From: a virus
Lineage: Duplodnaviria; Caudoviricetes
Reading direction: 5' to 3' (one strand)
Virus record (IMG/VR): IMGVR_UViG_3300025133_009061
Location: 8,643-72,642 of that record
Length of the DNA: 64,000 nt
How positions within the stretch are numbered: the first letter of the stretch is position 1; the number at the start of each line of letters is the position of its first letter. The translations under genes were made by a program, and so were the position numbers. Of this stretch, positions 1 to 64,000 are shown one piece after another. Below the pieces are notes generated by a model, which made no database searches, was not told the origin of the DNA, and saw only the letters and a list, made by a program, of their open reading frames with translations.

Positions 1-1998
1 GCTTTAAGGAAGGAATTAGAAGCAGCGCAAGAAAAAGTCGAAAAAGGTGATCAGACGGCTTTGGGCGTCAGGGAGCTAACAGTGTTACAGGTGGCTCCTA
101 AGGTCTTAACGGTTTTAGACGCGGCGGTAAAAGAATATAACACGAATATCTCAAAAGAAACCGACTTAAGAGAAAAAGCTATAGAGGCGGCAAAGACGGG
201 GAACAAAGTTACTCTTAAGACTATAGAACTGGCAGGTAGGTACGCTCGAGGAATGGAGCTTCAAAATCAACGTCTTGGCTTAAGCAGAGCAACGGAACGA
301 TTAGATTTTATTGATGACGACTTAGCATCAGGAAGGATAACTGGGAAACAGTACGCAGGATTCAAGGGGTCTCAAAGAAAGGCGAGTCGGGATTATTTAG
401 GGCTCACAGAAGAAAATATGAAGTCTAGTATCTTTAAGGATACGTTTACATATAACGCTAGGGAAGCATTAGAAGACTTTGAAGCGGGACAAGCATCGGT
501 AGCTGAGAACATGAAATCCTCTTTCGCCAATGCATTTCAATCTATATCAAGCGGCGCTAACAGTGTTCAAGGAGCCTTAGCTAATATGGCCCAAAGCATT
601 CTTAATTCCATCTCACAAGTTTCCTCCAATATGTTTACTAACATGATGTTTAGCAAGATGGGGTGGCAAGGTTCTCAAGGGGGTCTTGTTCCCGGTTATG
701 CGGGAGGAGGAGTTGTGAGGGGGGGTTCAGGCTACAAAGATGACGTGCCTACGATGATGCAAGGTGGGGAATTTGTAATAAAAAAATCTTCAGCGCAAAA
801 AATTGGTTATGGAAACTTAAATGCTATAAATGGCTACGCCGAAGGTGGTCTCACTCAAGGTCCATCCATGTGGAAAATGGGAGCTATAGGTGCGGGTGCC
901 AGCGCTCTTTCTGGGGTTATAGGTTCAGCGATGCAGCCGGGAGCACCGAGTCCTTTGCCTTCTCGAGATTATGGATTAGGTAGAGGGAAGCATGGTTACT
1001 TCGGGGGTGCTGATCCTGATGCTGGTCAGACTGATATGATTACTGGCGCGAGGGGCTCAGCAGGAGTATCCTTGGGGAAGGGGTTCGTTTATTATCGCCG
1101 CGACCCCGAAACGGGAAGGCTCATTAGTGAGCGCGCAAGGCCCACTGAGGGGCGTTTTGAGGTAAGCCAGAGGCTTTCTTTGTTGGGGCGTCTAGGAGAT
1201 GACCCTCAGACTAGCCGGATGTTTGGTAAAGAGCAGGCTATGTCTAAATATCAGGATTATTTAGAGACCGAGACGCAAAGCCGAAAAGATCAAATTAACG
1301 CCGTTAAGAAACAAAAAAGGAGCAGGCTTATCGGCGCTTACATGAATGCTGCCATGCTGATTGGTGGAGCTAAAATAATGGATGGAGCAAAGGCTGCGGC
1401 TCCAGCAATGGATCAAGTTAACGCTACAGGAATGCCTGATTGGGCTACGGCAGGTACGAACATAAACTATGGGCCTACCCCGGATGTTCTGACGTCAACT
1501 GGAATGCCTTCTTGGGCGTCAGGACAACCCGGAGACGCTTTGGGTGGGTACAAACATTACGCAAACGGAGGCAGTGCGAGCGGTACTCCCGCAATGGTGA
1601 TGGGTGGAGAATATATAATGAGTCCTGATACTGTTCGGACGTACGGTACCAACTTCATGCACGAATTAAATAGGGGTAACGTTCCTAGTTACCAAGGTGG
1701 GGGTCCTGTTGGGGGAGCGTCTTTGGGGAATCAAGGTGGTCCTCACAGCGAAACTTTAATTGGAGGTAATACAACCAACAATGTTAAGATAAGTGTTAAC
1801 GTCGATAAAAATGGTAAAACAGACGCTTCCGCAAGTGCAGGTACGGGAACCTCATCTGGAAAGGGCGACGAAACAGATAGAGACGAAGTAGAAAACAACA
1901 AGGCTTTAGGTCAATTGTTGCAAGGAGTTGTCTTGGAGGAGATCGTCAAACAACAACGACCCGGTGGTTTGCTACGTAGGAGCCCCAACGCTCCCTAA
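1..1998 (+). CDS. Tail tape measure protein, C-terminal part (5' truncated by window edge)
   Basis: Frame open from base 1; Ala/Gln-rich helical region, then repeated YAxGG...VPxM..GE(F/Y)(V/I) motifs and terminal QQRPGGLL, typical of siphovirus TMP C-termini. Confidence 0.85.
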   Translation, partial: ALRKELEAAQEKVEKGDQTALGVRELTVLQVAPKVLTVLDAAVKEYNTNISKETDLREKAIEAAKTGNKVTLKTIELAGRYARGMELQNQRLGLSRATERLDFIDDDLASGRITGKQYAGFKGSQRKASRDYLGLTEENMKSSIFKDTFTYNAREALEDFEAGQASVAENMKSSFANAFQSISSGANSVQGALANMAQSILNSISQVSSNMFTNMMFSKMGWQGSQGGLVPGYAGGGVVRGGSGYKDDVPTMMQGGEFVIKKSSAQKIGYGNLNAINGYAEGGLTQGPSMWKMGAIGAGASALSGVIGSAMQPGAPSPLPSRDYGLGRGKHGYFGGADPDAGQTDMITGARGSAGVSLGKGFVYYRRDPETGRLISERARPTEGRFEVSQRLSLLGRLGDDPQTSRMFGKEQAMSKYQDYLETETQSRKDQINAVKKQKRSRLIGAYMNAAMLIGGAKIMDGAKAAAPAMDQVNATGMPDWATAGTNINYGPTPDVLTSTGMPSWASGQPGDALGGYKHYANGGSASGTPAMVMGGEYIMSPDTVRTYGTNFMHELNRGNVPSYQGGGPVGGASLGNQGGPHSETLIGGNTTNNVKISVNVDKNGKTDASASAGTGTSSGKGDETDRDEVENNKALGQLLQGVVLEEIVKQQRPGGLLRRSPNAP

Positions 1999-2861
1999 TA
2001 ATTGAGGGACTCAAGTTTTTTCACCCTTTGGTCCAACAGTTGAAACCTTCGGTCAATTATTTCTACCGCTTCGTTGTAGGTGCTTTGGGGATCTATGCTG
2101 TTGGGAGGTAAAAGGGGAATGCCATTAACTGGTGAATAGTCAAATGTAATCTGGCACAATTCGGCGTCCAAAGTTTCTCCATAATATTTTTTGTTTAAAT
2201 TTAGGGCCTGTTTTACTATGACAATCTCCCCTTCTTTAACGCCGTCAGGTAGGGGGTAGGATATATTTATCTTGGTTCCTTCCCCTGTGAATTCTACATG
2301 TGTTATATCTCTTTCCAGAATAGAGGCGTTAGGAGAGGAGTCGAATGTTGTTTCCACGTTTATAGTTTTGCCATGAGAATCCATAAAACTAACAGGAGAG
2401 GATGGAGGTATGATATATTTTCCCTTGTCGACGATGACCAATGTCACTTGGTTGTTTTCGCCAACGTTTTTTATTTCTATTTGGGTATATTTTCCCGTTA
2501 GATTTTCACTGGAACTAGAGGGGACACCGCCTTGGGCAAAGAGTCTATCTCCTTCTTTAAGGTCGGTAATTGAGGAATCCGAGAATTCAACAGTTTCAGC
2601 TTCGTATTCAGTGAAGGTTACCGATGTTATATCGTTTCTGAAGAGTTGATGGACGAAATTTCCTTTTACGAAAAGTGCTTCTTTAAAGATTGAAAATTTT
2701 CTTTTTATAGTTAGGTCTTCCAATGCTTCAGCCCGATAAAAAATATCGTTATTAGCCAGCTTTACAAAAGCTCCATTTACGCATGAGACGGTTCGCGTGG
2801 AGGAAATGTAAAGTTTGTCTTGTCCTTTTTCTATGGAACCAAGAAAAGTTTCAGGTTTCAT
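1995..2861 (-). CDS. Hypothetical protein, probably tail-associated
   Basis: 288 aa ORF directly downstream of J in the same operon; C-terminal coiled coil (RRFQLLDQRVKKLE). Confidence 0.6.
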   Translation of the reverse strand: MKPETFLGSIEKGQDKLYISSTRTVSCVNGAFVKLANNDIFYRAEALEDLTIKRKFSIFKEALFVKGNFVHQLFRNDITSVTFTEYEAETVEFSDSSITDLKEGDRLFAQGGVPSSSSENLTGKYTQIEIKNVGENNQVTLVIVDKGKYIIPPSSPVSFMDSHGKTINVETTFDSSPNASILERDITHVEFTGEGTKINISYPLPDGVKEGEIVIVKQALNLNKKYYGETLDAELCQITFDYSPVNGIPLLPPNSIDPQSTYNEAVEIIDRRFQLLDQRVKKLESLNY

Positions 2862-2870
2862 GTTTATATT

Positions 2871-5800
2871 CTATTGATTAGTCGCTAGAATACCAAATCT
2901 AACTTTTATAAGTGAGGGAACCCATTTGTTCATTTCAAATCTCCTTTCGTTATTCACCCTCATCCTCCCTATACCCTCTCTACCATTGTATGGAGCATAT
3001 TGGCTACGTAATTTATCCATATAATAGTTTATGATAATGTCACCGCTATCTGGTTTGTCTACTCGGGTAGAGGTATAAACACCCATTCCTCCATCCATCT
3101 CGGGGAAAACAGATATAGCGGATGACTCAAGGTTCTTAAACAGCTCTTGAGTTAATTTGATTTCAATCCAGATTTGTGTTGCAAAGCCAGAGTTTCCCTT
3201 ACTTGGTTGTGATACCTTGTATCTGACGGACATTCCTTGGCCTAGAGCTACGTTTTTAAATACGCAATTCTTTTCAAGCAAAGCGGCTGGAAGCGGGTCC
3301 CCTATACCTTCTTCTCCCAAAATTGAATACTTATTGTCGACAGGATATCCCAGTTTACCCATTTCCAAATCAACCCACTCCACCGCTTGAAGTGAGGCGA
3401 AACTTTGTGTGCTATCGCGTGTCCAAGATTTCTTCTCTTTATCCTTAACGGTCCTCACGGGCGTAAGCCCCTCACTGAGAATTCCTAGTTCACACCACCC
3501 GCGAAAAGCTAATGCAGTATCCCCGGCTGCCATGATACTGGATTCCCCCATGTATAGGGAGGTCCCAGCGGGGGCTAGTGACTCATTTATCTTACCGTCT
3601 GCCCCCACAATATTAAGAGGCTCCGCGAAGTCTACAGGTATGGTAGACATGTTAATATCTCGATCAGTAAAGATTTTGGGGGTTTTCTTGTTAGTTCCAT
3701 TGTTTTCTCCCACCAGTTTGGCTGTTTTTCCGTCGGCTTCGAAACCTCTTAAAAGTGATAGTTCGTCGAAGAAGCCAACAACGAGTTGTATGTTTTCTAC
3801 TCTTGGGTCTGAAGCCTTTGGGAGAGGGAGACGTAGGGCCTCCAGCGTATCGCTCTCGTTTAAAAGATAATATCCCCGGTGGAGTTCGTAGTCTACGTCG
3901 ACCGTTGCTAGGAGACCCTCCGAGCTCAACACGCCGCCAAAAAATTTGTTAGCTTTAGTCCCTATTAAACCAGCGTTTGTGTTTTCTGTACTATCTACTT
4001 TATAAGCATTAGTGCCTTCATTGGCTTTAAGGTCTACTTTAAAGGCCGCGGCCTTCGTCGGAGTCTGAATGTCGCTCCCGTCACCGAAGGTCATCGTGTT
4101 GTCTCCTGTCGTGTAGTAGTAAATAAGTCCCGCTACATTATTAAAGTACTTCTCTAAATCTTCGTCGGTGGATACGGTTAGTCCAGCATTTGCCCCTGCT
4201 CCTTCCGAGTGTTGAAGCGTAATGTCGAGGAAACCGTTAGGGTACATCGCTGTTTGAGCCACGTAGGGGTAGTTTTGCGTATAAGCTTCATAAGGCTGAA
4301 GCCAGTCGGTCGTAAAAGGGTTGTTATCAAAGGCTCCCGTGGAGGCAAAAATCAGCCCGCTAGGTGGCTCGATTGAGACGCCCATGATATCGTATTTTGT
4401 AGTGCTTCCTGCCCAGTTGGATTCACTTTCATTATTCCCGATAGTATTGGCCCACACCTCATTTCGCGAACTTGTTTTCCCGTACTGATCATGAGCTTCA
4501 ACTACTATGTCATATTCGCGTAAAGGAAAATCCTCGTCGTTATTAGTCACAATATAACCGCTGGGTTCGGCGCGGATAAAGTACTGCTCATTTTGCTCTC
4601 CTTCTTTAATTTCCGCCAGTTCGGTAGCGTCCGTGATTTGGGTGAAAGCGGGTTCACTTTTCCAAATCGTCGAGTCACCCGTCGGGCTGACTACAGCATC
4701 ACCACGGAGCCCTGTTACAACATTGGGATCGTTGTAGGTAGATTTAAAGGCGAAATCTGGAGAAAGCGCCGCCGGGGTGAACCCGGTAAACTCTAGGTAA
4801 ATTTTACTATCGGGAATGTTGATGCTGTCCGCCTTAGAGGGTTTTCTTATTGTGATGCGATAATCAGTAAGATTTTGAGCAGGGGTTAATTCATAATAAG
4901 GGTCATCATACTTGCCCATGTCCGGATGATCCGGGTCTTTGACTTCATTCATTATCGATGTGAAAGAAGCGTTCCATCCAAAAGTTGGTTCCATCGAATC
5001 AATGGCATGCATGGTCGTTTTACTACTGCTTGCCGGAACAATGTTTTCCGTGGTCAATTGGCTGATGCTGATAGCGTTAGCTATACTAAAGGATTGCGCG
5101 TCTGTTTTGGGTGCGTCTATCTTAATTTTACCTAATATCCCGTCAGAAATAGCTCCTTCTTTAGACAAAGCGAAAACAGCAACGTGATAGTTTTCAATAT
5201 CAGGTTCGTAAATTAAAAATTCAGCCGTGTAGTCTTTTATTTTTGCGTCAGTAATGTTTCCATCATCGTCTTTCTTTATTTCGTATGTCCCGTATTTTGA
5301 CGTCGATCCAGCCGTTTTTCCCGGAATGAAGAGTTCTACACCGGTTTCGTATACCCTCCAGTTACCGTGATTAACAGCGAAAGGTAGTCGATTCGAACCA
5401 TCAACCTTGCCTACGTCTTCAGGTAAATTAAAATTTGCTCCACGAGAAATACAAATAGCGTAATCCAATGTTTCATCCGCTACTGTGTCAGTATTTATGA
5501 ACTGTTCGGCGCTGTTTTCTGGGTCGGTATTGATTTGAGCAGATTCATAACCGGCAGGTAAAAACTTCACCTTCAGAGTCAGGTATTTATCCAGTAGAGG
5601 CACGTCTGTCTCCGCTGAGTACCCGCTTGGCCACGCATAGTCTATATCAAGGTCTAGAGCCGTAGATGTTGCGGCTCCGTCCGGTTTAGGCTCACCGTAA
5701 GGAAAATAAAGTGGTTTAATCTCATTAATTTCAGCTTGTCTGCCGGTAACGTGTCCAGTTGGAAACATTGGTATTTTAGAGACGTTTTTACCCTCAAATT

Positions 5801-8606
5801 TTATAGCGTTTTCGACGTCGTCATATTTTCCGGTCGAGTAAGCTAACGCGGAAACCGAATAGGAGCTATTATCATTTTCCGTCACGTTAACAATTCTATA
5901 ATCGGAAGAATTTCCACTCACAAATTCGTCGTCATTTGCAGCGGAAGGTTCACAGCTCCAAATTAGGTTTTGGCCCGAGAAACATCCGCCAGAATAGGAT
6001 TCCGAAACGGGAGCAGCCGTGTACGCACCTTGTACGTCATCGTTTGTATAACCTGTTATGACGTAATTGGTGAAATCAAATTTATTACCGGTCCCTCCAA
6101 AGGCGCTTCCTGTGTTAAAGAAAATTTGAGTGCATACGCCGCTGCCGCTTACTAAATAATCAGACCTAAAAGTATCGCCTCCCGCAAGAGATCCCGTATA
6201 GGTTTTAGTGTGTGCGCCGCTGAAAAACACTGTTTGAAGCTGATTCCTGCTGGTCTTGTTTGAAGAGTCAAGCTCTTTGGTTCCCGTGGGGTAATCATAA
6301 GTTGGGGTAAGAAGATCCAGTTTGTACAATTTATCTGTTTTAAAAGAAATTGCCTGATCAACAATGATGTTGTCGAAATTGGTGCCATCAAAGGGAGTGA
6401 CCTCCCCATCACTATTTTCCGAATCATCCGAGTAAACTAGAGGTTCAACACGATTGGTTCGACCACTATACTTCAACGGGCTTCTAAAGTTGTCGTAAAT
6501 TTGAACAACGTCCCCCGGTTTAAGATATGCTCCCTCCATACCGACCCCAAATGATACCGTTTCGGTTTCGTTAGCTTCGCTAGCCAGAATCCATTTGGCA
6601 AAACGTCTGGCTTGACCTTTACTGGTGCATCCCAACGCAGAGGTTTCAATTTCCCTAATACCATACCTTCTTACTGATTCTTCGTCTTCGACATATTCGA
6701 CCGCCGGTTGGAAGAAGTTTCTTTTGTCGTTGTATCTCACTATGGCTACTGTGTGACGAGCCTTCTTTGCGGAAGAAGCGTAATTAAAATCCCCATTAAC
6801 GACATTGGACGTAGTAAACTGGGTAAGGGGGTTTTTGAATTTGTCTTGAACGGCCATAATGGAACCGTTTGCGTAATAAGCTATGCCACGAAAAGCTGAC
6901 GCCAAGTCGTTTACGACCTTGAAGGCTTCTTCGCGACTTGATATCATGTAATTGAAGGTAAATCTAGGTTCTATACCGCCGTAGCCATCAGGGACAAGAA
7001 CGTCACAGTATTGTGCTATTTCGTAAAGAGCCCATTTGTCAATGTCGTCTTCCTTGATGTATTCCCCAAGTCCGTAACGAGGATTAGTTAGAATGTCGTA
7101 AAAACACCATGCAGGATTATCGCACCACTCCTTTATAAAGATTTCCTCCTTTGACTCTTCTGCGTTGCTATCTGTAGTGATATCAGTAGCAGAAAAAGTT
7201 TCCTTTTTGAATTCTCCATTCCAATTGTTTTCGTCAAGGGTAGCACATACAGGTTTATTCCAGAACGCTTGAGTCTTTTCGCTTCCAGCTCGCGTAGAGA
7301 AATACCAAGGGTTAGAACCTGTCCTTCGGCGACTTTTGGTGTTGAAGCTCGCGTTTGGGAAAGCTGCTGCTTCGTCACTTCTCCCGTATGTTTTTGTTTC
7401 GGGGTCGTAATTGTTGGGAACCTTAATCTTCAAAAGACGCGTATCATATGCTCGAGAAGGAATCCGAGAAAAGGTTTGCGCATCAAATTGAGAATATATC
7501 ATAGAAGAGTATGGATATCTCAGTTGTGTACCGTAGACTTCTACTATGGAGTCCACGAAGGAAACATTCCTTAAGAAGGAAGTAAGGGACTCTGGCGTGA
7601 GGCGGACAATCCTTATCCTCCACCCCTCAAAAAAAGCAGTATCAGCCAAGTCTTCCTTGGAAAGATCGATGATAGTGGTTCGAATGTACCCTTGATCTAT
7701 CTTGCCGGTGACTCGTTCAGTGATGGGACCAATCCATTGTTGTGGAGAGAGAACGGTTTTATCCAGTACGATATCGACCGTTTTGCCTAAACTTGCCGGT
7801 TGGAATCGTTGATCAAAAATAGGTTGATAGTAAATTGCATATTCTATGGTGCGAGCCTTTGTGTCTCCGTAACCTGCGGACGCCGCTCCTTGCGCTGCTA
7901 GTTGAGACGATTTTTTGTAGGTCTTGGGTCCTGCCTGTAGGCTTTCAAACAGGGCATTTATTTTAATGTTTACCTGTATCTTACTGCATTCTTTATTTAG
8001 TATGGTGTAGGTCTTAGAATATTTATCTATTTTTGTGCCCGCTTTTAGTTTAGCCGATCTTTCGTCAGTGGGGAATTCTCCATCTCCGCTAGCTACTTCT
8101 GGTCCGTACAGTCTTTCGCCGATCCCCCTTTGAACGCTTAAGTCTAGCAGGGGGTCACCGGTCATGCCGGTGTAGTTGTTCATGTCAGTACTTAATGTCG
8201 GAAGAGTTCCGATAGGTCCTCCAACCACTTGATGGACGTTAACGGATTGAAAGTTATAATAACCATCTTTGTCAACAACTGGAACGTCATTCCAGTAAAT
8301 AGAACGTAAAAAACCCAACTGCAACTGTTCGGCGCTGTTTGTAAGAGAGGCTGTTACGGGACCACTTATTCCGGTAGCTAAGAAAAGATCGAGAGTGACT
8401 TGGGTGTATCCTGTTTCGCCTTCGTTCCCCATGTATTGGTAGTTACCGCTTACAAGACCGTCTATTTCTCCTTCGCTTAGCAAGTCTGCGGTTTCAGCGT
8501 AAGAACGAGAAGTTACATAGTCATAGTCAGGGGCTGTACCCACCCTTACAGCGGAAACATCAGTTACGACTGGGCGTCCTTGTTTTTGTTTTTTCTTTTT
8601 TCCCAT
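2871..8606 (-). CDS. Tail tip / host specificity protein J (lambda gpJ-like)
   Basis: DLLSEGEIDGLV, WCDNPAWCFYDILTNPRYGLG, EPRFTFN, GCTSKGQARRFAKWIL and LKPGDVVQIYD motifs; start moved to ATG 8606 (MGKKKK) just after the gpI stop. Confidence 0.9.
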   Translation of the reverse strand: MGKKKKQKQGRPVVTDVSAVRVGTAPDYDYVTSRSYAETADLLSEGEIDGLVSGNYQYMGNEGETGYTQVTLDLFLATGISGPVTASLTNSAEQLQLGFLRSIYWNDVPVVDKDGYYNFQSVNVHQVVGGPIGTLPTLSTDMNNYTGMTGDPLLDLSVQRGIGERLYGPEVASGDGEFPTDERSAKLKAGTKIDKYSKTYTILNKECSKIQVNIKINALFESLQAGPKTYKKSSQLAAQGAASAGYGDTKARTIEYAIYYQPIFDQRFQPASLGKTVDIVLDKTVLSPQQWIGPITERVTGKIDQGYIRTTIIDLSKEDLADTAFFEGWRIRIVRLTPESLTSFLRNVSFVDSIVEVYGTQLRYPYSSMIYSQFDAQTFSRIPSRAYDTRLLKIKVPNNYDPETKTYGRSDEAAAFPNASFNTKSRRRTGSNPWYFSTRAGSEKTQAFWNKPVCATLDENNWNGEFKKETFSATDITTDSNAEESKEEIFIKEWCDNPAWCFYDILTNPRYGLGEYIKEDDIDKWALYEIAQYCDVLVPDGYGGIEPRFTFNYMISSREEAFKVVNDLASAFRGIAYYANGSIMAVQDKFKNPLTQFTTSNVVNGDFNYASSAKKARHTVAIVRYNDKRNFFQPAVEYVEDEESVRRYGIREIETSALGCTSKGQARRFAKWILASEANETETVSFGVGMEGAYLKPGDVVQIYDNFRSPLKYSGRTNRVEPLVYSDDSENSDGEVTPFDGTNFDNIIVDQAISFKTDKLYKLDLLTPTYDYPTGTKELDSSNKTSRNQLQTVFFSGAHTKTYTGSLAGGDTFRSDYLVSGSGVCTQIFFNTGSAFGGTGNKFDFTNYVITGYTNDDVQGAYTAAPVSESYSGGCFSGQNLIWSCEPSAANDDEFVSGNSSDYRIVNVTENDNSSYSVSALAYSTGKYDDVENAIKFEGKNVSKIPMFPTGHVTGRQAEINEIKPLYFPYGEPKPDGAATSTALDLDIDYAWPSGYSAETDVPLLDKYLTLKVKFLPAGYESAQINTDPENSAEQFINTDTVADETLDYAICISRGANFNLPEDVGKVDGSNRLPFAVNHGNWRVYETGVELFIPGKTAGSTSKYGTYEIKKDDDGNITDAKIKDYTAEFLIYEPDIENYHVAVFALSKEGAISDGILGKIKIDAPKTDAQSFSIANAISISQLTTENIVPASSSKTTMHAIDSMEPTFGWNASFTSIMNEVKDPDHPDMGKYDDPYYELTPAQNLTDYRITIRKPSKADSINIPDSKIYLEFTGFTPAALSPDFAFKSTYNDPNVVTGLRGDAVVSPTGDSTIWKSEPAFTQITDATELAEIKEGEQNEQYFIRAEPSGYIVTNNDEDFPLREYDIVVEAHDQYGKTSSRNEVWANTIGNNESESNWAGSTTKYDIMGVSIEPPSGLIFASTGAFDNNPFTTDWLQPYEAYTQNYPYVAQTAMYPNGFLDITLQHSEGAGANAGLTVSTDEDLEKYFNNVAGLIYYYTTGDNTMTFGDGSDIQTPTKAAAFKVDLKANEGTNAYKVDSTENTNAGLIGTKANKFFGGVLSSEGLLATVDVDYELHRGYYLLNESDTLEALRLPLPKASDPRVENIQLVVGFFDELSLLRGFEADGKTAKLVGENNGTNKKTPKIFTDRDINMSTIPVDFAEPLNIVGADGKINESLAPAGTSLYMGESSIMAAGDTALAFRGWCELGILSEGLTPVRTVKDKEKKSWTRDSTQSFASLQAVEWVDLEMGKLGYPVDNKYSILGEEGIGDPLPAALLEKNCVFKNVALGQGMSVRYKVSQPSKGNSGFATQIWIEIKLTQELFKNLESSAISVFPEMDGGMGVYTSTRVDKPDSGDIIINYYMDKLRSQYAPYNGREGIGRMRVNNERRFEMNKWVPSLIKVRFGILATNQ

Positions 8607-8613
8607 ATTTTCC

Positions 8614-9381
8614 TTAGTCGTTCGGTGTTGATCCCCATTTCGATACACGATTAGCCAAGAGGCCTCCTGCATTAGGAATATTATAAAGAAGGCCGTACTT
8701 GGTCTGCCCCCATGTATCTTTCGGGAGCACCTCAGCCGGAGAATTTACAGTATCTACGGCGGATTGAATAACATGGCTTCCTATTACTAAGCGACCGTAA
8801 CCAACAAACACCGGTCCCCCTTCTCTTATTGTGTTTTGAGGACCCCCTAAAAGATAAGCCTTTCCTCCTCCTTGTTCTATTTCCCTAAAGTCTCCAAACT
8901 TGGGCATTTCTGTTAAAAGGTTAGTGACACCCGCTGCCACAAGTCCTATGCCACCTAAAACATAAGCGGCCTGCATTCCGGAACTAAGTGATGCTCCTAG
9001 CCCGAAGGCTCCTACCCCTGTCGCTATTAAGACTATCCCTAGGATTATAGTAAAAATGTCCATGATCTCTGAACCTTCCAGTACCGGAACTATGTCTATT
9101 CTTTCTATTTTTTTTGTTTTCATTACGAGTTCCGAAGCAGCCAACCCTTCCGCAGTATTAGGGTCCTTTCCCTCTTCGGTCGCAAAATCTTGTTCGTTTA
9201 TCAGTACCCGATATTTAATATTTTTCCTATCGTTTTCGAGAAGTTGTGAGTAAAATGTCTTTGCGTTACATTGGATTCCTCTCACTGCATCTCCAACGCT
9301 GTTGACAGCGAGGTTCCAGTCGGACTGCCCCATTTGCTCTCCCAAAATGCCATGAAGCTTTATGTTAACTAGTTTATTCAT
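8614..9381 (-). CDS. Tail assembly protein I (lambda gpI-like)
   Basis: IKLHGILGE N-terminus, hydrophobic Gly/Ala segment, GGPVFVGYGRLVIGSHVI. Confidence 0.85.
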   Translation of the reverse strand: MNKLVNIKLHGILGEQMGQSDWNLAVNSVGDAVRGIQCNAKTFYSQLLENDRKNIKYRVLINEQDFATEEGKDPNTAEGLAASELVMKTKKIERIDIVPVLEGSEIMDIFTIILGIVLIATGVGAFGLGASLSSGMQAAYVLGGIGLVAAGVTNLLTEMPKFGDFREIEQGGGKAYLLGGPQNTIREGGPVFVGYGRLVIGSHVIQSAVDTVNSPAEVLPKDTWGQTKYGLLYNIPNAGGLLANRVSKWGSTPND

Positions 9382-10105
9382 ATTTCTTATGTCTATATAT
9401 TTTATACATTCTCTTCTTGTAAATAGAACTTAAATCTTCGATACAGGGGTATTTGTTACGAGCGTGGTGAATCATGGTTCCGTTTCCCAAGTAAACGGAT
9501 ACATGGTTGGGCCCCCCTCCTTTTATGAATTCAAACACTAATACGTCGTGTTTTTTTAGTTGTGACGAAGGGTCCAGTTCTATTCCGATATTTTTTTTAT
9601 TAAGCTGGAAAAGTCGGGCGATTAAATAGGGATCTTTTTTATACCAATCGTTTCCTAAAGTGTTTTCTCCCTCGAGTTTTATTCCTAGGTTCGCATAGTA
9701 CTCTTTCACTATACTGTAGCAATCTGATTTGCCTATTTCAAACAGGCGGTTATAAAGGAAAGTTTTGTTCTTCTTGTAATCAAAAAAAGAGAAAGTGTCC
9801 TTGTTGGTGTTATATAATATATAATTAATTTGGTGAATGCGACTGTTATTCATGTCGTTCACCGAGAATTCTTCGTTTGCGGAGTTGTGGGAATGGTAGG
9901 TAGCCACAATTTTACCGTTACGTGAAGCACGTAAGTAGTCTGATGGGTTTATAGAAAAATGAGCAGTAGGTTTTTCTGAACTATTCCTGCATGGAAATGA
10001 AGTTGGGGCGTTATCTTGATCCACTATTAACCCACAACACTCGTTAGGTTTTTCGCGAAAGGCGTGATCCTTTATTCTTTCTTTAATTAACGGGGAAAGT
10101 TTCAT
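9374..10105 (-). CDS. Tail assembly protein K (JAB/MPN + NlpC/P60)
   Basis: PNECCGLIV...YHSH JAB motif; GKSDCYSIV and HVSVYLGNGTMIHH NlpC/P60 motifs. Confidence 0.9.
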   Translation of the reverse strand: MKLSPLIKERIKDHAFREKPNECCGLIVDQDNAPTSFPCRNSSEKPTAHFSINPSDYLRASRNGKIVATYHSHNSANEEFSVNDMNNSRIHQINYILYNTNKDTFSFFDYKKNKTFLYNRLFEIGKSDCYSIVKEYYANLGIKLEGENTLGNDWYKKDPYLIARLFQLNKKNIGIELDPSSQLKKHDVLVFEFIKGGGPNHVSVYLGNGTMIHHARNKYPCIEDLSSIYKKRMYKIYRHKKYE

Positions 10106-11445
10106 TATCCTTGACCCACTTTTCTAGCGGCAGGAAAACCTCCAAAAGGAAGTTTGCCCCGAGTTATAGCACAACTTTGCTCGCCATTTTTATTATTTTC
10201 GACGCCCCCCTGAGAGTAAAGACCCCATCTTAATCGACATCCCGTAAGGGTTTTAGAACATTCATCCGCGACCCAGTAGTCGGTGTTAGGAGGGGGATTT
10301 TTTTTGTTTTCGGCCTTTGTAATATCACGTCTCGCAACATAGTAATATTTAATGTCGTCTTTATATAAAAAAACAGACACTCCTTTATAGTAGGCGTAAT
10401 AATTCTCATCGCCTTCCCCTCCATTAGTAACAACTTTCTTCTCGGTATTAGCGTCGACGCTCCACAGGGAAAGCCCCCCCTGAAGGGAGCCTCCTATAAT
10501 TTCTGTTATTTTTTCATCATTATCGTCCGCCACAGGAGGAGCTACGGTGGGGAGACCTACTCCTGTACCGCTATTTTCTTTAAGTTTTCCAATGGTCTTT
10601 GCCGTGGGAAGCTTTTTAAGTCCGGCTTTTCTCAAAACGGGAACGTTTTGTCCGTCGTCGTATTCCCCTGTGACAGGGTCCCTAGTCGGATTGATTTCAG
10701 GTTTATCAGCGTGTTGATACCAGCATCCGCAGCCTCGGTATTGCCACATGCATTTATCAGAGACAATCATCCGTTTGGGAAGCTTTATGCCTTCTAGATC
10801 GAAAATTGAAGAAAGTTGGTACTTTAGAGTACTTTTATTTTCTGCTATTTTTCTTTCTATATAATAAACCTCGGTAGGAAGTTCTGCGTACGGGTCCGGT
10901 TCGTATCCTACTGGTAACTGTTGTCCGATTGAGGGTTTATCACGGAATTGTCGCGGAACGAAGTTCCTCATATCCAAATATTTGGCGAAGGTTCGTCTTC
11001 TTGTAACTTTAGCGCCAATTATATCCCCAAATTTTCTAATTTCGTGTTTAAGTAGAGCTAGTTGGTCTGATCCTGTTTCGGATTGACTGGAGATTGATAG
11101 GGTTGGTTGGGGGAGGGTTCCCTTACTACTCGTTTCAAATCCTTCGGTTAGGATAGGGGCTGGATAATAGGTGTTATTTTGCCAAAGCACATAGGAGTTG
11201 ATGATTTTTATATTGTTATGGAATCTTAAGACGGAATCTTTAAGGTTTTTATTGAGGCCTATTTCTTTAGCTTGAGAGCTTAGGTTTTCGATGTGTCGAG
11301 TGGTTAGTAATTGTTGCAAGTCTATCTCTACCAAGGTAATTAAAGCTGATGGAGTAAGATTAGTTAGTTCAAAATTAAGAGATTTAATTGAACTTTCAGC
11401 AATCGCTTTAGTCGGAGGATCTAGTTGTCCATTGATATAGGGCAT
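10105..11445 (-). CDS. Minor tail protein L (lambda gpL-like)
   Basis: CMWQYRGCGC, DECSKTLTGCRLRW, LPFGGFPAA. Confidence 0.9.
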   Translation of the reverse strand: MPYINGQLDPPTKAIAESSIKSLNFELTNLTPSALITLVEIDLQQLLTTRHIENLSSQAKEIGLNKNLKDSVLRFHNNIKIINSYVLWQNNTYYPAPILTEGFETSSKGTLPQPTLSISSQSETGSDQLALLKHEIRKFGDIIGAKVTRRRTFAKYLDMRNFVPRQFRDKPSIGQQLPVGYEPDPYAELPTEVYYIERKIAENKSTLKYQLSSIFDLEGIKLPKRMIVSDKCMWQYRGCGCWYQHADKPEINPTRDPVTGEYDDGQNVPVLRKAGLKKLPTAKTIGKLKENSGTGVGLPTVAPPVADDNDEKITEIIGGSLQGGLSLWSVDANTEKKVVTNGGEGDENYYAYYKGVSVFLYKDDIKYYYVARRDITKAENKKNPPPNTDYWVADECSKTLTGCRLRWGLYSQGGVENNKNGEQSCAITRGKLPFGGFPAARKVGQG

Positions 11446-11447
11446 TT

Positions 11448-12044
11448 TTAATTATTCTTTTCTAAGAAGGTGGCTTTCACTGTATAGTTATCAAAAAAAG
11501 TAAAAGTACTGTTAAAACTAGAACACACAAAGAGTTTCCTGAAACCTACGTCTGCATATATAGGAGGCAGGTGTTTTATCCCAAAAGATTCAGCCCCTCT
11601 TCTTGCCCGTAAAAATTGGATAATGGCCCTTGCTTCTTTTTCGGTTCTCATTTCAAATGTTGCGGAGAAGTTAATCAATCCGTTATAGATACCATCTTGA
11701 GTACGTTGTTCGTATCCGTTTCCAAAAGCAACCGTAATGACTCGTGGAGCGTGTTCTACCGTTGCGTTATAGGAGGGTTTCCATAAGAATTGAGGTCTAA
11801 CGGTACGCCCCCCAGCTCGAGCGTTACCTCCCCAAAATTCATTATTTAATTTCGGCCTTCCGGAGGAAGTAAAGGGAGATTCACCGGTAGAGGTTTTTAG
11901 GGCGTAGTAATAGTTTATTTCTTTGGGGATTCCTCTAGTGCTAGTGCCTCCCCCAATATAGATCGGAGACTGTACGATATCGTTTTTGTTATACTCTACC
12001 GTAGTGCTAAACTCGTCGATTTTATAAATACTATTTATAGCCAT
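11448..12044 (-). CDS. Minor tail protein M (lambda gpM-like)
   Basis: PRVITVAFGNGYEQRTQDG, IIQFLRARRGAESF; lies upstream of L. Confidence 0.85.
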   Translation of the reverse strand: MAINSIYKIDEFSTTVEYNKNDIVQSPIYIGGGTSTRGIPKEINYYYALKTSTGESPFTSSGRPKLNNEFWGGNARAGGRTVRPQFLWKPSYNATVEHAPRVITVAFGNGYEQRTQDGIYNGLINFSATFEMRTEKEARAIIQFLRARRGAESFGIKHLPPIYADVGFRKLFVCSSFNSTFTFFDNYTVKATFLEKNN

Positions 12045-12070
12045 TTTCCCTTAAACCTTTATTTATTATA

Positions 12071-12092
12071 TTACACGCAAAAAGTAGTGTAA
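12071..12092. promoter_or_regulatory. Divergent pair of GTGTAA motifs (putative bidirectional late promoter)
   Basis: TTACAC 12071-12076 (- strand GTGTAA) and GTGTAA 12087-12092 in the 63-bp gap between divergent tail operons. Confidence 0.55.
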
Positions 12093-12107
12093 AATAAAGA
12101 TAAGGTA

Positions 12108-12938
12108 ATGTTAGGAAGAATCAGGAGAGATGCGGAAAGTATCACCATTAACGGGAGTGGGATACAAGGGGTTCAGTCTATATCCGCCAACTATTCCTCC
12201 GTTGCTCAACCCCTTAGGAATTTGGGTATAAATAGTATAAAATATGCCCCTGAAGGCCCTCAAACAGCAACTTTGGATGTAAGCAATCTCCTCATTAATA
12301 CTCTTTCTCCCGCGGCTCCAGCTACCTCTACCGAATTAATGCAAAACTTCACTGGTGACATCGCTTTTAGTGGCGTAGTTAACCACGGAACCAAAAATTT
12401 TATTTTTACAGAGGGTTACATGGAAACTTATTCAGTAAGCTGTGCCATAGGGGAAATTCCCAGTGTTTCTACCAGTTCTGTAATTTATGGGGAATTCGGG
12501 ACGGGAACGTTGGCTAATGTGCCGACAGATAGCTACCCAAGCGTCGTAAATATTCCCAGTTATAGCTCTATGGAGATCAATTTAGATACTTTCAACACTA
12601 ATCGCGTTAGTTCTTTCAATGTGGCCATAGCTACCCCTCGACTACCTTTGTATGCCGTGGGCAACGACGTACCTACAGGGGTTATAGCTGGAACTCCCGT
12701 GGAAGTTAATGTTAATTTTACTATTGAGCCTGATGACTATGAAATAAAAAACATGAGATTTGTTCCGGATCAGACAGTTTTTGAGAATACGGTAATAACT
12801 TTGAAAAAAAACAACTCTGATGCTACATTATTAACATATTCTTTTAATGACATGCTTTTAACGTCAGAATCTTTTCAAGGGGGTGTAGATTCCAACGCCC
12901 AAGTTAATTTTAATTTAAGATCATTCATTTTGAGGTAA
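12108..12938 (+). CDS. Tail tube-like structural protein (paralog 1)
   Basis: Ser/Thr/Asn-rich beta-type sequence; two internal repeats with QPLRNLG / PLYAVG and GYMETYSVS motifs shared with the next two ORFs. Confidence 0.55.
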   Translation: MLGRIRRDAESITINGSGIQGVQSISANYSSVAQPLRNLGINSIKYAPEGPQTATLDVSNLLINTLSPAAPATSTELMQNFTGDIAFSGVVNHGTKNFIFTEGYMETYSVSCAIGEIPSVSTSSVIYGEFGTGTLANVPTDSYPSVVNIPSYSSMEINLDTFNTNRVSSFNVAIATPRLPLYAVGNDVPTGVIAGTPVEVNVNFTIEPDDYEIKNMRFVPDQTVFENTVITLKKNNSDATLLTYSFNDMLLTSESFQGGVDSNAQVNFNLRSFILR

Positions 12939-12967
12939 AAATGTGTAATACTTGTAAATAAAAGGTT

Positions 12968-13852
12968 ATGGCAACGGTATTTTACGATAAGGCAGCGGTA
13001 AGCGTCGATTTTAACGGCGCTGGTGAAACTCTTTTAGCTTCTGATTTTACTGTCAATTATTCAACTTCGGCGCAACCTTTGTACGCGATAGGCAACAAAG
13101 GTGCTTTGGGTCAGTTTCCGTCGTCGGCGCGGGTTGGAGATGTTTCTTTTAATTTTATTACCTCTCTAACTGGTCAGAATTATGGTCAAAAGGGAAACAT
13201 TATTAACTTTTTAGCTAGCGGGATAAAACATTCCGTGGGGTCAACGGCTTCCGGAGTTACAATTAGCGGAGCAGGGGTTAAGGGAATCGGATTTTTGAAT
13301 TCTTACAGCTTTAACGTGGCCAGTAATTCCGTCTCCACTTCTAGCGCGAGTTTTACTTTTTTTGGTCACGATAATGAGCTTCCGATGAGTGGAAGATTAG
13401 CTGATTCTACCGCTACCGTGGGGCTCGGTACTACCTCCGGTGGTTCTTTGGCAACCGGGATAGCTCACGGTAGGTATACGCCTCTAACGACCTTAAAGAC
13501 TACAATAAATCCCGGAGGGGGCGACGCGCAAGTTGGAACAGTTTTTGGTGCTGACTACTCAATTTCTCTTAATCATAATCCAATTTATAAAGTGGGGCAG
13601 GAGTTTCCTACTACCTCTCTTTATACCACCGCTCAGGAATCTATCAATGTAACAGAAGATATTTTCCAATCTGGGTTGGCGTTTGACGAAACTGCAAGTG
13701 ATTATACCATTGATCTGCATGGTCTCGACAACGCCTCCACCAATGATAAAATGCAATTAAAAATGATCTCTGGTAAACAGGTCTCTACTTCGATGAGCGC
13801 AGGTTTGGACGATATAGTAAGAAGCCAAAAAACTTTAACCGCCTCATATTAA
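12968..13852 (+). CDS. Tail tube-like structural protein (paralog 2)
   Basis: QPLYAIG, GFLNSYSFN and NPIYKVG motifs; preceded by GTGTAA at 12943. Confidence 0.55.
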   Translation: MATVFYDKAAVSVDFNGAGETLLASDFTVNYSTSAQPLYAIGNKGALGQFPSSARVGDVSFNFITSLTGQNYGQKGNIINFLASGIKHSVGSTASGVTISGAGVKGIGFLNSYSFNVASNSVSTSSASFTFFGHDNELPMSGRLADSTATVGLGTTSGGSLATGIAHGRYTPLTTLKTTINPGGGDAQVGTVFGADYSISLNHNPIYKVGQEFPTTSLYTTAQESINVTEDIFQSGLAFDETASDYTIDLHGLDNASTNDKMQLKMISGKQVSTSMSAGLDDIVRSQKTLTASY

Positions 13853-13853
13853 T

Positions 13854-14756
13854 GTGTTCTATACTGCCAATAACGCCAAACTTAAAATTGATGGAAATGA
13901 AATCATTGCCGCCAACGCTTCTATATCGCTAAGCGCGTCTCTTCAACCCAAGTATGATTATGACCAACGAAACACTAGGGATTTTGTCGCTAACAAGGGC
14001 ATAGGTGGAACCTTAAGCTTTAGTTACTACTTGACGGGAGAAGATTATTTTAAACAATTTATTAGCGGTCAAGGGGAGCCGGTAGGAGTTCAGGCAGCGG
14101 GCTCTGTAACTTATGGGAATCCTATTTCCGGAAACTTTGGGGGACTTAATTTTGAAAGTGGTTACTTAAGTTCTTATTCCGTTAACTTTTCACCTAACGC
14201 GCCGGTTGTAGCCAACGCAACCGTTTCTTTCTTTGATGACTTAAGTACTCATAGTGATTTCACCCCCACAGAAACGGCTGCTCCTGATATTGATACCGTT
14301 TTAAATTGTCGTAATGCTAGGGTTATCACCGGAAATCATGGTTGGGATCCAGAAAGTCAGACGGAGAATATAGATAATTTTATAGCTGGGACTTACAACT
14401 ATGCGATAGAAATAAACCCGGTTTACTTAATGGGTGAAACAAAACCCAGCGCTGTAAGTTACGGGGTTCAAAGCGTGAACATGAATTTTGAGCTGGACAA
14501 CCCAACGGGATTTTTGCCGTTCAGTGGGTGCGATGCTATGGTATCTGTTCAAATGAAAAGTAGGATAACTGACGTCTATAACGCGGAAACTTTTACCTGT
14601 TCCGGAATCATTAATCAACGGAGTTTAGCCTCCTCTCCAAACGATTATATCAAGCATACAATAAATATAACCGAAAATGACGTCTCAGAATTTAACACAG
14701 CTCCAAAAAAGGTGATAGACAACGCAGGAGGGTCGGTGGGTATAGGAAGCTCATAA
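13854..14756 (+). CDS. Tail tube-like structural protein (paralog 3)
   Basis: QPKYDY, GYLSSYSVN and NPVYLMG motifs. Confidence 0.55.
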   Translation: MFYTANNAKLKIDGNEIIAANASISLSASLQPKYDYDQRNTRDFVANKGIGGTLSFSYYLTGEDYFKQFISGQGEPVGVQAAGSVTYGNPISGNFGGLNFESGYLSSYSVNFSPNAPVVANATVSFFDDLSTHSDFTPTETAAPDIDTVLNCRNARVITGNHGWDPESQTENIDNFIAGTYNYAIEINPVYLMGETKPSAVSYGVQSVNMNFELDNPTGFLPFSGCDAMVSVQMKSRITDVYNAETFTCSGIINQRSLASSPNDYIKHTINITENDVSEFNTAPKKVIDNAGGSVGIGSS

Positions 14757-14774
14757 ACAGGATGATAAATTAAA

Positions 14775-17700
14775 ATGCCAGCAACTTTTTATCCAAAGAA
14801 GAGATTTCAAATTAGTGGAGAGAACGTTAATTTTATTCCGGAAATATCATTTGGTGGTGACCCCGTAGAGAACTTGGTTTACGATGGAACTACGGGAATT
14901 TCAGGGGTAGTCCCACCCGGTGCCGTAACGGCGGATCTTTTGATAAATAACGGGCTCGGGTTGGCTCCGTACGGGGTGTTGCAGGTTGTTTTAGACTCAG
15001 AGAGTCAGGTAGTGGGTGGTTATCTGGAAGACGATACCGTTAGCGGAAAAGCTGGGGAATTAATCAATATTACTGGAGAAAACTTTTACCACATTACAGA
15101 TGTGAAGTTCGGGGAAACGGAAAGTACCTTTACTGTAGATTCAGATACAGAAATAAACGTTATCGTTCCAACCAATGCTGGTTACGGGGGGATAACGGTT
15201 TTTTCTTCCGAAAGAACGGGGCTAGCGGGAAGCATAACGGAAGCTAGTGGTATTTCTCCTAATTCTTTTGTTCCTATCGCGAACGTAACAGGGCTAAGTT
15301 CTGGAACTTTGTCATCGGGAGAGACCCTAACTATACAGGGAGAGTCTTTAAGCGCGGTGACGGGCGTCTCCTTTCCTCGAATGGAATCTCATCCGGCCGC
15401 TATTTCAGTTTCTGACGTCACTTCTACGTCATTGAATCTTATAATTCCCAGCGGTAGGGTTCAGGGGGCTCCTACAATGCATATGAGAAGCGGCATAAGT
15501 ACAGAAGCTCTTTCTACGATTTCCTTTTCTCAAGCGGCTCAAATCAAGTCTAATATTAATTATACCGGACATACAGGGGCAAATCTGAATGTTTATGGTT
15601 GGGATTTTACCACCGGAACCCTTCACCCTATAGGGGAAATACCGGGCTCTTCTCCGAGTAGGAGCGGTTATTTGGTTCGAATAGGAGAAGAAACAGGCAT
15701 GTTTGACTTGGATCCCGCTTACGTGTCTAACGTTTTTGTGGGGTTGCAGCGTTTGTCCGGCGTGATCCCTTCTGGGATACCGGTTGAGGTGAATAGCGGT
15801 GTGGTGGGGGTCGGTACTAATATAAGCTCTCTCATAAAAAGGATACCCATAAGTATTTACAGCGATAACTATCCCACCACGTACCAAAGCACAGGATCGT
15901 TTAGACCTGTTCCGGATTCCCCCACTATACTTTCTGTTACGCCCTCGTCAGGTATATCGGGAGACGCGGTAGTTATTGAAGGAACAGATTTATACAATAT
16001 AACCGGGGTACTTTTTACCGGTTACCCTAGCGCTGGTAATGTAGGTTTGGGTCAAAATTTACCTATTTTGGAAGTTAGTCACGTTTCCTCTTTAGGGAAC
16101 CAGATTGAGGTTAGTGTGCCGGACGACGTAGAAGTCTCTATTCCCGAAACTAATTATGGTATTATTGCGTCTGGAGCTTTCGGAGAGGCCTCGTTTGGTT
16201 TGGTTTCTGACATCCCTACGGGTTTTGTAGCGCTGGGAAAACCTAAAATAAACGAGGGTTACCCTCAGCCTGACGGGGTAGGGGTAGAAGAATTAGTGTT
16301 ACCTAATAGTACTGGGATTATAGAAGGGAGCGGTATTTATTCCGGAACCAGCGTGCTCTTATACAAGGGTAGCGTTGCTAATGAAGCTAACCTACTGGGA
16401 GAACTGCCTTCCAGTGGTTACAGTACGACAGGGGGAAATAATGTAGTGGAGTTTACTTATCCTAATGCTTTTGATTTTTTACCACCAGACTTTAAAATAA
16501 GGCTAAAAAACGATAGGAGCTATTCGCTTAATTCCAAAACGATTCAAGCTTTCAGAAGGCCGATTATCAGCGGGTTCACTCCATTAAGCGGTGTCTATGG
16601 GGATAACATTACGTTGACGGGATATTTCGGTACTCCCGGAACCGGGGCGGGCGAGGTGGAGGGACCAATAGTTCCCAGTGGGGTGAGCGTTGGCCAAGTG
16701 AAGGTTTCCGAAGGTGATTTTAATCTTCTTAGCGAAAATCTTATTATATTTAAGATCCCCGATAATGCCGCCAGTAATATAGTTAACGTCGTAACCAGTG
16801 GGGGCAGCTCCTCAAGCAACCAAGTGTTAACAGTTTTTCCTCCGAAGCCTTATATTAGCGGATATTACCCCGGCGAAGGAGACAAGCCTTATATTACGGG
16901 AGTAGGTAATACGGGTTTTGCGGAAGATCAAGTATTTGGAAAGGGGAACCTTATGACAATCACTGGTTCAAGGATGAATCTCCTTACAGGAGTTTTGTTT
17001 TCGGGAACGGATGGCACTATTGGGGTTAATTCATTTGTTCAGAAGAGTAATTCCAAAGCGGTTGTCCATATTCCTACAAATATCAACCCTGAAAGCGGAC
17101 ATTTTATACTAAAAGATTTCGAAAACAGATCTAACGATAATGCTGTTTCCAGCGTGTATGCAAACAAGTTTCCGGTTCCATTGAATATCGCCACCGTATC
17201 GGGCCTTTCGGGTCTGTTGTTGCCTGATCCTACAACTCAGTCTACCTTGCAGCGTTTTGGATTGAGTGGACAAAATATTTCGGGGTTGGTCCCAAGTTTC
17301 CCGACTCCTACTGGAGACTTTACAAATCTGGAAACGCAGGGTTTCAGTAACCCTGTCACTTATTACGTTGACTCTAATGGAGTAGAGACTCTTACAGCAA
17401 AGGTTCCGAGGGGGATAACAAATGGATCGGTACGTCTTTCGGGATTAGGAAACTCCTTTGTTTTAGATACTAGTGAATCCTTTCTTCCCTTGGCTGCAGC
17501 GAGTACCATAACTCCGGGGCTTCCGAATCTGACGCTAGCAACTGGAACCAACATGCTTATAACCGGTTACAACTCTTACAATAGCACGGCTCAAAGCGGG
17601 TCTCGGTTGGTGGGTATTACTGGCACAGGCAATAAGGATAATACGGCTCAAGTTTATTTTTACCCAATAAACACCTACAGTTCGGGGTTAATGGGTAGTA

Positions 17701-18329
17701 CCTCTATATGTAAGGATTCCATTACTTTTCAGCTAGATAGTGGCTTTATTGGGACAGGACGCTTCTTTATCGTAAACCCGTGGGAAGACTTTGGTGACAT
17801 CGAGAGTGAGTTTCCCGATTCTTTAAGCGCTTCCGGCGACACCTTGAATAATCAAATAGCTTCTTATCCTTTTGAGTACGTTCTTCAGGGGACTAGGGTT
17901 GATGTTACGGGTTACACTCCAGCGAGGGGAGTCACGGGGGATAACGTTACCATATCGGGAGAAGGTTTTACTCCTGTTACTGGAGTATTCTTCAAAATTC
18001 CTAACGGTCCTCTTTTGGAGGCCGACTTTACATTAAACTCGGACACTCAAATAACCGCGACGATTCCCCCAGAGGGGATAGAAGCTCGGGGTATGACTGA
18101 TATTATTATTTCTGGAGGGACTAATGATACGGTAGCGGATTTTGAAGTATTGTTGGACGCATCTACGGTTAAGTTTAACATTTTGTCAGAAGGAGATGTT
18201 CCTGTTGATATTACTCGAACTTCTCAATTCTCGATCGAAGAAACGCACGATGGGGTCATCTATATCGTCACTAAAACCCGATACCCCGACGGAACAACCG
18301 CGATTACAAGTAGTGTTCCCAAACTCTAA
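14775..18329 (+). CDS. IPT/TIG (Ig-like) repeat virion protein
   Basis: At least 7 repeats of the type P.SG..G..V.I.G..(F/L)..(I/V)T.V.F, e.g. INITGENFYHITDVKFG, VVIEGTDLYNITGVLF, VTISGEGFTPVTGVFF. Confidence 0.75.
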   Translation: MPATFYPKKRFQISGENVNFIPEISFGGDPVENLVYDGTTGISGVVPPGAVTADLLINNGLGLAPYGVLQVVLDSESQVVGGYLEDDTVSGKAGELINITGENFYHITDVKFGETESTFTVDSDTEINVIVPTNAGYGGITVFSSERTGLAGSITEASGISPNSFVPIANVTGLSSGTLSSGETLTIQGESLSAVTGVSFPRMESHPAAISVSDVTSTSLNLIIPSGRVQGAPTMHMRSGISTEALSTISFSQAAQIKSNINYTGHTGANLNVYGWDFTTGTLHPIGEIPGSSPSRSGYLVRIGEETGMFDLDPAYVSNVFVGLQRLSGVIPSGIPVEVNSGVVGVGTNISSLIKRIPISIYSDNYPTTYQSTGSFRPVPDSPTILSVTPSSGISGDAVVIEGTDLYNITGVLFTGYPSAGNVGLGQNLPILEVSHVSSLGNQIEVSVPDDVEVSIPETNYGIIASGAFGEASFGLVSDIPTGFVALGKPKINEGYPQPDGVGVEELVLPNSTGIIEGSGIYSGTSVLLYKGSVANEANLLGELPSSGYSTTGGNNVVEFTYPNAFDFLPPDFKIRLKNDRSYSLNSKTIQAFRRPIISGFTPLSGVYGDNITLTGYFGTPGTGAGEVEGPIVPSGVSVGQVKVSEGDFNLLSENLIIFKIPDNAASNIVNVVTSGGSSSSNQVLTVFPPKPYISGYYPGEGDKPYITGVGNTGFAEDQVFGKGNLMTITGSRMNLLTGVLFSGTDGTIGVNSFVQKSNSKAVVHIPTNINPESGHFILKDFENRSNDNAVSSVYANKFPVPLNIATVSGLSGLLLPDPTTQSTLQRFGLSGQNISGLVPSFPTPTGDFTNLETQGFSNPVTYYVDSNGVETLTAKVPRGITNGSVRLSGLGNSFVLDTSESFLPLAAASTITPGLPNLTLATGTNMLITGYNSYNSTAQSGSRLVGITGTGNKDNTAQVYFYPINTYSSGLMGSTSICKDSITFQLDSGFIGTGRFFIVNPWEDFGDIESEFPDSLSASGDTLNNQIASYPFEYVLQGTRVDVTGYTPARGVTGDNVTISGEGFTPVTGVFFKIPNGPLLEADFTLNSDTQITATIPPEGIEARGMTDIIISGGTNDTVADFEVLLDASTVKFNILSEGDVPVDITRTSQFSIEETHDGVIYIVTKTRYPDGTTAITSSVPKL

Positions 18330-18538
18330 AGGTCGGCTTCTCCTATATCTATGAAATAAAGTAGCCTCAGTAACTTTTCCCTTCCCACTTTTTCGTCTAT
18401 GAGCCGTATAGGCAGTTCCATGTTAAGATTGGGGTTAGGAGTGGTTAGCCAGTCACCTACATAGTCATCGTCCATTACCGAACAACACTCATTAACGAGA
18501 TTTACGAATTCGATTAAGTTTTCCTTTTTAATTTCCAT
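18326..18538 (-). CDS. Xre/MbcA/ParS-type antitoxin C-terminal domain protein (DUF2384-like)
   Basis: VGDWLTTPNPNLNMELPIRLIDEKVGREKLLRLL matches the W(L)..PN..L.g..P..L...G...v..lL pattern; start moved to ATG 18538. Confidence 0.7.
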   Translation of the reverse strand: MEIKKENLIEFVNLVNECCSVMDDDYVGDWLTTPNPNLNMELPIRLIDEKVGREKLLRLLYFIDIGEADL

Positions 18539-19175
18539 ACTGGGTATATTTAGCGTTGAAGGGGATAGATATCCTGAGAGAGTCGGTAGGGTTAGGGTCG
18601 ACATAGTGGGTGAGCCAAGAAGGAAAGATAACTATTTTTCCCTCCTTTATTTTATAAGTAAATAAACTGGTATCATAAGGATTGTCTGAACGGTACCAGT
18701 TTTCATTTTCCTTACTCTGGGGGTTAGGGGATGAGAATCTATGTTGCGAGCGAGGGTCTAAAAAATGAACAAGCCCAGAGTTTTCGGGGAAGCTTGCATA
18801 ATAACAGCCTGAATAATCGTTTCCCGGATGGATGTGAGGAGGGTTGAAGTTTCCTTTCTGATTGACGTTTAGCCATGGGTCGAACCGCTCCCATTCTCCC
18901 TCATCCCAATCGTGAATTTTTTCTACCTTTTTTAGAAGCTTAAAAGTTTGAGTTTTAAAGAAAGAAAAAAGACTTTTTTCTTCGTCAAAATTTAATTCAT
19001 CTCCCCCGTAAGAACTTAGAGAAGGGTTCCCCGATTGTTGGATGTGCTCTTGAGCTTTAGGGGAAGAGATAAACTCCATAACTTGGGGTTTAAACTGCTC
19101 ATGGTATGGGAAATCGAATTCCCACACGTCAGTGATAAAGAGGTCGTGCTTTATCGTTCCCTGCTCTTTCTCCAT
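18528..19175 (-). CDS. Putative 2OG-Fe(II) oxygenase (TIGR02466-like)
   Basis: WLNVNQKGNFNPPHIHP..YSGCYY, VIFPSWLTHYV, RISIPFN (HxH...H...R). Confidence 0.85.
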   Translation of the reverse strand: MEKEQGTIKHDLFITDVWEFDFPYHEQFKPQVMEFISSPKAQEHIQQSGNPSLSSYGGDELNFDEEKSLFSFFKTQTFKLLKKVEKIHDWDEGEWERFDPWLNVNQKGNFNPPHIHPGNDYSGCYYASFPENSGLVHFLDPRSQHRFSSPNPQSKENENWYRSDNPYDTSLFTYKIKEGKIVIFPSWLTHYVDPNPTDSLRISIPFNAKYTQYGN

Positions 19176-19849
19176 TCGTCGTATTGTCTTCGGCGTTCGT
19201 TTTGGTCAATGTCCGACTTAATTTGATGTTGTCCAGACTGAAGGGACTCCATTCTTTTTAAAAGGTAATCTCTCTTTTCCCCTTCTTCCATTCTACTCAA
19301 GTATTCTAACCCCTTTTCAATAATTCTTGGGTCTACTTGAGACCTCCGAGAGGGAACGGTTACGACCTGCGCCTTAATAGAAGGGGAGCTTTTCTTTTCT
19401 TCTTTTTTAACTTCTTTTTTATCGCGCGGGTAACGGCTTGAGGAAGAGGTCTTTTTAACGACAGGTGCTTTTGTCACAATAGTCGGAAGACCGTTAGTTT
19501 CAAAGCTTAGGAGTTTGTTGTTACCGTTAGTTTCTATGAGGACAGAATCTTCAAGCACCTTCTTAAGTTCTATATTGTATTGTTTTTCGTTTATTCCGAG
19601 AGAGACAAATTTATCGGACTCTCCAGCTTTCCTAAGTACGAGATGAACCTTATTAGTACCCTTCCATCGAGTGATTCCGGTAAGAAAGACGTTCGGAGCT
19701 AAAATTCCGCTGACGGGAGGTAATATTGCAATTGGTTTTTCGCTTGTCAATTCGAAAGCATTTCTTTTGGCTATGCTTGAGTATGTATTATCGGCCCCAT
19801 GAAGAGACACCGCAAAAAGGAAAAAGATTACAAGGTTTTTCATATACAT
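19151..19849 (-). CDS. Secreted hypothetical protein
   Basis: Signal peptide (MKNLVIFFLFAVSLHG), IAKRNAF, FLTGIT, Lys-rich linker and helical tail. Confidence 0.6.
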   Translation of the reverse strand: MYMKNLVIFFLFAVSLHGADNTYSSIAKRNAFELTSEKPIAILPPVSGILAPNVFLTGITRWKGTNKVHLVLRKAGESDKFVSLGINEKQYNIELKKVLEDSVLIETNGNNKLLSFETNGLPTIVTKAPVVKKTSSSSRYPRDKKEVKKEEKKSSPSIKAQVVTVPSRRSQVDPRIIEKGLEYLSRMEEGEKRDYLLKRMESLQSGQHQIKSDIDQNERRRQYDEWRKSRER

Positions 19850-19851
19850 CT

Positions 19852-20259
19852 TTACACTTTAAGATCAATTCCCTCGTCCCTTTCTACATTTAAGGAGTAG
19901 GCGGTGTTAATTGGGGTGGCGTTCCCTGCCGTTCCTGCTGGTTTTATATCGTTAATTAAATATCGAGGCCCAGCCCTTAAGTCGAACATTATTCGGTCGT
20001 ATCGAACTCCAAAATACCTAAGCATTCTTTCTGTATGATCCTTGTGTTTAGCGTCTCTTGCCGTAGTCAGCACGACGGTGTCCTCCTCGGGCAACTCTTT
20101 AAGAAAGCTGACGCTTTTTTCAATTGGGGTTTCGAGTGTATGGCTGTCTTCTCCTAGAGATCTTATGGCGCTATCTATATCCTTGTTGTAGAGGTGTTTA
20201 ACGATGGTTCCGTCAATATCGATGAACCAAGTCTTGTTGAGGGATTCTTCTGCTATCAT
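19852..20259 (-). CDS. HAD-superfamily phosphatase
   Basis: WFIDIDGT motif I, VVLTTAR, YLINDIKP; ATGA overlap fixes the start at 20259. Confidence 0.8.
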   Translation of the reverse strand: MIAEESLNKTWFIDIDGTIVKHLYNKDIDSAIRSLGEDSHTLETPIEKSVSFLKELPEEDTVVLTTARDAKHKDHTERMLRYFGVRYDRIMFDLRAGPRYLINDIKPAGTAGNATPINTAYSLNVERDEGIDLKV

Positions 20260-20834
20260 AAATCTTTGTAAAGCTCCAAGCATTTTGGGTCTTTTTTAAG
20301 TCGTCCCGATTTTTTGTATGCTTCCTTGCGGAGTTCGAGAGGTAGGCTATGTTTGTTTCTTGCCCAGTTGGTTATTTTTTGAAAACAGTTTTCTACTCGA
20401 ACAAAAAATCTATATTTAAAAGAGTGTTTTCGATAGTCGTCGAATATTTCTTGTTCTGTATCCCACATTTTCTGGACTTCTTCTGATTCTTTCTTGGTGG
20501 ATTCTAGACGAAAGCTAACAAGTTCTTTTTTATCTACTTTTCCGTTCTTAAAGCTGAATTCGCATTCTATCCAGTACTCGTCTTGATCTTTGTTTGTTAC
20601 GCGGTCGTGAAAGCGAATAGTGGTATTCCTTTTTACTTTCTCCCACTCTTCGAAGGGGCGAGCTTCCTTTTTCTTTTTGTAAAGATATTGACGGTGGACT
20701 TTATAAAGGTCCATTAGATTGTCTAGGTCTTTCGTTTGGAAGCGGTGGCTTTTATCCAACAGCTTCTCGTTCTCTTTGTCTAGTAGACTCCGAAGATATC
20801 CCTTCGGCACCATTATCTCGTCGAACATTCCCAT
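20256..20834 (-). CDS. Hypothetical phage protein
   Basis: MGMFDEI...FQTKDLDNLM N-terminus common in phage hypotheticals; tight gene packing. Confidence 0.6.
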   Translation of the reverse strand: MGMFDEIMVPKGYLRSLLDKENEKLLDKSHRFQTKDLDNLMDLYKVHRQYLYKKKKEARPFEEWEKVKRNTTIRFHDRVTNKDQDEYWIECEFSFKNGKVDKKELVSFRLESTKKESEEVQKMWDTEQEIFDDYRKHSFKYRFFVRVENCFQKITNWARNKHSLPLELRKEAYKKSGRLKKDPKCLELYKDL

Positions 20835-21024
20835 TTTTTTCCTTGTATGTAACCCCGCATCCATCTGCGGAGGTGTTTAAAGTTTCATTTATGATTAAAA
20901 TTACCTTTTCTGAAAGGGGGTATTCCCTTTTTAGCATTTCGTCAGCTATGGTAAGCGCTTCGTATTCGTTAGCATTTTCTATTTCAAGGTTGCAGGAACA
21001 AGTAATTATGGTTTTTTTACTCAT
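20752..21024 (-). CDS. Small hypothetical protein
   Basis: In a tightly packed - strand run; overlaps the previous ORF. Confidence 0.45.
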   Translation of the reverse strand: MSKKTIITCSCNLEIENANEYEALTIADEMLKREYPLSEKVILIINETLNTSADGCGVTYKEKNGNVRRDNGAEGISSESTRQREREAVG

Positions 21025-21205
21025 TATCTTTCTTGAGTAAAGTCTCTGTTATGAGGGGTAGATTAGCTGAGGAAATGATTTCCCGAGCAATCTCAACGGG
21101 AACCCCGCGTTTTAAGAGGGTTTGGTGGAGACTGTTTCCCTTGGCAATATATTCTCTTAACGAAGCCAGTAAAAGAGAAGTGTTGCCTGTTGGGGTATGG
21201 CTCAA
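21017..21205 (-). CDS. Small hypothetical protein
   Basis: Abuts both neighbours. Confidence 0.5.
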   Translation of the reverse strand: MSHTPTGNTSLLLASLREYIAKGNSLHQTLLKRGVPVEIAREIISSANLPLITETLLKKDNE

Positions 21206-21206
21206 T

Positions 21207-21428
21207 TTAAGCTGGTTCGGCGATAGCTGCCGTTACTTTGGCTTCAAGCACCTTAACCCTTTCGTTAGCTTCGACGGCTCGGTTAGCTGCTTCTGTCGCC
21301 ATGGAATCTATTTCTGTGGCGTGAGAAGAGGCTTCTTCAGCGGCATTTCGTGCGTCGTTAGCTGCATCTTGGGTGGCTGCCGCACAGCGGCGTGAGGACT
21401 CTAACATTATTTTAAGATAATTAGACAT
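21207..21428 (-). CDS. Small Ala-rich coiled-coil protein
   Basis: Heptad-like AANDARNAAEEASSHA; tight packing. Confidence 0.55.
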   Translation of the reverse strand: MSNYLKIMLESSRRCAAATQDAANDARNAAEEASSHATEIDSMATEAANRAVEANERVKVLEAKVTAAIAEPA

Positions 21429-21447
21429 ACATCATATATTTTATCAG

Positions 21448-21642
21448 TTATTCTCCTTTTTCAAAAATTTTTTTAAGGTTTTGTAGTTCTTTCAGGAAGT
21501 CGGCTGACATTTCTACCTTTATAGCGTCCTCGTCGTCCATTATCGGCATGTCCGTTATTATTTTTTTATATTTTTTAATTAAATTGGTTATAGTGCGGTG
21601 GGTTTTTCTAGGCTTTTGTCTCTCAAATTCTGATATATTCAT
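21448..21642 (-). CDS. Small hypothetical protein
   Basis: Tight packing. Confidence 0.5.
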   Translation of the reverse strand: MNISEFERQKPRKTHRTITNLIKKYKKIITDMPIMDDEDAIKVEMSADFLKELQNLKKIFEKGE

Positions 21643-21820
21643 TCTTTTTCTCCATATTGTTTTTGACTCTACCCATTAGGTTTAAAAGGTCGTCCATTTT
21701 TTTAAATTCTCCGTTAAGGACCTTTCCGCGATTGTTTCCCAGTTCTAGAGAAACCTCCATGAGCTTGCATACAGCTTGTTTTAACATAAAGGATTCTTCG
21801 CTATAGAGGAAGTCTGACAT
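21623..21820 (-). CDS. Small hypothetical protein
   Basis: Tight packing. Confidence 0.5.
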   Translation of the reverse strand: MSDFLYSEESFMLKQAVCKLMEVSLELGNNRGKVLNGEFKKMDDLLNLMGRVKNNMEKKNEYIRI

Positions 21821-21870
21821 ACTTATCTAAACTCTATTACATTCAGGAAGCTCACCTAGGGAATTTTTAA

Positions 21871-22653
21871 TTAAAGATTAAAATAATTAGCCTGAAATTT
21901 GAGATTTCCGTAAAAAGTATTAAATCCTCGATGCCCCAAAGAAATGTCCGGAAGGACGGTAATTTCTCCTCCTAAAGACTTCCAAAGCTTGCAGAACCCG
22001 TAGTCTTCGCTTTCGTACTTCTTTGTCTCAGGGTTCACTTTGCACTGAAAAATGTCATAGAAATTGTCTTCGGCCTCCATGTAGCCATCAATATCGTTAA
22101 CGTATTTTATTTCGGGTCTAGCTTCGATAATCTTTTCAATACAGGAACGGCTGATCAGCATGAAGCCCGTGGCAGCGTAGTTGGCTTCTACCGGTTGTCC
22201 ATTTTTACTCTTAGAGTAGGACTCTCGGGGGAGCTCAGTCGAAAAGTCAGTAGCCAAATGTCTCCATTGCTCAGGGAAGTTTCTAGAAGCTCCCATGACT
22301 TGCATTTTTTGATGACTCCAATACTTTTTGGGGTAAACTCCAACCACAACTTCCTTCTGCTGATCCACCAACTTCAAAACGTCATGAGCATCGAAGCTTA
22401 CGTCCGTATCTACAAAAAGCAGGTGGGTGTATTCTTTAGCTAGCATGAAGGCGACAGATGCATTTCTTGCTCTACTTATAAGACTCTCAAACCAAATAGA
22501 TCTCATGCCGAGGTTAATATTCTTTTGGCGACACAAAAGCAGCAGGTTTATGGTGCTCATCATGTAGTCAGAGTGAACCATCCCCGTGTAGCCTATCACA
22601 GGGTAGAAGATATTTATTTTTGAGTAATCTAATTGGGGAGACGAGTTATTCAT
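21871..22653 (-). CDS. GT-A fold glycosyltransferase-like protein
   Basis: ESLISRARN, THLLFVDTDV (DxD), ATGFMLISR, YESEDYGFC. Confidence 0.8.
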   Translation of the reverse strand: MNNSSPQLDYSKINIFYPVIGYTGMVHSDYMMSTINLLLLCRQKNINLGMRSIWFESLISRARNASVAFMLAKEYTHLLFVDTDVSFDAHDVLKLVDQQKEVVVGVYPKKYWSHQKMQVMGASRNFPEQWRHLATDFSTELPRESYSKSKNGQPVEANYAATGFMLISRSCIEKIIEARPEIKYVNDIDGYMEAEDNFYDIFQCKVNPETKKYESEDYGFCKLWKSLGGEITVLPDISLGHRGFNTFYGNLKFQANYFNL

Positions 22654-22909
22654 TGATAAGGAGAGCTACTTCAAGAATTCTTTTTTTGTTTATTGGTTTC
22701 ATTCTTTTGATCTCAAGATTTTTCCCATAAAGACTACCCTCAAAACCAAACAAATGAACTTCTACCCCATTTTCAAAGGCACAAATTGCTAGGCCGTGCC
22801 CATAGTTTGTTTCACAAAGGTAAACCCCTTTTTCGCATTCAAGCTCCACGTTTGCAGTGGGAAGGCCCATTAAAGAAGCCTCTCCTTCTCCATGTATCAC
22901 CCTAGGCAT
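22646..22909 (-). CDS. Minimal stand-alone riboflavin kinase
   Basis: VIHGEGEASLMGLPTANV, GVY, EVHLFGFEGSLYGKNL match the RibF kinase PTAN and E.H motifs. Confidence 0.8.
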   Translation of the reverse strand: MPRVIHGEGEASLMGLPTANVELECEKGVYLCETNYGHGLAICAFENGVEVHLFGFEGSLYGKNLEIKRMKPINKKRILEVALLINE

Positions 22910-22915
22910 TAAATT

Positions 22916-24850
22916 TTATCTTATGGGGCATGCTCCACCTTCACATTCGAGTCCTTCCAATACGTGACCGTTCCCAACTTTGGTGGGAGTTACTTTTTTG
23001 ACGGCCATAGAAAGTTTTTTATAAGTCTCTGCGTCTATCTGTTCGTAAGGAGCCTGATCGAATCCATGATCTTGGTGAAGAAGGAACGATACGCTTTTAA
23101 TGTTGTTTTTATAATTCTTTCGGAGCCACTCTTTTATTTCTTGGAGTTCTTCTTTCTTATAGTAGACAGTGCAGGAGACAGCGTTGTCGGACCACTCTTT
23201 TTGAATCTTCTTTACTAGATCTAGTTGATCTACCGCTTTCATATCTTTCGCAAGCTTTGCGCTTTTTCCCGACCGACAGGGGAATTCAACGATCACCGTG
23301 TCTCTATTCAATGAGCCATCAAAGTTTTTTACGTATTCGACATGGTAGTTCATCTCTCTGCAGGTCTGCACAAGCGCATCTTCACTTGACATCCTGACGC
23401 GACGAATGTAATACCGCGAATAAGCGGGATGGACTCCGGGGGTCGCTCCCGCTAGCAAACTAAGTGTTCCGCTGGGCTTGACCGTGGTTAACTTAATGCT
23501 TTCTGGCCAGCCTTGTTTCTTGCTCCATTCTTGATCGTACTTGCGAAGGGCTTTATAGCACGGGTCGAGCCATTCTAATTTTCCGTTATCGGTAGATTGA
23601 CAAATACCAGTGATGCCCTGCCCTATCCTAAAATTTTTGTGAACTATTTTATTAGTGTCTTCGTGAATGAATGGAAGAGCGCAGATTGCTTTTTGAGTTT
23701 TATAAAGAAGAGTCGCGCATTCAATCATTTCTTCTTTGGATTCAATATTGTTTAAATAAAGCTCTGCCAAGTTGCAGCACTCCTTGTCCGCGAGGGAGAT
23801 TTCTCCGCAAGGGTTGGTGCCTTCGCAGTTTTCTTTGCTTTTTTCCCCGGTTCTTCCAAACTTGGAACTCAAGTTAAGGTTAAAAAAGCCATAAGGTTCC
23901 CCGTTCCCTGCATAACCATCCCAAATACCTTCGGCAATGTGGTCGTAACTGTCACAATAGATGGTGTTGTTGCTCATGGCCCTCCAGTTCGGAATGTTAC
24001 CCAAATCCCATCTTTTAGCCTTGATGTACAGGTAGTCATCTGGGTCCCCCAAGGCTATTTCTGCGGAGCGTCTAACGTTTCCAGCCACTACTACAGACCC
24101 AATAATATTTGCAATATCTAAAACGTCTAGGCTTCGAAGCTTCTTGCCTTCCCTTTCTTTTATTACTCCTCCTATCTTATTTATCCCTTCGATTAAGATC
24201 TCCGGGCCACTAGCGGTTCCCCCAAACCCTTGAATGGGTTTTCCAGCACTCCGGACGAGAACAGTTGAGTAACTAAAAGATTCACCTGAGACGAAATAAG
24301 AGTCGAGCACTTTGGCTAATAAACGTACCCATCCTTCTCGGCTATCGGGGACAATAAAGTCGGCATCATTAGTGTTCTGGACAGTTATGTTTACTTCTTT
24401 TTTTACGCGAGGAAGTTCATGGATGTCTTCGCGCCTAATGGAGTAACCTACTCCGCCCCCCAGCATAAGGTTTTCGAAAATGAAACAAAAATCAGTGGGT
24501 TTTTTGATAGCGGTGAACCAGCAGTTCAGCAAGCTGTTCCCTCCAAACCTGTCTACGGTGGAGGTGCCGAGCTGCCATAGTCCTCGGCCAGCAAAATTGC
24601 ATTTTAAATTAAAAACCAAATCGAATAGTTTTTCAGCTTCCTTTTTTGTGTATCCTGCGCCGATTTTTTGAGCTCCGTTAATACATCTCGCTATGGTTTC
24701 GTACCATTCTTCAAGAGTTCCATTCTCCTTGACGCGAGAATAGGTTCGCTTGTAAACGATGTAGCCTAAGCCGTTGAAGCCCCACTTGGGCTGTTTGTTT
24801 TTGTACTTCTTGAGAAAGTCGTTAGTGATGATAGTGGTGTCTTGTTTCAT
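22916..24850 (-). CDS. nrdJ: Class II (adenosylcobalamin) ribonucleotide reductase, monomeric RTPR type
   Basis: YKRTYSR, AGRGLW, GNVRRSAEIALG, TNPCGEI, CCNLAEL, TTVKPSGTLSL, C-terminal CEGGACPIR. Confidence 0.93.
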   Translation of the reverse strand: MKQDTTIITNDFLKKYKNKQPKWGFNGLGYIVYKRTYSRVKENGTLEEWYETIARCINGAQKIGAGYTKKEAEKLFDLVFNLKCNFAGRGLWQLGTSTVDRFGGNSLLNCWFTAIKKPTDFCFIFENLMLGGGVGYSIRREDIHELPRVKKEVNITVQNTNDADFIVPDSREGWVRLLAKVLDSYFVSGESFSYSTVLVRSAGKPIQGFGGTASGPEILIEGINKIGGVIKEREGKKLRSLDVLDIANIIGSVVVAGNVRRSAEIALGDPDDYLYIKAKRWDLGNIPNWRAMSNNTIYCDSYDHIAEGIWDGYAGNGEPYGFFNLNLSSKFGRTGEKSKENCEGTNPCGEISLADKECCNLAELYLNNIESKEEMIECATLLYKTQKAICALPFIHEDTNKIVHKNFRIGQGITGICQSTDNGKLEWLDPCYKALRKYDQEWSKKQGWPESIKLTTVKPSGTLSLLAGATPGVHPAYSRYYIRRVRMSSEDALVQTCREMNYHVEYVKNFDGSLNRDTVIVEFPCRSGKSAKLAKDMKAVDQLDLVKKIQKEWSDNAVSCTVYYKKEELQEIKEWLRKNYKNNIKSVSFLLHQDHGFDQAPYEQIDAETYKKLSMAVKKVTPTKVGNGHVLEGLECEGGACPIR

Positions 24851-24869
24851 TCTGTAAATCTGTAGGGAT

Positions 24870-24891
24870 TACGACCTTTACTGAGGTCGTA
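24870..24891 (-). promoter_or_regulatory. 8-bp stem hairpin in the nrdJ 5' leader
   Basis: TACGACCT-ttactg-AGGTCGTA perfect inverted repeat between promoter and ATG. Confidence 0.55.
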
Positions 24892-24896
24892 GGAGA

Positions 24897-24925
24897 AGCA
24901 TAGGGGTTTCGGGGAGAACTGTCAA
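24897..24925 (-). promoter_or_regulatory. sigma70-like promoter of nrdJ
   Basis: TTGACA-17 bp (GTTCTCCCC...)-TATGCT. Confidence 0.7.
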
Positions 24926-24926
24926 G

Positions 24927-25094
24927 CTATTTTTCGATGATTTCTAGTTTCTCGTCCGTTTTCTTTTGTAGGTTTATTAAATATTTTTTTGCTTCCGTCA
25001 ACCCTTCTTCGGTGTGAGGGAACGCGCCGTATGACCATTTTCTTTTCTCCGATTCAATAAGGTAGTATTTTTTATTTTTTTTGTTTTTTGGCAT
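24927..25094 (-). CDS. Small basic hypothetical protein (55 aa, not in ORF track)
   Basis: MPKNKKNKKYYLIESEKRKWSYGAFPHTEEG...; fills the gap between neighbours. Confidence 0.55.
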   Translation of the reverse strand: MPKNKKNKKYYLIESEKRKWSYGAFPHTEEGLTEAKKYLINLQKKTDEKLEIIEK

Positions 25095-25401
25095 GTTCCT
25101 CGAGCATTTGAGAGATCGTCTCTTCGAGATCTTCTATTTTCTTTTCTAGTAAATCCAGTTGGTCGTTTTCAAACTTCATTCTTGTCATTAGAATGTTCAC
25201 CTCTTTAAGGTTTTGGGAACAGGTATCTTCAATGAACTCGTCGGTGGAGTAGCTCCATCCTTCTTCCTCTTCGTCCATCTTAGCAAAGAGTTCCTCAGCT
25301 CTCTTCTCCCAGAAGTCGACGCTTTGAGCGCTAATTTTGGAGGCTTCTACGACTTCCTTTTTTTGGTCGAGAAGTTTTTTTAATAAAGTATCAATCTTCA
25401 T
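25072..25401 (-). CDS. Hypothetical coiled-coil protein
   Basis: Tight packing, heptad pattern. Confidence 0.55.
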   Translation of the reverse strand: MKIDTLLKKLLDQKKEVVEASKISAQSVDFWEKRAEELFAKMDEEEEGWSYSTDEFIEDTCSQNLKEVNILMTRMKFENDQLDLLEKKIEDLEETISQMLEEHAKKQKK

Positions 25402-25579
25402 TTTCTAAAGTCTCCCTAATTAGTTTAAGTTTATTTGTTACGAAACTTTCCCCCGGATTTTTAACGGGGTCTTTACTTTTAAGTTTCGCGTCTTGCCAGA
25501 TAGACGTATCTATTACCTGATTGAGCAGCGTAAGTATCTGCTTGTAAGTAGTATGCGTGATGACTCTGTCCTCGCTCAT
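25391..25579 (-). CDS. Small hypothetical protein
   Basis: Tight packing. Confidence 0.5.
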   Translation of the reverse strand: MSEDRVITHTTYKQILTLLNQVIDTSIWQDAKLKSKDPVKNPGESFVTNKLKLIRETLENED

Positions 25580-25590
25580 TTGAAAATATC

Positions 25591-25785
25591 CTACTTCAAA
25601 AGTAAAAAATTGTCAAACTCAATTTCGTCCCAAGTCGTTGCCTTGGAAGACTTTCGGTGTTGGGAATAGCATACAGCCAGACGCTGTTTGGGGTCTTTGT
25701 ACTCTTGGTTCATGGTGGGGCTGGCCATGCAAGAATTAATGAAGTCTTCTTTTTTCTGGTCTTTTCGAGGAGATGGAAGCGGCAT
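25591..25785 (-). CDS. Conserved small phage protein (MPLPSP...FINSCM...YKDPKQRLAVCYS)
   Basis: Recognisable motif often seen near head-assembly genes; GTGTAA 8 nt upstream. Confidence 0.65.
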   Translation of the reverse strand: MPLPSPRKDQKKEDFINSCMASPTMNQEYKDPKQRLAVCYSQHRKSSKATTWDEIEFDNFLLLK

Positions 25786-25797
25786 ACCTATAATTAC

Positions 25798-25827
25798 ACA
25801 AAAAAAACCGGGCCGAAGCCCGGTTTT
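25798..25827 (-). terminator. Rho-independent terminator after hsp20
   Basis: AAAACCGGGC-TTCG-GCCCGGTTTT stem with UUCG loop followed by a T tract on -. Confidence 0.9.
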
Positions 25828-25839
25828 CAGAAAACCCTT

Positions 25840-26196
25840 TTATTTTATTTTTATTTCTTTGGGTTTGTGTTTGTTTTTTTGTTTAAACGTTAACCGAAAG
25901 ACCCCATTCTTCAATGAGGCGTCCGCTGAGGACAGGTCGGCTTTTTCTGGGACCTCGTAAGCTTGTCCAAACTTAACTTCTTTGCCCCTTTTTGTGGTTT
26001 TTCCTTCCAAGTTGAGGTGTCCGTGCTGATCTAATCGGACTTTGACGTCCTCCTTAGAAAAACCGGGCATTTCTACCTCAAATACGTAATCTCCATCTTC
26101 TTCTGCGAAAACGGGATCAAAAGTCTTTTCTATCTCTGTGAATAACGGCGTTGCGAAATCAAGCAAGCCCCTGCCAAAAGTATTATGTAAATACAT
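25840..26196 (-). CDS. Small heat shock protein (Hsp20/alpha-crystallin)
   Basis: FEVEMPGFSKEDVKV, ADASLKNGVFRLTF, C-terminal PKEIKIK (IxI). Confidence 0.9.
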   Translation of the reverse strand: MYLHNTFGRGLLDFATPLFTEIEKTFDPVFAEEDGDYVFEVEMPGFSKEDVKVRLDQHGHLNLEGKTTKRGKEVKFGQAYEVPEKADLSSADASLKNGVFRLTFKQKNKHKPKEIKIK

Positions 26197-26207
26197 AACG
26201 TTCTTTT

Positions 26208-26223
26208 AGCAAGGGCTGTGCCA
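26208..26223 (-). promoter_or_regulatory. sigma54 (-24/-12) promoter upstream of hsp20
   Basis: TGGCAC-AGCCC-TTGCT, exact match to TGGCAC-N5-TTGCW. Confidence 0.65.
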
Positions 26224-26371
26224 TAGTGTCTCTTTGTACTAACTTCAGCCTCTAGCGAGGAGAGAATACCCCCTATTTCATTGGCCGAAGTGTGCCTTTT
26301 GCTCTCGCATGATTCTTAGATGAGGAAGGCTAACCTCTCCTTTTGTGAATCTGTTTTTCGTGACCGGTGGG

Positions 26372-26587
26372 TCACAAAGTCTCGTAAGATAGGGACCGTA
26401 TGTCGTACATTGAAATCTTTTCCGTAACGGATGGGTTGTCAAAGCGCGAAATTAAAAAGTATTCTTCGTCTATAACCTTTTCTACCTTTCCCCTCCATCC
26501 TCCGTTTTTAATGACATGAACATCAGCTCCTATCATCTTGACGTTGTGGGACATTATCTCTGCGTAAGCGGGGTTTTTTTGCTGCAT
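26372..26587 (-). CDS. Small hypothetical protein (SH3-like beta pattern)
   Basis: GWRGKVEKVIDEEYFLI; tight packing. Confidence 0.55.
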   Translation of the reverse strand: MQQKNPAYAEIMSHNVKMIGADVHVIKNGGWRGKVEKVIDEEYFLISRFDNPSVTEKISMYDIRSLSYETL

Positions 26588-26593
26588 TGTATA

Positions 26594-27067
26594 TTATTGT
26601 CCGGAGCTTCCGAATCCTTGCTCTCCCCGTGAAGACTCTTCTAGTGTTTTCATAGATTTCCACTCAACAGTATGACATTTCTCAATAATCAGTTGAGCTA
26701 TTCTGTCGCCCGGTTTTATTTCCGTTCTGTTCGCTGATCCAAACATTGCTTCAAAAGCATTAGGTTTTAAATTATAACCCTCGAAGTTCAAGTTTATCAA
26801 TAAAACTTTTACTTCGCCTCGATAACCGGAATCTATTACCCCGGCCATCACGTCTATACCTTTCTTACACGCTAAACCGCTCCGTGGGGCCACTCTCCCG
26901 TAAAAACCTTCGGGAATTTCCACGTTGATTCCTGTTGAAATCAGCTTTCGCTGAAAGGGTTCGAGAGTGACGTATTCTCTGGAGAAAAGGTCATATCCTG
27001 CGTCAGATGCGTTTGCCCTGAAGGGTTCTTTTCCTTCCGGATTTAGTTTTGAGTATTTAATTTCCAT
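26594..27067 (-). CDS. dut: Trimeric dUTPase
   Basis: DAGYDL, RSGLA, GVIDSGYRGE, DRIAQL, RGEQGFGSSG. Confidence 0.95.
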   Translation of the reverse strand: MEIKYSKLNPEGKEPFRANASDAGYDLFSREYVTLEPFQRKLISTGINVEIPEGFYGRVAPRSGLACKKGIDVMAGVIDSGYRGEVKVLLINLNFEGYNLKPNAFEAMFGSANRTEIKPGDRIAQLIIEKCHTVEWKSMKTLEESSRGEQGFGSSGQ

Positions 27068-27467
27068 ATTTAATACATTCTACGTTATAAAACTCTAAAA
27101 TCTCTAAAGCGTTTGCGTCTCGCTTGTAGACGTCCCGATAAATAACCTTGGAGATTCCGTATCCAGCTATCATTGTCGCGCAAGCAGAGCATGGAAGTAA
27201 CGTTATAGCAAGCATTTGAGCTTCTCCTTTTTTAAAAAGACTTAAACAGTTCACTTCGGCATGAATCATGAATTTTCGGCGGTGATCCCTATTTCTCCAA
27301 AAATCATACCCAACGTCCTTCCCTGTAGCTAATCCGTTGTATCCCACAGCCACTACCATATGCTGCTCATTTAAAGCGCACGCTCCCACTTTCACGAAAT
27401 GATCTTCACTTCGGCTCGATACCGTTTCGGCAATATTGAGGGCGTATTCTTCCCACGGAATCCTCAC
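27057..27467 (-). CDS. dCMP deaminase
   Basis: VGACAL, VGYNG, HAEVN and PCSAC zinc motifs. Confidence 0.9.
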   Translation of the reverse strand: MRIPWEEYALNIAETVSSRSEDHFVKVGACALNEQHMVVAVGYNGLATGKDVGYDFWRNRDHRRKFMIHAEVNCLSLFKKGEAQMLAITLLPCSACATMIAGYGISKVIYRDVYKRDANALEILEFYNVECIKYGN

Positions 27468-27476
27468 AAGGCCTTG

Positions 27477-27505
27477 AGGTTAACTTTTAGGGGGGAGAAA
27501 GTCAA
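27477..27505 (-). promoter_or_regulatory. sigma70-like promoter of the dCMP deaminase/dut operon
   Basis: TTGACT-17 bp (TTCTCCCCCC...)-TAACCT, 9 nt before the GTG start. Confidence 0.6.
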
Positions 27506-27574
27506 GAAAAAAAACCAACTTTCCCGGGGACTCTTTGCGACAGAACTTTTTCAGAAATCTTGTCGAAAAAAAGG

Positions 27575-27603
27575 TTGACATCCCTCCCCGTTTGAATTAA
27601 AAC
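27575..27603 (+). promoter_or_regulatory. sigma70-like promoter
   Basis: TTGACA-17 bp (TCCCTCCCC...)-TAAAAC. Confidence 0.65.
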
Positions 27604-27609
27604 ATTTGC

Positions 27610-27990
27610 GTGTACGAAAAAAAAACGGTCCGAACCCGTTTTGTCTTTGGGGAGAAATCCCAGAGTTTTCTGCCGGGAGTCTCATCGCGGGTGTGGAGTT
27701 CGCTACTCACATTCTTTGGCAGTTTAAGCGAGCCCAATGCGACTGGGCAGAAAAAAAACCGTTGGTTAAGTTCCAACCTCGTGCCCGAGGTGATGAGCAT
27801 GACAGAGGTGAATGTAGGTTATTAGCATGGTTCCTACTGCCTTAAGAAAGGTACTCTGTTGTTAATTTTAGTTAACTGGTCGCGCTTCCGTCGTTTGGCC
27901 TACGACATTAAACAAGAAGAGCCCCTCAGAAAAGTTCTGTTAAAGGAAGCCACTTGCCCCCTGAACTCGGGGGCAGTGGCTTCAGTATTT
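27610..27990 (+). ncRNA. Candidate structured non-coding RNA (~380 nt), family not recognised
   Basis: Bounded by promoter and terminator; many hairpins and long-range pairings (see findings); only short non-homologous ORFs. Confidence 0.45.
27946..27990 (+). terminator. Strong hairpin, terminator-like
   Basis: GAAGCCACT(T)GCCCCC-tgaactc-GGGGGCAGTGGCTTC, 15 bp with one bulge, then AGTATTTTT. Confidence 0.75.
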
Positions 27991-28042
27991 TTCCTTGAAA
28001 AAGTTACTGTCAATAGGCTGAGTTCAACATAATTAATACTAA

Positions 28043-28636
28043 ATGAAGTTTAAATATAAAAACATAGGTATCGCTGGTGTCGCTGGATGCGGAAAGAATA
28101 CTTTAGCGGAGATAATAATAAAATTATTACAAAGATTAAATCTACCGTACCGGGAGCTTTCTATAGCAAATAATTTAAAAAAGGAATTAAGTTCTTCCTC
28201 CCGTACTCTTTACGGAATCGATTCGATGGACTGTACACGTAGAGAAAAGGTCCTTATAAGACCTTTTCTTGTGGCCCATGGGAAAATAAAACGGAATTCT
28301 TCCGCTGGGAGGCATTGGGTAGATTTATTAAATAAAGAATTAGACCCGCAAAAAATTAATATTATTACGGACCTTAGGTATGACGAGTACGAAAAGGACG
28401 AGGCTTATTGGATAAAAAAGGAGATAAATGGAGTCTTGATTCACCTTTCTCGTTATAACGAAGTTAACGGCCAGAGGGTCTACATAAAGGCGGCTAACGA
28501 TGCAGAAAGGGAAAACGATCCCAAGATAAAGAAAAAAGCTGACTTTATTTTAAACTGGAAGTCCGAAAAAGATTTAACAAAAAAAATAATTTCTTCCTCT
28601 CGTTTGCTAAAATGGGTAAAGAGGTTATATGTTTGA
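28043..28636 (+). CDS. Deoxynucleoside monophosphate kinase
   Basis: P-loop GVAGCGKNT, IITDLRY..E. Confidence 0.75.
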   Translation: MKFKYKNIGIAGVAGCGKNTLAEIIIKLLQRLNLPYRELSIANNLKKELSSSSRTLYGIDSMDCTRREKVLIRPFLVAHGKIKRNSSAGRHWVDLLNKELDPQKINIITDLRYDEYEKDEAYWIKKEINGVLIHLSRYNEVNGQRVYIKAANDAERENDPKIKKKADFILNWKSEKDLTKKIISSSRLLKWVKRLYV

Positions 28637-29072
28637 AGGTTCTCCCCTCAATGATCGTTCATGTCAGCCAGTTATAGCATATAGCGGGAGAAACGCCGAA
28701 TTAACTCTGCATCCTTTGTCCATGACCCACTTTCATGGGTTAAATTTTAATGATTTAAGTTCTCTTTTTTCTTACGATATTAAGATTTCCCGTTTCGATA
28801 GTCAGTTATTTTCCAATGATTCTGATGTAAGTTTCGCTTTTATGGTAGAAAGTCAGGTGAAATCGGACAATTTCTACGAAGACCCCTTTAACGACGCTAA
28901 TGTTTTTTTGGAAAAAGATTTTAATAATTTAATCGAATACTGTATAATATTACCGCGTATGTTCAAGAGGCATCATCGCTATGTCCTTAATATGGAAGAG
29001 GATAGTGCTTGCTCTTTTGGAGATTTTGCGGATAAGGTTGAGGCATGGAAGAAAAACACTGGGATACTGTAA
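28629..29072 (+). CDS. Hypothetical protein
   Basis: Overlaps both neighbours in the operon. Confidence 0.55.
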   Translation: MFEGSPLNDRSCQPVIAYSGRNAELTLHPLSMTHFHGLNFNDLSSLFSYDIKISRFDSQLFSNDSDVSFAFMVESQVKSDNFYEDPFNDANVFLEKDFNNLIEYCIILPRMFKRHHRYVLNMEEDSACSFGDFADKVEAWKKNTGIL

Positions 29073-29647
29073 GTGATAATTATCTAGCTGAAAGGATTAA
29101 GGGCTCTAATTGCGAGAGAAGCTTAATAGAACTGATAGGGCGCCATTCCGGACTATGTTTTAAAATAATGACAAGATACTCTAAAAGCTTCTACGCCAAC
29201 AATATAGATATTGCCGAAGCCTCAACAGATAAAAATTTGATAATTTGGAACTCCGCTAAGAGTTTTAGCGCCGAAAAAAATGTCAAGTTCTCTACTTGGC
29301 TAGCGAACCAAGTTAAATATAGCTGCCTCAACGCTTTAAACAAAAAATCCAAAGACCGCCTCGTAACGATGGAAGATGAAATGTTGGATAACCTTAAAGA
29401 GACCCAAGCCGAAGACGAAAAAGATACCCTCTTTGAGTTTACTGACAATATCCTCGCTCAGTTAAAAGACGAAAGAATAAAAAAAATTTTTTCTATGAGG
29501 TATTCTCGTAATCATAAGAAACCTTCATGGTGTGTGGTGGCTCAACAAATGAGAGTAAGCACGCAAACGGCTATTAATCTTCACAATCGAGGCATCCAAA
29601 TCTTAAGAAAAAAAATAGAAAGCGAAAAATTTCTAGACTCTGTTTAA
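29045..29647 (+). CDS. Phage RNA polymerase sigma70-family factor
   Basis: Region 2 (LIGRHSGLC...AKSFSAEKNVKFSTWLANQVK) and region 4 HTH (IFSMRY...VAQQMRVSTQTAINLHNRGIQILRK). Confidence 0.8.
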   Translation: MEEKHWDTVSDNYLAERIKGSNCERSLIELIGRHSGLCFKIMTRYSKSFYANNIDIAEASTDKNLIIWNSAKSFSAEKNVKFSTWLANQVKYSCLNALNKKSKDRLVTMEDEMLDNLKETQAEDEKDTLFEFTDNILAQLKDERIKKIFSMRYSRNHKKPSWCVVAQQMRVSTQTAINLHNRGIQILRKKIESEKFLDSV

Positions 29648-29654
29648 AAAAGTA

Positions 29655-29683
29655 TTGACATCCCTCCCCGGGAGGTATAATAT
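29655..29683 (+). promoter_or_regulatory. sigma70-like promoter
   Basis: TTGACATCCCTCCCC (identical to 27575) with TAATAT at 17 bp (TATAAT at 15 bp). Confidence 0.7.
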
Positions 29684-29693
29684 AAGGACTCTT

Positions 29694-30005
29694 ATGTCGG
29701 ACGAACAAAAGAACAACGAATGGAAAGAGCGCGAATTAGGTGCTCTTTGGGTAAAGAAGAGCCTCTCAGGCACGCAATACATGACTGGACACATCGAGCT
29801 AAAAGATGCTTCCGGCAAGGTGCAGCTGGTGGTCTTCAAGAATAAACACAAATACAACGAAGACGGAACCGTCTCTAACGACAAGGCTCCGGATTTTCGC
29901 TTGTACAAAAGCGAAGACCGTGAACAGCGGCAAGGGTCTGGAGGAGAAGCTTCTCAGGAAAAGGCCGCAGCCACGACTTCAACAGACGAAGAATCATTGT
30001 TTTAA
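29694..30005 (+). CDS. Small ssDNA-binding-like protein (DUF736-like)
   Basis: LGALWVKKS..G..YMTG.I...VVFKN...APDFRL; acidic C-terminal tail TDEESLF. Confidence 0.55.
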   Translation: MSDEQKNNEWKERELGALWVKKSLSGTQYMTGHIELKDASGKVQLVVFKNKHKYNEDGTVSNDKAPDFRLYKSEDREQRQGSGGEASQEKAAATTSTDEESLF

Positions 30006-31094
30006 ATGTCTGAGTTTGCCTTACATCTACCGCTTAACGGTGTAAGTTTTGGGCAGGTTAGCACGTCTCTTCTGCGTGAGTTTCACCGGAAGGGCGTGCA
30101 GCCTTGTCTATTTACAATAGGTCAATCTGACTTGTCTTCGCAAGAAACGCCCGAGGATTTCAATAAGTGGATTGAATCGGGAATAAAAAAAGCGTTTGAA
30201 CGCTACGACAGAAGTACGCCTATATTCAAGCTGTGGCATTTAAATCACGACAGCCTGACTTCCTACGCGAAAGAACAAACTCTTTTCACTTTTTATGAGT
30301 TGGACCACCCAACATCAATAGAGGTGAACATAGCCAATAATCAAAAAACTATCATCGTAAGCTCCAACTACGCGAAAGAAACCCTAGAAAAGTTCGGTGT
30401 CGAAAATTGTAAATACATACCCCTCGGCTTCGATAAGGATAATTTTAACGCTAAAAAAGAGGAATATCTTAAGGACAAAATCGTCTTTAACCTAACGGGT
30501 AAGCTGGAAAAAAGAAAACATCACAAAAAAGTAATACAAGCGTGGCTCAAGAAGTACGGAAACAATAAAGACTACGTTCTTCAATGCGCTATAGCTAATC
30601 CCTTCATGAAAGAAGAAGACTTTAAAGCCAGCGTAAGCCAAATTATGGAAGGCAAGTCTTACTTTAATGTTAATTTCCTTGGCATGATGCAAAAAAATAG
30701 CCTTTATAATGATTTTCTCAATTCTGGAAACATTATTTTGGGTATGTCAGGGGCCGAAGGGTGGGGTCTTCCCGAGTTTCAGTCGGTAGCCTTAGGGAAA
30801 CATGGGGTTATTTTAAATGCTTCGGCGTACAAAGATTGGGCGACGGAAGAAAATAGTGTCATGGTAGAGTCGAATGGGAAAGAAGACGCAGTGGATGGAA
30901 TATTTTTCAAAAAGGGAACCCCATATAATCAGGGTCAGATTTTTACCTTTGATGAAGAAGCGTTCATCGAAGGGTGCGAAAAGGCAATAGAAAGATATAA
31001 GGCTTCTCCCGAAAACACAGCAGGTCTAGATCTTCAAAACGAGTTTACATACGAAAAGACGGTTGAAGCTATAACGGAGGTTATGGATGCCTGA
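30006..31094 (+). CDS. GT-B (family 4-like) glycosyltransferase
   Basis: FNLTGKLEKRKHH, SGAEGWGLPEFQ. Confidence 0.85.
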   Translation: MSEFALHLPLNGVSFGQVSTSLLREFHRKGVQPCLFTIGQSDLSSQETPEDFNKWIESGIKKAFERYDRSTPIFKLWHLNHDSLTSYAKEQTLFTFYELDHPTSIEVNIANNQKTIIVSSNYAKETLEKFGVENCKYIPLGFDKDNFNAKKEEYLKDKIVFNLTGKLEKRKHHKKVIQAWLKKYGNNKDYVLQCAIANPFMKEEDFKASVSQIMEGKSYFNVNFLGMMQKNSLYNDFLNSGNIILGMSGAEGWGLPEFQSVALGKHGVILNASAYKDWATEENSVMVESNGKEDAVDGIFFKKGTPYNQGQIFTFDEEAFIEGCEKAIERYKASPENTAGLDLQNEFTYEKTVEAITEVMDA

Positions 31095-31452
31095 ATACCT
31101 TTACGAGAATCCCGACACGGGAGAGCAGGTTAGCGTTTGGCAAAGTGTCCACGAAGAGCACTCTTATGAAATTGATGGAGTACCTTTCAACCGGGTTTAC
31201 ACAGTCCCGAACGCTTCAATAGATACGCGAATAGACCCCAATTCTCTGTCCGAATTCAGGGAAAAAGCCAAAGGAAACCTAGGGGATATCTGGGATCAGT
31301 CAGCCGAAGCTTCCGAGAAGAGAATCAAAGAGCAGGGGGAAGACCCCGTAAAGAATCAATTTTTCAAAGATTATTCAGCGAAAAGGAAAGGGGCCAAACA
31401 CCCCAAAGACCCAAATAGACTCAAAAAATCAAAAGATTTCACCATTGAATGA
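31087..31452 (+). CDS. FmdB-like small protein lacking zinc cysteines
   Basis: MPEYLYENPDTGEQVSVWQS resembles MPxYxY.C..CG. Confidence 0.5.
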   Translation: MPEYLYENPDTGEQVSVWQSVHEEHSYEIDGVPFNRVYTVPNASIDTRIDPNSLSEFREKAKGNLGDIWDQSAEASEKRIKEQGEDPVKNQFFKDYSAKRKGAKHPKDPNRLKKSKDFTIE

Positions 31453-32290
31453 TAAAATTATATTAGTAAGTGATTTTTTTATTGATGATTTTGTAGGTGG
31501 AGCAGCTTTAAATGACGAAGAGATGTACAAGCTCTTATCTGAGCGCTTTGATGCACAAAAAATAAAAAGTCGTTACCTGTACGAGGGGTTCATCCAAGAG
31601 AACCTTGACTCCTTCTTTATAATTTCCAACTTCTTCGGGATTAGTCCCACGATTCGCGACCTTATACAAAGTAAGTGCAAATATATTCTGTATTGCCATG
31701 ATTACAAGTTCGTACAGCACACCAACCCCGCGGCATACCCCGATCAAATTGTTCCACCTAGAGATTTAATCAATGTAGAGTTTCATAAACATTCCCATAA
31801 AATAATTTGCCAAACCCAATTTCAGAAAAATATTTACGACAAAAATCTTAAGTGTCCGGATAAAACCGTAAGCTTCTCCGGAAATTTATGGTCAGAGGAA
31901 CACCTAAATCTTCTGGAGAACCTTTTAAAAACAGAAAAAAACGAAAAGTACGCCATAGTCAACTCTCCTTACCCACAAAAAGGGGTTAAAGAATCGGTGG
32001 AATTTTGTAAGAAGGAAAAATTTCCATATGATATTATCGAAGATCCCGACTACGAAAAATTTCTCAAGAAGCTTTCCAAATACTCTCGTCTAGTTTTCTT
32101 TCCCTCTACCCCCGAAACTTGTTGTCGATTGGTTCTGGAAGCGAAGATGATGGGAGTTAAAATAGTAACCAACAGTTTGGTAGGGTGCACCTACGAACCT
32201 TGGTATGTTAAAGACGGAAAAGAGATGATAGATTTTATGAGAAATAAGCGTAAAGGGTTTAGGGATTTCTTTAGAAGTATTCGCGGATGA
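31445..32290 (+). CDS. Glycosyltransferase (GT-B-like)
   Basis: VGGAALNDE, ETCCRLVLEAKMMG. Confidence 0.75.
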   Translation: MNDKIILVSDFFIDDFVGGAALNDEEMYKLLSERFDAQKIKSRYLYEGFIQENLDSFFIISNFFGISPTIRDLIQSKCKYILYCHDYKFVQHTNPAAYPDQIVPPRDLINVEFHKHSHKIICQTQFQKNIYDKNLKCPDKTVSFSGNLWSEEHLNLLENLLKTEKNEKYAIVNSPYPQKGVKESVEFCKKEKFPYDIIEDPDYEKFLKKLSKYSRLVFFPSTPETCCRLVLEAKMMGVKIVTNSLVGCTYEPWYVKDGKEMIDFMRNKRKGFRDFFRSIRG

Positions 32291-32317
32291 AAAATAACAT
32301 ATTAATAATTATTTAGG

Positions 32318-32878
32318 ATGATATGGAATGAAATTCTTTGCTTGGGCGATTCGTTAACTTACGGAGCCAGAGATTGCTATGGAAGATCTTACCCTGTTGA
32401 GTTAGGTCAAATACTGTATAAAGAGACAGGAGAGCTTTACGTATGTCACAATTACGGAGTTAACGGAGAAACGACAGCGGACCTCCTAAGGAGATCATGG
32501 TCTATTCTCAAATCTAACAGAGAATGCAAAATCGCGCTGTTGTTAATCGGAACTAATGATACCAAGAGGCCAACGCCCTTAGAGGTTTACGAAGACAATA
32601 TGAGACAGCTTATAATGTCAATAAAAGCTAACGGAATGAAACCTATAGTAGGGACCCTGCCTCCGTTAACTTTTTCTCCCGCCTATGCTCAAAACAGAGA
32701 ATATACAAAAAAATATTCGGAGATTATTAAAAAAATGTCAGTGGCTTCTAGGTACAATTTTGACGTGTGCAATCTTCAGGATCTGGGGTCGTTTTTATTA
32801 GACGGGGTACATTTTGACAATGACGGCTATAAAGAAGTCGCAAAAAGATTCAGCGAAAGCATATTGAAGATGACATGA
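32318..32878 (+). CDS. SGNH/GDSL hydrolase
   Basis: GDSLTYG, NYGVNG, IGTND, DGVH catalytic blocks. Confidence 0.9.
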   Translation: MIWNEILCLGDSLTYGARDCYGRSYPVELGQILYKETGELYVCHNYGVNGETTADLLRRSWSILKSNRECKIALLLIGTNDTKRPTPLEVYEDNMRQLIMSIKANGMKPIVGTLPPLTFSPAYAQNREYTKKYSEIIKKMSVASRYNFDVCNLQDLGSFLLDGVHFDNDGYKEVAKRFSESILKMT

Positions 32879-33618
32879 CAGCGGGGATAATAGGAAACAC
32901 TACCTTAACAAAGAAAGTGGTAGACTTCCTCTTGTCGAAGGGCGAGGTCATAAAGTACATTTTTGGTCTCCCCGAGGAAGACTTACGAAATAAATCAAAC
33001 GCCTGCGACCTTAAGCCTTTATGCCATAGAGAAAGCATAAATTATATTCAATCCAATGACTGGAACTTAATTTTAAACCAAAAAGTAGATGTAGTTTATG
33101 AAATGGGAGATTCTCGCTTAGTGCCAGAAGCGTTTATTAATAAACATTATGTGGTGGGGAATCATGGAGCAGTCCTACCACTCATTCAAGGGGGAGCTTC
33201 ACTAGTTTGGGGAAGGATGCTTAACGACGGCAAGTGGGGAGTTTCCCTAATGAGATTAAAGGAAAAAATAGATCAAGGAGATATTCTAAGCGTAAAAAAC
33301 TTAGATTATTGCCCCGTTTCTACAACGATGAAAGATTTTGTTGAGCAGTGCGACGAAGCCACACTGTCTTGCGTCAAGGAAAACCATAATAACTTTTCAA
33401 TAATTGACACCAACGTTGCCCCGACTATTAGGGTACCAAAAAAGAAAGATTCTCAAGAAGTAGTAAAAATTTTAAAATTTTCCTTGGATAATAATATCAG
33501 CGTCTATCTCCCCCCTAGGAGCCCTGAAGAATCTGTACTTAAAAAGGAATGGAACTCAGACTTTGCCGAGGCCTTTAAAATAGCCAACGATTATCCCTAT
33601 CCTAAATATACAGCGTGA
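32875..33618 (+). CDS. Formyltransferase-like protein
   Basis: GNHGAVLP..QGGASLVW, IDQGDIL. Confidence 0.7.
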   Translation: MTAGIIGNTTLTKKVVDFLLSKGEVIKYIFGLPEEDLRNKSNACDLKPLCHRESINYIQSNDWNLILNQKVDVVYEMGDSRLVPEAFINKHYVVGNHGAVLPLIQGGASLVWGRMLNDGKWGVSLMRLKEKIDQGDILSVKNLDYCPVSTTMKDFVEQCDEATLSCVKENHNNFSIIDTNVAPTIRVPKKKDSQEVVKILKFSLDNNISVYLPPRSPEESVLKKEWNSDFAEAFKIANDYPYPKYTA

Positions 33619-34349
33619 ATAAAGATATAACAGTAATACTAAACGGTTATCGACGACCTCATACTTTAGCGCCCCAGATCGAGGCAATAAAAAAGCAAAC
33701 GCTCCCCCCCGAGTGCGTTATGTTTTGGCAAAATAAAGATAGCGATGAAAAATTTGATTACAGCCTTTTAAATAGTTGCGTAGTGACGGCTAGTAATGCG
33801 AATTTTGGAGTATGGGCTCGTTTTGCTTATGCCCTTAACGCAACTACTGAATATGTTTGTGTGTTTGATGATGACACCATTCCCGGATCAAAATGGCTGG
33901 AGAACTGCGTAAATACAATGAACAAAAGAGAGGGGCTGTTAGTCGCTAACGGCATAACCTTTTTAGACGAAGATTACATTAAGTACGATAGGCATGGATG
34001 GGTAAACCCTAATGAGGAGACAGTTCAAACTGATACCGGAGGCCATAGCTGGTTCTTTAAAAGGGAATGGTTGGGAGCATTTTGGAGAGAAGCCCCACTA
34101 ATAGACAAGAAACTTAGGATAAGCGGGGAAGATATGCATTTTTCTTACGCTGTTCAGAAATATTTAAATTTACCAACCCTTGTACCGCCTCATCCGAAGG
34201 ACGATTTAGAAATGTGGGGATCACACCCCCAACTCGCCTTTAAGTACGGAGTAGACAAAAATGCTATCTCAGTTAATTATCACGCTAGCCACTTTGGGGA
34301 AGCCTTACAAGCTACCATAAAGAAAGGTTTTAAGTTAATGAAAAAATGA
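33615..34349 (+). CDS. GT-A (family 2-like) glycosyltransferase
   Basis: VCVFDDDTIPG, GEDMHFS. Confidence 0.8.
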   Translation: MNKDITVILNGYRRPHTLAPQIEAIKKQTLPPECVMFWQNKDSDEKFDYSLLNSCVVTASNANFGVWARFAYALNATTEYVCVFDDDTIPGSKWLENCVNTMNKREGLLVANGITFLDEDYIKYDRHGWVNPNEETVQTDTGGHSWFFKREWLGAFWREAPLIDKKLRISGEDMHFSYAVQKYLNLPTLVPPHPKDDLEMWGSHPQLAFKYGVDKNAISVNYHASHFGEALQATIKKGFKLMKK

Positions 34350-35350
34350 AGAAGATATTAATATGTTACGGGACTCGCCCCGAGTATATCAAAATTTTAC
34401 CCATCCTCGAAAACGGTCTGGTGCAGTATCAAAATATTTCTTCACTGTGTACAGGTCAACACACAGACTTACTAGGAGGAAGTTCAAAACCTAATTACTC
34501 TCTCGAGATTAACAAGTGTGCCCCGAATAGACTTAATTCCATTTTCTCTTTCCTAACCGGGTCTTATGCTTTTGATCAAATTTTGGAAGACGGTTTCACC
34601 CACGTCATGGTTCAGGGGGACACGGCGTCAGCCTTCGCTTGTGCTTTGACCGCATTCAACAAAGAGCTACAGGTAATTCATCTCGAAGCAGGACTGAGAA
34701 CACACGACAAGAGGCACCCATACCCCGAGGAGACTTACAGACAAAGCATTTCTCGTCTAACTGATATACACTTATGCGCCACTAACGCAAACAAAACAAA
34801 CTTAGACAACGAAAACATAAAAGGAGAAATACATGTAGTGGGGAACACCGTTCTTGATAACCTGAAAGACGTAAAGATTAGCTACAATAACGATATATTG
34901 ATAACTCTGCATCGAAGAGAAAACCATAAATCCATGCCGTTCTGGTACAAACAAATAGAAGACATAGCCTCGGACAACCCCGATTTAAATTTTATTTTTG
35001 TGTCTCACCCCAACCCGGATTCCCGATGCACCCTTAAAAAACAGTTAAGTAACGTTAGCATTATTTCGCCCGTAGCTCATAAGGAATTCATTAAGAGAAT
35101 AGGAGCGTGCCGCTTTTTAATTACTGATAGCGGAGGACTCCAAGAAGAAGCCTCATTTTTAAAAAAGAAAGCTATCGTTTGCAGAGAGACCACGGAAAGG
35201 CCTGAAGCGTTAGGAACATTCACATCCCTATGTAAATTAGTGGGAGAGCTTCCCGAGCTCTTTAACAAAACAAAAGAAGACTTCATCCCAGAAGGAGAGT
35301 GTCCTTTTGGAGACGGTAAAGCAGTAGAGAAGATATTACAGATATTATGA
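34346..35350 (+). CDS. wecB: UDP-N-acetylglucosamine 2-epimerase
   Basis: GTRPEYIK, TGQH, VQGDT, HLEAGLRT, HRREN, TDSGGLQEEA, FGDGKA. Confidence 0.92.
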   Translation: MKKILICYGTRPEYIKILPILENGLVQYQNISSLCTGQHTDLLGGSSKPNYSLEINKCAPNRLNSIFSFLTGSYAFDQILEDGFTHVMVQGDTASAFACALTAFNKELQVIHLEAGLRTHDKRHPYPEETYRQSISRLTDIHLCATNANKTNLDNENIKGEIHVVGNTVLDNLKDVKISYNNDILITLHRRENHKSMPFWYKQIEDIASDNPDLNFIFVSHPNPDSRCTLKKQLSNVSIISPVAHKEFIKRIGACRFLITDSGGLQEEASFLKKKAIVCRETTERPEALGTFTSLCKLVGELPELFNKTKEDFIPEGECPFGDGKAVEKILQIL

Positions 35351-36255
35351 AAGTTACAGTAACAGGGGGTAGAGGTTTCATCGGGAGCCATTTCATAGAG
35401 AGTGCCCTAGAAAAAGGGTGGAGAGTTTACGATATAGACAAGATGGGATACGCTTCTCACCGAGCACTTCCTTGGGATAAAGATAAAAACTATACGCTAA
35501 CGCATGGTAACATTGCAAACATACGACATCTTCCCACTTGCGATATAGTTGTTAATTTTGCCGCAGAAAGCCACGTGGACAATTCTATAACCAACTGTGC
35601 CCCTTTTATAGAGTCAAACGTTATAGGAGTGCACAACCTGCTGGAACTTATAAGAACCAAGCCGAAATACAAACGCCCTCTCTTTTTTCACATTAGCACG
35701 GACGAAGTTTACGGAGACATAAACGAAGGATCCTTCAAGGAAAACGACAAGCTTAACCCTAGTAATCCCTATTCAGCGACCAAAGCCTGCTCGGAGATGC
35801 TAATTAACTCTTATCACCGAACCTACGGACTTGAGTATGTCGTAAGCCGAAGTGGCAACAACTACGGAAGCAGGCAGTACGAAGAGAAGCTGGTAGCTAA
35901 AGCTATTTCCTGTCTAAGAGACGGTAGCAAAATACCGCTACACGGAGACGGCTCTTATGTAAGGGACTGGACTTACGTAAAGGATAACGTCGACGGTATA
36001 ATGAGCATCATAGAAAAAGGAATCACAAATGATTGTTTTAATATTGCGGCCAATAACCACCTCACAAACAAAGAAGTGGTTCAGACTATAATAAAAAAGT
36101 TTAATAAAACAGACGCGGAGATACAGTATGTAGAGGACAGGTGGGGTCAAGACACTCGCTATTCCGTTGACACCTCCAAGATAACCCAAGCTACAGGATG
36201 GCAACCCCTGCATGTCGGGCGACTTAACTTAGACTTTATAGATGAAGAACTATAG
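35347..36255 (+). CDS. rfbB: dTDP-glucose 4,6-dehydratase
   Basis: TGGRGFIGS, FAAESHVDNS, ISTDEVYG, YSATK, NNYG. Confidence 0.92.
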   Translation: MKVTVTGGRGFIGSHFIESALEKGWRVYDIDKMGYASHRALPWDKDKNYTLTHGNIANIRHLPTCDIVVNFAAESHVDNSITNCAPFIESNVIGVHNLLELIRTKPKYKRPLFFHISTDEVYGDINEGSFKENDKLNPSNPYSATKACSEMLINSYHRTYGLEYVVSRSGNNYGSRQYEEKLVAKAISCLRDGSKIPLHGDGSYVRDWTYVKDNVDGIMSIIEKGITNDCFNIAANNHLTNKEVVQTIIKKFNKTDAEIQYVEDRWGQDTRYSVDTSKITQATGWQPLHVGRLNLDFIDEEL

Positions 36256-37051
36256 AGAAGAATTTGACAGGATTTTAGCTCTCGTTAAAGGAAGGATCCC
36301 TTTTGCTTTCTCTCGTTTCTCAGACGGAGAGGTTACGGTGCTGCGAAACAAGACCGTCGTTCTTGCTGAAGACCACTTCATCCAAGGAGATATTCACGGC
36401 GACCAAAAAGTTTATGCTAACAGCTACATGCCTGAGGAACAAAAAAGCTTTATCCCTTCCCTCAATAAAAGAGAGTACGAAAAACTCATAGAAGCTTTCA
36501 AATTTAAGAAAAAAAATTACATAAAAGGTATTCCGGGACAGAACAGTTTGGATGGCGGACAATCTTGGAAATTTTGTACGGAATTGTACGGCCCGGACGA
36601 CTGGGAAAGTTTATCTTTTTGTAACGTGATGATAAATGGAAACTATTCTCGTTTTATTAAAGAAATGCTTCCTTTGTTCGAGGGTAAAGATATAGTTTTG
36701 GTGGCCAATGAGAACTCCAAACTCGATCAGCTTCCATTTGAGGTAAAAAAATTCTTTGCTGTCGGAAGCAATTGCATGGTAAATAATTTCGATCTACCGG
36801 AAGAAGTGGGGGAATGGATAAAAAATAACAACATAAAGGACCACCTTTTTCTTTTTTCGGCCGCTACGCTGAGTAATTTTTTATGTTACGATTTATTTAG
36901 AAGGCACGACAACAACCAGTATATGGATATAGGCTCCTCGCTGGGGCCTCTCCTTCAGTTGGAGGGATGGAAGTCTAGCAGAACCTATCTATTAGCTTAT
37001 TGGGGAAACGTAGACCATCCCGTCCTACATGAAGAGGACGTTTGGAGCTGA
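36242..37051 (+). CDS. Glycosyltransferase-like protein (GT-D/DUF1792-like)
   Basis: FAFSRFSDGE, YMDIGSSL. Confidence 0.5.
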   Translation: MKNYREEFDRILALVKGRIPFAFSRFSDGEVTVLRNKTVVLAEDHFIQGDIHGDQKVYANSYMPEEQKSFIPSLNKREYEKLIEAFKFKKKNYIKGIPGQNSLDGGQSWKFCTELYGPDDWESLSFCNVMINGNYSRFIKEMLPLFEGKDIVLVANENSKLDQLPFEVKKFFAVGSNCMVNNFDLPEEVGEWIKNNNIKDHLFLFSAATLSNFLCYDLFRRHDNNQYMDIGSSLGPLLQLEGWKSSRTYLLAYWGNVDHPVLHEEDVWS

Positions 37052-37052
37052 A

Positions 37053-37691
37053 ATGAAAATAACGATACTAACAGATAACCCCAATAGCTGGATCATTCCT
37101 TTTGTAGAGAGGTTTAAAACTTTTCTACAGGAAAACCATCAAGTTTCCCATGTCGTCGACAAGAAATCGATAACATCGGGAGACATCCTGTTCATGCTAT
37201 CGTGCGAAAAACTTGTTCCTCAGAAAATTTTAAATTTAAACTCCAACAATATAGTGGTTCACCCTAGCGCTCTACCTAAAAACAGGGGATGGTCTCCACT
37301 TACGTGGCAAATACTAAAAAATAAAAACACTATACCTGTATCACTTTTTGAGGCCGAAGAAGACATTGACAGTGGCCCTATTTATTTACAAGAAAATATA
37401 GAGCTGGATGGTAGCGAACTTATCGACGAAATAAAAAAGAAGCAAGGAGAAACCACATTAAAACTTTTGAAAAAATATATCGCTAACCGCAACGCCCTGA
37501 TACCACTCCCACAGGAAGGCGAACCCTCGTTTTGCAGCAAGATCACCCCAGAGCATAGCGAAATAAATATTTCGCTTTCGATTAAAGACCAATTCGACAG
37601 GCTAAGGGTAGCGGATAACGAAAGGTATCCAGCCTTTTTCCACCACAAAGGAACAAAGTATATTCTTAAGATTTACAAGGAAAAGAAATGA
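37053..37691 (+). CDS. Sugar N-formyltransferase-like protein
   Basis: VVHPSALPKNRGWSPLTWQI, IDSGPI, RVADNERYPAFF. Confidence 0.8.
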   Translation: MKITILTDNPNSWIIPFVERFKTFLQENHQVSHVVDKKSITSGDILFMLSCEKLVPQKILNLNSNNIVVHPSALPKNRGWSPLTWQILKNKNTIPVSLFEAEEDIDSGPIYLQENIELDGSELIDEIKKKQGETTLKLLKKYIANRNALIPLPQEGEPSFCSKITPEHSEINISLSIKDQFDRLRVADNERYPAFFHHKGTKYILKIYKEKK

Positions 37692-38293
37692 GAAACCCTT
37701 TTGAAATAGTTGAATGGTTCGAAGAATCTATCGCTGAATATACCGGCGCTCCTTACGCTATTGCTTGCGATAGTTGCACCGACGCCATATTTCTTTGTTG
37801 TAAATATTTACAAGTACAAGGCTCAACAATAACAATCCCCGCTCGCACTTATATTTCTCCCCCTCAATCTATATTGCAAGCGGGAGCAAAGGTGGAATTT
37901 GAAGATATTGAATGGAGCGGAATTTATCAACTTAAACCTCATCCTATTTACGACTCAGCTAAGCGCCTTACTTCCGGCATGTATATACCGGGCTCGTATA
38001 TGTGCCTTTCGTTTCACCACAAGAAACCTCTTAAGATAGGAAAAGGGGGAATGATCCTTACGGACGACACAAAAGCCATAGAAACCATAAGGCGACTGAG
38101 GTACGAAGGGCGTACGATAGGCATCCCTTTTCAAGACGACGACCTAGGAGACGGCGGTTGGAATATGTATATGACACCGGAGCAAGCCGCTAGAGGACTA
38201 ACTTTACTAATGGGTTACCCAGAACACACAGAAGACCAAGTCGAAGACCCTCCCTACAGAGACTTGAGGACTTTTAATTTATTTAGAAAATGA
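37688..38293 (+). CDS. Short DegT/DnrJ-family sugar aminotransferase
   Basis: YAIACDSCTDAIFL, YDSAKR, CLSFHHKKPL..GKGGMI; only 201 aa. Confidence 0.8.
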   Translation: MRNPFEIVEWFEESIAEYTGAPYAIACDSCTDAIFLCCKYLQVQGSTITIPARTYISPPQSILQAGAKVEFEDIEWSGIYQLKPHPIYDSAKRLTSGMYIPGSYMCLSFHHKKPLKIGKGGMILTDDTKAIETIRRLRYEGRTIGIPFQDDDLGDGGWNMYMTPEQAARGLTLLMGYPEHTEDQVEDPPYRDLRTFNLFRK

Positions 38294-39099
38294 AAATCGC
38301 TTTATGCTTACATGGATACTTTGTTAATTCCGGAGGTACTCAAGCTTCTGTTCGAGGGGCACAATATATAAAAGATAACATTACAAAAGACAACAATGTT
38401 GATATTTTTGTTCACGGTTGGGAACAGACACCGAGCACCCAAGACTTAATAACCTCTACTTATAACCCTACGCAATGCTTGTTTGAAACACAAAATGAAT
38501 TTGAGGAAGAGTTAAGCAAGATTAAATTTTCTGATTTTGACGACAGTTTTAATCGCGCTCAAACGGTGTATAAAGGAAATTCTCCTTTTCAAACCTTAAG
38601 CTTCCTTTACTCACGTAAACAGGTAATGACCCTCAAAAAAAATCATGAAGAAGAAGCGGGGTTTAAGTATGACTGCGTAGTGTTAGCTCGTTTTGACTTA
38701 GGCCAACGAGGGAAAGAGTGGCCTCAAAAATATTACGCCACAGACATAAGATTTGACCCTAGCCTAGATATGAATTATCTATATTCATGCTTTTGGGATC
38801 AGCTAAATTGGGGCTACGCTGATCACTGGTTCTATTCTAATTCTGCAAATATGGATATCGTTGGGAACGCTTTTGACAAAGTTGTGTCTTATTACCAAAG
38901 CGATTCTGATTATTCTAAGGCGATAACAAATGGATGGCCGCACAGTAATAACCAAAACGAATTTAGCAATGAGATGCTCAAAGATGATCCCTCGGAAGAT
39001 TTAGTTAAATGGGAAAAGTGGCACTGCATAGACAACCACAAGTACTACAAGTGGTATTTTCTTGATACGGGACTGTATAAAAAAAGCAAATTTGTATGA
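38290..39099 (+). CDS. Hypothetical glycan-island protein
   Basis: MKIALCLHG, YDCVVLARFD, DHWFYS. Confidence 0.6.
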   Translation: MKIALCLHGYFVNSGGTQASVRGAQYIKDNITKDNNVDIFVHGWEQTPSTQDLITSTYNPTQCLFETQNEFEEELSKIKFSDFDDSFNRAQTVYKGNSPFQTLSFLYSRKQVMTLKKNHEEEAGFKYDCVVLARFDLGQRGKEWPQKYYATDIRFDPSLDMNYLYSCFWDQLNWGYADHWFYSNSANMDIVGNAFDKVVSYYQSDSDYSKAITNGWPHSNNQNEFSNEMLKDDPSEDLVKWEKWHCIDNHKYYKWYFLDTGLYKKSKFV

Positions 39100-39830
39100 C
39101 CAATATAAAGGACATTTCAATTATTATGTATTCTCATCACGATTATGGTGATGTATGGCCCATGTTCACCGGTCAGATAGATAAATATTTTCCAAAAGAA
39201 GTTAACAGGTTGATATTTTCAAACACGACAACTCTCCCAATACCGGAAGGGTGGAAAATTATAGAATACGACGACGGCTCCGCTTACAACAACAAAGTCT
39301 CGTCTTGTCTCTCTAAAATAAATACAGAATTTTGTCTATATCATCAAGAAGATATGCCTCTGTACGATTCCCCCGACATAAAAACAATAGAATCATTTCT
39401 CCCTGAGATTTCCAAAGGCAACATAGATTTTGTTAAGCTTATTAAAGGCGGCCTAACTGAAGACGTCCCCTATAGATTTCGTTATCCCGGTTTATTTAAA
39501 ATACCAAGTGACGCTCAGTACATTTACGCTAACCAACCCAGCGTCTGGAAAACATCCCGACTTAAAGAGATATTCCAATACACTTTCACACCCACTATAA
39601 GAGACTTTGAAATAAAAGCCCAAAATAGTTGCCGAGCTTTAGATATCAAAGGATGTTATACCCACAACAAAGAGAGCCAAAGAGGTGAACTCCACTGGGA
39701 CTCCTCAGTTTATCCTTATGTGGCGACTGCTATAGTGAAGGGTAAATGGAACACTTCTCAGTACCCCCAAGAACTACGTGAATTATTCAAACAATATAAA
39801 ATAGACCCATCAAAAAGGGGGGAAGCATGA
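39096..39830 (+). CDS. GT-A-like hypothetical protein
   Basis: LYHQEDM, NQPSVWK, AIVKGKW. Confidence 0.55.
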   Translation: MTNIKDISIIMYSHHDYGDVWPMFTGQIDKYFPKEVNRLIFSNTTTLPIPEGWKIIEYDDGSAYNNKVSSCLSKINTEFCLYHQEDMPLYDSPDIKTIESFLPEISKGNIDFVKLIKGGLTEDVPYRFRYPGLFKIPSDAQYIYANQPSVWKTSRLKEIFQYTFTPTIRDFEIKAQNSCRALDIKGCYTHNKESQRGELHWDSSVYPYVATAIVKGKWNTSQYPQELRELFKQYKIDPSKRGEA

Positions 39831-40357
39831 TCAAGCTTTTGATTTTAGATGTAGACGGCGTCTTAACCGATGGAAGAAAAACCTACAATGCAGAAGGACT
39901 CGGGTGTTATAAAGTTTTTTGTGATAAGGATTTCACGGCGATAAAACGCCTCAAAGCAGCGGGGGTCAAGGTGTGCTTTCTGTCCGGAGACGAGAACATA
40001 AACAGGGCCATAGCTAAAAACAGGGATATAGACTTCTACTTCTCTAGAGGCAAGTGCAAGACGGCTTTTCTGAAAACCTTCAGTAAAAAATATAATTGTT
40101 CTTTTTCTGAAATGGCCTTCGTGGGGGACGATCTTTTTGATTTATTGATCGCTGAAGAAGTCGGCTATTCTTTTTGTCCGTCCGATTCATGTCCCGAAAT
40201 TAAAGAAGAAGCAAGCCTTGTGCTGGAAAACAAAGGAGGGGAAAACGTAATAATGGAACTGGTAACCTACCTAACCAACAACAAACTGATTCCCACCACT
40301 TCACCCAAGGAAACGTTAGAAAGAGTCTACGCACTGGATGAAAAAGAAAAGTTTTAA
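39827..40357 (+). CDS. KdsC-like HAD phosphatase
   Basis: ILDVDGVLTDG, FVGDDLFD, GGENVI. Confidence 0.85.
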   Translation: MIKLLILDVDGVLTDGRKTYNAEGLGCYKVFCDKDFTAIKRLKAAGVKVCFLSGDENINRAIAKNRDIDFYFSRGKCKTAFLKTFSKKYNCSFSEMAFVGDDLFDLLIAEEVGYSFCPSDSCPEIKEEASLVLENKGGENVIMELVTYLTNNKLIPTTSPKETLERVYALDEKEKF

Positions 40358-41048
40358 ACTGGCACTTTTTGGAAAGCGTTACCAAGACCGGATTTTTTCT
40401 ATACCCACCTTTAAAAAGGGGGAAACAAATATAGCCAAGACCACCGAGGTCCAACTAGGAGGAATTTATAATATTGACAGGTTAAAATTCCCCCGCCTCA
40501 AAACTAAACTCTTTGAGGAAGGCAGCGTCGAAGCGGTTATAATCAGTGAGTTAAAAAGCTCGAAACGTAGTTCTATCCTTTCCAATCCGCAATCTTTTGA
40601 AAGAAGGGATACCTCATGGAAAAACTCCCATGACTGGACCCATCTAGCTTATGTAGATGATATTCATTCTTCCTATTTGCCTTATTTTTCGCAGCCCAAC
40701 GTAAGCATTGACTTCTGTACCCTAGATCCACGGGAGAAATATTTACCGATTATTCATGCTTGCTCTATAGTGTTCGATTCCCGAGAAAGGAAGCCGCTTT
40801 ACAACAAAATAAGAACTAAAACGCCCCTAATGTTTCATGACGAATACGGCTGTGAATGCGTGGTTGACGGAAAATCCACCCATTCCTTTAAAATGAAACC
40901 CATAAAAGGCCTTCAAGTTAACGGAGCCGGGGATATATTTTGTGGAATATTTCTTTTTCAACTGTATAATTTAGGTCTAGAGGTGGCCGTTAAAACGGCA
41001 TGTAGAAAAACCACCGACTATTTAAAACTAAACTATGAAAAAGTATAA
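40338..41048 (+). CDS. PfkB-family carbohydrate kinase-like protein
   Basis: C-terminal VNGAGDIFCG. Confidence 0.7.
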   Translation: MKKKSFKLALFGKRYQDRIFSIPTFKKGETNIAKTTEVQLGGIYNIDRLKFPRLKTKLFEEGSVEAVIISELKSSKRSSILSNPQSFERRDTSWKNSHDWTHLAYVDDIHSSYLPYFSQPNVSIDFCTLDPREKYLPIIHACSIVFDSRERKPLYNKIRTKTPLMFHDEYGCECVVDGKSTHSFKMKPIKGLQVNGAGDIFCGIFLFQLYNLGLEVAVKTACRKTTDYLKLNYEKV

Positions 41049-42192
41049 CCTGCTTCTTCCTATCGCAGGCAAAGCGCAAAGGTTCTTGGACAAGGGGTAT
41101 ACAATGCCCAAACCCCTAATAATGACCAAAGACAGGCATGTTATCGACTGGTCCATGGATTCTATCGACATGGATGAGTGTAACGTAATCTTTGCAGTAC
41201 GCTTAGAGCATATCAACAATTTTTCTATAGACGATATCTTGAGGCAAAAATTTGGTGACGACATTAAAATCGTAGTGATAGACCGGATAACAGACGGTTC
41301 CGTTTCAACATGCTTATTAGCCAAAAATCTAATTAACAATGATTTACCCTTAATAATCTACACCCCAGATGTTTACTTTGAAGATCCGTTTATTCCTGCG
41401 GCAATCGATCCTAGTTTAGACGGCTTTATTTTGACCTTTAAGGCCAACAGTCCGGCCCACAGCTATGTAGAACTCAATGAGTCAGGGCTTGCGGCGCGCA
41501 CAGCGGAGAAAGAAGTGATAAGCGAAAACGCGGCCGTAGGAGTCTACTATTACAAAACAGGCAGGATGTTTGTGAAATATGCGGAAGAAATGGTCGAAAA
41601 AAATATAAGGACTAAAAATGAGTTCTATATTTGCCCCATGTATAATTCATTAATTCGTGATGGGCTAAAAGTAGGGATATCTCAAGTTAAAAAAATGCAT
41701 GTTTTAGGAACTCCTCCCGAATTAGAGTTTTTTATTGATCATGTTACGAGTCGCTTTGGGGAAAAGCCAGTGGCCCTTTGTGGAGACCATTCGGGATTCG
41801 ACATGAAGACTATTGCCCAAAAGGTATTGGACAAAAATCAAATTCCCTACATAGACTTTGGTACCTATGTTAAAAAAGATTGTGACTATAACGAATATGT
41901 CATGGCGGCAGCGGATTCAATAAAAAACAAAGTATGTGATTTCGGAATGGGTTTTTGTCGGACTGGTCAAGGAATCAATATACTTGCAAATCACCTAGAA
42001 GGAACAACGTCAGCTTTGGTTATAGATGATTATATGGCCGAATATGCCTTACGACACAACTGTGCTAATTTCTTTTCTATTCCGGAAAAATATGTTTCTG
42101 AGAACGACTTGGACAGAATGGTTAAGATTTGGAAAAAAACTTCGTTTGACGGAGGAAGACATATGACCCGAATGAAGAAAACAAGGGGGTAG
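41035..42192 (+). CDS. Sugar nucleotidyltransferase-RpiB fusion
   Basis: N-term LPIAGKAQRF...PKPLI; C-term GDHSG, DFGT, FCRTGQG, RHNCAN, FDGGRH (RpiB/LacAB). Confidence 0.85.
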   Translation: MKKYNLLLPIAGKAQRFLDKGYTMPKPLIMTKDRHVIDWSMDSIDMDECNVIFAVRLEHINNFSIDDILRQKFGDDIKIVVIDRITDGSVSTCLLAKNLINNDLPLIIYTPDVYFEDPFIPAAIDPSLDGFILTFKANSPAHSYVELNESGLAARTAEKEVISENAAVGVYYYKTGRMFVKYAEEMVEKNIRTKNEFYICPMYNSLIRDGLKVGISQVKKMHVLGTPPELEFFIDHVTSRFGEKPVALCGDHSGFDMKTIAQKVLDKNQIPYIDFGTYVKKDCDYNEYVMAAADSIKNKVCDFGMGFCRTGQGINILANHLEGTTSALVIDDYMAEYALRHNCANFFSIPEKYVSENDLDRMVKIWKKTSFDGGRHMTRMKKTRG

Positions 42193-42194
42193 CG

Positions 42195-42842
42195 ATGAAA
42201 GACATAAAGCTACACAAGAGACTTCTGAAGTTGCTCCATGACCACAACGAAGAACATATGGGGAGCTGTTTTTCATGCGTTGATATCATAGATAATATTT
42301 TTGAAAACAAATCCAAGGAGGATATTTTTGTTCTATCTAACGGTCATGCTGCTTTTGCTCTCTATTCAGTACTAGAAAAATATTACCCCCACATAGATGC
42401 AGACAAACTCGTCGAACGTCACGGTGGTCATCCAAACCGAGACGAAGAAAACCATATCTATTGTTCGACAGGGAGCCTTGGAATGGGAATCATGATAGCG
42501 GTAGGTCGTGCAGTTACGAACCCTAACCGCACAGTTTACGCGATGATCAGTGATGGGGAATCCACCGAAGGTTCCGTCTGGGAAGCTCTGAGATATATAG
42601 AAGAAAAGAATGTAGAAAATATTGAAGTTCATGTTAATGCGAACGGGTATGCTTGTTACGATGAGATGGATGTTGATTATTTGGAACGAAGATGTAAGGC
42701 CTTCATGCCGAGAATTCATTTTCATAGAACCAAAGATCAAACTTTTCCATTTTCTTTCTTGCAGGGTCTAGACGCACACTATATAAAAATAAACAAAAAA
42801 CAATACGGAGAAGCTTTGGAGGCCCTAAACAATGAGTGTTAG
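42195..42842 (+). CDS. Transketolase-like, TPP-binding subunit
   Basis: LSNGHA, STGSLGMG, SDGESTEGSVWEA. Confidence 0.9.
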   Translation: MKDIKLHKRLLKLLHDHNEEHMGSCFSCVDIIDNIFENKSKEDIFVLSNGHAAFALYSVLEKYYPHIDADKLVERHGGHPNRDEENHIYCSTGSLGMGIMIAVGRAVTNPNRTVYAMISDGESTEGSVWEALRYIEEKNVENIEVHVNANGYACYDEMDVDYLERRCKAFMPRIHFHRTKDQTFPFSFLQGLDAHYIKINKKQYGEALEALNNEC

Positions 42843-43311
42843 AAAAACTTTCGTCAAACTTTTACACGACCAAATGAAAAGAAATAAAAAAATAGTTTTA
42901 ATTCTTGGTGATTTGGGTTACGGGCATTTTGACGCTATTAGGGAAGAATTTCCGCGTAGAGTCTTTAACCCCGGCGCGGCGGAGCAGCTAATGTTAGGGA
43001 TGGCTTGCGGGATGGCCATGGAAGACAAAATACCCGTATGTTACTCCATGACTCCGTTTATTTTATATCGACCATTTGAAATAATAAGAACCTTTATAGA
43101 TCATGAAAAGATTCCCATTATTCTTGCGGCAGCGGGGAGAGACAAAGACTACGCTTCGGCAGGGTGGTCTCACTGGGCAACTGACGACAAAGAACATTTA
43201 TCAGGCTTTAAAAATATTTCAAAACTCTGGCCGGACGAACAGTTACTTGAAACGGAATTTCCAAATATAATAAACACTCAGCTTCCCTATTATGTTAATT
43301 TGTCGAGGTAA
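42832..43311 (+). CDS. Transketolase-like, pyrimidine-binding subunit
   Basis: GDLGYG, GAAEQLMLGMACGMA, RPFEIIR, SHWATDD. Confidence 0.9.
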   Translation: MSVRKTFVKLLHDQMKRNKKIVLILGDLGYGHFDAIREEFPRRVFNPGAAEQLMLGMACGMAMEDKIPVCYSMTPFILYRPFEIIRTFIDHEKIPIILAAAGRDKDYASAGWSHWATDDKEHLSGFKNISKLWPDEQLLETEFPNIINTQLPYYVNLSR

Positions 43312-43313
43312 TT

Positions 43314-43397
43314 ATGGACTTTGATTTATTAGTACAAGGCCCGCTAAACAAGCAAAGGGTATGCGTGGTATGGTGGGAATGGATTTTTAAAATATGA
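43314..43397 (+). pseudogene. 27-codon remnant starting MDFDLLVQGPL (WavE-like N-terminus)
   Basis: Perfect operon fit with ATGA overlap to the next gene; V(I)QGP start typical of WavE-like proteins. Confidence 0.35.
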
Positions 43398-43813
43398 TTC
43401 TAATAGCACATAGAGCTAACTTAAACGGGCCAGACTACTCTACAGCAAACACTCCCCGCCAGATAAATAAAGTTATAGAACTGGGGCTAAACTGCGAAGT
43501 AGACGTGTGGAAAGTTAACGACGACTTTTTTCTAGGACACGACGAACCCAAGTATAAAACAGAGTTGGAATTTTTAAAAAACGACAAACTATGGTGTCAC
43601 GCCAAAAATTTGGAAGCCTTGGAGAGCATGCTTTATAATAACATACATTGCTTTTGGCACGAAACCGACAAATTCACAGTAACCTCGAAGGGATATATCT
43701 GGACGTTTCCCGGCGAGAAAGTTGTAGACAAGTCGGTGATCGTACATAAAGATGCTGAATGGGAAAACAAATATGATTGTCATGCGGTGTGCAGTGACTA
43801 TTTAACCACGTAA
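43394..43813 (+). CDS. Glycerophosphodiester phosphodiesterase-like small protein
   Basis: IAHRANLNG, EVDVW, LGHD, WCHAKN. Confidence 0.7.
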   Translation: MILIAHRANLNGPDYSTANTPRQINKVIELGLNCEVDVWKVNDDFFLGHDEPKYKTELEFLKNDKLWCHAKNLEALESMLYNNIHCFWHETDKFTVTSKGYIWTFPGEKVVDKSVIVHKDAEWENKYDCHAVCSDYLTT

Positions 43814-43814
43814 T

Positions 43815-44867
43815 ATGAAAAAAGTACTAATAACGGGAATACTTGGCCAAGACGGAGCTAACATGGCTGAGTACCTATTGTCTTTGGAAGGCGACATGGA
43901 GATATACGGAATGATGCGCCGAACCTCCAACGTTAATAAAAGTAACATTGAAGCCTTTGAGAACCATCCTAGCTTTAACTTGGTTTACGGTGACTTAACC
44001 GACAATATTTCGATCGACAAGGTAGTAAGAGAAATCCAGCCTGATTATTTTATTAATTTTGGAGCTAATTCCTTCGTAGGGTGCAGCTGGGACATGCCAC
44101 TACAGGTTTTCGATGTTAATACTTTGGGGGTTATCCGATCCTTGGAAGCTATTAGAAAGTTTAAGCCGGAGTGTCGTTTTTACAGCGCCGGAAGCTCTGA
44201 GGAATTAGGTGATGTGGACTACAGTCCTCAGGACATAAACCACCCCATTAAAGCGAGAAGCCCATACGGAGCCTCAAAAGCAGCCTCGCGCCATTTAGTG
44301 AAAGTTTATAGGGAATCTTACAATATGTTTGCAATCCACAGTATCCTCTTTAACCACGAAGGACTTCGCCGGGGGGAAGAGTTCGTCACAAGAAAGATTA
44401 CCAAAGGGGTTGCTCAAATCAAACGGGCAATAGACGCAGGGTCAGACTTTACCCCACTTCAGCTCGGAAACGTAAACGCAAGGCGAGATTGGTCTGATTC
44501 GGAAGACTTTATTAGGGCGGTATGGCTGATGCTCAACCAAAAAGAACCAAAAGAGTATGTTCTTTCCAGCAATGAAACTCATAGCGTAAAGGAATTTGTT
44601 TCACTAGCCTTCCAAGAAGCGGGAATAGCGGGTTTATGGAGCGGTGAAGGCTTGGATGAAAAATTTAGAATTTTTCAGGAAAATAAAATTTTAGCAGAAG
44701 TGAATGAAGATTTTTATCGTCCTGCGGAAGTTGACCTGCTCTACGGTGACTCTAATCCTATTCGAGAAGAGTTAGGGTGGAAACCCAAGTTTTCCTTCCA
44801 AGATTTAGTCAAAAGGATGGTAAATAATGACCTTGAAATTGCAAAAAAACGGGCTTTTTCCCCCTGA
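43815..44867 (+). CDS. gmd: GDP-mannose 4,6-dehydratase
   Basis: ITGILGQDG, YSAGSSEE, SPYGASK, FNHEG, GEEFVTRKIT, RPAEVDLL. Confidence 0.95.
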   Translation: MKKVLITGILGQDGANMAEYLLSLEGDMEIYGMMRRTSNVNKSNIEAFENHPSFNLVYGDLTDNISIDKVVREIQPDYFINFGANSFVGCSWDMPLQVFDVNTLGVIRSLEAIRKFKPECRFYSAGSSEELGDVDYSPQDINHPIKARSPYGASKAASRHLVKVYRESYNMFAIHSILFNHEGLRRGEEFVTRKITKGVAQIKRAIDAGSDFTPLQLGNVNARRDWSDSEDFIRAVWLMLNQKEPKEYVLSSNETHSVKEFVSLAFQEAGIAGLWSGEGLDEKFRIFQENKILAEVNEDFYRPAEVDLLYGDSNPIREELGWKPKFSFQDLVKRMVNNDLEIAKKRAFSP

Positions 44868-44902
44868 GCTTCCTCCCTTGGAGTTTTTCAAAAATACTAG
44901 CT

Positions 44903-45256
44903 ATGTGCCCCCTTTGCGAACTAAAAATTAAAATACACACCTATGATGAAACTGACCCCAGATGGATTATCATCGACTGCATGAGCTGCCTCCTCCCAAT
45001 GAGCGTGTGGAGGGGCAACCCACTACACACCATGAAGATAGATCCCGTAGACCACCAAGAGATGGAAGAAGCCCTTCGCAAGGTAGCTAAGGAAAAGTTT
45101 AGTAATGAAGATTTTTACATAGATAAGAAGCAAAACGAGATTCCTGACCATCTTCACTGGCATGCACGCCCTAATGGATGGAAATTTCCTTTAAAATTTC
45201 GGATCAAAAATAAAATAATGGGTTTTTATCGAAAACTTATGAGAGACCCAAGTTAA
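44903..45256 (+). CDS. HIT-like / zinc-binding hypothetical protein
   Basis: CPLC, CMSC, HLHWHAR. Confidence 0.6.
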   Translation: MCPLCELKIKIHTYDETDPRWIIIDCMSCLLPMSVWRGNPLHTMKIDPVDHQEMEEALRKVAKEKFSNEDFYIDKKQNEIPDHLHWHARPNGWKFPLKFRIKNKIMGFYRKLMRDPS

Positions 45257-45269
45257 GAAAAAAAAGGTC

Positions 45270-45298
45270 TTGACTTAAGTCCCCCGAAGAAGCATAAT
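45270..45298 (+). promoter_or_regulatory. sigma70-like promoter of the recA/replication operon
   Basis: TTGACT-17 bp (TAAGTCCCCC...)-CATAAT. Confidence 0.7.
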
Positions 45299-45314
45299 TA
45301 GATCAGCTGGTGAT

Positions 45315-46412
45315 ATGGCAGAAAAGAAAAAAAAGAAAGAGTCTAAACTATTTGACGACCCCATTGCTCAAATAAAGAGTTATCTTGATGAAAACAAAGA
45401 GGATCACTTTAACTTTGAAGAGGCTCCTACCTACGTGGTTTCCAGTGGAAGTTTGTTACTGGATATAGAAATGGGAGGAGGAATTCGTCCTTCTATCATC
45501 CGTGCTTCCGGTCTAGCGGAAGGAGGTAAAACTTCATGCGCTCTTTCTTTTGCTAAAAACTTTCAGAACACGGTAGATAACGGGATGGTTATCTATATAA
45601 AGTCGGAAGGAAGGCTTTCCCCTGAAATGATCGAACGCTCAGGGGTGGATACTTCTCCAGAAAAATGGTTTGTTTATAAAAGTAACATTTTTGAGAGCAT
45701 CTTGCAATTAATGAAGGATTTAGTTACAAACAATTCCACAGACTGTAAATATTTTTTTATTGTTGATTCGATGGATGCCATGGTTCCCAAAAACGACATA
45801 GATAAACCGTTTGAGGAATCCGATAAAGTTGCGGGGGGGTCGGTTTTAAGCTCTAACTTTTTGAAGAAAATGGCGTTGGCTCTTTCGAGTAGGGGTCATA
45901 TTTGCTTTATGATTTCTCAAGTAAGGAGCAAAGTTAGCGTCAATAAGTTTGACACGGGTGACCCCAAACTTACAAACGCTTCCGGAGGAAACGCGTTGCT
46001 CCACTATTCGGACTGGATTTTGGAGTTTCAGCCCCGCTACCAAAAAGATATGATACCCCCCAAGTCAGACAGTCCACAAGGACACAACTGCAAGGTTATC
46101 TTCAGAAAGTCCGCAAATGAAAAAACGGGTAAAAAGGTAGAGTACCCAATTAAATATGGCCGCACAAACGGCAGAAGCGTCTGGACAGAGTATGAAGTTA
46201 TCGGAATGCTTTTGCAGTGGGAGATGGCTAAAGCCAGCGGCGCTTGGATCACCGTGGGAGAACCTTTAATTAAAGAACTTAAAAAGGCGGGCTTAGAAAT
46301 GACGGTCAAACATCACGGCGAAGAGAATTTGCGTAAATACTTGGAAGATAATATAAAAATATGCGAGTTCCTTTTTAATAAATTTAGAAAAGCTTTACAA
46401 ATTACAAAGTGA
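45315..46412 (+). CDS. recA: RecA/UvsX-like recombinase
   Basis: SSGSLLLDIEMGGG, Walker A GLAEGGKT, IVDSMDA, ISQVR, GGNALLHYS. Confidence 0.9.
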   Translation: MAEKKKKKESKLFDDPIAQIKSYLDENKEDHFNFEEAPTYVVSSGSLLLDIEMGGGIRPSIIRASGLAEGGKTSCALSFAKNFQNTVDNGMVIYIKSEGRLSPEMIERSGVDTSPEKWFVYKSNIFESILQLMKDLVTNNSTDCKYFFIVDSMDAMVPKNDIDKPFEESDKVAGGSVLSSNFLKKMALALSSRGHICFMISQVRSKVSVNKFDTGDPKLTNASGGNALLHYSDWILEFQPRYQKDMIPPKSDSPQGHNCKVIFRKSANEKTGKKVEYPIKYGRTNGRSVWTEYEVIGMLLQWEMAKASGAWITVGEPLIKELKKAGLEMTVKHHGEENLRKYLEDNIKICEFLFNKFRKALQITK

Positions 46413-46825
46413 AGCTTTACAACACTTATGGAAGACTCGTATCTAAGAACGTTCAAAAGTATCGCGTTAAATGGGAAGGTAAATGCCGCTCCAACATTCA
46501 ATTTAAAGTTAAACAATTTTTTAAACCTTATTGGATAAATCACATTTGCTATGAAGAATTCCCCGTTTATGGAACACGAATGAAGGTAGACATGATAAAT
46601 ATGACAAAACGTATTGCCGTAGAAGTTCAGGGCGCTCAACACGAGTCTTTCAATAAGTTTTTTCACGGTAATTCTCGCGCAAAATACCTTGCTTCCATAA
46701 AAAGAGATTATGAGAAAAGGATATGGCTTGAAAATAATAATTTTAAAGTTTTAGAAATAAGAGAAGAAGATTTAGCGTCCCTTTCTAGGGGGTACATTTT
46801 GGAGAAATTTGAAGTAAACATTTAA
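46409..46825 (+). CDS. DUF559/Vsr-like endonuclease
   Basis: VDMIN...IAVEVQGAQH...RDYEKRIWLENNNFKVLEI. Confidence 0.7.
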   Translation: MKLYNTYGRLVSKNVQKYRVKWEGKCRSNIQFKVKQFFKPYWINHICYEEFPVYGTRMKVDMINMTKRIAVEVQGAQHESFNKFFHGNSRAKYLASIKRDYEKRIWLENNNFKVLEIREEDLASLSRGYILEKFEVNI

Positions 46826-46843
46826 AATAGTGTAATTATCCTT

Positions 46844-47128
46844 ATGACAGTAAACGAAGAGAATAGAATACCGGATATCTTGTTGGATCAGTTAAGTGAA
46901 TGGTCCTGTGGGGGGTTCATGCTTTTCAATTTTGACGAACAAGGTAACCCGCAGGTTTATTCGAAGGCGGAAGACGAAATGAATGCTATGTCTTTACAAT
47001 ACTTTGTGAGTCATTGGTCAAACGCGATGGAGACAATGAACTCGGACAGTTTTATGAACAATTTAAATACTGTCTTTAAAAAACAAGATAAACAAGACGA
47101 AGAAGAAGGGTTTGAAGAAAATGAGTGA
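46844..47128 (+). CDS. Small acidic hypothetical protein
   Basis: GTGTAA 8 nt upstream; overlaps the tubulin gene start. Confidence 0.6.
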   Translation: MTVNEENRIPDILLDQLSEWSCGGFMLFNFDEQGNPQVYSKAEDEMNAMSLQYFVSHWSNAMETMNSDSFMNNLNTVFKKQDKQDEEEGFEENE

Positions 47129-48410
47129 TACCAGTATAAACGAATACTATCCAGAAAATAAACCATCCGAAGCGGTCCCCTCTCTTGTAGCGGGAGAAGC
47201 TATTACTCCTCCAAGCGGCGCACTACTACCAGAGAGTGACGCAACACCTGAGGAACAAAAAGAGGCTCTTGGGGTAACACCTACGGAAGTAACCGATTTA
47301 GGAATAGACCTTCCAGACATTCCACTTCCTGACGACGAACCCTTAGAGGACGATATTAAAGACGAGTTTAAAGATGCCGCCTTTAATTTTGCAGTTGTGG
47401 GGGTAGGCCAAGGGGGGTCTAGAATTGCGGAATCTTTTTGGAACTTAGGTTATCGGAGAGTAGGTATAATAAATACCGCTCAACAAGATTTATCTTTGAT
47501 TAATATCCCCGATGAGAACAAGCTTCTCATAGGGGATGGGGGAGCTGGGAAAAATCCAGAAGCCGCAGATGAAGTTTTCCGGACGAGGTACGAAGACATT
47601 TTAGACTTTCTCAAGAAGACTTTTGGGAATGGATACGAAAGAGTTTTGGTTTGTGCGGGGGCAGGAGGAGGCACCGGAGCCGGAGGTGTCGCTAGGGTTA
47701 TAGATATATGCCACGACCTTAGTCAATCGCTGGGTAAAGAAAAGAAAGATACGGACGCAAAAATTGGCTGTATTCTGGCTCTTCCGACAAGGGGAGAGGG
47801 GATAAAGGTTCAGGAGAACGCCAAGAATACGGTTCTTAGAACGCTCGAGCTTCAAAAAGCCGGGGTAGTTTCTCCATTGGTCATTTTAGATAATGAAAAA
47901 ATTAAGCAACTTTACCCCAAGCTGAGCGTTAATCAGTTTTGGGGCACGGCAAACAACAGCGTCTGCTCCATCTTCCACCTCTTTAATAAGATTTCGGCGA
48001 AAGAGTCAGCTTACACCACTTTCGACAAGGCCGATCTGGATACCATTTTCTCTTCTGGGATAATCATGTTCGGAGCGACACCGGTAAAGGATTATACCGA
48101 TACGGGCATATCCTACGCGGTAAGAGATAACTTGCGCAAAAACATCTTAGCAGGGATAGACGCGGCTACAGGAAATGTGGCCGCATGCGTTATTATTGGC
48201 GACAAAGGGTCTCTCGACAGGATTCCTCAATCCAGTTTGGAGCATGGGTTTGAGCAACTGAGTCGAATGATGGGGGCTGGATCAACTGTTCATAGGGGAA
48301 TTTACGCAGGAGCAAAGGAAGGCGTAGCTGTATACACAGCGATAGGCGGCTTACAGGCTCCTGATACTCTTTTTGACTATTTCTTCAAGGTAGATCGGGT
48401 ATACAAATAA
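47121..48410 (+). CDS. Tubulin/FtsZ-family GTPase (PhuZ/TubZ-like)
   Basis: VVGVGQGGSRI, INTAQQDL, GAGKNP, signature GAGGGTGAGG, LDNEKI, T7-like TFDKADL; acidic N-terminal extension. Confidence 0.9.
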   Translation: MSDTSINEYYPENKPSEAVPSLVAGEAITPPSGALLPESDATPEEQKEALGVTPTEVTDLGIDLPDIPLPDDEPLEDDIKDEFKDAAFNFAVVGVGQGGSRIAESFWNLGYRRVGIINTAQQDLSLINIPDENKLLIGDGGAGKNPEAADEVFRTRYEDILDFLKKTFGNGYERVLVCAGAGGGTGAGGVARVIDICHDLSQSLGKEKKDTDAKIGCILALPTRGEGIKVQENAKNTVLRTLELQKAGVVSPLVILDNEKIKQLYPKLSVNQFWGTANNSVCSIFHLFNKISAKESAYTTFDKADLDTIFSSGIIMFGATPVKDYTDTGISYAVRDNLRKNILAGIDAATGNVAACVIIGDKGSLDRIPQSSLEHGFEQLSRMMGAGSTVHRGIYAGAKEGVAVYTAIGGLQAPDTLFDYFFKVDRVYK

Positions 48411-48413
48411 TAG

Positions 48414-49925
48414 ATGCCCATATACTCTAATCAGATCGAGAGTCACGTCTTAGGCGGACTTCTCAAACACCCTGATGTATTATCCGAGATAGATTCCTTC
48501 GTTAATGCAGCGGATTTTTATAATGACATTCATCAGACTATTTTTTGTGTTTTAAGGGATTCCGTCCTTAATAACGAAAAGGTAGATAAGGTACTCGTTG
48601 CCACAAAAATATCTAATCTCGGGATTTCGTCCAAAGACGACATTGACATTTATGATTACATCAATACGTTAAGTCATACGTCTATAACACGTGAGGCAGT
48701 CGCCGACTTCTGCAAAGAACTTAAGAAAGTCAGAGTTAGGAGAGAGTTAAGTGAAACCGCCGATCGAATAAAAGAGCACGTTTCCAAATTCTCAAATGAT
48801 GATTTGGATTCAATTATAGCTTCAACGGATGCCATTTATAGTGAAAAGATCCTGAGTTATTCGTTTGAAGACGCTCCGCAGAATGTTTTCGAAGATATTG
48901 AGTCGAAAATTAACGAAAGAGCAGATAACCCCGTTGAAGATACAGGGCTCATGACCCCCTTCCCCGCGTTTAACCGCCTTTATGGGGGGTTAAGGGATGG
49001 AAATATTTACGCTATCGTTTCTAGGCCAGCACAAGGCAAAACAACCTTCATAAATGAAATGTGTCTTGGGACGGCGATTAGAAATAATGTTCCGGTATTA
49101 GTGCTCGACACAGAAATGGGGACCGAGGAAATCCAATTTCGAATGGCGGCAGCACAAACAGGAGTCCCCCTTTGGCACCTTGAGACAGGGAGGTGGAGAA
49201 GCGATGAAGAAATGGCTCCCAAAGTAGAAGAGTATTTTTCGGAACTCAAAAAACACAAATATTTCCATTACCACGTCAAGAATAAAACGGCTGATGAAGT
49301 ATGTGCTATTATACGTAGATGGCACATGAGATACGTGGGCCGAGAAAACAGATGTATCGTTGCGTACGATTACGTTAAACTAACAGGAGAAAAGGTGGAT
49401 AGAAACTGGGCCGAACACCAAGCTATTGGAGAAAAGATAGACAAACTTAAACGTGTGGCTGAAGAAATAAAAGCTCCTCTCATCACCGCCATGCAAATGA
49501 ACCGTTCTGGTGAAAACTTAGTAGACGATAGTTCAGCCATCTCACTTTCCGATCGTCTCCAGTGGTTTGCTACGTTTGTTGCAATTTTCCGGCGAAAGAC
49601 GATAGACGAAATGGATAATGATGGTGAAAGATTTGGGACTCATAAACTTATCCCCCTAAAGACGCGTTTTCAAGGACGGGAAGCTGCGGGACATCAGGAT
49701 TTGATAAGAAGAAGAGTTACGGAGGTAATATATGGACAACAAGTAGAGAACGAAAAATATGTAAAAAATTATTTAAATTTTAGAGTGGAAAACTTTAAGG
49801 TAAAGGAAGAAGGAACGTTAGAAGACATAGTCAGGCACGATCACCAACCTCGTAACATTCAACCTGAAACCACCGCTGAGTCGGGAATGGATGTTTTTAT
49901 GGGGACCGGACCCACCACTACTTGA
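48414..49925 (+). CDS. dnaB: DnaB-like replicative helicase
   Basis: Walker A SRPAQGKTT, LDTEM, YDYVKL, AMQMNRS. Confidence 0.92.
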   Translation: MPIYSNQIESHVLGGLLKHPDVLSEIDSFVNAADFYNDIHQTIFCVLRDSVLNNEKVDKVLVATKISNLGISSKDDIDIYDYINTLSHTSITREAVADFCKELKKVRVRRELSETADRIKEHVSKFSNDDLDSIIASTDAIYSEKILSYSFEDAPQNVFEDIESKINERADNPVEDTGLMTPFPAFNRLYGGLRDGNIYAIVSRPAQGKTTFINEMCLGTAIRNNVPVLVLDTEMGTEEIQFRMAAAQTGVPLWHLETGRWRSDEEMAPKVEEYFSELKKHKYFHYHVKNKTADEVCAIIRRWHMRYVGRENRCIVAYDYVKLTGEKVDRNWAEHQAIGEKIDKLKRVAEEIKAPLITAMQMNRSGENLVDDSSAISLSDRLQWFATFVAIFRRKTIDEMDNDGERFGTHKLIPLKTRFQGREAAGHQDLIRRRVTEVIYGQQVENEKYVKNYLNFRVENFKVKEEGTLEDIVRHDHQPRNIQPETTAESGMDVFMGTGPTTT

Positions 49926-50821
49926 TGGATTATGACATAAAAGAAATATTGTCCGAACTGGGGTACTCCCTCCTCGACATGGGAAAGGAATACAGAACTA
50001 GTCCTCTCTACAGAGACTCAAGTAGCAACTCTGTTTTGTGTATAAAAAAGGATACGGGACGCTGGATCGACTACAAAGACCAAAGATACGGCCGGTTCGA
50101 AGAGTTGGTGCAAATCACCCTTAATCTCAAAGATATTTCCGAAGCTAAGCAATATCTGGTTAAAGAATTTCATTTTGTAGCTCCCAAGCTGGAAAAAGAA
50201 AAACTTAAGAGTCCAAAAATATTCGGGAAAGAGAACCTAAAACACATCATCCCAGCTTATTCTTATTGGACCAAACGAGGAGTGTCCCCAGACACTCTCA
50301 AGTTGTTGGAGAGCGGTGTTATGACGTCAGGAAAAATGGAAAACAGATATGTTTTTCCTATTTTTGATAGAACTAACAGGCTCGTGGGGGTAGCGGGAAG
50401 AGACATAACAAATAAGAGTCAAACTAAATGGAAGCTCGTGGGGGAAAAACGGTTATGGGTTTATCCCCTGAAGTACAATATGAAATATTTTACGAAAAAC
50501 GGGAGCGTTATACTGGTGGAGAGCATTGGTGACATGTTGGCGTTATGGGAAGTTGGTATAAGAAATGTTATTGTTACTTTTGGACTTTTTGTATCACCTA
50601 AGATCAAACAAACTTTGATGATGATTAATGCTCAAAAAATTTATATAGCTTTTAACAACGATACGAATAATGCCGGAAACGAAGGAGCAACAAAAGCCTA
50701 CCACAACCTCACTAAACAATTTGATGACTACCAAGTAGAAATAACCCTTCCTCCGAAAAATGACTTTGGAAACATGACTAAGGACGAAATACTAGAATGG
50801 AAAAGCCAAATAAAAATATAA
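49925..50821 (+). CDS. DNA primase (Toprim)
   Basis: YVFPIFD...VGVAGR, LVESIGDMLAL, IAFNND..NAG. Confidence 0.85.
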   Translation: MDYDIKEILSELGYSLLDMGKEYRTSPLYRDSSSNSVLCIKKDTGRWIDYKDQRYGRFEELVQITLNLKDISEAKQYLVKEFHFVAPKLEKEKLKSPKIFGKENLKHIIPAYSYWTKRGVSPDTLKLLESGVMTSGKMENRYVFPIFDRTNRLVGVAGRDITNKSQTKWKLVGEKRLWVYPLKYNMKYFTKNGSVILVESIGDMLALWEVGIRNVIVTFGLFVSPKIKQTLMMINAQKIYIAFNNDTNNAGNEGATKAYHNLTKQFDDYQVEITLPPKNDFGNMTKDEILEWKSQIKI

Positions 50822-51792
50822 AAGAAAGAGTCCTTTCAGCGTCCAGACTGAAAACTCTCGAGACCTGTTCTTGGTCTTACTGGTGCAACTACCACCTCAG
50901 ACTCCCCCAAAAACAAAACGAGGGAGCTCTTCGAGGCACGGTTTGTCATTTGGTTTTCGAAATGCTCGTCAAAAAGAAACACAAAAAGCACTACACCTTA
51001 ATAACCAAAGGAGGTCACATAAGGGGGAGCGCTGCGGTTTACCGTCTAGTAATGAAACACTTGATCCAAATGGAAAAAAGTTTCGACCTCCCCATGACCA
51101 ACGAGGAAAACACCACCCTCATGAATGACATGATCTTGGTAGGCTTACGTTGTGACTTTTTCGGAACAGGTGGAAAGGTGGATAAACCAGAGCACGAATT
51201 CCTACTTGAAAACAAGAACCCGCCATACAAAATAAGAGGGTTTATTGATAAACCTATCGTTTATAAAAAGAACAAACAAATAAAAATTGTAGATTACAAA
51301 AGCAGTAAATATAAATTTCGAGGGGAGGAACTTCATTCTAATATTCAGGCGATGGTCTATACGCTTGCTTCTAAAAATGAATGGAAGGGGTACAAGCCCA
51401 CTGTTGAGTTTCAATTTTTACGTTTCCCTAGGCAACCCCTTCAGCAGTTACAGTTCACAGATGCCCAATTGAGCGGTCTCGAATACTATTTATCCCACGC
51501 TTTCGGGGTAATAAATAACTTTACGGAAGAAACCGCGGTCACCAATTATGCCGCCGACAAAAAGAAAGATGCGTGGTTATGTAAAATAGGAAAATGGCGC
51601 TGTCCATACATTGATGCCTATGATTATTTTGTGGTAGTTGATAAAAAAGGAGAGGAGATACAGAAGTCTTTTAAGAAGGAGGACCTTCAAAAAGGCTTAA
51701 AAAAGGGGCAAAAAATAGAAACAAGAAGCTATGACGGCTGCCCACGACACAAAGGAATGTCTGAAGATAATATCCTTGACATGTTCGCCTAA
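50797..51792 (+). CDS. PD-(D/E)xK exonuclease (RecB/Cas4-like)
   Basis: LSASRLKT..TC, GTVCH, IRGFID, IVDYKS, C-terminal cysteines. Confidence 0.8.
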   Translation: MEKPNKNIKERVLSASRLKTLETCSWSYWCNYHLRLPQKQNEGALRGTVCHLVFEMLVKKKHKKHYTLITKGGHIRGSAAVYRLVMKHLIQMEKSFDLPMTNEENTTLMNDMILVGLRCDFFGTGGKVDKPEHEFLLENKNPPYKIRGFIDKPIVYKKNKQIKIVDYKSSKYKFRGEELHSNIQAMVYTLASKNEWKGYKPTVEFQFLRFPRQPLQQLQFTDAQLSGLEYYLSHAFGVINNFTEETAVTNYAADKKKDAWLCKIGKWRCPYIDAYDYFVVVDKKGEEIQKSFKKEDLQKGLKKGQKIETRSYDGCPRHKGMSEDNILDMFA

Positions 51793-51804
51793 AACACGTA
51801 CACT
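51776..51804 (+). promoter_or_regulatory. sigma70-like promoter
   Basis: TTGACA-17 bp-TACACT, 8 nt before ATG 51813. Confidence 0.6.
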
Positions 51805-51812
51805 CGGTGTTC

Positions 51813-52577
51813 ATGGATGAGATACTCCCCATATTTAAAAGCCATTACAGTTTGGGACGTTCAATTTTAACCCTAAACAAACCGAAAAATACTCCTGAAA
51901 ACGAAGGCGCGGATTCAATTTTTGATATTTGTCAAGAGGGCGGAATAAAAGATTTATTTCTAGTGGAAGATAATATGGCGGGTTTTTTGGAGGCTTACGC
52001 TAATGCCGAAGAGCTTCAAATAAAATTAATTTTTGGATTAAGGCTTACTTTCTGCTTGGATAACTCGAACAAAAGCGAAGAAGGGAGACGAAACTCCTAC
52101 AAGAATATAATTTTTGCTAAAAACGCTGAAGGCTACAAACAACTTATTAAAATTTATACCCGCGCTGCTCAAGAAGGGTTTTATTACGAACCTCGTATAG
52201 ATTTCAACAGCTTGAAGCAATTCTGGACCGACGACTTACTATTAACTGTCCCCTTTTATGATTCGTTTCTCTACTTAAATAAATATACCGATTCGAAATG
52301 TGTACCAGATTTTTCTTACGCTACTCCTACGTTTTTTCTCGAAGATAACGATACTCTCTTAGATCGGGACATGGGTAAGAGAGTGAAGGATTTTTGTGCA
52401 AATAAATATCAAATAATTCGCACTAAAAGTATTTATTATAAAAACAGAGAAGACTTTGGCGCGTACTTAACCTTTCGCTGCATCAACAAGAGAACGAATG
52501 TTCAGAAGCCGAACATGGACGGCATGTGTTCTGGTGAATTTTGTTACGAAAGTTACTTGGAGGTGGTAAATGGATAA
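51813..52577 (+). CDS. PHP domain of split DNA polymerase III alpha
   Basis: FKSHYSLG.SIL, VEDNMAGF, IFAKNAEGYKQLIKI, YYEPRID. Confidence 0.85.
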   Translation: MDEILPIFKSHYSLGRSILTLNKPKNTPENEGADSIFDICQEGGIKDLFLVEDNMAGFLEAYANAEELQIKLIFGLRLTFCLDNSNKSEEGRRNSYKNIIFAKNAEGYKQLIKIYTRAAQEGFYYEPRIDFNSLKQFWTDDLLLTVPFYDSFLYLNKYTDSKCVPDFSYATPTFFLEDNDTLLDRDMGKRVKDFCANKYQIIRTKSIYYKNREDFGAYLTFRCINKRTNVQKPNMDGMCSGEFCYESYLEVVNG

Positions 52578-53235
52578 TCACTTATTAAGGTTTCAAAAGA
52601 AAAAATTTCTTTTTTTAGATTTCGAGACCTTTAACCTTAACCATCATTCTGATTTTAACTTACCATGGCAGGTTGGTTTAATCTACCTCGAAACAGACGA
52701 AGGAGCCAACGGAAAAATAAGAAATAAGGAACTTTGTCGCCATGATCTGTACCTTAAATGGGATAGTGACTTACGAATTGGCAAGGAAGCTAAAAAAATA
52801 ACTGGCTACACCGAAAAGAGATTTCAAGAAAAGTGTATCCCTCAAGAAAAAGCGTTTGAGATAGTTTACGACTTGGTTGAGAAATGTGATTATATAGTAG
52901 GGCATAACGTCTTAGGTTTTGATGTTTATTTACTGAGAAATTGGTACAAAAAACACGGAAAAAAATACAATGACCTACCGTATAAAATACTCGATACTTT
53001 TGCTATGGCAAAATCAATAGGATTGAATTATGGTTATAAAAGCGCAGAATGTAGTTTGCTAGATTTTCAATTAAAAATGATTAATATCCGCAAAAAAGGC
53101 CTTCGAACCAGTTTGGGAGCTTTAGGTAAATCTTACGATGTTAAATATGACGCCTCTAAACTTCACGACGCGTTAGCTGATTTAGAGCTAAATATAAAAG
53201 TTTGGGATAAACTTAAGTATCACATAGATTTTTAA
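52570..53235 (+). CDS. DEDDh 3'-5' exonuclease (epsilon-like)
   Basis: LDFET, VGHNVLGFD, LHDALAD. Confidence 0.9.
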   Translation: MDNHLLRFQKKKFLFLDFETFNLNHHSDFNLPWQVGLIYLETDEGANGKIRNKELCRHDLYLKWDSDLRIGKEAKKITGYTEKRFQEKCIPQEKAFEIVYDLVEKCDYIVGHNVLGFDVYLLRNWYKKHGKKYNDLPYKILDTFAMAKSIGLNYGYKSAECSLLDFQLKMINIRKKGLRTSLGALGKSYDVKYDASKLHDALADLELNIKVWDKLKYHIDF

Positions 53236-53265
53236 ATAAAAGTGTAATGTAGGTATAATACCTGC

Positions 53266-53514
53266 ATGCCAAGTCTAGATTTTATATATGACATCACAGA
53301 GAAGCTGGATGAAGAAAAGCTCGATTACCTCGTGCTCGCCATCAGAGAAGGGCGCAAAGAGGACAAAGTTGATGTGTTTTTTAGGGTGGATAAAGAAGCG
53401 GAACAGGTTTTCATCGCTTCTCTCGACCGAATAAAAGAAATAATAGAAGAAAGAGATGACGACGATTGTCCGCCCACCAAGCCCAAAGCTAAAAGGAAAA
53501 GAAGAAAGAAGTAA
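53266..53514 (+). CDS. Small hypothetical protein
   Basis: Preceded by GTGTAA (53242) and a hairpin; basic C-terminus. Confidence 0.6.
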   Translation: MPSLDFIYDITEKLDEEKLDYLVLAIREGRKEDKVDVFFRVDKEAEQVFIASLDRIKEIIEERDDDDCPPTKPKAKRKRRKK

Positions 53515-56131
53515 CTTTTCCTCAAACTTCTCGCGACTCAATCTGCCCCTTCATGGAGTCCGCTTACCCAGTTTTAAAATTGAAGATAAGTATATAAATT
53601 TATTTTCTCTAAAAAAAGATATCTCTACTTACGACTTCCTAAGGACAATGTGCTTGCGAAGATTCGAAAAGCTTAATTTAAGCAAAAGCGACAAAAAGGA
53701 AGTTTATATAGATAGGATAAAACACGAACTCAAAATTCTCAAAGAATTAAATTTTGTAGATTATATACTACTTGTATGGAAAGTGGTAAATTATTGTAGG
53801 GAAAAAGATATTCCACTAGGATTAGGGAGGGGTTCTGCAGCGGGCAGCATGGTATTGTACCTTCTTCAGATAACTCAGATCGATCCTGTAAAGTATAGTT
53901 TATTTTTTGAAAGATTCGTTTCTAAGACTCGAGCCAAAAAGAAAATAGTAGATGGAGTGGTGTATCTGGACGGCTCCTTAATGTGTGATGTAGATATCGA
54001 TGTTTGCTACTACAGAAGACAGGAAGTGTTGAGATATTTAGAAGATGAATTTAAAGGTAGCACTTCGAAGATCCTCACTCTCAACACCTTAAGCGGGAAA
54101 CTCGTCATGAAAGAATGCGGTAAAGTGGTTGGAGACAAGCAGGAAACCGAGATGAACCTTGTATCTTCCCTTATTCCAAAAGTTTTTGGACAAGTAAAGG
54201 ATATTAAAGAAGCCTATGACGAAGTTCCCGAATTCGCCGAGTGGTGCGACAAAAACCCTAAAGTTTATAAAATAGCACTTAAGATACGAAACCTTATCAA
54301 AAATAAAGGAGTTCACCCTTCTGGGATTCTGCTTTCTCATGACAAAATGATAGAAAGCTGTCCTTGCGAACTTGATTCGAGTAAAGAGCCTGTTTCCTCA
54401 TTTGATATGAATTGGGTTTCCATGTTCAATGTAAAGTTGGATGTTTTGGGATTAAGGACAGTGTCTGTGGTTCACGAATGCTGCAACATTCTTAAGGAAA
54501 CTCAAAATATCAATATCGAGCCGGGAGACATCAACCTTGATGACGAATTTATATATCAAAATCTTTACGACTTAAAACAAAGACACGGATTATTTCAAAT
54601 AGAAGCGGACGCTAATTACGAAGTATGCCGAAAGGTTAAACCTAAAAACTTGGAGGAACTTAGCGCCGTGTTAGCTTTGGGTCGTCCCGGTGCATTACAG
54701 TTTGTTGACCAGTATGCTGATTATACCAACAATGAAATTTACGAACCCATCCACGTTCTTTTTGACGAAATCCTAAAGAGCACCGGGGGGGTAGCTCTTT
54801 ATCAAGAGCAGTTGATGCAAATGGCCAATGAGATAGGCTTTACGTTGGACGAAGCGGAAATATTACGTCGAATCGTAGGTAAGAAAAAAACCAAAGAGGT
54901 ACGTAAGTGGAAGAAGAAGATTCGAGAAAAAGTTAAAGAAAACAGATTAAGCAACGAGTGGATAGGGTCAAAAGGGAGCGTCGATGTAGGAGATGTCTTA
55001 TGGAAGATTCTTGAGGATTCTGCCAATTATTCGTTTAACAAATCCCATTCGATTTCGTATGCGTCTTTGGCTGCTATAACGACCTATCTTAAATTTAAAC
55101 ATCCCAAAGAGTTTTTTCTGGCTTTACTTAAGATGACGCGCTTTGAGCCGGATCCTATTGCTGAAATTGCTAAGGTAAGTAGGGAACTTCCTAAATTTGG
55201 GATGAAGTTGCTTTCACCTAATTTGCTTAAATCTAAAATGGACTTTTCAATTGAGGGAGACAATATTAGGTTTGGCTTAACTTCTATTAAGGGGATTTCT
55301 GATAAATCTATCCAAAAACTTGAGAGTTTTAAAGATAAATATTCCAACAAATTTGAAGTCTTTAATGGAGCTGGTGAGGCGGGTATAGGGGTAGGGATAC
55401 TTTCGGCGCTCATACAAGCTGGGGCGCTGGAGGACGAGTTCAATCATTCTCGAAGCCATATTGTAGCAGAGGCGCAATTGTGGAACTTGCTCACAGCAAA
55501 GGAAAAAACTTATGCTTTTGAACTCGCCGAAGAAAAGAAGTGCGATCTAATCAAGGTAGTTACCTATCTAAACAAGGTACTTAAAGATAACAAAGGTAAC
55601 CCTATCATCAAAGATTCTCGGCTAGAAACCATCAGACGAAACTTTAAGCCCTATAAGGAAATTTACGACAAAAACCGGAGGAATGAAGATTTCGCAAACT
55701 GGTATTATGAAAGTACCCTTCTGGGACATCCTCACAAAAAACCTTTACGAAAAGTAAGCGACGAGTATTCTCATCTCGAAAGTATTGAGGAAGCTTTAAA
55801 TAAACAAGACGGCGCAAAAGTCAACTTTATCGGCACGGTCGTAGATTCGTACAGTTTTACAAGCAGAAAAGGTACGCCGTCACTCAGGATGCAAATACAG
55901 GACGAGACGGGCATATGTACTTCTATGATGTTTGGCGCTACCTCTCGAAAACGAAACGATACCATCGCTAATTGCAAGCGAGATAACGGAGGGATTTTAC
56001 CGATAAAGAAAAGTATAGTTATCGTTAAAGGAATCAGGAAAGATGGCGATACCATCTTCGCCAATATCGCAATTGCTCAAGAGCAGAAAATTTTTATGAA
56101 GTTAAGCGAAATAAAGAACTTGACTTCCTAA
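53456..56131 (+). CDS. dnaE: DNA polymerase III alpha catalytic subunit lacking PHP (start uncertain)
   Basis: GRGSAAGS, DVDID, GVHPSG, KLDVLGL, YQEQLM, YSFNKSH, C-terminal OB fold. Confidence 0.93.
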   Translation: MTTIVRPPSPKLKGKEERSNFSSNFSRLNLPLHGVRLPSFKIEDKYINLFSLKKDISTYDFLRTMCLRRFEKLNLSKSDKKEVYIDRIKHELKILKELNFVDYILLVWKVVNYCREKDIPLGLGRGSAAGSMVLYLLQITQIDPVKYSLFFERFVSKTRAKKKIVDGVVYLDGSLMCDVDIDVCYYRRQEVLRYLEDEFKGSTSKILTLNTLSGKLVMKECGKVVGDKQETEMNLVSSLIPKVFGQVKDIKEAYDEVPEFAEWCDKNPKVYKIALKIRNLIKNKGVHPSGILLSHDKMIESCPCELDSSKEPVSSFDMNWVSMFNVKLDVLGLRTVSVVHECCNILKETQNINIEPGDINLDDEFIYQNLYDLKQRHGLFQIEADANYEVCRKVKPKNLEELSAVLALGRPGALQFVDQYADYTNNEIYEPIHVLFDEILKSTGGVALYQEQLMQMANEIGFTLDEAEILRRIVGKKKTKEVRKWKKKIREKVKENRLSNEWIGSKGSVDVGDVLWKILEDSANYSFNKSHSISYASLAAITTYLKFKHPKEFFLALLKMTRFEPDPIAEIAKVSRELPKFGMKLLSPNLLKSKMDFSIEGDNIRFGLTSIKGISDKSIQKLESFKDKYSNKFEVFNGAGEAGIGVGILSALIQAGALEDEFNHSRSHIVAEAQLWNLLTAKEKTYAFELAEEKKCDLIKVVTYLNKVLKDNKGNPIIKDSRLETIRRNFKPYKEIYDKNRRNEDFANWYYESTLLGHPHKKPLRKVSDEYSHLESIEEALNKQDGAKVNFIGTVVDSYSFTSRKGTPSLRMQIQDETGICTSMMFGATSRKRNDTIANCKRDNGGILPIKKSIVIVKGIRKDGDTIFANIAIAQEQKIFMKLSEIKNLTS

Positions 56132-56169
56132 CCGAAAACACCGAAACTACAAGCACTGACATAAATGTT

Positions 56170-56400
56170 ATGAAAGAGTTATTAAATTATCAATATATGA
56201 TTACGCCGGGAATCTTAAAGGTTCTGAGTTATGTGGCTATGGTTGGTTGCGTTATCGCAGGCATCTTCACGCTGTTCGCCGAGCCGATTAGCGGCATCGG
56301 CATGATTGTTCTTGGGCCAATAGTGGCTCGCATATATACCGAGTTGATGTTGGTTATGTTCGAGATACACAGCGAACTTAAAAAACTTAACAATAAATAA
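56170..56400 (+). CDS. DUF4282-like membrane protein
   Basis: MITPGILK, two TM helices, GPIVARIYTELMLVMFEI. Confidence 0.75.
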   Translation: MKELLNYQYMITPGILKVLSYVAMVGCVIAGIFTLFAEPISGIGMIVLGPIVARIYTELMLVMFEIHSELKKLNNK

Positions 56401-56408
56401 AAAACCCT

Positions 56409-56975
56409 ATGTTGCAGTTCTATAAACCTAACGCGAAGAATACCGGCTCAGCCTGCTCGTTTTCTTATAAGAAGAGTGACAAGGCTTTGTGGGTAAATTT
56501 CATCAAACAGTCGTCTTGGAACGGCCAAACCAAAAGTGGCACCTTTAAGGGATCAGGCCCAGACAAGAAGGCTTACTCGAAGTTCAGCGTCACCGAACTT
56601 GCCGGATTGGTTCATGCAATTGAAACCAATGGAGAATATGGAAATTTTCACGGAACAAGGGAAAGAAACACTACTTTTAAGTTTTGTCCCTATATGCGCG
56701 ATGGCAGCCAAGTAGGTTACAGCTTTAGCCTAAACCAGAACAACCAGAAAGAAGGAGTTAAGAAATCCTTTATTATCGGGTTTAATTTCGCGGAGGGCCG
56801 CATGCTAAAACAGTACGCTCTCACCGTTTTAAATAATTACTTTATTGATTGTATTGAAGAAAGCCAATTTAGTAACTCTCACCCTCCGACAAACAAAAAA
56901 ACAGAGGAAAAAGTAGAAACTCCAGCTCCTACCGAGGATAATAGTCAAGAGGCCGACCTTGATATTCCTTGGTAA
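56409..56975 (+). CDS. Putative ssDNA-binding protein (Whirly-like pattern)
   Basis: KFSVTELAGLV resembles Whirly FxLSxTEvgsL; acidic tail ending DLDIPW. Confidence 0.45.
   Translation: MLQFYKPNAKNTGSACSFSYKKSDKALWVNFIKQSSWNGQTKSGTFKGSGPDKKAYSKFSVTELAGLVHAIETNGEYGNFHGTRERNTTFKFCPYMRDGSQVGYSFSLNQNNQKEGVKKSFIIGFNFAEGRMLKQYALTVLNNYFIDCIEESQFSNSHPPTNKKTEEKVETPAPTEDNSQEADLDIPW

Positions 56976-64000: not shown

Follow-up and report, generated by a model that had tools for sequence, protein, structure and literature searches.

The window, a 64,000-nucleotide stretch of a Caudoviricetes virus (IMG/VR record IMGVR_UViG_3300025133_009061), carries a leftward and a rightward block of genes that are divided by a spacer of 575 bp (27468–28042). 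The leftward block encodes a dCMP deaminase (27057–27467), a dUTPase, an Hsp20 protein, and a class II RNR. The rightward block comprises, in this order, genes for a P-loop protein of 197 aa, for ORF147 (147 aa), and for a sigma-70-like protein. A reading made beforehand from the DNA letters alone (the sequence-only reading) had placed a structured RNA at a strand switch, and this gene layout bears out the placement. The coordinates of all features are compiled in Table 1.

The 197-aa protein was assigned as a deoxynucleoside monophosphate (dNMP) kinase (E = 4e-14 to the PHROG family) and is also weakly similar to the dNMP kinases of Thermus phages. ORF147 is kept in all related phages, and its structure is predicted with confidence (pLDDT 86). 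No Pfam or PHROG family could be assigned to it, and the best structural match of the predicted fold, a WGR domain with a Z of 5.0, lies inside the noise range stated for the tool. Downstream of the spacer lies an early phage operon that encodes the dNMP kinase, ORF147, and a phage sigma factor. At the far end of the window, a TnpB-like ORF with a Cas12f1-like TNB domain (62038–63435) precedes an array of 3.5 units of a 31-nt repeat (63519–63625).

A DNA search of the spacer against 50,697 phage records, cultured phages included, returned no match. The nearest cultured relative, Maribacter phage Panino, shares only 51% identity by its RNR, so there is no annotated counterpart of the locus. The relatives of the locus come from TARA and other marine metagenomes (JGI marine samples).

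A sigma-70-type promoter precedes the RNA, and the predicted transcription start lies near 27610. The hexamers and the 17-bp spacer are as described in the sequence-only reading and are conserved in homologs; the promoter is kept in the loci of both RNA types, A and B, that are distinguished below. It belongs to a promoter family of this phage whose members carry A-rich sequence upstream of the −35 hexamer and a C4 block in the spacer that leads to the −10 hexamer. Six sites of this family were found in the window (+27575, +29655, +45270, +60162, −27505, and −24925), and they probably mark early transcription units. The site at +27575 is the only family member ahead of the kinase, ORF147, and sigma factor genes. 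At its 3' end, the RNA carries the terminal hairpin that had been proposed for it. This hairpin has 14 pairs in our model, is conserved in homologs, and spans 27946–83, with a U-rich tail thereafter.

Between the terminator and the kinase start codon (27992–28042), the + strand showed neither a consensus promoter nor a member of the phage's promoter family, in a scan to which promoters for a phage sigma factor would be invisible. The fold is on the same strand as the genes, with no promoter of a recognizable class in between, and in type A an intrinsic terminator stands between the fold and the start codon, as in a leader. The promoter and terminator of its own would also suit a stand-alone RNA gene; a separate promoter for the downstream gene, as expected in that case, was not found among the recognizable classes. 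On the minus strand, a promoter-like site (28013–27984, score 10 of 12) is directed back into the RNA. Among type A sequences, this site varies in its −10 and hardly at all in its −35 hexamer and spacer, and it could be either the promoter of an antisense transcript or a piece of the leader.

Table 1. Features of the locus and of related loci (positions refer to the window unless a locus is named)
Feature	Position	Strand	Remarks
Sigma-70-type promoter of the RNA	27575–27603	+	−35 at 27575–80; 17-bp spacer with C4 block; −10 at 27598–603
Helix H1, 7 bp	27622–27642	+	100% paired; invariant, so no evidence either way
Helix H2, 8 bp, 5-nt purine loop	27645–27665	+	100% paired; four pairs vary on one side, one compensatory
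Domain P3, 11-bp stem 27670–80/27711–22 with one bulged U	27670–27722	+	Six compensatory pairs; zero mismatches in 11 sequences
Hairpin P4	27732–27748	+	Two compensatory pairs; outermost pair broken in three sequences
Hairpin P5	27761–77	+	U-A to C-G in five sequences
Short hairpin adjoining P5	27778–89	+	C-G to U-A in two sequences
Three-way junction, closing stem 27802–07/27854–59	27802–27859	+	All closing-stem cells paired
Three small hairpins (27861–76, 27890–906, 27927–39)	27861–27939	+	Stems invariant in 11 sequences
Terminator-like hairpin, 14 pairs, interrupted U-tract	27946–27992	+	Conserved; two one-sided changes
Type-specific rest of the 5' UTR, to the kinase start codon	27993–28042	+	Conserved block; minus-strand −35-like hexamer 28013–28008
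dNMP kinase	28043–28636	+	PHROG 139 match
ORF147	28629–29072	+	
Sigma-like factor	29045–29647	+	Sigma-70-like protein
Downstream operon, three genes	28043–29647	+	Next promoter of the phage family at 29655
Type B RNA	L010:2679–2958; L001:3640–3919; 44 further loci	+; −	
Type C leader, ~440 nt	L005:2693–3186; also L004, L007	−	Visible compensatory changes among three sequences; canonical terminator

A conserved structured RNA ahead of the operon

Searches with two flanking proteins gathered 84 loci, 13 of which hold the same RNA at 80–98% identity (three partial sequences, two duplicate records). The RNA is better conserved than the neighboring genes. Its identity to the window is 92% in L020, 88% in L035, and 85% in L018; the corresponding values are 86, 72, and 74% for the adjacent kinase gene (73, 53, and 54% at third positions) and 66, 62, and 61% for the untranscribed part of the spacer. 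In loci from close kinase homologs with enough upstream sequence, the RNA always lies directly upstream of the kinase, on the same strand, and once per locus. No other gene context was seen in the loci, viral contigs, and prokaryote genomes searched. An exact 20-mer of the RNA gave five matches in 185,579 prokaryote genomes, all due to chance and without the rest of the RNA; in viral contigs it recovered only the already known contig of L018, a type A carrier on 76 kb.

A 71-aa ORF (27610–27825) overlaps the element, and the sequence-only reading had conceded that its coding conservation would speak against a non-coding RNA. A frameshift or stop interrupts this frame in eight of ten homologs, which leaves the RNA unchallenged. 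The variable columns are distributed over the codon positions of the frame as 29/25/28, hence without bias, and a 79-aa internal frame is likewise frameshifted or interrupted in most homologs. Neither the open frame nor the codon bias of a protein-coding gene was thus found in the homologs.

As the sequence-only reading had it, the RNA belongs to no recognizable family. A scan of the window and 15 related loci against Rfam 15 at gathering thresholds yielded no match, and the best sub-threshold match (E = 0.14) covers the terminator hairpin only. Representatives of types B and C gave no Rfam match at E ≤ 1, and ARAGORN detected neither tRNA nor tmRNA in the window. Nothing like the rod-shaped duplex of 6S RNA, which is long and has an open-promoter-like bubble at its center, was seen, nor was there an Rfam 6S match; the supported structure consists of local domains in a row plus a three-way junction.

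The + strand folds better than its shuffles (z = −3.9). Since the minus strand is also low (z = −3.5), folding energy alone cannot pick the strand. Covariation was assessed on 11 sequences covering the RNA, by RNAalifold and then with a hand-corrected model of 14 helices and 93 pairs, in which 98.6% of the 1023 cells are standard pairs. Compensatory double changes occur at 13 pairs, compared to 0–3 after sliding the 3' partners by 1–3 columns; as the 11 sequences represent only about six lineages, such counts overstate the independent events. In 500 shuffles, the observed value was never attained in four of five measures, and the count of further pair types was no higher than in the shuffled alignments. 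Covariation, the absence of which the sequence-only reading had named as refuting, is present. The excess of G-U cells (100) over A-C cells (9) indicates an RNA on the + strand, where 1009 of the 1023 cells are paired versus 918 on the minus strand.

Most of the helices first drawn from the single sequence recur in the 11 homologs. The helix at 27622–42 holds there without variation, the GAAA-capped stem at 27645–65 (H2, with several G-U pairs) holds and covaries, and both the three-way junction with its arms and the small stem at 27890–906 are retained. What persisted of a stem proposed at 27776–27791 was its core, 27778–89. A long-range helix 27666–74/27746–54 had to be given up: its five central pairs are unpaired in 3–8 of the 11 sequences, the 27746–54 side is deleted or altered in homologs, and the 5' side covaries with 27718–22. 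The true partner of 27670–80 is 27711–22, with 11 pairs. The window does contain the 11-bp inverted repeat that was said to bracket the element, but homologs have not retained its left copy.

Even with so few lineages, the stem 27670–80/27711–22 by itself has six compensatory pairs, and these are of several kinds. Within this stem lie a conserved internal region and an apical hairpin (27689–27708), the latter supported solely by one-sided changes. In the closing stem of the junction, A-U to G-U replacements are the only changes. One junction arm (27814–37) presents an invariant 14-nt loop and one compensatory pair; the other arm spans 27838–53. The 3' region (27861–27939) is almost invariant, with a compensatory change in the hairpin 27890–906 in the partial sequence L045.

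Taken as a whole, the element is a real structured RNA family of ~380 nt, which is apparently undescribed so far. The proposal of a novel phage ncRNA is supported by these data, the RNA being conserved, non-coding, structured on the + strand with covariation, and free of Rfam matches.

Different RNA types in the same position

The spacers upstream of close kinase homologs are of two sequence types, A (n = 15, including the window) and B (n = 46). Most related phages have type B in this slot. With a length of 280–310 nt, it shows compensatory changes at 27 pairs in 28 sequences, the long-range closing helix included, so that its support is stronger than that of type A. An apparent H-type pseudoknot was seen by eye at its 5' end. 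No terminator was found in type B before the kinase ATG, which implies that this RNA is co-transcribed with the operon. A profile cross-search between types A and B gave no match, and each of the two RNAs is present once per locus; they may nevertheless have a fold in common that is invisible to sequence profiles.

The extent of the difference between the types was delimited by comparing the window to L021, a type B locus with an 88% identical kinase. Homology runs through the −10 hexamer to ~27608, is lost, and comes back exactly at the kinase ATG. Because the homology of A and B ends at the transcription start and resumes at the ATG, the exchangeable unit is the whole 5' UTR. The element is the complete 5' UTR of the operon (27609–28042) and not a free-standing gene between two others.

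On the trees of the kinase, ORF147, the sigma factor, and the deaminase, the RNA type changes 6, 7, 5, and 5 times, respectively; well-supported branches force at least 3, 4, 3, and 2 of these changes. As judged from the gene trees, types A and B have been swapped at least three times. None of the four proteins tracks the RNA type (5–7 switches each).

A further leader, type C, occurs before the operon in a more distant group of phages (L004–L007) and cannot be aligned with A or B. In still more distant relatives (L013 and L014), the same operon follows a short spacer without such an RNA. The RNA of the window is one of at least two, and probably three, interchangeable folded leaders of the phage sigma-factor operon.

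The A, B, and C leaders, otherwise unalignable, have two short motifs in common. A CUCAG-plus-purine-run motif lies just 5' of the last hairpin (27923–27934 in the window), and outside the leaders it was encountered only ~16 times in 959 kb. A pyrimidine-then-GAAAA motif lies just past the last hairpin (27990–28003 in the window).

In two type B phages, a MUG113/T5orf172 gene (GIY-YIG-like, of the homing-endonuclease type; L022:1071–1745 and L074:581–1384, both on the minus strand) is inserted between the deaminase gene and the RNA promoter. Such a gene could favor recombination and with it the exchange of RNA cassettes.

Function of the RNA

No other promoter of the family precedes the operon, no consensus promoter follows the terminator, and type B has no terminator; the operon is therefore apparently transcribed through the RNA. 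Our best reading, which we hold tentatively, is that the RNA is a cis-acting transcription-attenuator leader. The large 5' domain, from H1 to the three-way junction, would fold co-transcriptionally and sense some input. This could be RNA polymerase itself, a protein of the phage or the host, or a metabolite from nucleotide metabolism. The sensed input would set how frequently polymerase passes through the terminator (27946–92). Gating at this terminator would control the timing or the amount of the kinase and of the sigma factor, by which transcription is redirected, and transcripts halted there would build up as a stable RNA of 380 nt. The same operon would have interchangeable leaders in type B and, in the more distant group, in type C, with an attenuating terminator assigned to types A and C.

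The presence of a terminator between the fold and the genes in both types A and C argues for such a leader, and the interrupted U-tract is read as fitting partial or regulated termination. A search for an antiterminator duplex with both terminator arms returned best partners that are weak and differently placed between homologs. Other findings count against an attenuator. The 3' third is almost invariant, which would equally fit a trans-acting RNA with sequence-specific targets, the phages L013 and L014 run the operon without such an RNA, and no neighboring protein tracks the RNA type. At 380 nt, the RNA is also longer than almost any riboswitch leader known to us. Downstream of the terminator, there could be promoters that are used by the phage's own sigma factor.

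The main rival, which is somewhat unlikely, is that the RNA is instead a stand-alone, stable non-coding RNA acting in trans on host or phage components as a regulator, decoy, scaffold, or catalyst, with the downstream genes expressed by leak-through or from an unrecognized promoter. A strong promoter of its own, a 14-pair terminator, and a size and multi-junction architecture like those of large orphan RNAs would all suit such a molecule, as would its invariant loops (e.g., the 14-nt loop of 27814–37) and the near-invariance of its 3' third. The swapping of two unrelated RNA types at one locus near early promoters points the same way, given that such swapping resembles the behavior of phage accessory or anti-defence modules. 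However, type B has no terminator and continues into the kinase gene, the cassette boundary is the ATG and not the terminator, a separate operon promoter was not found, and the RNA was never seen in another gene context. A trans-acting guide or scaffold RNA for the TnpB-like protein is hardly credible. The ends of the 31-nt repeat unit resemble 27915–22 and 27940–46 of the RNA, and motif halves of 8 and 7 bases are found in both places (27915–46 and the repeats at 63519–63625). Against this, the two elements are 35 kb apart, and the motif region is the same in every type A RNA, where a guide would be expected to vary. A pattern search suited to close relatives revealed no relative of the TnpB-like protein in the viral contig collection, which includes the L018 contig, and there was none in the single whole related phage record searched, that of a type B carrier. 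The combination of effector adjacency or repeat match with a variable guide, as expected of a TnpB omega RNA or a TIGR-type guide RNA (TIGR unit features according to PMC12045711), was not found.

Three further explanations keep the RNA or its DNA in cis. A polymerase-modifying RNA that confers put-like or EAR-like processive antitermination, and makes polymerase ignore its own and later terminators, appears improbable. The layout of promoter, folded nascent RNA, terminator, and operon is that of the known systems (PMC9378689; PMC8191782), and a factor-independent element would be expected to have no co-varying protein partner nearby, as is the case here. The RNA is, however, five times the size of put RNA and resembles neither EAR nor any other model in Rfam, and the unit served measures only ~1.6 kb before the promoter at 29655, so that processivity seems unnecessary. 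We give very little credence to an origin-associated transcript, already raised as an alternative in the sequence-only reading, in which the RNA would prime or open an origin in A+T-rich DNA ahead of the kinase gene. The element does lie where the gene blocks diverge, at a local minimum of the cumulative GC skew, and most homologs have an A+T-rich tract behind the RNA. The skew tracks gene orientation, though, and hence is not independent evidence; moreover, selection acts on RNA base pairs including G-U and not on DNA alone, a search for iterons or repeats found none, and the element is absent from distant relatives. A sense/antisense pair is just as doubtful. The minus-strand −35-like hexamer at 28013–28008 would drive an antisense RNA that controls the leader by duplex formation, and the U-runs past the reversed hairpins 27761–77 and 27622–42 would serve as its terminators. 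The scan score of 10 out of 12, the near-invariance of the hexamer block in type A, and the terminator-like sites on the minus strand are consistent with this arrangement. Opposed to it are a −10 that varies at its key last base among homologs, the missing C4 spacer block of the phage promoters, the loss of the U-run after 27622–42 in L018-type sequences, and the lack of a counterpart in types B and C.

Relation to known systems and significance

The RNA can be set beside several known systems. T-box and cobalamin-type terminator leaders likewise consist of a folded 5' UTR domain, an intrinsic-terminator-like hairpin, and a regulated operon, in this order, and combine conserved junctions and loops with covarying stems. 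Unlike riboswitch leaders, the RNA matches no Rfam riboswitch or leader, is larger than almost all of them, and gave no conserved partner in the antiterminator search. The HK022 put, EAR, and conAn2-type leaders resemble it, on the leader reading, as nascent, folded, cis-acting RNAs that come directly after an early promoter of a phage or mobile element and upstream of a terminator. The put RNA consists of two adjacent stem-loops in ~70 nt (PMC9378689), which are enough to render polymerase resistant to terminators, and the conAn2-type element is a leader-encoded antitermination RNA of conjugative elements (PMC8191782). By contrast with put, the present RNA comprises 14 helices in ~380 nt and precedes a short operon, and no homology was detected.

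The late unit of phage lambda (pR'-6S RNA-tR') is similar in its layout of promoter, short RNA, terminator, and genes. There, a constitutive promoter produces a short terminated transcript of ~200 nt, and the genes beyond are transcribed only on read-through, for which Q protein has to be loaded at the promoter. An evident counterpart of Q is missing at our locus, and we know of no requirement for a conserved fold in the lambda 6S transcript.

GOLLD and ROOL (bioRxiv 10.1101/2024.12.08.627333) are comparable as large, multi-junction, strongly covarying RNAs of phages and prophages whose function is unknown. The present RNA does not match their Rfam models, has a smaller size, and occurs bound to the 5' end of a single operon; GOLLD and ROOL themselves are associated with tRNA-rich regions. 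As an object, the RNA belongs with the orphan large structured phage RNAs, and by the tests applied here it is unrelated to GOLLD and ROOL. Given the absence of a model match and the different architecture, it is not assigned to any of the systems compared.

A catalogue of structured RNAs from IMG/VR lists ~10,000 unnamed candidates, and its text does not contain the gene context described here (PMC10690425). The catalogue shares its data source and the kind of object with this study, and IMG/VR contigs carry several of the type B homologs as well as one of type A. The RNA may be among the unnamed candidates.

The broadest interpretation of the locus, which we regard as unlikely, is that a clade of abundant uncultured marine phages controls its own sigma-factor operon by way of a slot that accepts large folded RNAs. 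Three or more structurally unrelated classes (A, B, and C among them) of 280–440 nt, sharing nothing but a short purine-rich motif, would be exchanged in this slot by recombination and would constitute new sensing or catalytic classes that set the switch from early to middle transcription. If so, A, B, and C would be new large folds of a riboswitch-like or ribozyme-like kind. To our knowledge, well-supported structured RNAs of more than ~300 nt are rare, and most of the characterized ones are ribozymes, large riboswitches, or unusual assemblies. Of the classes at this locus, two covary strongly and the third is thinner. All of them precede a phage sigma-factor operon, and the phages that carry them are common in ocean metagenomes (TARA, JGI marine samples). 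The alignments from this analysis would suffice as a starting point for structure probing, ligand screening, and cryo-EM. The repeated swap of non-homologous RNAs at one position would amount to a natural experiment, in which both types must meet the same requirement and thereby offer a handle on what that requirement is, and on how early transcription of these phages is gated.
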